In this document: one piece after another, positions 1 to 40,147 of the stretch
How positions within the stretch are numbered: position 1 is the stretch's first letter
How the letters are laid out: the number at the start of each line of letters is the position of its first letter
DNA from: Thermoproteota archaeon
Lineage (GTDB): Archaea; Korarchaeota; Korarchaeia; Korarchaeales; Korarchaeaceae
Assembly: GCA_027491415.1 (NCBI GenBank)
Contig: JAOZFH010000020.1
Span: 1-40,147, forward strand
Direction: 5' to 3'
Length of the DNA: 40,147 nt
Made by a program: the position numbers and the translations under genes
Notes under the pieces: model-generated
Told to the model about the DNA's origin: nothing
The model's input: the letters and a program-made list of their open reading frames with translations, nothing else
The model's database searches: none

Positions 1-581
1 GGCGGCATCGCGTCGGCCGGGATGTCGAGCACGACGTTCCCGAACCTGTCAACGTGCAGGACGTGCCCCGAGATCGAGTCTGGTTCGACCTCGTAGCGGA
101 GCAGCTCGATCCTGATCAGGTCCTCCTTCCTGGGACCCACCCTCTCCATCGGCACCCCGGATGCTATGTGGGCGGCCACCGGGGCGAAGACGTCCCTCCC
201 GTCGAATGTGCCCGACCTCGGGAGGGTGAGTTCGCCCTCCTCCACCCGCCTGACCTCCTCTATCCCGAGCGACGCCGCCGCCGGGTACAGGACCCCGTTG
301 TCGGGCCCCACCAGGTAGTGCCCGCCCGCCCTGACGACCACGGCGTCCCTCTCGCTCCCTACCCCGGGGTCCACCACCACCACGTGGACGGTCCCCCTCG
401 GGAACCACCTGACCGCCTGCCAGAGGACGAATGCCCCCTCAAAAATGGAGAAGGGGGTGATGCGGTGGGTGATGTCGACTATCTGGACTTCTGGGGCTAT
501 GCCCAAGATCACGCCCTTCATCGCCGAGACGTAGTAGTCCCGGTCGCCGAAATCGGTGAGCAGAGTGATCACGGGCCTCAA
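1..581 (-). CDS. SAM hydrolase / chlorinase-fluorinase family (DUF62), runs off the window start
   Basis: Manual translation from TTG at 581: MRPVITLLTDFGDRDYYVSAMKGVI...VVVVDPGVGSER...GPDNG...TFDGRDVFAP...VDRFGN, all family motifs. Absent from the ORF track because there is no stop in the window. Confidence 0.92.
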   Translation of the reverse strand, partial: MRPVITLLTDFGDRDYYVSAMKGVILGIAPEVQIVDITHRITPFSIFEGAFVLWQAVRWFPRGTVHVVVVDPGVGSERDAVVVRAGGHYLVGPDNGVLYPAAASLGIEEVRRVEEGELTLPRSGTFDGRDVFAPVAAHIASGVPMERVGPRKEDLIRIELLRYEVEPDSISGHVLHVDRFGNVVLDIPADAMP

Positions 582-601
582 GGGCGCCCCCCTAGATGCG
601 A

Positions 602-1489
602 TCACTCGGAGCCCTTCCCCGACCCGGCCCGCTTGAGCCAATCCTTGACCATCTCGAGGAGTTCGACCGGCAGCAGTATCTTCGTCGACTCCCCGGTTCC
701 AATGGTCTTGAGGCCCTCCAGGTACTGGAGCTTCATGGTGTTCTCGTCGAGCCCCCTCGCCACCTCCGCTATCGTCTTGAGGGCGATCGCGTAGCCCTCG
801 GCCCTGAGGATGGCGGCCTGCCTGTCTCCCTCAGCCTTCAGTATCGCGGCCTGCTTCTCGCCCTCCGCCACCCTTATGGCGGCCTCCTTCTTGCCCTCCG
901 CCTCCGTCACCATGGCTCTCCTGTTCCTCTCGGCGGCCATCTGCTTGATCATGGCCTCCTGGACCGGCCTGGGCGGCAGGATCTCCCTGATCTCTACGTT
1001 GGTTATCTTGACGCCCCACCTCTCTGTTACCTCGTCCAGCTTGACCCTCAGTATGTTGTTGATCTCGTCCCTCTTGGCCAGGACCTCGTCCAACATCATC
1101 TCGCCTATGACGGCCCTCAGCGTCGTCGTGGCTATCCCTATCGCGGCGCCCCTGAAGTCAGAGACGTTGAGGACCGACGCCGCCGGGTCGACGACCTTGT
1201 AGTAGACTATGAAGTCGATGTCCGTCGGCGCGTTGTCCTTGGTGATGCACGTCTGGTGCGGCACGGTGAAGTAGCTCTCCCTGAGGTCGACCCAGACCAG
1301 CTGGTCGATTATCGGGATTCTGAAGACTATCCCCGGGCCTCTGACGCCGATGAACCTTCCCAGCCTCAGAATGACGAGCCTCTTGAACTCGGGGACTATC
1401 TTGATGGCCGAGGCGACCAGCGCCACGACCACCAGGGCCACGAATATCGTGAACAGGTTCCCGAACAGCACGTCAACGGCCTGCTGCAT
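602..1489 (-). CDS. SPFH/band 7 (stomatin, QmcA-like) membrane protein
   Basis: N-terminal TM, RLGRF...GPG, ITKDN, TTLRAVIG, WGVKITNVEI, C-terminal AEG repeats; paired with nfeD. Confidence 0.95.
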   Translation of the reverse strand: MQQAVDVLFGNLFTIFVALVVVALVASAIKIVPEFKRLVILRLGRFIGVRGPGIVFRIPIIDQLVWVDLRESYFTVPHQTCITKDNAPTDIDFIVYYKVVDPAASVLNVSDFRGAAIGIATTTLRAVIGEMMLDEVLAKRDEINNILRVKLDEVTERWGVKITNVEIREILPPRPVQEAMIKQMAAERNRRAMVTEAEGKKEAAIRVAEGEKQAAILKAEGDRQAAILRAEGYAIALKTIAEVARGLDENTMKLQYLEGLKTIGTGESTKILLPVELLEMVKDWLKRAGSGKGSE

Positions 1490-1495
1490 CCGACC

Positions 1496-2719
1496 TCACC
1501 TCGCCCTCCTGACCACGAGCTTGAACCCCTCGACCCCGACCACCTCCACGGCCTCCCCCTCCCCGATCCCCTCACCCGACTCCGACATTGCGGTCCAGAG
1601 CTCGGAGCCCACCAGGACGACGCCCTCTCCCCGGGACTCTATGGCCCTCTTGACGACGCCCCTCCTCCCGACCAGCTCGCTCAGGTCGCCCCAGACCCTC
1701 TTGAGCCTGAGGGTCTCCCTGATCTTGTACAGGTAGAACCCCACTATCCCAGAGGCGACCACCGCGCCAGCCACGGCGGTCCCGACGCCGGCGCCGGCCG
1801 AGAGTAGGGGGCTCGACCTGTACACCATCATGAGGCCGATGGCCGTCATCGCGGCACCCGTGAGGGCCAGGACTCCGTGCCCGGTCTTCAGCTCTAGGAA
1901 CATGGTGACCACGCCAGCCAGCATCAGGGCAGCGGCGGCCAGGCCGACGCCCATCAAGCCCATCCCGGCCAGCCCGAGGACCAGTATGCCCGTCCCAACG
2001 CCCTCCATGACGAAGGTCGGGTGGGATAGGCCCGCAAGCAGCAGGAGCCCGCCGAGGATCACCAGGGCCCACGCGTGGAGGGGCTCGGTTATCAGGATCA
2101 CGATGGACGTCCTCGGGCTGGGCCTGACCTCCTCGGCCGGCGCGGGCCAGCCGATCTCCACCAGGAACTCGTCGAGGCTGTCTGCCACGTGCTCGATCAC
2201 TCCGAGCTGGAGGGCCTCCTCGGCCGAGAGGGCCAGGTTCTCCGTGACGAAGGCCTCAGCAGCCGTGGCGTTCCTGCCCGCGCTCTTCGCGAGGCTCCTG
2301 AGCCAGCTCGCCACCGCGTTGGCCACCTTCTCGTCGTAGGGCCTCGGCTCCGCGGCGCCCACGGCGGACCCCGGCCCCATTCCGGCGTGGTCGGCGGCCA
2401 TGAGGATGATGCTGCCGGCGGAGAAGGCCCTCCCGCCCGGCGGCACGTAGACCGCCACCGGGACCTCCGACTCCCTGATCGCGAGCACTATGTCCTGGGT
2501 GGCCTCCAGGAACCCGCCGTTCGTGTTGAGCGAGATCACCACGCCGGTCGCGTCGACGGACTCGGCGTAGTCTAGGGCCTCTCGAATGTAGTCGGCCACG
2601 CCCTGGGTTATGGTCCCGTCCACGGTCACTCGGACAACCACCCCACGGGCGGGTTCGAGGGCGGCGACGGCCGCGGGGGTCAGGAGTAGAAGGAGCGCGA
2701 GAGCCAGGCTCTTGGTCAT
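1496..2719 (-). CDS. nfeD: NfeD-family membrane-bound serine protease
   Basis: Signal peptide, LNTNGG and AFSAG ClpP-like motifs, TM block, C-terminal OB domain (G-V-V-ELW-A-S); adjacent to SPFH gene. Confidence 0.92.
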   Translation of the reverse strand: MTKSLALALLLLLTPAAVAALEPARGVVVRVTVDGTITQGVADYIREALDYAESVDATGVVISLNTNGGFLEATQDIVLAIRESEVPVAVYVPPGGRAFSAGSIILMAADHAGMGPGSAVGAAEPRPYDEKVANAVASWLRSLAKSAGRNATAAEAFVTENLALSAEEALQLGVIEHVADSLDEFLVEIGWPAPAEEVRPSPRTSIVILITEPLHAWALVILGGLLLLAGLSHPTFVMEGVGTGILVLGLAGMGLMGVGLAAAALMLAGVVTMFLELKTGHGVLALTGAAMTAIGLMMVYRSSPLLSAGAGVGTAVAGAVVASGIVGFYLYKIRETLRLKRVWGDLSELVGRRGVVKRAIESRGEGVVLVGSELWTAMSESGEGIGEGEAVEVVGVEGFKLVVRRAR

Positions 2720-2765
2720 GGGGCAGTAGAAGGACCCCGCCAGGGGTAATAAACCTGACCCAGGG

Positions 2766-3341
2766 TCAGCCCCCTCCGGCCCGGAGGGGTATGGAGGCGA
2801 GCGTCTCGTATATCGGACCCTTGGGCGTTAGGGTGCTCTTCTTGAGCCTCATCTCCCTAACCTCGATCTCGCCGAAATCCGTCGAGAGCAGGGACGACAG
2901 CACCCTCCTGAGGGACTCCCTGTCCCTCAGCCACTTGACCCTCGCGATGGTCAGGTGCGGGTGCGGCTCCCTGTCCTCTTTCGGGAACCCGAGGCGCCTC
3001 AGCCTGGAGTCCACCCACATCATGAGCCTGACCAGCTCCTCCCTCCCCTCCTCGACGCCGACCCATATCACCCTGGGGCGCGACATGTTCGGGAAGGCTC
3101 CCACGCCGAAGAGCCTGGCCCTGAAGGGCGCGACGTCGGGCCCCTCCAGGGCCCTCGCGATCTCGGGCACCAGGGCCTCGTCCACGCTGCCCAGGAACTT
3201 CAGGGTGATGTGCAGGTTCTCCAGCTCCACGGACTTCACTCCGTTGTCGGTCGCCTCTATCCCCCTCTGGACCTCCCCGATCTTCGCGGCTATATGGGGG
3301 TCCTCGAGGTCGACCGCCACGAAGGTCCTGATCCTCCCCAT
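2766..3341 (-). CDS. thpR: RNA 2',3'-cyclic phosphodiesterase (2H family)
   Basis: RTFVAVD, two HxT motifs (HITLKFLG, HLTIAR), PRVIWVG, STLTPKGPIY. Confidence 0.95.
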   Translation of the reverse strand: MGRIRTFVAVDLEDPHIAAKIGEVQRGIEATDNGVKSVELENLHITLKFLGSVDEALVPEIARALEGPDVAPFRARLFGVGAFPNMSRPRVIWVGVEEGREELVRLMMWVDSRLRRLGFPKEDREPHPHLTIARVKWLRDRESLRRVLSSLLSTDFGEIEVREMRLKKSTLTPKGPIYETLASIPLRAGGG

Positions 3342-3453
3342 GGCGGACCACGTCTGCGAGGGGGCTAGCCGATATAAGGAGGGGTGTGGGGAGTCGCCGT
3401 GCGCGAGTCAGTTATATACTTCCTGAGCCCCCCAACGCGCCAGGAGGTAGCCC

Positions 3454-4410
3454 GTGAATACGAGAAGCGGATCCGGGGTCGCGGAGATAACCAGGCTGGA
3501 GCTGGAGGAGTTCTTACTCGGTGTGCTCTCCGACCAGGGCCCCTGGATCCTCGACCCCCACGAGCCGTCGACCTTCAGGTTCCAGAGAGAGCTGGAGCCG
3601 GGCGGGCTCATCGTCGGCCTCCTGCTGGCGGTCGGCAGCGGCGGAGCGGAGGGGGGCTCTGGCGGGAGGGTCGCCCCCTTGGTCTTCTACAGGGACGAGG
3701 ACGGCTGGTACGCCTCCGTGGGCTTCGAGGCGCTCCACGGCTGGGCCGGCTACTACCTGGCAAGGAGGGTGACCGACTCGCCCGAGCTCATGCTCTTCCC
3801 GAGCGAGGTCCTCCGGGACCTGTCGGAGAGGGCCAGGTGGCTCCCCACTACCGGCGCCAAGATCGAGGACCCGAGCGGCCTCACCCCTCGGCTGTCCGGG
3901 TTCGACGAGGCCGACTCGAGGTGGGTCCGGTCTGTCCTGAGGAGGTTGATCGAGCTCGGCGTGGTCAGGGACGAGGGCGTGAGGGTGGAGGCCAGCCTGT
4001 CCTTGGTGCTGGGCAGGTGGTCCGCGGAGGAGTTCAGGCGGGACTACGGGCTCTCGGCCGAGTTCACCGATCGCGTCGAGACGGCGGCCCGGAGGGAGGC
4101 CGGCCGCGCCGCGGCGTCCAGCATCTCGGAGTTCGTCCTCGTCGGCAGGCTAGACTTCGAGGCAGACCGGGGCGGGGACAGGGTGGGCGTGCGGGCCGAG
4201 GTCTCTCTGAGGGGAGTTGGCTTCGAGCTGAAGGGTGAGCTGCCCGGCCAGCCGAGGATGGTTGAGAGGAGGGTCACGCTGGGCACCTCCAGGCTCGACC
4301 TGCTGCCTTCCAGCGGAGAGGAGCTCGATGAGTGGCTGGGGGAGCTGAGGAAGGCCATCAGGCGCATCTTGGTCACCTCCCTAAAGAGCGACATAGCCCC
4401 GACCGCCTGA
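3454..4410 (+). CDS. Hypothetical protein (318 aa)
   Basis: Long ORF with host-like codon usage, GGAGGT RBS and upstream TTATATA box; no family recognised. Confidence 0.75.
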   Translation: MNTRSGSGVAEITRLELEEFLLGVLSDQGPWILDPHEPSTFRFQRELEPGGLIVGLLLAVGSGGAEGGSGGRVAPLVFYRDEDGWYASVGFEALHGWAGYYLARRVTDSPELMLFPSEVLRDLSERARWLPTTGAKIEDPSGLTPRLSGFDEADSRWVRSVLRRLIELGVVRDEGVRVEASLSLVLGRWSAEEFRRDYGLSAEFTDRVETAARREAGRAAASSISEFVLVGRLDFEADRGGDRVGVRAEVSLRGVGFELKGELPGQPRMVERRVTLGTSRLDLLPSSGEELDEWLGELRKAIRRILVTSLKSDIAPTA

Positions 4411-4658
4411 ATTCGGCCGAGGGGGCGGCCAAATCTCGACTCGTTTCGACCGGAGTGCTCCTCAACGTGTCCATCTCGGGGGGAGGGGGGAGGGGGGTCC
4501 CCCCCATGTCGATACGGTCTCGTTGGAAATCCATTTTGGCAAGAAAAGACAGCATTTGACCGCTCCATTCCGGATTTGGCCGAGCCAGGCGCTGTAACAT
4601 CAAGTTTTTATTGCCCTACTTCGGCGCTTCAACGTGCGGACGACGGAGGTGATGCCCC

Positions 4659-5045
4659 ATGCCTGAGGCCTTTGAGTTCCACGTGATTGGCGAGCTCAGG
4701 GGAGTCGACGAGAGCCTGCTCACCGACGAGGCTTTCGTGAGGGACGCGCTGGTCAGGTCGGTGGTGGAGGCGGGCCTGACGCTCTTCGACGTCTACGTCC
4801 ACCGCAGGGGCGAGGGGGTCATCGGCGTCGCGGTCATAGGCGAGAGCCACGTGGCTGTCCACACCTGGCCCGAGCACCGCGTCGTGACGGTCGAGGTCTC
4901 GTCTTGCAAGGACCCCGAGAGCACTTGGGAGGTCTTCGCCCTTCTCAGGGAGACGTTCGGAGCCGAGTCCTACAGCGCGGTGGACCTGAGAAGCGGAATA
5001 GCCCTCATGGAGAGCCTCAAGGGGGCGGCCGGGGCCACGGCCTGA
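4659..5045 (+). CDS. speD: S-adenosylmethionine decarboxylase proenzyme (pyruvoyl; could be the arginine decarboxylase paralog)
   Basis: GVAVIGESHVAVHTWPE autoprocessing motif; GGAGGTGA RBS. Confidence 0.9.
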   Translation: MPEAFEFHVIGELRGVDESLLTDEAFVRDALVRSVVEAGLTLFDVYVHRRGEGVIGVAVIGESHVAVHTWPEHRVVTVEVSSCKDPESTWEVFALLRETFGAESYSAVDLRSGIALMESLKGAAGATA

Positions 5046-5140
5046 TCTGCGGACACTCCGGCCCTAACCCAACCCGACCCAACTCAAGTGACCCCAGCCT
5101 CCGCTGAGGCTGTTTCATCGGGTGCCCCCCGCACCTCTCG

Positions 5141-5968
5141 TCAGCCCTTTGGGGAGAACCTGATTATCCCCAAGCCGTTCTGCCTGTGGGCACCCACGCC
5201 CACCAGCTCCCCCAGCCTCAGGAGCCTGCTGGCCCAGGTGGACATCTCCTCGTGCTCCTTCGGGGACCAGTTGGGGTGCATTATGCACTTGTAGTGGGCC
5301 CAGCCGACGAACCCAACCACGTTCTCCCCGCTGACCTCTATCGGCCTCGACGTGCAGAGCTCGTGGCCGGTCTCCACGACGCTCAGTCTCGCCCAGGACA
5401 CCATGTCCCTGACCCTCGGCCCGTCCTCCCTGAGCCTGTTCCAGCTGCTCGCTAGGCTGTGGATCAGCATGGAGGGGAGCGGGAAGAGCCTACAGTACGG
5501 CGTCGACTGCCTGCGGAACAGCGTTGGGGTGAGGAAGTTCACCCTGAAGGCCTTGACCGGCTCGTCGACGTATATCTCCTCCCAGCCGAGCCTCTCGGCC
5601 TCCACGGAGCTGACCTCGAACTCCATGCCGGATAGCCTCACCTTTGGGCTCCTGGCCGCCCAGTTCCTGATCAGCGCGGAGGCCGCGTCGCTGAAGGTCA
5701 CCACCCTGGCCCTGTAGGTGGCCCCCCGCGATATGCCCACCGCCCGCTCGCTGCACTCAACCAGCGGCCGCAAGCCCGTGTACAGGGGAGACGCTATGAT
5801 CTGACCCCTCGGTCCGGCCATCCTTATGGCCCTCGCCGTCAGCGGGTCGGCGGACGACATGACCCTCAGGATGGCCCTCCTCAGCGGCTCCCCGGTGGCG
5901 GTCAGCTCTCCGTCCTCGTGGGCCGTGAGCTCCAGAAGGATCGTCCATATTGGCGGGGGTTGCCCCAA
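5141..5968 (-). CDS. cas6: CRISPR-associated endoribonuclease Cas6, stand-alone
   Basis: FLTPT strand, PLPSMLIHSL, GFVG, and C-terminal G-rich loop GELVGVGAHRQNGLG. Confidence 0.88.
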   Translation of the reverse strand: MGQPPPIWTILLELTAHEDGELTATGEPLRRAILRVMSSADPLTARAIRMAGPRGQIIASPLYTGLRPLVECSERAVGISRGATYRARVVTFSDAASALIRNWAARSPKVRLSGMEFEVSSVEAERLGWEEIYVDEPVKAFRVNFLTPTLFRRQSTPYCRLFPLPSMLIHSLASSWNRLREDGPRVRDMVSWARLSVVETGHELCTSRPIEVSGENVVGFVGWAHYKCIMHPNWSPKEHEEMSTWASRLLRLGELVGVGAHRQNGLGIIRFSPKG

Positions 5969-6035
5969 ATTAGTTCACCCTCCAGAGCAGGCTTTGGGCA
6001 GTCCTTTCCATTAATCTTTTATCACCCGCCCCGCG

Positions 6036-6638
6036 TTGAGGAGCGTGCGACGTCGCGTCCCCGGGGCCTACCGGTGCGTCATGCTGGTCGGCCTGCCGGG
6101 CTGCGGAAAGAGCGCGGTGGCCTCAATTTTGCGGGACGAGCTTGGATATGAGGTCATCGACATGAGCGACCTCGTAAAGGAGGAGGCGCGGAGAAGGGGC
6201 AGGGGGGTCGACAGGGAGAGCCTCAGGAAGACGGGCGAGGAGCTGAGGAGAGAGATGGGGAGGTCGGCCGTCGCCAAGCTCGTCCTGAGGAGGATAAGGG
6301 AACTAGAGGCGAAGGCGCCGAGGCCGGGATACGTCGTCTCCGGGATCAGGAACCAAGAGGAGGTGGACGAGATCAAGGCCGCCTTCGGCGACGAGGCCGT
6401 CTGCGTGGCCATACACACGCCAAAGAGGCTCCGGTACCTGAGGATGATCAGGAGGGGGAGGAGGGGGTTCGACGCCCCCACCCTGGAGGAGATGGAGAGG
6501 CAGGACAGGAGGGAGGTGGAGTTCTTCCGGATGGGCGAGCCCTTCATACTGGCCGACGAGCTGATAGTGAACTCGGGCTCCCTCGAGGAGCTGAGGTCGA
6601 GGGCCCTGGCAGTGGTCCTCAAGATACCAGGGGGCTGA
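6036..6638 (+). CDS. Archaeal dephospho-CoA kinase-like P-loop NTPase
   Basis: GLPGCGKS Walker A, MSDLVKEE, LR..G, GIRN..EV, R..RGR..D, AD..IVNSGSLEEL. True start may be GTG 6045. Confidence 0.82.
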   Translation: MRSVRRRVPGAYRCVMLVGLPGCGKSAVASILRDELGYEVIDMSDLVKEEARRRGRGVDRESLRKTGEELRREMGRSAVAKLVLRRIRELEAKAPRPGYVVSGIRNQEEVDEIKAAFGDEAVCVAIHTPKRLRYLRMIRRGRRGFDAPTLEEMERQDRREVEFFRMGEPFILADELIVNSGSLEELRSRALAVVLKIPGG

Positions 6639-6665
6639 CCCCCCGCCCGCCCCTCCCCCCTCCCC

Positions 6666-7757
6666 TCAGCTCACCGACCTCCACCTCAGGCCCAGCCGCT
6701 CGGCCTCCTCCCTCGCCCTCACGATCTCCTCCCTGGTGGGGCGGCGGGCTATCTCCGGGAACCTGTGCGCCCGGTACTCCGGCCTGTACTGGTCCATCAC
6801 GTTCACCAGCGCCCCCGGGGTGTTATCGGCTATCCACCTGAGTATCGGCACCGTGCAGCAGTCCACGTGCCCGGGCATGACGAGGTGGCGGATCACCATC
6901 TCCGGCCAGTGGTCGTACGCCATCCTGATGTTCCTCGTCACGACCTCCCTGTATCTGGGGGCGGAGCTGTACTTGAGGGCGTGTGGGTCTTCCCAGTACT
7001 TGAAGTCCGGCAGCCAGAGGTCTATTACTCCAAGGAGGAGCTCTGTTGCCTTCTCGCTCATGTACATGTTGGAGTTCCACACGACGGGCACGCTCACCCT
7101 GGTCAGCCTCAGCGCCTCGAGTATCCAGGGCAGGTTAGGCGTCGGCTCACCCCCGACGAGGTTGACGTTCCTCGCGCCCCTCTCCCTCAGGGCCTCGAAC
7201 AGGGACGCCAGGTAATGGGCGTCGACGGGCCTGCCGGAATCCGGCTCTTGGGAGATGTCCCAGTTCTGGCAGAAGACGCACCTGAAGTTACAGCCGGAGA
7301 AGAAGACCGTCCCCGAGGGGGTTATGGGGGCCTCCTCACCCATGTGGATGAAGGCGGAGGCCACCCTCGGCGCTCCCCCCACGCCGCAGACCCCGGCAAG
7401 GCCGGAGAGCCTGTCCACCCCGCAACGCCTCTCGCAGAGCGTGCAGGGGCTCGCCAGCTCCCTGGCCAGCCTGACCTTCAGGTCGAGGAGGCTGAACTCA
7501 GGTCTCTCCGGCAGGGGCGAGCCCGAGTCGACCTCCCTGATCAGGTCCCTGAGTTCTCCGACGAGGGCCCGGTGCTCCTCCCATGCGCGCTCCCCGGAGA
7601 GACCAGAAGGAGCCTTCAGCCTCTTGGCTAGGACGAACTGGGCCTCGACCTCACCCCTGGCGGCCTTAACGTACCGGGGGAGCGCCTCGAGTATCTCACG
7701 GTCGCGAAACGCCATCGCCGCGTCCGGGCGGAGGACCCACCAGCCGGCAACCTCCAA
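6666..7757 (-). CDS. pflX: PflX-like radical SAM protein (PFL-activase related)
   Basis: CTLCERRC, HMGEE, SGTVFFSGCNFRCVFCQNWDISQ, VIRHLVMPGH, NVMDQYRP. Confidence 0.9.
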   Translation of the reverse strand: MEVAGWWVLRPDAAMAFRDREILEALPRYVKAARGEVEAQFVLAKRLKAPSGLSGERAWEEHRALVGELRDLIREVDSGSPLPERPEFSLLDLKVRLARELASPCTLCERRCGVDRLSGLAGVCGVGGAPRVASAFIHMGEEAPITPSGTVFFSGCNFRCVFCQNWDISQEPDSGRPVDAHYLASLFEALRERGARNVNLVGGEPTPNLPWILEALRLTRVSVPVVWNSNMYMSEKATELLLGVIDLWLPDFKYWEDPHALKYSSAPRYREVVTRNIRMAYDHWPEMVIRHLVMPGHVDCCTVPILRWIADNTPGALVNVMDQYRPEYRAHRFPEIARRPTREEIVRAREEAERLGLRWRSVS

Positions 7758-7789
7758 ACAGACACCCTCTCTCCCTCAGCCGTCCACGC

Positions 7790-8003
7790 GAGAGAAAACC
7801 GAGGGGCCGGGGGAGGCCCCCCGGGCGGACGACGGAGGCGACCCCCCGGAGGGCCGCCGGCGGCCCTCAAAGAGGGCCGTGTCCCGTGCGGGGTGACCCC
7901 GCAGAGGAGGGGGCCAATGGTGGGCCCCCCTCACCCCCGAGGGGGCAGCGTGCGCTGGCCGCCCCTGTGGGGCTGCGGGCCCTGCAGGCCGCCGACGGCC
8001 CGT
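7790..8003 (-). ncRNA. Candidate structured RNA / 5' leader upstream of pflX
   Basis: TTTATTAC box (8031-8024, minus) about 30 nt before a 15-bp closing stem (8001-7987 with 7865-7851) that encloses several hairpins; followed by a hairpin and a pyrimidine tract. Confidence 0.45.
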
Positions 8004-8107
8004 GTAATGTAGGGCCGAGGGGGGTAATAAAGGCTCCGCGGGGATCCCCCGTAGTTGGGTTAATTCTTTTTGCGACCCCTCGGGTGATGGGCTGAGGGGT
8101 CTCGACG

Positions 8108-8989
8108 TTGGAGCTTGACAGGGTGAGGTTCGGGCCGGCGGGCTTCCCGATAGACGCCAGCAGGCAAGAGGCCTTCAAGTACCTAAAGAAGATCGGGCTC
8201 GACGCGATGGAGTATCAGGCGGTCCGCTCCGTCCCCAAGAAGGAGGAGACCCTGCTCGCCATCGGGGAGGATGCCGGGAAGCACGGGATTCTGCTGACCC
8301 TCCACGCCCCCTACGCCCTGAACCTGGCCGCTGAGGACGAGAAGAAGAGAGAGGGGAGCATAGAGAGGCTGTTCAGGGCCTGCCGGGCCGCCCACGTCAT
8401 GGGCGCAAGGCACGTCACCTTCCACCCGGGATACTACGGGGGCCTCGACCCCGCAGAGGCCCTGGAGAGGACTGTCGACGCCGTAGAGCGCGTGATAGCC
8501 ATGATGAGGGAAGCCGGCTTCGTGGTCGAGCTCGGACCCGAGACCACGGGGAAGCCCTCTCAGGTGGGCTCCCTGGAGGAGGTCATAGACCTGGCCCAGA
8601 GGTTCGACGAGGTCTGGCCCACGGTGGACTTCGCCCACCTACACGCCAGGGAGGGGGGCTCGATCAAGGGGAGGGAGGACTACGCCCGGATACTTGACCG
8701 CCTGGAGGAGGGCCTGGGGACGCTGGACGGGCTCGTGATCCACTTCTCCGAGATAGAGATGACCAAGTCGGGCGTCGGGGAGAGGATGCACCACGACCTG
8801 GGCTCCGGTTACGGGCCGGACTTCGAGCCCCTCGCGCGGGAGATGGCCGAGAGGGGCGTCAAGTGGGTCGTGATCTGCGAGACCCCCCTCCTCGAGAGGG
8901 ACGCCTTGAAGATGAAGGAGATCTACGAGAGGGTCTCCGGAGCCCGCCCCAGGGGGCGGGCGAGAGGCCGGAGACGGAGGCGGCGCTGA
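8108..8989 (+). CDS. nfo: Endonuclease IV-like TIM-barrel AP endonuclease
   Basis: RFGPAG, LHAPYALNL, FHPGYY, GPETTGKPSQVGSLEE, DFAHLHAR, HFSEIE, ICETP. Confidence 0.9.
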   Translation: MELDRVRFGPAGFPIDASRQEAFKYLKKIGLDAMEYQAVRSVPKKEETLLAIGEDAGKHGILLTLHAPYALNLAAEDEKKREGSIERLFRACRAAHVMGARHVTFHPGYYGGLDPAEALERTVDAVERVIAMMREAGFVVELGPETTGKPSQVGSLEEVIDLAQRFDEVWPTVDFAHLHAREGGSIKGREDYARILDRLEEGLGTLDGLVIHFSEIEMTKSGVGERMHHDLGSGYGPDFEPLAREMAERGVKWVVICETPLLERDALKMKEIYERVSGARPRGRARGRRRRRR

Positions 8990-9405
8990 TCGAGCGCCTC
9001 CCCAGCGCCTTGAAGCATGCCAACATGAGCTGCGGGACCCCCGGCGCGGCGGCGTGGGACAGCGGGTCCAAGAATGGGACGGTCTTCAGCCCGATCCTGA
9101 GCCAGGAGTAGGCCGCGGAGTTCGCCGAGAAGGGGGAGCCGGAGATCAGGGACTCCACGCTTAGGGCGACCATCAGGGCGATCCCAACGACAGAAACGCA
9201 GCCCGGTCGCGTAACCCGCCTCCTGCTTATGAGCTCGGCCGACACTGGGTTTCTGTCGTCTTTTACCTGGTCGAAGACATCGTCGGCCCCCCACGTCATT
9301 GAGTGAGTACGCGAAGGCCGTGTACAGGAGCTTCGCCGCGTAGGCGAGGAGCGTCCTCAATCTCAGAAGGAGGCCTGGGGCCACGACCTCGATCATGGGA
9401 AACAC
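8990..9405 (-). pseudogene. Frameshifted, truncated UbiA-family prenyltransferase remnant
   Basis: Frame 1 LLYTAFAYSLNDV joins frame 2 ADDVFDQVKDDRNPVSAELIS...AAYSWLRIGLKTVPFLDPLSHA, resembling the UbiA NDxxD, NP..G.IS and YS...LK..P..D motifs. Confidence 0.6.
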
Positions 9406-9619
9406 GAGCGTCAGCTGGATGACCTATCCTCCGGCCCTAGACAGGCTCAAGGCCGCAGAAAAATACCTTGGGAATAGTAGCGGCCGCATCAAGCTATTTC
9501 ACGCGCACAGGCCAAGGGCGCGAGGTCGCACGGTAACAACGTTTCCTGACCCGGGCGGCCACCATATCTGCGATCGAACTCTCCAGTTCCCAGACGAGAT
9601 AAAAAGAGGGGAGAGGAGG

Positions 9620-10576
9620 TCAAATCGCCGGCACCTGCAGGTAACCTGCGGAGAGGACGCAGTACCTCAGGGCCAGCCCGCCGATCAGCACCATGAGGCC
9701 GAGGAGGAGAGCAGTGTAGAGCTTCGACCTCTCGACCTCGTGAGGTCTGCTTAGGTAGCCGAGGATGATCGCGGCCGGTATCAGGAGGCCAACGACCACC
9801 ACTCCCAGGATGAAGACCGGCGCCAGCTCTCCGCTCAGGAGGAGGCTCACGGCCGCAGAGGAGCCGGCGGGGCCGTAGGACTCCACCAGCAGGTAGGTGA
9901 ACAGCACGACGATCTCGAAGAGGATCACGTAGCCGTCTAGCAGCGTCATCCTGTGCAGCGCCTCAGCGACCTCCCCTCCCTCCCCGGTCAGCTTCCCCCT
10001 GGACAGCAGCCACGGGGCCAAGACCACGTCATACGCCGCCAGCCCAGTAGATGCCGCCGAGACCAAGAACAGCAGCGGCAGAGCTGGCGTGTGCCAGAAC
10101 GGCACGGCCTCAACGATCCCTATCAGGATCCCGGTGTATATGGCGACCCCGACGCCCGCGATAGCCGCGAGTCCGCCGAGGAGGTTCATGACCCCCTCTC
10201 CGCTCCACTTGGAGGTGAGCGGCTTCAGAAAGCCGAGCGGGCCCTCCGTCAGCAGGGGTGCCGAGAACAGTACGGCGAACACGGTGAACAGCGTCAGTAG
10301 AAGAGACCCGATTACTATCCAAGAATCGAAGTTCAGCTTGGGACTGGTCAGCACCAGGTAGAACTTCTCCGGGTGCTCGAGGTCGAGGATGAGGGCTAGG
10401 ATGCCAACTATCACCGAGACTATGCCCACCAGCGATCCGGCGGCGACGACCTTTCCGCTCCCCTTCCTCCTCCAGATGAGGTAGGACGCCACGAAGGCCA
10501 TGGACCCGAGTCCACCCAGGAACAGGTAGATTGCTATGAGGGGGCCCCAGAAGGTCTGCCTTATCAACTCATACAT
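9620..10576 (-). CDS. NrfD/PsrC-type membrane anchor subunit
   Basis: Start refined to ATG 10576 (MYELIRQTFWGPLIAIYLFLGG); DLEHPEKF, SWIVIG, YTGIL, PFWHTPALPLLFLVSA, LRYCVL. Confidence 0.92.
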   Translation of the reverse strand: MYELIRQTFWGPLIAIYLFLGGLGSMAFVASYLIWRRKGSGKVVAAGSLVGIVSVIVGILALILDLEHPEKFYLVLTSPKLNFDSWIVIGSLLLTLFTVFAVLFSAPLLTEGPLGFLKPLTSKWSGEGVMNLLGGLAAIAGVGVAIYTGILIGIVEAVPFWHTPALPLLFLVSAASTGLAAYDVVLAPWLLSRGKLTGEGGEVAEALHRMTLLDGYVILFEIVVLFTYLLVESYGPAGSSAAVSLLLSGELAPVFILGVVVVGLLIPAAIILGYLSRPHEVERSKLYTALLLGLMVLIGGLALRYCVLSAGYLQVPAI

Positions 10577-10581
10577 TCGGA

Positions 10582-11157
<576 letters not shown>

Positions 11158-11161
11158 CTCC

Positions 11162-13708
11162 TCATCCCACCCTGTAGACCCTCACCACCGCGTCTTGGTC
11201 GGCTGAGGAGCCAGACGGATCACTGTAGTTGGCGTAAACCGGCTTTATAGCCCCGTCGGCTGGTGCGAAGCCGTGGGACGACATGAACGGCGAGAGCTGG
11301 GCCAGCCCGTGCGGGACGAAGACGCAGCCCGGCCTGATCATGTTGGTCACGTGGACTCTGCCCTTCACCCTCGCCGGCGACGCCTCTACGAACTCCCCGT
11401 CCCCGGGGCTGTAGAAGCACCTGACGGCCTCGACGATCACCTCGTCTCCCTCCGTCACGCCCAACCTCGCGGCGGCCTCTGGGTGCAGCCAGATCCTGTT
11501 GGCGTGGTGCTTCTCGAGAACCCACCTAACGGCCTCGACGTTGACATTCTTGGCGTGCCTGTTCATGGCGAACACGCTGGAGACGAGGATGAACTCGCCG
11601 TCTCCCAGATCCCCGACGGTGAACTCGTCGCGCCAGGTCGGCAGCGGGTTGTATCCGTTCTCCAGGAGCATGATCGGGTAGATCTCGATCTTCCCGCTCG
11701 CTGTGCCGATCGAGGAGAGGTACTTGGGCTTCCACTCGACGCTGATCACCTTCTTTTCCCTGAGCTCGTCCAGCGTGATCTGAACGCCGTACTTCTTCGA
11801 GTAGGACTCTATCTGCCTCTGTAGCTTCTCATCCTTGGAGATCACCATGGACTCCGGCAGATACTCGGCCTTGAGGGTCTCCTCATCGATGCCGAGCTTG
11901 GCCCCTATCCTGAAAGCCAGCTCCTTGAATATGGAGCTGTTGCCCTTCGTGTCCGGGAACGGGTCGGAGACGCCCTCTATCCAGTTGATCCTGGCGGTTA
12001 TGTCGAAGGACTTGGAGAACCCTATGCCGCTTGAGCTGTAGAAGGTCCTGTCGGGCAGGACGTAGTCGGCCAGGGTGGCCATCTCGTCCGGGTAGATGTT
12101 GATGTTCACCACGATGCCCCCGTTCTCGACGACGTGCCTGATCGCCTCCTCGACGAGCCTGTAGTTCATGGTGGACGCGAGGCTCTGGGCGGCTATGATC
12201 AGCACCTTGACAGGGTAGGGGTCGTCGTGGAGGATGTTGTACCAAACCTTCTGGTAGAGGCCCTCCTTGGTGTATTTGTGGTAGACGGAGAACCTCTCGC
12301 CCTCGTCGATGATCTTGCCCCTGTACTCGTCGGGTATCGGGTACAGCGTGGCGAAGCTCTTCTTGGCCTTGGTGCTCACGACCTTGGCGATCGCCCCCTT
12401 CGCCGTCCTGTTGAAGACCCACCCTCCCCTGACCTCCACGTTTCCGGTCAGCGCCATCAGGATGGCGGCCGCCTTCAGGGCCTCGACTCCCTGACCTCTG
12501 TTCGGCCCGAGGCCGCCGTCCCTCTTCCAGTAGGGGATGCAGGCGGGCTTGGTGAACGCGAACTCCCTGGCTATCTCCACTATCTTCTCCGCGGGAACTC
12601 CGCTCTTCTCCGAGGCCCACTCTGGGGTGTACTGGCTCACGCCGTCCGCGATGAACTTCAGGGCGGTCTTGACGGCCCTGCCCTCGTGCTCGCCATTCCA
12701 CATCAGGGCCGGCCTCATCGCCTCGTCCGCTGGGACGACGGAGCCGGAGGCCTCGTCGTACACGAGGAACCTGCCCTCATCGTCCTTGACGGGTGCCCCG
12801 CTCTGGTCGACCAGGTGCGGGCCGTTGGTGTACTTCCTGACGAACTCCTCGTCGTAGAGCCCCTCGGAGAGGACGACGTTGAGCATCGCCATGAGGACGG
12901 CCGCATCGGTCCCGGGCTTGATGGGTATCCACTCGTCCGCCAGGTTGGCCGTAGCGGAGAGCCTGGGGTCGAACACGATCACCCTGGCCCCCCTCCTCCT
13001 TGCCTCAGCGAACTCCCACACGAACGGGTTCTTCGACTTGCCCGGCATGTCGTGGCCGAACGAGAGGATGAGCTTCGAGTGCTCGAAGTCGGCGATCGGG
13101 AGCCCGCCGCCGAACATGGGCTTTACGACGGCGTCCCGAGTCGAGTGGCAGGTGGTGTGGTGCTTGACCACGTTTGGCGTGCCGATGAGCGAGGCGAGGT
13201 CCTTACCCTTGCCGTGCCCGATGAACACCACCGAATGGGGCCCGAACTCTCGGATGGCCCAGGCTATCTTCTCGGCGATTTCGTCCAGGGCCTGGTCCCA
13301 GGAGACCTCGACCCAGCCGGGGTCCACGACCCCGACCACAGCGCCGTTCTCGTCGTACTTCAGGCCCCTCTCTTGATTCGTCCTTTTGAGGGGCTTCTTC
13401 AGCCTGTCCGGGTCGTAGAGTATCCTGAACGAGGTTCTCCCCTTAATGCACGGTCTGCCGTGGGAGACCCAGTCCCGAGGGTCGCCTTCGATTTTCACGA
13501 TCCTGCCGTCTTCGTTCAGGTGCGCCACCAGTACGCATCCGGCGCCGCAGACGCCGCACTTGATGTACCGAGTCCCTCCGGCCTGCGTGAGGTCCTCCCC
13601 GACCTCGGTGAGGGTCCTCAGGACGGCCCTGCCGGGGCCACTCCCGACCAGGCTGAGCGCCCCGGTCACTCCAGCGGCCTTCAGGAAGCCACGTCTTGTC
13701 ATTCTCAT
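11162..13708 (-). CDS. Tat-exported molybdopterin oxidoreductase catalytic subunit (Psr/Phs/Arr-like, DMSO reductase family)
   Basis: TRRGFLK Tat signal, CGVCGAGC...C Fe-S motif, DPDRLKKPLKR, PIKPGTDAA, C-terminal molydop-binding domain. Substrate cannot be determined by eye. Confidence 0.92.
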   Translation of the reverse strand: MRMTRRGFLKAAGVTGALSLVGSGPGRAVLRTLTEVGEDLTQAGGTRYIKCGVCGAGCVLVAHLNEDGRIVKIEGDPRDWVSHGRPCIKGRTSFRILYDPDRLKKPLKRTNQERGLKYDENGAVVGVVDPGWVEVSWDQALDEIAEKIAWAIREFGPHSVVFIGHGKGKDLASLIGTPNVVKHHTTCHSTRDAVVKPMFGGGLPIADFEHSKLILSFGHDMPGKSKNPFVWEFAEARRRGARVIVFDPRLSATANLADEWIPIKPGTDAAVLMAMLNVVLSEGLYDEEFVRKYTNGPHLVDQSGAPVKDDEGRFLVYDEASGSVVPADEAMRPALMWNGEHEGRAVKTALKFIADGVSQYTPEWASEKSGVPAEKIVEIAREFAFTKPACIPYWKRDGGLGPNRGQGVEALKAAAILMALTGNVEVRGGWVFNRTAKGAIAKVVSTKAKKSFATLYPIPDEYRGKIIDEGERFSVYHKYTKEGLYQKVWYNILHDDPYPVKVLIIAAQSLASTMNYRLVEEAIRHVVENGGIVVNINIYPDEMATLADYVLPDRTFYSSSGIGFSKSFDITARINWIEGVSDPFPDTKGNSSIFKELAFRIGAKLGIDEETLKAEYLPESMVISKDEKLQRQIESYSKKYGVQITLDELREKKVISVEWKPKYLSSIGTASGKIEIYPIMLLENGYNPLPTWRDEFTVGDLGDGEFILVSSVFAMNRHAKNVNVEAVRWVLEKHHANRIWLHPEAAARLGVTEGDEVIVEAVRCFYSPGDGEFVEASPARVKGRVHVTNMIRPGCVFVPHGLAQLSPFMSSHGFAPADGAIKPVYANYSDPSGSSADQDAVVRVYRVG

Positions 13709-13749
13709 TCAGATCACCTCCCCTCTCGTGCCGGGGGGCGGCGCGGCTA

Positions 13750-13850
13750 ATACTGATCAAATATAACTATTGCAAGTAATTTTACCGTTAGAAATAAAAG
13801 GCAGTTATAGAACTATTTTTACGAAAACTACGTAGTTTTAGGTTTTCGTT
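13750..13850. promoter_or_regulatory. AT-rich promoter region of the molybdoenzyme operon with palindromic operator candidate
   Basis: Perfect 16-bp palindrome AAAACTACGTAGTTTT (13824-13839) plus ACGAAAAC/GTTTTCGT inverted repeat (13821-13849). Confidence 0.55.
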
Positions 13851-14316
13851 GATGATGAAGGAGCCGGCTTCTAGCGAACTTATTGGCGCGTCAGGACGTT
13901 ATTCCTACCGGAGAAAACGCGCTAACTTGGCAGATTCCCTTGGGAGTCGCGCTCGAATGAGATAACCCAGTTATACCGAGTCGGAGAGCGATATCCTGGG
14001 GTCCCTGACTGCACCTCTCATGCAAAATTCCCAGTTTAGCGAGACAAGGTTACCCAAGCTTATCGAGGGCTCTCAGAGCGTTAGCAACGATCGCCTTGGG
14101 TGCCGTCGGGGCGGGCCGTTGCCCAACCGCAACGGGACGCCTCCGAAGCACAGCGGGACACATGCTCCGTTACATCGTTCGAGACCTGACGAAGCGGCTT
14201 ATCCTTTGGATTCAAGCGAGCTCATTCCTTTACAGTGACCCACGCCCCCACGACAGCCCCGATCGCCCGGGGGGCGCTTCAATAATTCTCCCCCCTCGTC
14301 TCGGTGGGCGACCGAC

Positions 14317-15678
14317 ATGTGCAGGAGAAGGCTCCACTTGGTGGCGGCGCCGACCCTCTTGGTCGTCACCGTCGGGTTCCTGATCCTCCTCTCGCCGCAG
14401 TTTACAGACGTCAGGGTTGCGATCGGCCTACCGAAGCACCTCCCGGGCTCGAGGTTCAACTCGACCATTGGGGCGGCCGAGATCCTGGCGCCCGGGGAGG
14501 CTGGCGAGGAGTACCTCGGGAGGCTGACCTTCGCATACCACGCGGTCTTCGCAACCCTGCTGTACGCCACCCTCGTGCCGGCGGTCAGAACCCTGGATGA
14601 GCGCCTCAGGAGGTCTATCCTGTCACTTGCCGGCGCCGGAGCCGTGGCAACGGCCCTCGGGGGCTTGGCCTATGCCTACGGCGGCGGGTTCCTCTGGCAC
14701 GGGACCTTCGTGGCGGGCCTTGCGTTCCTCTTCTGCTCCGGCGTCCTCTTCCTGCTCAACCTCAGAACGCCGGACCTGGTCTGGGTCAACCTGGCCGTCA
14801 CGGTCCTCCTGATGATGGTGGGCGGGCTCATCGGCGGCTGGCTGGGATCCAGCTTCATGGAACACAGGCCGGAGTTCCTCGAGGCTCTCGCCAAGGCGAG
14901 GTTCAACCCGGACCTGGCTGAAGAGAACATCTTCTGGAGGGCTCTGACGGCCCACGAGCACGCGATGGTGGCGCTGGCCCTCACGGCGGTCTTCCTCGTG
15001 GGACTGAGCTTCTTGGACGTTCCAGAGACCCGGTCCGGGAGGTGGAGCATGTACTTCGTCTTGGTCGGCCAGGTCCTCACGGCGTCGGCGAGCTTCGCCG
15101 TCTGGTTGGCGGGGAAGGTGGCGCACCTGGTCATTACCCCGGCCGCCCTCCTCCTTGTGGTGGCGACCACTGCCGCCGGCCTCGCGTCCAAGGGTCCGAG
15201 GCACCTCAGGCTTGGGCTCGTCGCCGGGAACCTCGTCCTGTGGGCCTCAGTGATAGTGCCGGGCGCGCTGGTGGCCGCGAGCCTCAGGAAGCCGCTGTTC
15301 TTCGATCCGCCCTTCAGGGACCCAGCCTGGGACTGGGCGGAGCTCGCCTTCAACGTGGGGCACTGGCACATCCTCCTGGGGCTCTGGGGAGCGGTCCTCC
15401 TCTTCGTTTACGCGCACTGGCCCGAGGACCTCACGAGCTCAAGCCTCGCGAGGCTGGCCCTCTGGCTGGCGATGGGTGGGTTCGCCGTCGCAGCCGTCTC
15501 GGTCAACCTGTACATGCTGGCCAACCCGCCGGGCCCGTACAGCCCGAACCCGTACGATAACATCTACCTCAGGTACCTAGTCGAGCCGGGCCTCGTCGCC
15601 ATGTCCCTAGGAGTGGCGCTGGGATACCTCACCCTGCTGGCGAGGGAGTTCGGCCTCGGTCACGAGCCTGAGGACTGA
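14317..15678 (+). CDS. Uncharacterised polytopic membrane protein with several membrane-associated His residues
   Basis: About 12 hydrophobic segments; YHAVF, LWHG, AHEHAM, VAHLV, GHWHIL. Confidence 0.8.
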   Translation: MCRRRLHLVAAPTLLVVTVGFLILLSPQFTDVRVAIGLPKHLPGSRFNSTIGAAEILAPGEAGEEYLGRLTFAYHAVFATLLYATLVPAVRTLDERLRRSILSLAGAGAVATALGGLAYAYGGGFLWHGTFVAGLAFLFCSGVLFLLNLRTPDLVWVNLAVTVLLMMVGGLIGGWLGSSFMEHRPEFLEALAKARFNPDLAEENIFWRALTAHEHAMVALALTAVFLVGLSFLDVPETRSGRWSMYFVLVGQVLTASASFAVWLAGKVAHLVITPAALLLVVATTAAGLASKGPRHLRLGLVAGNLVLWASVIVPGALVAASLRKPLFFDPPFRDPAWDWAELAFNVGHWHILLGLWGAVLLFVYAHWPEDLTSSSLARLALWLAMGGFAVAAVSVNLYMLANPPGPYSPNPYDNIYLRYLVEPGLVAMSLGVALGYLTLLAREFGLGHEPED

Positions 15679-15755
15679 GGTTCGCCGCCCGGCCGCGCGG
15701 CCGGGCGGCCCATGAAAACCCAAACAGAGCCTCGTTCGAGTCGAGCAAACCTTTT

Positions 15756-16520
15756 TTGGCCCCTCAACTCCGCCAGCCTGCCATGCCGGTTCTCCACTCC
15801 TCTGGAGATCACGCCGTCCACTACTTCCGGGATCTGACACCCAAGGGGGCTGTTCAGGCCAACCAGTACGCCGTGGTCGACTCGGGGGAGGCAATGCTCC
15901 TGGACCCGGGCGGGAGGCTGGTGTTCAAGAGGCTCCTCGGCGAGGCTGGTAGGGCGTTCCCAATAGGGCGGCTGAGGGCCGTCTTCGTCTCCCACCAGGA
16001 CCCAGACGTCGTCGCGGCCCTGCCGTCCTGGGTTCTTGTGGCCGGAGACGTGAGGGTCTACGCCCCGGCGGCGTGGACGAGGTTCCTACCCCACATGTTC
16101 TCGGAGAGGCCCGAGTGGGACTTCGTGGTGGAGGTCCCCGACGAGGGCTCGGAGATCCCACTGGGAAAGGTGACCTTGAGGGCCATACCTGCGCACTTCC
16201 TCCACTCGGCGGCCAACTTCTCACTCTATGACCCTGAGTCCAAGATCCTGTTCAGCGGGGATGTTGGGGCGTCGATCATACCGCCGGAGGAGGACTCGGA
16301 CTTTGCGGGCGACTTTGAGTCCCACTTGAGGTACATGGAGGGCTTCCACAGGAGATACATGGCCTCCTCGAGGGCCTGCAGGAGGTGGGTCTCCCTAGTA
16401 AGGGAGCTGGACGTGGAGGTAATCGCGCCCCAGCACGGGGCGATAATAAGGGGGAGGGACAACGTGCAGAGGTTCCTGGACTGGCTGGAGGGACTGGAGT
16501 GCGGCGTCGACCTGCTCTGA
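15756..16520 (+). CDS. MBL-fold di-iron protein (ODP / FprA-N-terminal-like)
   Basis: NQYAV, LLDPGG, SHQDPDV, PAHFLHS, ILFSGDVG, FHRRYM, IAPQHG; no flavodoxin domain. Start may be ATG 15783. Confidence 0.82.
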   Translation: MAPQLRQPAMPVLHSSGDHAVHYFRDLTPKGAVQANQYAVVDSGEAMLLDPGGRLVFKRLLGEAGRAFPIGRLRAVFVSHQDPDVVAALPSWVLVAGDVRVYAPAAWTRFLPHMFSERPEWDFVVEVPDEGSEIPLGKVTLRAIPAHFLHSAANFSLYDPESKILFSGDVGASIIPPEEDSDFAGDFESHLRYMEGFHRRYMASSRACRRWVSLVRELDVEVIAPQHGAIIRGRDNVQRFLDWLEGLECGVDLL

Positions 16521-16550
16521 CTACCACGGTAGGCCGGGGGACGCCGCTGG

Positions 16551-17864
16551 TCACTTCCAGTCCAGTATCCTCCTCTCGCCCTCCAACCTCTTTATGTCCG
16601 TGACATCCTGCACGACCTCCAGCGTGCCGAGGTACCTCCCGTCCCTTCCCCTCACGGGGAAGTAGCGGATGTGGATCAGGCCGTCTCCCCTCCTTATCCA
16701 GAACTCGGCCACGTCCCTCCTGCCGGCCCTGAACTCCTCCAGTATCTTCTCCACGACGTGGACGCTCTTGGGCGGGTGGCACAGCTTAACAGGCCTGCCG
16801 AGCACGGCCTTGGCCCTCGGGAATATCCTGTCCCTGCCGTGAGAGTAGAACCTGACCCTGTCCGACGCGTCGACGAAGGAGACGTCCACCGGAAGGGCGG
16901 AGAATATGGCCTCCACCTCCTCGGGGGAGAGGAAGCCGGTCTCGAACTCCAAGTCCTCGTCTCTCTTCAGGCTGAAGTCCACCGGCCTGGCACCCTTTGA
17001 CGAGAGCAGGGCCCTCACCTCTTGGGGGAGGTTGCTCATCTGCTCCTCCGTGATCTCCGGGCTGACTTGGTGTGGGAGCAGGGGCTCGGCCCTTGGGGCC
17101 CAGCCCTCCTCGGGCTCGACCTTGTAGTACCCGATCTCGTCGTCCATCTCCCTTATCGCGGCCCACTCGCCCTCGGACAGGAGGACCCTCAGGGTCGGGT
17201 AGAGTATGTTGTTCTCCCTGAAGGCCATGTCTACGAGGGCCTTGGACAGCTCCCCAGCTCTCTTCGCCACTAGGGAGGAGAAGGGAGCCCAGTCCGACGG
17301 GTCCTGTTGGACGAGCCGGTTGAGCCCCCTTATCATGTTTCTCACCTGGTCGTGCTTCGTCCACAGCACCCTGGGGACGGCCGTGAGGCCCCGCCTCTCG
17401 ACGTAGGGGAAGACCACCGTCTCGTCCTTAGCGTAGTGCCTCGATACCCCTCTAAGCTCCCTCGCCAGCCCCCTGAGCACCTCCAGGGAGTTCTCCCTCG
17501 CCTCACCCTCCACCATGCCCATCGAGCGTGCGTACAGCCCCAGGACCTCGGCGTCCCTGACTATGTGCTCGTTCTCCCTCAGCCGGGTGTGGAGGGGGTG
17601 GCCGGGCTCGACCTGATCTGGAGACAGGGCACCCGAGACGGCCTCCCTGAAGAGCTCGACGTGGACATCACACAGCCTGGCTATCTCTCGAACGGGGACA
17701 CCCTCGGCGACGAGCTCCTGCTCTATCAGCGGTATCTCCATCGGGCTGACGGACCTCAGTATCTCCTTGAACTTCTCCCTGAGCGAGGACATGTCCTCGC
17801 CCTCGTGGAGCCTCTTCAGGAGCGCCTTGATCTGCTCCTTCCTCTCGCGCATTTCGGCCGCCAA
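16551..17864 (-). CDS. DUF438 + hemerythrin-like + PAS domain protein
   Basis: EIPLIEQEL, LCDVH, GHPLH..REN, HYAKDE..FP, WTKHD, ENNILYP, LPVDVSFVD, LCHPPKS, GTLEVVQD. Confidence 0.88.
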   Translation of the reverse strand: MAAEMRERKEQIKALLKRLHEGEDMSSLREKFKEILRSVSPMEIPLIEQELVAEGVPVREIARLCDVHVELFREAVSGALSPDQVEPGHPLHTRLRENEHIVRDAEVLGLYARSMGMVEGEARENSLEVLRGLARELRGVSRHYAKDETVVFPYVERRGLTAVPRVLWTKHDQVRNMIRGLNRLVQQDPSDWAPFSSLVAKRAGELSKALVDMAFRENNILYPTLRVLLSEGEWAAIREMDDEIGYYKVEPEEGWAPRAEPLLPHQVSPEITEEQMSNLPQEVRALLSSKGARPVDFSLKRDEDLEFETGFLSPEEVEAIFSALPVDVSFVDASDRVRFYSHGRDRIFPRAKAVLGRPVKLCHPPKSVHVVEKILEEFRAGRRDVAEFWIRRGDGLIHIRYFPVRGRDGRYLGTLEVVQDVTDIKRLEGERRILDWK

Positions 17865-18048
17865 ACCGACACCTCTGGGCGGGGATCGGGACCATTGTAT
17901 AAAAATGACTCAAGGATAACGCCCGTGAAATCATTTTATGATCACCGTTATGGCCCACATCTGTGTTAACAATTGTCCCAATTGCGGTTCAGCGGGGAGC
18001 CTGCCCCGGCCTCAGGGGGCTAAACCCTCCACCCAATCGGGGCCCAAC

Positions 18049-19083
18049 TCAGATCAGCCCCAGCCTCTCCAAGATCGCCTGAGTCAGGGCTGCGTCGACC
18101 GCTGGGACTCCCAACACCGTGTAGAGGACCCTTCGGCCGACTCTCTCACCCCTCACGACGTCGGCTAGCTCCAGAACGCGGAACCTCCTGTCCGTGAGCA
18201 TGGTCCGTATCTTCAAGGCGAACGTCGCCGGGCTCGGCATCTTCCTTAGGTCGAGGCTGTCGAACACGTAGGTGTCGAACTTCGAGGCTAGGTTCAGGTC
18301 CAGGGAGTGCTTTCCGACATCGGCGTATATCACCTCCTCCCCGAGCTCCCTCACGAGCCCGGCGGGCATCTTGCCCGGGAGGGAGATGCAGTCCACCACC
18401 ACGTCCGCGCTGAGAGCCTCGTCCAGAGTCTCGCAGGGGACGAGTTCCAGCGCCTCTCCGACCTCGGGGTCGAGTTCGCTGGCCATTTGGGCCAGGCGCT
18501 CCCTGACCGTGTTGAACCTCCCCCTGCTCTTTGCCGCGAGGAGGACCCTGCGGGGCCTGGCCCTCAGCGCGGATAGGGCCAAGATGACCCGCCTGCCGAC
18601 CGCGCCCGTGGAGCCGAGGACGGAGGCTTCGTAATCCCCTCCTGAGCGCCCCCAGGCCGTGACGCAGGCCTCAACGCCCACGGCCGCTATGGAGGCGGTC
18701 CTGAAGTCCGATATCAAGTTCCCCTCCATCACCGCGACCAGCTCGGTCGTCTCGCTATCGAAGACTGCGCACAGGTTCGTGGAGAGCCTCCTCCCCTTGG
18801 CCCTGTTCCTCTCGTTGGCCGCGAAGGAGCGGACGCACGTGTACCTCCCCCAGGCCCCGGCCATGGTCCTGACCTTGGTGGGGTAGTCGGGGTCCGAAGT
18901 CGGCACGTAGATGGAGAGCTTGTCGAAGACCAGCTCCCCCACCCTGGATAGGACCTCCCTGGTGAGGCTGTTGACCCAGCGGAACGTCTCGACCGTGGAG
19001 GACAGCACCTCGGCGACCTGGGAGTCCGAGACGACCGGGACCTCCCCCATAGACAGCCTGACCTTCCGAACCTCTGGGCCCAT
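18049..19083 (-). CDS. Ornithine cyclodeaminase / mu-crystallin family protein (divergent)
   Basis: VFDSET...MEGNLISDFRTAS..AV, Rossmann LGSTGAVG, ADVVV, G...VDAA. Confidence 0.75.
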   Translation of the reverse strand: MGPEVRKVRLSMGEVPVVSDSQVAEVLSSTVETFRWVNSLTREVLSRVGELVFDKLSIYVPTSDPDYPTKVRTMAGAWGRYTCVRSFAANERNRAKGRRLSTNLCAVFDSETTELVAVMEGNLISDFRTASIAAVGVEACVTAWGRSGGDYEASVLGSTGAVGRRVILALSALRARPRRVLLAAKSRGRFNTVRERLAQMASELDPEVGEALELVPCETLDEALSADVVVDCISLPGKMPAGLVRELGEEVIYADVGKHSLDLNLASKFDTYVFDSLDLRKMPSPATFALKIRTMLTDRRFRVLELADVVRGERVGRRVLYTVLGVPAVDAALTQAILERLGLI

Positions 19084-19199
19084 CCGGGCTCACGTCCGGG
19101 CGAACCTCTTAGGCTTGGCGCCCCCACATCGGCGCCGACGGATACGGCCAGAACCCAGGACTGGCAGGTCGCAATCCGGTGCCTCCCGCGCCTCTGGGC

Positions 19200-19546
19200 C
19201 AACCGGCGAGCTCACTCGGTACGACATCCTGGCAATGCGGTACCTGGTTATACAGCTCGTTGAGGCGGCCTCCAGCGCCTGCCTGCACCTGCTCGCGGCC
19301 CAGGGCGAGAGGGCCGAGGGGTACCCAGAGTGCTTCCTCAGGCCCTCTCAAAAGGGGATGATGTCGGATAGCCTGGCCTCGAGGCTGGCGTCGGCCGCCA
19401 AGCTCCGAAACCTCCTCGTCCACAGGTACTGGACGATAGACGACGAGAGAGTATTCGAGGGCGTGAGGGAGGGATTGAGGGACTTCGAGGAGTTCGTCCA
19501 CATCCTAAGGGACATCCTCGATCGCGAGTCAAGGGTCGGGAGGTGA
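19200..19546 (+). pseudogene. HepT/DUF86 HEPN RNase toxin, N-terminally truncated
   Basis: YDILAMRY..IQLVEA...GYPECF...RNLLVHRYWTIDD (Rx4H motif); the sequence upstream of about 19200 does not look like a DUF86 N-terminus. Confidence 0.72.
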
Positions 19547-19550
19547 GGGC

Positions 19551-19965
19551 GTGCCCGGGCCGGGCATCAGGTACCTGGAGGCGACGGAGCAGGAGAGGGG
19601 GAGGCTGGTGGAGGAGCTCAGGAGGGCCCTCGAGGGGGTCAAGAGCGTGGTCTTCGCCTACCTGCACGGGGGCTTCGTCGATAGGGAGTTCTTCCGCGAT
19701 GTGGGCGTGGCGGTCTGGCTGGGGGACCTGGGAGATCGACGCCTGGTGGAGGTGGACCCCCCGGCCCGGCTCGAGGCCAGGCTGGAGGTTCCGATCGACA
19801 TTCGAGTCCTAAACGGGCCCCCCTGCCCTTCAGGTATCACGTCTTCTCGAGGGGCGTGCTCCTGTTTTCTAGGGACGAGACCCTGAGACTCAGGCTGATG
19901 GACGAGAGACCCTGAGACAGTACTTCGACCTCAAGATGCTGAATGAGCTCGCGGGTGGGCGGTGA
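19551..19965 (+). pseudogene. MntA-type minimal nucleotidyltransferase antitoxin, frameshifted
   Basis: FAYLHGGF...RDVGVAV (GS and DxD motifs mutated), IDIRVLN; continues in other frames as LPFRYHVFSRGVLLFSRDE and TLRQYFDLK to TGA 19965. Confidence 0.75.
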
Positions 19966-20032
19966 GGGGGGCTCGTCCCCGATCATCACCACTTTAATTA
20001 TCCCCCCAGAGCAGTTCTGACGGGCGCCCGAG

Positions 20033-20440
20033 TTGGGCAGCCGAGAGGTCTCAGAGGCGCTGAAGAGGAGGGGGGAGGACTTCCTGAGGAGCGCCAAGTA
20101 CAACCTCTCCGTGGGGGCCTACGACCTGTCCGTATTCGACGCGCACCAGGCCGCCGAACTCTACCTGAAGGGGGTCCTCCTCACGCTGGTTGGGACGTAC
20201 CCCAGGACCCATGACCTGATGGAGCTGGTGGAGGACTGGATGGCGGAGGCGTGTGGGGGGGCCGTTGAAGAGTTCTTGTCGGCCTGGGGAGACAGGCTTG
20301 ACCACCTCACCGACGCCTACTTCAGCTCCAGGTACGCGGTGAGAAGCTTCAAGAGAGGCCACGCCGAGGCGTTCATACGCGTCGCGCAGGAGGTGATCGA
20401 GCTTGCCAAGAGGTGTGAGGAAGAGGCTTCAGAGGGCTGA
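20033..20440 (+). CDS. HEPN domain protein (COG2250-type)
   Basis: FLRSA, YDLSVF.AHQAAELYLKG, YPRTHDLMEL, AYFSSRY. Confidence 0.88.
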   Translation: MGSREVSEALKRRGEDFLRSAKYNLSVGAYDLSVFDAHQAAELYLKGVLLTLVGTYPRTHDLMELVEDWMAEACGGAVEEFLSAWGDRLDHLTDAYFSSRYAVRSFKRGHAEAFIRVAQEVIELAKRCEEEASEG

Positions 20441-20753
20441 GATCGTGAGAAACTGGAGGGAGTGGATCCCCGGCCTGGTAGAGGCCGCGAGGGATGCCCT
20501 CGGGGAGGGCGTCGAGGTATACGTCTTCGGCGCCGCTGCGGAGGGGAGGCTGACGGCCGCGAGCGACGTGGACGTGCTGGTCGTCGTGGACGACCCGCCC
20601 CAAGACTTCTTCGAACTCGAGAGGTTGAAGGAGGAGCTGGAGAGGCGAGCGGGCCTCCCGAGGAGGCACCCCTTTGAGATCCACCTGGTCGGACGGGAGG
20701 AGGCCGAGTTCTACCTGAGGGGGCTCGGGGTGACCGCCCTTAGGGTGGCCTGA
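20403..20753 (+). CDS. Minimal nucleotidyltransferase (MNT) antitoxin
   Basis: VYVFGAAAEG...SDVDVLVVV, PFEIHLV; overlaps the HEPN gene. Confidence 0.88.
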   Translation: MPRGVRKRLQRAEIVRNWREWIPGLVEAARDALGEGVEVYVFGAAAEGRLTAASDVDVLVVVDDPPQDFFELERLKEELERRAGLPRRHPFEIHLVGREEAEFYLRGLGVTALRVA

Positions 20754-20808
20754 CCCGCCAGCTCGAGGGATTTTTATCCCGGCCCCGCGCGGGGGCGCCA
20801 CGCCCGTC

Positions 20809-21113
20809 ATGAGGATCTGGCACGGCAGAGTTCCCCTGCGGAGGGCGGACTAGTACGAGAGGTTCCTGATCGAGAGGGCCGCACCGGACTACGCGTCAGT
20901 CGGTCGAGGGCCTTCCTCAGGCTCTACTTCACCCGGAGGGACGAGGGCGACGTGGCCCACTTCCTCCTGGTCACGGTCTGGGACTCGATGGAGTCTGTGA
21001 GGAGGTTCGCCGGGGGCGACCCGGAGCTGGCAAAGTACTACCCGGAGGACGACGAGTTCCTGCTGGAGAAGGGGGAGCGGGTCTCCATGTACAGGGTGTT
21101 CTACGAGCGGTAG
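20809..21113 (+). pseudogene. ABM-type (antibiotic biosynthesis monooxygenase fold) protein, disrupted
   Basis: MRIWHGRVPLRRAD*YERFL..RAAPDY, net frameshift, then LRLYFTRRDEGDVAHFLLVTVWDSMESVRRFAG...AKYYPEDDEFLLE. Confidence 0.75.
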
Positions 21114-21189
21114 CCTCCAGGCGAGATGGGCTCGAACTGGGCCTTGGGGGGCGAGGCCTCCGCCAGCCGGGCGGGGTGGTGAGGGCTTA

Positions 21190-21430
21190 GGGGCTGGGAG
21201 CCGCATCCTCGCGGTCCTGTCGACTGGCTGGATCCCCTGCTTCCACTCGGAGGCGATGTTCTCGTCAAGGCGGAGGTCCCTATGCGAGCTCGGGCTATTC
21301 GTCTCTGACGCGCTGGTCCTCGCCTCCTCCATGGTCGGGAGGTGAGGGCCGACCTCATCACGGAGTACTCTCACCTGCTAGCGGAGAGGGTGAGGAGAGT
21401 TCGCGGAGGAGAGGAGAGCGAGGGTTCTCG
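21190..21430 (+). pseudogene. Degraded PIN (VapC-like) domain remnant
   Basis: Fragments in shifting frames, ELGLFVSDALVLASS and ADLITEYSHLL, resemble the PIN DAxxxA and LxTxD motifs. Confidence 0.42.
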
Positions 21431-21857
21431 GCCAGGCCGACCCACGAACCGTTGGATCCAGGGCTCTGGCTCGGACGACCGTGGACTGGCTGAGGCCCAC
21501 CCTGGGAAATCGCTGGAGACGCCCAGGCTTCGCTGGGTGCCACACGGCCGCGGCGCGCCGGACTCCCCCTCAGGGTCGCACGTCGGAGCAGTCGGGGGAC
21601 GGCCGGCTCCCGGGTTCTCTCGTGGGGGCCCTGAACGGGTTCTCCATGCGGCTGGCGAGGCCGTCCCCCTTGTGCAGGGGCCGGCGCGACGGGGCGTATA
21701 AACCTTCCCTCAGAACGGGGTGACGAGTCCTAGGGGCTGCCCTCCCCCCATCCATTCCCAACGGGCCTGCTCTCCCGGTAACCGAGGAATTCCCAAAGTC
21801 GGTTCTTGATCGCTCAGCTTTTAGGCTATCCCTCGCACAAGCCCCGGGGCATTCCCC

Positions 21858-22421
21858 TTGACCAAGAAGGTCCTCATAGTGGCGGGTGATGCCGTAGAGG
21901 CGCAAGAGCTGTTCTACCCCTACTGGAGGCTCAAGGAGGAGGGGTTCGAGGTTCACGTGGCCGCCCCCAGCAAGAAGACCCTCATGACGGTCGTCCACGA
22001 CTTCGAGCCGGGCTGGGAGACCTACACCGAGAAGCCGGGCTACAGGTTCACCTGGGTCGACAAGGAGTTCAGGGAGGTCGACCCGGAGGAGTACGATGGC
22101 CTAGTGATCCCCGGAGGCCGAGCGCCCGAGTACATAAGGCTGAACCCGGACCTGGAGAGGATCGTCAGGCACTTCATGGAGAGGAGGAAGCCCGTGGCGG
22201 CAATATGCCACGGCCCCCTGGTGCTCACGGCCTACAGGCTGATCGAGCCCGGGATGAACGTGACCTCCTACGTGGCGGTGTCGCCGGACCTCAAGGCCGC
22301 CGGCGCCAGCTGGCACGACAGGGAGGTCGTGGTCTGCAGGGATCACCTGGTGACCGCCAGGGCCTGGCCCGACCTGCCTGCGTGGATGAGGGAGTTCATA
22401 AGGCTGCTCAAGGGGCGGTGA
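21858..22421 (+). CDS. pfpI: DJ-1/PfpI family protein (deglycase / intracellular protease)
   Basis: VEAQELFYP, EYDGLVIPGGRAPEYIR, AAICHGP, VTARAWPD. Confidence 0.93.
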   Translation: MTKKVLIVAGDAVEAQELFYPYWRLKEEGFEVHVAAPSKKTLMTVVHDFEPGWETYTEKPGYRFTWVDKEFREVDPEEYDGLVIPGGRAPEYIRLNPDLERIVRHFMERRKPVAAICHGPLVLTAYRLIEPGMNVTSYVAVSPDLKAAGASWHDREVVVCRDHLVTARAWPDLPAWMREFIRLLKGR

Positions 22422-22557
22422 GCCTCCCCATTCCACCTTTTTTTGGGACTCCGATCTCGGGGGGCTGCCCCCGGTGGGACGCCCGGGGGAGCCGGAGCGA
22501 CGAGGGCAGCCCAGCCCGTGTGCCCCCCGGGTCTGATGAATGGTCCGAGTCGCCGGA

Positions 22558-23325
22558 TCAGACCTCTCGCCCCAGGATGAGTTCCACCCCCTCCTCTCTG
22601 GCCCTCCTCCTGAGCCTCCTGGCCACCTCCTTGGGGGCCGTGACTACCACGAGGATGACCCTGTCGGGCGCCCTGCCGTACTCCTCCTCGACCGCCCTAA
22701 CCTTCCTTAGGAGCTTCTGCAGCTCCTCCTCGCTCTCGGCGTGTGCCGTGACCTCCCCAACTATGAGGGGCTCCTCCAGGAACAGGTTGATCTGCTCACC
22801 ACGGACCGTGGCCTCCCTGAGCTCTGCGCCCTCGGGAATCTCTCCCGCAAGCATCCTCGACAGGAAGGCCCTCACGAAGTCCTCCAGGGTGTCCCCCGCG
22901 AACCTCCTGAGCCTGTCGAAGCCGTAGAGGACGGAACTCCTGAAGCTCTCGTACTGGTCCCAGAGCCTCCGCTGAGACCTCCTGAGCTCGACGATCTCCC
23001 TCATCATCTGGTTGAAGTCCTCCCTCAGCCTCCCTATCTCCTCCCAAGTCCTCGCCTGCTCCTCCCTGAGCCTCTCTATCTCCCTCCACGTCTTGGCCTG
23101 CTCCTCCCTCATCTGGTTGAAGTCCTCCCTCAGGGCCCCGATCTCCCTCCAGACCTTCGCCTGCTCCTCCCTGATCAGGCGGATCTCCCTGAGGATCTCC
23201 TCGAACCTCCTGTCATGCTCCTCCAGCCTCTCAAGTATCTCCCTGTATCCCAGGAGCCCCGCCACGGCCAGCCTGAACTCTCTGTCGGTCTCCAGCCTCC
23301 TCAGGAGTTCGTCAGTTATTCCCAT
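22558..23325 (-). CDS. Coiled-coil repeat protein with C-terminal PD-(D/E)xK-like domain (DUF3782/DUF1626-like)
   Basis: LETDREFRLAVAGLLGY N-terminus, heptad repeats, C-terminal IVGEVT..AES...KL...RRAREEGVELI. Confidence 0.8.
   Translation of the reverse strand: MGITDELLRRLETDREFRLAVAGLLGYREILERLEEHDRRFEEILREIRLIREEQAKVWREIGALREDFNQMREEQAKTWREIERLREEQARTWEEIGRLREDFNQMMREIVELRRSQRRLWDQYESFRSSVLYGFDRLRRFAGDTLEDFVRAFLSRMLAGEIPEGAELREATVRGEQINLFLEEPLIVGEVTAHAESEEELQKLLRKVRAVEEEYGRAPDRVILVVVTAPKEVARRLRRRAREEGVELILGREV
22995..23200. repeat. Intragenic tandem coiled-coil repeats
   Basis: REEQA(K/R)xW(R/E)EI occurs three times and LREDFNQM twice; CTGGTTGAAGTCCTCCCTCAG is duplicated at the DNA level. 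Confidence 0.8.
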
Positions 23326-23643
23326 CCGTCGATTCGGGGCCTCCCCCGGTATTTAAGTTGGGGCTGGGACACCCTCTCGGGTCGGTCGAGGGGGACCGGG
23401 GGGCCGCCGGCTCGGGCGGCGGCCGCGAGACTCGGCCCATCTAGATTCGCCCGAATATTCAGATCCGAGCGGGCTGGGCCGACCCGGCCATCGGACCCCG
23501 CACGAGTTCGCCGCTGGCCGGGCCACAGCGCCCTATCGTGAGGCCCGGGTCGCGAGCTCTCACCTCTTCGAAGTCCCAACGCCCCCGCCGGCCTCCTGGA
23601 CGGAGGCCGGCGGCCGTTCAGGTCTCCCCGGCGTTCCTCAGGG

Positions 23644-24453
23644 TCACCCCTCCGCCGGCAGCGGCGGCGCGGATTTCGGGGCGGGCGCCCCCTCCCCGGC
23701 GGACCTCCTCGCCATCTCGATGAGCCTGGCCACCCTCTCCTCCACGCCGGGGTGCCAGGAGAACGCCCTCCTCAAGGATCCAAGCCTGCCCCTCCTGTCA
23801 GACGCGGCCAGGAGGAGGCTCTTCACCGTCCACCTTACCGCCCTGGGCGACTCCGGCAGCCCTCCCCTGTAGGCCATGGCCACCTTGACGAGGGCGCTCG
23901 CCAGGTCCAAGGGCCTCCCCGAGGCCATCGCCCCCTCCTCGTCCGCCCTGAACTCCAGCCACCTGCAGACCGCGGCCCCCAGGAGGGTCCCGAGGGGTAT
24001 GTTCAGCACGCCCTCAACGGCCGCGAACACCCTGAGGAGGGGGTGCCTTCCAGCCACGTGGGCCACCTCGTGGGCCAGAACGGCACGGATCTCGTCGGGC
24101 GTGAGGAGCCTCAGCATCCCCCCAGTCACCAGGACTAGGTACTTGCCCGGGCCCAGGAAGAGCGTCAGTGAGTTCGGCTCGTCATCCCTCAGGACGCCCA
24201 GCTCCACCTCCTGGCCCGCCCCTAGCGCCGACCTCAGGGACTCCAGCTCCCTGGAGAGGCCCTCGGGCGGGGGGTCCACGAAGTCCCTCAGCTGCCCCGA
24301 GGCCAGCCTCCCGCTCAGCACGCTCCAGGCCGCCCCAGCCGCGGCGAGCGACCCCAGGAACGCGGCTGCCCAGGCGTTCCTGAAGTATAGGGCGAGGCCG
24401 ATGGTGGCGGCCAGCGGCGAGAGGGCCGCGAGCGCCCCGAGGGCGCGGGTCAC
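23644..24453 (-). CDS. Membrane zinc metalloprotease, M48/M56 (HtpX/BlaR1-like)
   Basis: N-terminal TMs, AVLAHEVAHV (HExxH), EFRADE, LASALVK, HPGVEER; translationally coupled to the BlaI-like gene. Confidence 0.88.
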   Translation of the reverse strand: MTRALGALAALSPLAATIGLALYFRNAWAAAFLGSLAAAGAAWSVLSGRLASGQLRDFVDPPPEGLSRELESLRSALGAGQEVELGVLRDDEPNSLTLFLGPGKYLVLVTGGMLRLLTPDEIRAVLAHEVAHVAGRHPLLRVFAAVEGVLNIPLGTLLGAAVCRWLEFRADEEGAMASGRPLDLASALVKVAMAYRGGLPESPRAVRWTVKSLLLAASDRRGRLGSLRRAFSWHPGVEERVARLIEMARRSAGEGAPAPKSAPPLPAEG

Positions 24454-24860
24454 CCTCGACTGCCCTCCCCCACGGAGGACCTCTCCGCCTCTATCCTCCT
24501 GAGGATCTCTCTGAGCTCCTCTGGGCTGAGGTGAACGGCTCCCTCCTCTATTAGCTTGACCAGACCGGGCCTTCCGAGCGTGTTCACCACTCTCTTGATC
24601 GCGTCCCGGGCCACGCTCCTCTCGTACTCCTCCCTGCTGACCCTGGGCCTGTAGACGTAGTACACCCCTCCCCTGCCGGTCCTGAACTCCCGCTCCACGA
24701 GTCCCTTCCCGTGAAGTCTGGAGAGCACGGTGCCGACGGTCGTGAGCGAGAGAGGCCTCTCCCGGCTCAGCTCCTCGAAGACCTCCCTGACGGTCGCCGA
24801 CCCCCTCTTGAACAGGACGTCCATGACCCTGGGCTCGAGCGGCTCCCTCCTCCTCGGCAA
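24450..24860 (-). CDS. BlaI/MecI/CopY-family transcriptional repressor
   Basis: LEPRVMDVL...ATVREVFEEL...LSLTTVGTVLSRLHGKGLVER...YVYRPRVSREEY. Confidence 0.92.
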   Translation of the reverse strand: MPRRREPLEPRVMDVLFKRGSATVREVFEELSRERPLSLTTVGTVLSRLHGKGLVEREFRTGRGGVYYVYRPRVSREEYERSVARDAIKRVVNTLGRPGLVKLIEEGAVHLSPEELREILRRIEAERSSVGEGSRG

Positions 24861-24871
24861 CCTACCCCCAT

Positions 24872-24925
24872 CTACGACATGATGTAAGGACGTTTAAATA
24901 TTTCCCCGCTTCTACATTGTGTAGT
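24872..24925. promoter_or_regulatory. Putative BlaI-type operators in the divergent promoter
   Basis: CTACGACATGATGTAAG (24872-24888) and CTACATTGTGTAG (24912-24924, TACA-N3-TGTA) flank a TTTAAATA box. Confidence 0.6.
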
Positions 24926-24946
24926 TTATTCCGCGGGGTGGTGGTG

Positions 24947-25141
24947 GTGAGCTTAGCCGAGGTGGTCAGGCTCCTGCTCCCCGTGATAGCCCTCCAAGTC
25001 GCGCTTCAAGTCTACAGCCTCTATCTGATCGTCAGGCGGTCCGAGTGGGGTCTCGGGACGAAGGTGAAGTGGTCCGTGGTCGTCATCGCCTTGGGGGTCC
25101 TCGGTGTCTTGGCGTTCCTGTTCCTGGGGAGGAGGCGGTGA
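24947..25141 (+). CDS. Small two-TM PLDc_N (YxlE-like) membrane protein, putative immunity factor
   Basis: LLLPVIALQVALQVYSLYLIVRR...KVKWSVVVIALGVLGVLAFLFLGRRR matches the PLDc_N pattern; start placed at GTG after a GGGGTGG RBS. Confidence 0.75.
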   Translation: MSLAEVVRLLLPVIALQVALQVYSLYLIVRRSEWGLGTKVKWSVVVIALGVLGVLAFLFLGRRR

Positions 25142-26113
25142 ATGGACGGGGGCGTCCTGGTGGAGGGTCTCGTTAAGGTCTACGGGGAGATAGAGGCCGT
25201 GAGGGACGTCTCCTTCGACGTCGAACCGGGGGAGGTGATGGGGCTACTCGGCCCCAACGGGGCCGGCAAGACCACCACCATGAGGGTACTCGCCTCCGTC
25301 ATCAGGCCAACGGCCGGCAGGGCCATAGTGAACGGGGCGGACGTTGTCAGGGAGAGGGACAGGGTCAGGAGGTCGGTGGGCTATCTCCCCGAGAGGTCGG
25401 GCCTGCCCGCGAGGATGACCGGCGAGAGGTACCTGACGATGTTCGCGAGGCTGCACGGCCTGGCGGACCCGGAGGGCAGGGCCAGGGAGGTGGCCAGGGA
25501 GCTCGGCATCTCCGACAGGTTGGGCTCCAAGTTGGGATCCCTCTCGAAGGGTCTAAAGAGGAGGGTGGCCATAGCCAGGGCCCTCGTCCACGACCCGCCC
25601 GTCCTGCTCCTGGACGAGCCCACGTCCGGCCTGGACCCAATCAGCAGGGCCCAGGTGCTGGACCTCATAGCCCGGCAGGCTGCGGAGGGGAAGGCGGTCC
25701 TGGTCTCATCCCACGTCCTGTCGGAGATGGAGAGGATCTGCACGAGGGTATGCCTCATCTCCCGGGGCAGGGTGCTCGCGCGGGGACCCCTCGACGAGGT
25801 TAGGTCCTCGGCCGGGAGGCCGGTGCTCAGGCTCAGGGCGCGGATGGCGGGAGACCTAGTTCCGCTCCTGGAGGCCGCCCTGCGGGAAGCCAGGCTCGCG
25901 GTCAGGCTAAGGGACCTGAACGGGGTCGTCGAGGTGGATCCGATAGGGGGGCCCGGCGACCTGCGGTCGGCGGCCGCGGTCGTCCTGAGGCGCCTCTTGG
26001 ATGAGGGGGTGGTGCCGGACCTGTTCGAGATCCACAGGCCGACGCTGGAGGAGGCGTTCGTGGCGCTCGTGGGGGGAGCGGCCCGTGCGGGGGATCTGGG
26101 CGCTGCTGGGTGA
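25142..26113 (+). CDS. ABC-2 type exporter ATP-binding subunit 1
   Basis: GPNGAGKTT, LSKG, LLLDEPTSGLD, SSH. Confidence 0.95.
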   Translation: MDGGVLVEGLVKVYGEIEAVRDVSFDVEPGEVMGLLGPNGAGKTTTMRVLASVIRPTAGRAIVNGADVVRERDRVRRSVGYLPERSGLPARMTGERYLTMFARLHGLADPEGRAREVARELGISDRLGSKLGSLSKGLKRRVAIARALVHDPPVLLLDEPTSGLDPISRAQVLDLIARQAAEGKAVLVSSHVLSEMERICTRVCLISRGRVLARGPLDEVRSSAGRPVLRLRARMAGDLVPLLEAALREARLAVRLRDLNGVVEVDPIGGPGDLRSAAAVVLRRLLDEGVVPDLFEIHRPTLEEAFVALVGGAARAGDLGAAG

Positions 26114-26837
26114 GGAGCTGAGGCTCTCGGCACAGAGGGCCGTCTGGACCGCCGCGGCCCTCTCCTTCTTCGGGATGGCCGGGGTTGCCGCACTGAAGAT
26201 GCTGCCCGAGCTGCTACCGGAGGGGGCCGTCCTTCCCGTTGAGATGACGGCCTCCGAGGCCGTCAGGGGCTACGTGAGGACCCTCTACCAGATAGGGTCC
26301 CTGGTGTCGGTCATGCTCGGGATGGACGTAGTCTCGGGGGAGGTGGAGGGTGGGACCCTTGAGCCGCTCCTCTCCGCGCCCGTGTCGGTGGGGTCCGTCT
26401 TCCTCGCCAAGCTGGCGGCCAGGCTGGCCGCCCTGGCCGCCGGGGTCGCGGCCTCCGCCGCGGTCACGTGGTGCTACGCCGTCAGCGTCTTCGGCCCCAC
26501 GGACCTGGCGAGGACCCTGGCGGCGTCGGCCTACGCCCTCCTACCCATCTCCTCGGGGGCGCTCTGCGCGGCGGGCGCCAGCGCCCTCTGTCGATCCCAG
26601 TCCTCCAGCGCCCTCCTCGGCGCAGCCGCCACCCTGGGGCTATTCGCCGCCTCCAGGGTCGGCCCCCGCTGGTTGACCCCCTTCGGTCGGGCGGAGCTGG
26701 CCTACGAGATCCTGGACGGCGGGCTGGGCGGCCTGGCCCGGCCAATCGTCGAGACCTCGCTCGCCCTGCTGATCCTCCTCGCCGCCGACCTGGCGGCGCT
26801 CCTGGCGGCCGAGAGGATGGAGAGGTGGTGGGGATGA
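26085..26837 (+). CDS. ABC-2 type exporter permease 1
   Basis: Six TMs, VSGEVEGGTLEPLLSAPVS...FLAKL; start placed at GTG 26085. Confidence 0.88.
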   Translation: MRGIWALLGEELRLSAQRAVWTAAALSFFGMAGVAALKMLPELLPEGAVLPVEMTASEAVRGYVRTLYQIGSLVSVMLGMDVVSGEVEGGTLEPLLSAPVSVGSVFLAKLAARLAALAAGVAASAAVTWCYAVSVFGPTDLARTLAASAYALLPISSGALCAAGASALCRSQSSSALLGAAATLGLFAASRVGPRWLTPFGRAELAYEILDGGLGGLARPIVETSLALLILLAADLAALLAAERMERWWG

Positions 26838-27850
26838 TTGAGGTTAGCGGGCTCGTCAAGAGGTACGGCTCCGTCACGGCCATCGAGGGCGTGACCTTCT
26901 CGGTGGGGTCGGGGGAGGTGTTCGGCCTCCTCGGCCCCAACGGGGCCGGCAAGACCACCACCATGAGGATAATCTGCTGCGTGATACCCCCTGACGCGGG
27001 GTCCGTCGTCGTGGCGGGAGTAGACGCCCTTAGGGACCCGTCGAGGGCCAAGCAGTCCATCGGATACCTGCCCGAGGTCCCGTCGGTCTACAGCCGGCTT
27101 ACCGTCAGGGAGAACCTCGAGTTCTTCGCCAGGCTGTACGGGGTACCCGGCGGAGAGGCTGAGCCGAGGGTCTCTCGGCTCCTGAGGTTCTTCTCGCTGG
27201 AGGAAAGGGCGGATCAGCTGGCCTCGAGGCTGTCCAAGGGGCTGAGGCAGAGGCTGGCCATAGCCAGGGCCCTCGTCCACGACCCGCCCGTCCTGCTCCT
27301 GGACGAGCCCACGTCCGGCCTGGACCCGATAAGCGCCAGGGAGGTCAGGGACCTGGTGGTGAGGGTGGCCAGGGAGGAGGGGAAGACCGTCCTCCTCTCC
27401 ACTCACAACCTATTCGAGGCGGAGCAGGTCTGCGACAGGGTCGCGATAATAAGGAGGACGATCCTCGCCGTGGGGAGGCCGAGGGAACTCGCCGAGAGGG
27501 CCTCGATTAGGGTCCCGGTGAGGGTGGCCCTGGCCAACCCCTCGGAGGGGCTGGTGAGGGTGGCCCTCTCGGTCCAGGGGGTGACCTCCGCCAAGCTGGA
27601 GTCCGGAGAGCTCGTCGCGGAGCTTGAGGGGGATCCGGACTCGGTGGTGCCCGAGCTCAGCGCGGCCCTGGTCGCGGCGGGAGCCAAGATACTGTCGATC
27701 CGCCGAACCTCGTCGCTGGAGGAGGCGTTCATCTCGGTCGTCCGGGGCGGGCCGCGGGTGAGGTCCCGATCCGTCGGTGGTGGGGGGCGGGGCCCAGACG
27801 TGAACACGGGGACGGCCGAGATGTCTGGGGAGGGGGTGGTGCGGGCGTGA
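26834..27850 (+). CDS. ABC-2 type exporter ATP-binding subunit 2
   Basis: MIEVSGLVKRYG from ATG 26834; GPNGAGKTT, LSKG, LLLDEPTSGLD, STH. Confidence 0.95.
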   Translation: MIEVSGLVKRYGSVTAIEGVTFSVGSGEVFGLLGPNGAGKTTTMRIICCVIPPDAGSVVVAGVDALRDPSRAKQSIGYLPEVPSVYSRLTVRENLEFFARLYGVPGGEAEPRVSRLLRFFSLEERADQLASRLSKGLRQRLAIARALVHDPPVLLLDEPTSGLDPISAREVRDLVVRVAREEGKTVLLSTHNLFEAEQVCDRVAIIRRTILAVGRPRELAERASIRVPVRVALANPSEGLVRVALSVQGVTSAKLESGELVAELEGDPDSVVPELSAALVAAGAKILSIRRTSSLEEAFISVVRGGPRVRSRSVGGGGRGPDVNTGTAEMSGEGVVRA

Positions 27851-28665
27851 TCAGGTGGTCGAGGGTTCTGTGCGTCCTGACGAAGGACTGGAGGGAGTTC
27901 TCTAGGAGCGGTTGGCTGGTCGGGACCGCCCTGGCGCTGACGGTCTACTTCGGCGTCGTCCTGCCGGCCATAATCGTGTTCGGGGCCAGGATCTCTGGCG
28001 GCGCCGTCGTCCCCATATCGATACCCGTCAGGCTCGGGGACCTGCCCCTTCCCGCGGCTCCCGAGGGGCTGGACGAGGTGGCTAGGTCTGTCTACGCGGC
28101 CTTCTCTCTGATCGTCCCCCCGCTCTTCCTGGTGATCCCCCTGGCGGTGTCGACCGTGATGGCGGCGGACAGCTTCGCCGGCGAGAGGGAGAGGGGGACT
28201 ATAGAGGTCCTCTTGGCCGCCCCGCTCACCGAGAGGGAGCTCTTCCTGGCCAAGGCCCTCGCGTCCCTGACGCCGGGTGTGGCGGCCTCCTGGGGGGCCT
28301 TCGCGCTGATGGCCCTGGCGACCAACCTGATGTCGGCTGACATGTTCGGCGGGTGGTGGTTCCCGTCCGGCCCCGAGTGGTACGTGGTCGTCGCCCTCGT
28401 GTCCCCGCTCTACGCCTTCCTCGCAATATCCCTCATAGTGCTGGCCTCCTCCAGGGCTAGGAGCGCCAGGGAGGCTCAGCAGGCGTCCGCAATACTGGTG
28501 GCGCCCATCCTGGCGGCGGTGTTCGGCCAGGTCCTCGGGGGCTTCGCGATCGGCTTGGAGCACCTCTTGATCTCAGCAGCGGTCCTGGCGGGTCTGGACG
28601 CCGGGCTCGTCGCCCTCGCGCCGGGCAGGTTCTTCTCTGGGGTGAGGTACATGAGGGTCGATTAG
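27847..28665 (+). CDS. ABC-2 type exporter permease 2
   Basis: AADSFAGERERGTIEVLLAAPL..ELFLAK, REAQQ; six TMs. Confidence 0.92.
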   Translation: MIRWSRVLCVLTKDWREFSRSGWLVGTALALTVYFGVVLPAIIVFGARISGGAVVPISIPVRLGDLPLPAAPEGLDEVARSVYAAFSLIVPPLFLVIPLAVSTVMAADSFAGERERGTIEVLLAAPLTERELFLAKALASLTPGVAASWGAFALMALATNLMSADMFGGWWFPSGPEWYVVVALVSPLYAFLAISLIVLASSRARSAREAQQASAILVAPILAAVFGQVLGGFAIGLEHLLISAAVLAGLDAGLVALAPGRFFSGVRYMRVD

Positions 28666-28674
28666 CTTGTCCAC

Positions 28675-28721
28675 TTGTAGTAGCTACTACAAATTGTAAT
28701 AATGCTTATATTATGTCGTAG
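28675..28721. promoter_or_regulatory. AT-rich promoter/operator of the precursor peptide cassette
   Basis: Perfect palindrome TTGTAGTAGCTACTACAA (28675-28692), TACA-AAT-TGTA, and CTTATATTATGTCGTAG (28705-28721), which matches the reverse complement of 24872-24888 at 15/17. Confidence 0.65.
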
Positions 28722-28743
28722 GTTGACCTCCCCAGGTGGGAGC

Positions 28744-28875
28744 GTGGAGGTGTCCGGGTACACTCCCCCCGCCATGCTGAACCTGACCGGGACCGGGGAT
28801 CAGGGGGTCGCCGCGGCCGTGGTCGTCGTCATAGGAATCCTCCTCATCTGGCTGGCCATCGACCTGACCCCGTGA
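28744..28875 (+). CDS. RiPP precursor peptide A1 (43 aa)
   Basis: MEVSGYTPPAMLNLTGTGDQGVAAAVVVVIGILLIWLAIDLTP; AGGTGG RBS; an alternative in-frame TTG lies at 28723. Confidence 0.85.
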   Translation: MEVSGYTPPAMLNLTGTGDQGVAAAVVVVIGILLIWLAIDLTP

Positions 28876-28895
28876 GCCAAGCGAGGTGAGGGGAC

Positions 28896-29018
28896 TTGAG
28901 GACCTACACTCCACCAGCGCTGCTGAGCCTCTCTGGAGCGGTGGATCAGGGCGCGGTGGCGGCTGCCGTGGCCGTCATAGCGGCGGTGGCCCTGTGGCTC
29001 TGGCTCTGGGTCTACTGA
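28896..29018 (+). CDS. RiPP precursor peptide A2 (40 aa)
   Basis: MRTYTPPALLSLSGAVDQGAVAAAVAVIAAVALWLWLWVY; GAGGTGA RBS, TTG start. Confidence 0.88.
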   Translation: MRTYTPPALLSLSGAVDQGAVAAAVAVIAAVALWLWLWVY

Positions 29019-29044
29019 TGACGCGTACACCGGGGTGAAGTCCA

Positions 29045-29173
29045 GTGAGGGCCTACTCGCCTCCGACGATGCTGAACATAACGACCTCCGCGAACGTGGG
29101 CCTCGTGACGCCCACCGTGGCGGTGATCATCCAGGCGCTGGTGTGGGTCTACGTCTGGGTCTGGGCGACCTGA
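29045..29173 (+). CDS. RiPP precursor peptide A3 (42 aa)
   Basis: MRAYSPPTMLNITTSANVGLVTPTVAVIIQALVWVYVWVWAT; GGGGTGA RBS, GTG start. Confidence 0.88.
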   Translation: MRAYSPPTMLNITTSANVGLVTPTVAVIIQALVWVYVWVWAT

Positions 29174-29188
29174 GGGAGGCTCAAACGC

Positions 29189-40147: not shown

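Follow-up and report, generated by a model that had tools for sequence, protein, structure and literature searches.

Proteusins such as the polytheonamides and landornamide, whose epimerases are PoyD and OspD, have ribosomal cores rich in Val, Ala, Ile and Gly behind a long nitrile-hydratase-like or Nif11-like leader, and polytheonamide is a beta-helical channel. Linear gramicidin A is the product of a non-ribosomal synthetase in a bacterium; its 15 residues form an uncharged aliphatic N-terminal half and a C-terminal tail in which Trp alternates with aliphatic residues. Darobactin, dynobactin and the triceptides depend on PqqD/RRE-dependent radical-SAM (rSAM)-SPASM enzymes and have aromatics in i, i+2 spacing, and their known cores are short and polar. 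Lasso peptide leaders carry the motif Y-x-x-P-x-L, which is bound by a PqqD-like RRE. Epipeptides (YydF/EpeX, modified by YydG/EpeE) are small, hydrophobic and membrane-perturbing, with Val and Ile epimerised by way of a Cys hydrogen donor. The proteusin rSAM epimerases are reported to be free of an auxiliary cluster and to have their C-alpha radical quenched by one conserved Cys, and PoyD to modify its substrate in a strict 1,3 pattern (PMC13012085, PMC8326336); EpeE is reported to retain a twitch-domain auxiliary cluster (PMC13012085). Variants of EpeE at C223 reportedly lose epimerisation and show cleavage of the peptide or an accumulating radical. Subtilosin-like clusters, the subject of a preprint, are a different system (bioRxiv 10.64898/2026.07.27.741052).

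The window analysed here, a stretch of 40,147 nucleotides from contig JAOZFH010000020.1 of a Thermoproteota archaeon (Korarchaeaceae), contains five short precursor genes (A1–A5) in what is, by its gene content, a complete RiPP-type operon with exporters, two rSAM enzymes (rSAM1 and rSAM2), a GNAT acetyltransferase, PqqD domains and a TldD/TldE pair. Like the proteusins it has Val/Ala/Ile/Gly-rich ribosomal cores, and rSAM2 resembles their epimerases in make-up, by analogy, in that the auxiliary Fe-S cluster is absent and one non-cluster Cys is conserved. The 1,3 pattern reported in PMC8326336 and PMC13012085 fits the periodicity of two residues seen in A2 and A3, and B12-rSAM enzymes also accompany the bacterial relatives of this cluster. 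It departs from the proteusins in its leader of ~18 residues, which is of a Y-x-P-P type and occurs together with PqqD-type RREs, in the fold of rSAM2, a degenerate SPASM type near SkfB, SuiB and PqqE, and in having a SPASM enzyme, TldD/TldE and GNAT in addition. The small hydrophobic peptides and the Cys donor of the epipeptides can be counted as a likeness, whereas rSAM2, unlike EpeE with its twitch-domain cluster, is without cluster cysteines. With gramicidin A the locus shares an uncharged aliphatic half followed by a Trp/aliphatic tail, the pentapeptide W-L-W-L-W (in A2) and a possible N-terminal cap, but its cores have 20–25 residues. The PqqD/RRE-dependent rSAM-SPASM enzyme and the i, i+2 aromatics are common to darobactin, dynobactin and the triceptides, whereas the cores in the window are long and lipophilic and the conserved enzyme is the second, cluster-less rSAM.

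Leader motif and PqqD-like RRE are of the same kind as in lasso peptides; this reading was rejected because Pfam searches of the genes between 25142 and 36246 gave neither an Asn-synthetase-like cyclase nor a transglutaminase-like leader protease. A mycofactocin-like reading was rejected as well, since a Val-Tyr end occurs in A2 only, the other four C-termini differ and the best NCBIfam match of rSAM2, the mycofactocin maturase MftC, scores 135.9 bits where the cut-off is 265. The literature surveyed, which was limited, described neither this Y-x-P-P leader type nor a ribosomal gramicidin, nor an rSAM of SPASM fold that is cluster-less and goes with precursors of this kind. We regard the A1–A5 cluster as a real, undescribed RiPP family for which a gramicidin-like beta-helix is plausible, unproven and, in our estimate, rather improbable.

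Precursor genes and operon partners

All genes of the operon lie on the forward strand:

ABC transporter ATPase 1 (DrrA-like), 25142..26113, +: Pfam ABC_tran 2.3e-32; NCBIfam drrA 242 bits, below the cut-off of 312
ABC-2 permease 1, 26001..26837, +: Pfam ABC2_membrane_2 3.5e-10; true start probably near 26110
ABC transporter ATPase 2, 26834..27850 (listed ORF 26468-27850), +: Pfam ABC_tran 2e-31 / 4.1e-31
ABC-2 permease 2, 27847..28665, +: Pfam ABC2_membrane_2 5.8e-14
A1, 28744..28875, +: Y-T-P-P leader and hydrophobic core with one Trp; orthologue-like P0127 and P0128 in other assemblies
A2, 28896..29018, +: core ends in W-L-W-L-W-V-Y
A3, 29045..29173, +: W/Y/W/W at alternate core positions
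A4, 29189..29332, +: precursor
A5, 29356..29485, +: leader and core in separate frames, with the frame change at ~29396-29420
rSAM1, N-terminal part, 29505..30581, +: Pfam PqqD 2e-09 (PqqD-type RRE) and Radical_SAM 1.1e-30; ends at TGA
rSAM1, C-terminal SPASM domain, 30611..30934, +: in another frame; Cys-rich SPASM motif; stop overlaps the GNAT start region
GNAT acetyltransferase, 30942..31478, +: Pfam Acetyltransf_1 7.6e-14; start ATG 30942 or GTG 30936
rSAM2, 31475..32560, +: SPASM-like fold without auxiliary-cluster cysteines; clade-specific Cys98
Stand-alone PqqD-type RRE, 32538..32882, +: Pfam PqqD 2.7e-11
TldD-like metalloprotease, 32879..34267, +: Pfam PmbA_TldD_3rd 2e-34; HELLQH at residue 247 (H-E-x-x-x-H)
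TldE/PmbA-like partner, 34467..35606, +: Pfam PmbA_TldD_3rd 1.1e-11; H-E-x-x-x-H zinc motif absent

The initial annotation had quoted one core each for A2 and A3 from the interval 28896-29173, which consists of A2, a spacer and A3, and both are confirmed by the two ORFs and by three-frame translations: A2 starts with TTG and has 40 aa, of which the quoted core makes up the C-terminal 21 residues, and A3 starts with GTG and has 42 aa, with the quoted string at its end. The five tandem paralogous ORFs have the common leader Y-x-P-P-x-[LM]-[LM], and a purine-rich, Shine-Dalgarno-like stretch lies 5' of every one of them. When the whole genome (1.78 Mb) was scanned for this leader motif combined with a hydrophobic tail, only four ORFs were returned, all on the source contig, A5 being left out by the length filter of the scan. 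Across the 3,566,354 residues of the six-frame translated genome, the motif W-[aliphatic]-W-[aliphatic]-[WYF] has 10 instances, of which two, overlapping each other, lie in A2. A peptide profile run against 1038 candidates matched nine proteins at E<=10, four from the window and five from other assemblies, the latter with E-values from 1e-12 to 0.03. Shared leader, upstream Shine-Dalgarno-like stretches, motif rarity and profile matches together exclude that A1–A5 are chance ORFs. NCBIfam gave no family for A1, A3, A4 or the precursor of the sediment metagenome locus L081, and a chance-level lectin match only for A2.

The genes next to these greasy, Trp-tailed peptides, namely those for two rSAM enzymes, a protease pair, an acetyltransferase and exporters, make it very probable that the peptides are precursors of a new, membrane-active family of modified peptides, which may be gramicidin-like. 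The earlier reading of A2 and A3 as RiPP precursors is supported, the operon holding two rSAMs, GNAT, TldD/TldE and exporters. The protease pair consists of two PmbA_TldD paralogues, one of them with H-E-x-x-x-H, which stay below the NCBIfam equivalog cut-offs (55 bits against 513). In an alignment of six sequences the first Trp of the core is invariant, as is an Ile six residues upstream of it. The cores of A2 and A3 have zero charged residues, Pro, Gln and Thr are present within those of A3 and A4, and W-x-W is found in A2, A3 and A5 as well as in the related precursors of the sediment loci L081-84 and of a Clostridia genome (L195).

Two-residue periodicity of the cores

A parity statistic was significant for A2 (p=0.002), for A3 (p=0.019) and for the sum across seven cores (p=0.005). 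In A2 the positions of Trp parity read A,A,A,A,I,A,A,W,W,W,Y and those of opposite parity G,V,A,V,V,A,V,L,L,L,V. The lag-2 identity of A2 (0.43) was reached by none of 104 hydrophobic 23-mers that the same genome encodes within long ORFs, and its parity statistic by one of the 104. Across seven non-redundant cores all further aromatics (11/11) agree in parity with the invariant Trp, and all Gly residues (12/12) have the opposite parity, with permutation p ~2e-4 for each and both together in 0 of 50,000 shuffles; these tests are post hoc, and because the cores are homologous, with Gly at -15/-5 and W at +2/+4 partly inherited among them, the p-values overstate independence.

The precursor of an Oscillospiraceae MAG (L002) has a lag-2 identity of 0.40 (p=1e-4). 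Parity was not individually significant in the cores of A1, A4, A5, L081 and P0129, the last from a Corynebacterium sp. MAG (p 0.14-0.93), nor was lag-2 periodicity in four of six further family precursors (p 0.06-0.78). The periodicity of A2 and A3 is not general across the precursor family. The alternating pattern that the initial annotation had compared with gramicidin is supported for A2 and A3 as a two-residue periodicity, which is absent from transmembrane-like segments of the same genome; it does not carry over to several relatives.

Radical-SAM enzymes and candidate routes of modification

Among the 120 best word-search matches of rSAM2, Cys98 is present in nine, all of which belong to a 10-member clade devoid of SPASM, and 106 of the 111 other matches have at least four Cys in the C-terminal region. 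In the rSAM2 profile family of 157 members, Cys98 is found in 125, and 150 have at most three Cys in the aligned C-terminal region. Read from these counts, the clade is one in which the SPASM cysteines have been lost and a clade-specific Cys gained, and the simplest interpretation of a conserved extra Cys in enzymes that have lost the auxiliary cluster is that this Cys serves as hydrogen donor. An AF2 model of rSAM2 (pLDDT 84) places Cys98 in the strand 96-100, and its best Foldseek matches are SkfB, SuiB, BlsE and PqqE. EpeE appeared neither in the Foldseek list to rank 50 nor among the PDB matches that phmmer gave at E<=1e-3 for the two rSAMs (8 and 14 distinct sequences); neither enzyme reaches the cut-off of a curated NCBIfam family, and the ESM Atlas gave nothing beyond generic radical-SAM clusters. 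For the suggestion that one of the rSAMs is an epimerase, the missing cluster cysteines, Cys98 and the periodicity of A2 and A3 speak in favour; the searches for EpeE homology and for a curated family, the lack of periodicity in several relatives and the co-occurrence of the SPASM enzyme with W-x-W speak against.

rSAM1 has the PqqD, Radical_SAM and SPASM parts of an RRE-dependent rSAM-SPASM maturase, frame-broken here. Its N-terminal part is 45% identical to an intact orthologue (L081:7066-8148) and its SPASM part matches residues 253-350 of the same protein at 49% identity. The SPASM part scores 38.5 bits with NCBIfam TIGR04085 (SPASM domain), above the cut-off of 27, and stays sub-threshold with WgkB (47.9 bits) and with DynA (39.8 bits, cut-off 450). 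No curated triceptide/daropeptide model is matched above its cut-off, the WgkB score outside this SPASM-part search being 99.6 bits against 650. The SPASM partner and W-x-W precursors occur together in the window, in L081-84 and in L195 (3/3 cluster types), and in a Thermococcus MAG (L001) and in L002 the partner is absent within +/-8 kb and the three precursors are without W-x-W (2/2). This co-occurrence suggests cross-links of a darobactin/triceptide-like kind, and since rSAM1 is a canonical SPASM enzyme that goes with W-x-W, -2 Da cross-links at the Trp tail appear at least as likely as D-residues. The W-x-W partner residue (Trp or aliphatic) is unlike the known triceptide/daropeptide motifs.

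The reading that we tentatively prefer is an undescribed radical-SAM RiPP family whose products would be uncharged, extremely hydrophobic, membrane-inserting peptides, epimerised at alternate residues by rSAM2 and cross-linked by rSAM1; each step of this putative route is drawn from sequence-level facts. The Y-x-P-P-x-[LM]-[LM] leader would be bound by the PqqD-type domains; a predicted complex of the stand-alone PqqD with A2 (score 0.17, mark 0.32) counts neither for nor against binding. rSAM2, with no auxiliary Fe-S cluster and the clade Cys in strand beta-2, would abstract hydrogens from C-alpha positions of the aliphatic core, and its Cys would hand a hydrogen back on the opposite face, giving D-residues at alternate positions, namely those of Val/Leu/Gly parity. 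rSAM1 would form oxidative cross-links in the W-x-W tail, TldD/TldE would degrade the leader, GNAT would acetylate the new N-terminus, and the two ABC-2 systems may serve product export and/or producer protection. Because rSAM1 and A5 are frame-broken here, the cluster may be partly inactive, or the breaks may be indel errors of the assembly. These breaks count against the preferred reading, as do the missing homology to EpeE, the unmet NCBIfam cut-offs, the precursors without significant periodicity, the presence of GNAT and TldD/TldE in the window's cluster alone and the want of an orthologous cluster among 42 further genomes of the phylum.

A rival explanation is that both rSAMs make side-chain links only (Trp three-residue cyclophanes or ether/C-C bridges, of the sort known from darobactin, dynobactin and the triceptides), with no epimerisation and with the aromatic spacing reflecting i-to-i+2 links. 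The canonical architecture of rSAM1, its sub-threshold WgkB and DynA matches and the way in which the SPASM partner tracks W-x-W all agree with this, the invariant first Trp and Ile would be expected of fixed modification sites, and the structural neighbours of rSAM2 include the cross-linking enzymes SkfB, SuiB and CteB. We nevertheless consider it somewhat unlikely: auxiliary clusters are usual in oxidative cross-linking rSAMs, whereas rSAM2 is without their cysteines; L001 and L002 have rSAM2 alone together with cores that contain no W-x-W; the opposite-parity Gly is left unexplained; and the matches to named cross-linker families are far under their cut-offs. Alternatively, rSAM2 might act on the backbone or on aliphatic side chains by a different, as yet undescribed chemistry that is redox-neutral or reductive, any membrane activity then being unrelated to D-residues, for instance through L-peptide beta-sheet or helical oligomers. 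The unmet curated cut-offs, the silence of the limited literature surveyed, the diverse cores of the wider family and the B12-type rSAMs in three bacterial clusters, which point to further side-chain chemistry in the family, are compatible with this; it names no mechanism, however, and the extra Cys with cluster loss is more simply a hydrogen donor, so we judge it unlikely.

A strict ribosomal gramicidin, in which one rSAM epimerises every second core residue, no cross-links are formed and the product is an acetyl-capped beta-helix cation channel, would account for the W-L-W-L-W that A2 has in common with gramicidin A, for the split of A2 by parity into a Trp side and a Gly/Val/Leu side and for the uncharged A2/A3 cores, and would agree with the cofactor make-up of rSAM2 and with the presence of GNAT and leader peptidases. 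It would leave the SPASM enzyme without a role, though, and sits poorly with the weak periodicity of A1, A4 and A5 in the same operon, with Pro, Gln and Thr inside the A3/A4 cores, with cores of 20-25 residues, whose hydrophobic stretch of ~21-25 residues would also suit an ordinary alpha-helical membrane span, and with the phmmer PDB and Foldseek searches, which gave no homology to a known epimerase, EpeE being the one compared; we hold it to be quite improbable. That the cluster is decaying or silent, its ORFs being unmodified small membrane proteins or pseudogenes, is very unlikely in our view. Two frame changes fall within 1.3 kb, one in rSAM1 and one in A5, where the leader V-E-R-K-Y-V-P-P lies in one frame and the W-L-W core in another (ORF 29396..29485), and a search of the phylum's 42 other genomes gave no orthologous cluster. 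However, the frames of four precursors, rSAM2, PqqD, GNAT, TldD/TldE and the four ABC genes are unbroken, with coupled or overlapping starts, and the rSAM1 frame change adjoins a G-run in a draft genome of 63 contigs, where indel errors are possible.

Related clusters and their distribution

Sediment metagenomes, Clostridia and Thermococci all contain relatives of the cluster, and the common core of these is an rSAM2-type enzyme, a PqqD and a hydrophobic precursor. The sediment loci L081-L084 (46% identity) have two rSAM2 copies. L195 encodes PqqD-rSAM-SPASM (an intact rSAM1 orthologue of 492 residues), rSAM2, PqqD, B12-rSAM, ABC and an M16-type peptidase next to a neighbouring unassigned protein, and its precursor contains W..W-G-W. 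L001 has two precursors, whose leader is of the form E-Y-x-P-P, and L002 likewise has the common core. Both were recognised as members of the rSAM2 family by HMM scoring; a contig scan for rSAM2 relatives gave 31% as the best identity among the matches listed. No precursor was found in L194, nor within the short flanks of L187-L189 and L183. GNAT and TldD/TldE are confined to the version of the cluster in the window.

Should rSAM2 prove to be an epimerase, radical-SAM peptide epimerases would have a third lineage of independent origin, recognisable from sequence by a SPASM fold without cluster cysteines together with Cys98. The most far-reaching form of this idea combines an epimerase that arose from a SPASM scaffold independently of PoyD and EpeE, inversion of alternate residues in A2/A3, acetyl-capped, cation-conducting beta-helices and a so far unrecognised D/L-alternating class widespread in Clostridia, Actinomycetota and Thermococci, and we think it doubtful. 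An epimerase role of rSAM2 would also mean that archaea produce membrane peptides which are beta-helical or contain D-residues in some other way, and a genetically encodable path to gramicidin-like channels would be at hand. Even with other chemistry, the module of Y-x-P-P leader, cluster-less rSAM and PqqD constitutes an undescribed RiPP family with unusually lipophilic cores, and one operon offers five natural variants as a clear, testable substrate set.

In the rSAM2 profile search the best-scoring 150 cluster representatives all reached at least 212 bits, so that, with at least 150 such representatives, many unexplored clusters could be mined. Among ten long representatives, an rSAM2-like domain is fused to SPASM-bearing rSAM domains in four and to PqqD in two.

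Five candidate precursors in one gene row

The two peptide sequences that the initial annotation had quoted agree exactly with two small ORFs, A2 and A3, which belong to a series of five candidate precursors (A1–A5). Together with their neighbours, these form one co-directional row.

Gene row around the candidate precursors (window coordinates, strand, feature)
25142-28665, +, ABC ATPase, ABC-2 permease, ABC ATPase, ABC-2 permease
28744-28875, +, A1, first of five small ORFs in a row
28896..29018, +, A2, TTG start, 40 aa, C-terminal end is the quoted core
29045..29173, +, A3, GTG start, 42 aa, C-terminal end is the quoted string
29189-29332, +, A4, fourth of the five
29356-29485, +, A5, fifth of the five, leader and core in different frames
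29505-30581, +, rSAM1, PqqD and radical-SAM part
30611-30934, +, rSAM1, SPASM domain with full cysteine set, in a different frame from the radical-SAM part
30942-31478, +, GNAT acetyltransferase, start region overlapping the SPASM-frame stop
31475-32560, +, rSAM2, second radical-SAM protein
32538-32882, +, stand-alone PqqD
32879-34267, +, TldD-like protease, H-E-L-L-Q-H present
34467-35606, +, TldE/PmbA-like partner, without the H-E-L-L-Q-H motif

All five leaders carry one or two basic residues followed by Y-x-P-P-x-[LM]-[LM] and continue through a short Gly/Asp/Ser-rich linker into a charge-free stretch of 20–25 residues, with ~30 residues between the Tyr and an invariant Trp. Each ORF is preceded by a purine-rich, ribosome-binding-like stretch. 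The A5 core with its W-L-W sits one frame on from its leader (Tyr to Trp 73 nt, out of codon phase by one base). No further ORF combining leader motif and hydrophobic tail was found in the whole genome (1.78 Mb, 63 contigs), whose host is archaeal according to a 16S fragment on contig C52 (690 bits against the archaeal SSU model, the clan-competition winner). In all six aligned precursors, an invariant Ile lies six residues N-terminal of the invariant Trp, and an aromatic residue lies six residues C-terminal of it in A2 (Y), A3 (W), A4 (W) and A5 (F); this i/i+6 spacing could reflect side-chain stacking in a helix of ~6.3 residues per turn or fixed modification sites.

The frame change of rSAM1 adjoins a G-run (window 30540-30620): TGA 30579-30581 closes the radical-SAM part, and from ~30590 the reading resumes in another frame with the SPASM domain. 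Either the assembly carries an indel here or the gene is truly a pseudogene; the orthologues in the loci L081 and L195 are unbroken single ORFs. The SPASM-frame stop (TGA 30932-30934) lies 2–8 nt ahead of the GNAT start candidates (GTG 30936, ATG 30942) and thus suggests translational coupling, as well as that the SPASM frame was the original end of the rSAM1 gene.

Adjoining the ABC genes on their upstream side, genes for a BlaI/MecI-type repressor (Penicillinase_R, 2.3e-21) and a BlaR1-like M48 peptidase (window 23644-24860, −) might encode a sensor/regulator of the cluster. Elsewhere in the window, a CRISPR-like array (36438-37138, ~10 copies of a ~37-nt repeat spaced 74–77 nt) lies beside a gene matching TIGR02619, a putative CRISPR-associated protein (37580-38530, −), and GC dips to 0.59–0.62 in this region. 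A PhsA/DmsA-like molybdopterin oxidoreductase of 848 aa, accompanied by an NrfD-type membrane subunit (9620-13708, −), suggests thiosulfate/polysulfide-type respiration in the host.

Two-residue periodicity of the cores

Counted from the invariant Trp as position zero, the Trp parity of A2 holds A,A,A,A,I,A,A,W,W,W,Y, and its opposite parity holds G,V,A,V,V,A,V,L,L,L,V. In A3 the series on the Trp parity is L,T,T,A,I,Q,L,W,Y,W,W,T and the opposite one is G,V,P,V,V,I,A,V,V,V,V,A. A residue-type-blind parity statistic compared with shuffles gave p=0.002 for A2 and p=0.019 for A3; A1, A4, A5, the L081 precursor and P0129, a precursor from outside the window, ranged over p=0.14–0.93, and the sum over all seven cores gave p=0.005. 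In these seven non-redundant cores, 11 of 11 additional aromatics fall on the Trp parity and 12 of 12 Gly on the opposite one (p ~2e-4 each; both reached in 0 of 50,000 shuffles). Because this test was framed post hoc, with the pattern already seen, and the cores are homologous with several positions co-inherited, we estimate that the evidence which is truly independent is no stronger than the 1e-3 to 1e-4 level. As controls, 104 charge-free hydrophobic 23-mers were drawn from long ORFs of this genome; the A2 parity statistic was reached by one of them and the A2 lag-2 identity of 0.43 by none (control mean 0.13, maximum 0.38).

Outside the window, periodicity is strong in the precursor of L002, an Oscillospiraceae MAG (lag-2 identity 0.40, p=1e-4), weak in that of the Clostridia locus L195 (p=0.03) and absent from four Thermococci precursors (lag-2 test, p=0.06–0.78). 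A two-residue period would be expected from a beta-strand, from a beta-helix with alternating D and L residues or from an enzyme acting at alternate residues; it is not the pattern of alpha-helical membrane spans.

rSAM2 and its conserved module

On sequence and a predicted structure, rSAM2 is placed among the SPASM/twitch peptide maturases. Its best PDB matches are SkfB and PqqE (phmmer), and a pLDDT-84 model matched the folds of SkfB, SuiB, BlsE, PqqE, CteB and anSME (Foldseek); EpeE is absent from the rSAM sequence matches in PDB and from the listed rSAM2 fold matches. No NCBIfam cut-off was reached (top model mycofactocin maturase, 135.9 bits versus 265). In the region where the auxiliary clusters would sit, the window protein has a single Cys, and 150 of 157 family members have no more than three. 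Cys98, on strand beta-2 three residues ahead of the G-G-E motif, recurs in 9 of 10 close relatives and 125 of 157 family members. The 110 other best matches of the rSAM2 search all lack it, and at least four C-terminal cysteines occur in 106 of the 111 matches without it. Proteusin rSAM epimerases are described as having no auxiliary cluster and as quenching the C-alpha radical through a single conserved Cys (PMC13012085). One additional Cys is strictly conserved among PoyD homologues, and PoyD itself proceeds from the C- to the N-terminus, epimerising in a strict 1,3 pattern (PMC8326336). By analogy, rSAM2 thus has the cofactor make-up of the proteusin epimerases on a different scaffold.

Among 416 matches, nine are close relatives (34–47% identity), none of them with a SPASM Pfam domain. 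Four sediment-metagenome contigs (L081-L084, rSAM2 46% identity) hold a PqqD, an intact rSAM-SPASM enzyme orthologous to rSAM1 (45% and 49% identity to its two pieces), two rSAM2 copies separated by a PqqD, and one precursor (leader K-Y-S-A-P-G-M-L, core end W-A-W-V-W). The L081 flanks carry a transposase-like gene and an opposite-strand PqqD and NTP_transf_5 pair (L081 11543-12469 (−), 2784-4658 (−)), which hints at mobility and a second RRE-dependent system nearby. L001, a Thermococcus MAG, encodes two precursors with E-Y-[VI]-P-P leaders, rSAM2, PqqD and ABC-2 transporters, with no SPASM partner within ±8 kb; including this genome, 7 of 133 searched Thermococci have a match. In L002, rSAM2 is joined by a B12-type rSAM, a protein containing PqqD and an ABC exporter, and in the tail of its precursor Val takes turns with Gly/Gln/Glu across a dozen residues (in its class, two of 399 scored sampled genomes match, a third match being its own genome).

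L195, from one of these two matching genomes, repeats the window architecture: PqqD-rSAM-SPASM in one frame (492 aa), rSAM2, PqqD and a precursor with an A-Y-K-S-P-T-I-V leader and a W...W-G-W tail, accompanied by a B12-rSAM and an ABC pair. An M16-type peptidase and an adjoining 404-aa protein, which has no Pfam match, take the place of TldD/TldE, and an ICMT/PEMT-family membrane methyltransferase (10422-11111, −) could cap the C-terminal carboxylate. In L194, another bacterial locus, a 151-residue SPASM-only ORF (6592-7047) lies upstream of a tandem pair of rSAM2 genes and resembles a vestigial or split SPASM partner; the 16 kb of this locus yielded no precursor. B12-binding radical-SAM enzymes occur in three bacterial clusters (L195 5088-7151 (−), L194 10513-11874, L002 11242-12624).

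A peptide profile search recovered five more precursors in other assemblies, one from a MAG source-named Corynebacterium sp. with the leader motif of A1 and the core end V-W-A-W-V-A. The rSAM2-clade profile matched 3852 of 1.84 billion representatives at E<=1e-30, the best 150 being near full length (212–564 bits); of ten long representatives, the rSAM2-like domain is fused to SPASM-bearing rSAM domains in four and to PqqD in two. None of the 42 other genomes of the host phylum has an orthologue, the best match there (121 bits, rSAM core only; self 826 bits) being level with a paralogue elsewhere in the same genome. Cluster content across relatives therefore defines the conserved module as rSAM2, PqqD and a hydrophobic precursor with a Y-x-x-P-type leader, to which SPASM enzyme, GNAT, peptidases and B12 enzymes are accessories.

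Candidate maturation routes and known systems

All three cluster types with a PqqD-rSAM-SPASM partner (window, L081-L084, L195) have W-x-W precursors, and none of the three precursors of L001 and L002, where it is absent within ±8 kb, has this motif. The simplest reading of these small numbers is that rSAM1 acts on the Trp tail. Known SPASM enzymes form oxidative cross-links on such residues as Trp; thioether bridges are excluded because Cys is absent from all cores examined. In the composite route that we tentatively prefer, as something short of an even prospect, the RRE would bind the leader, rSAM2 would epimerise alternate aliphatic residues and rSAM1 would cross-link the Trp tail. TldD/TldE, a pair that can act as leader peptidases, would trim as far as the first modified residue, the GNAT would cap the N-terminus, as GNATs N-acetylate in other RiPPs, and the ABC-2 systems would provide export or immunity for an uncharged, membrane-active product.

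A possible but less probable account is that only cross-links are made: aromatic i-to-i+2 links would fit the two-residue period equally, yet leave Gly on the opposite parity unexplained. That rSAM2 performs other chemistry is unlikely; the absence of an NCBIfam match above cut-off favours this reading, and the epimerase-like cofactor make-up speaks against it. The initial annotation had proposed a strict gramicidin-type beta-helix channel with the GNAT providing the N-cap, which we consider improbable. The peptides resemble gramicidin A in composition, the W-L-W-L-W motif and the parity of Trp versus Val/Leu/Gly, but differ in origin and length and are accompanied by a SPASM enzyme. Pending D-residues, a ribosomal gramicidin is a minority possibility. 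Least probable is a decayed cluster or unmodified peptides, a reading favoured by the frame changes in rSAM1 and A5 and opposed by the otherwise intact genes of the row, with their coupled or overlapping starts.

We found no description of this peptide/rSAM2 family in the limited literature collection searched, and rate it, as radical-SAM RiPPs, of real interest for specialists. Epipeptide, lasso, mycofactocin and sactipeptide identities were rejected for the window system; lasso-peptide leaders carry a comparable type of motif. The proteusins, whose polytheonamide has a channel structure, differ in the tested membership features, leader type and scaffold, but are closest in working: their cores are ribosomal and hydrophobic, their rSAM is cluster-less and carries a Cys, and they employ B12 enzymes, which in the present family are found in the relatives.
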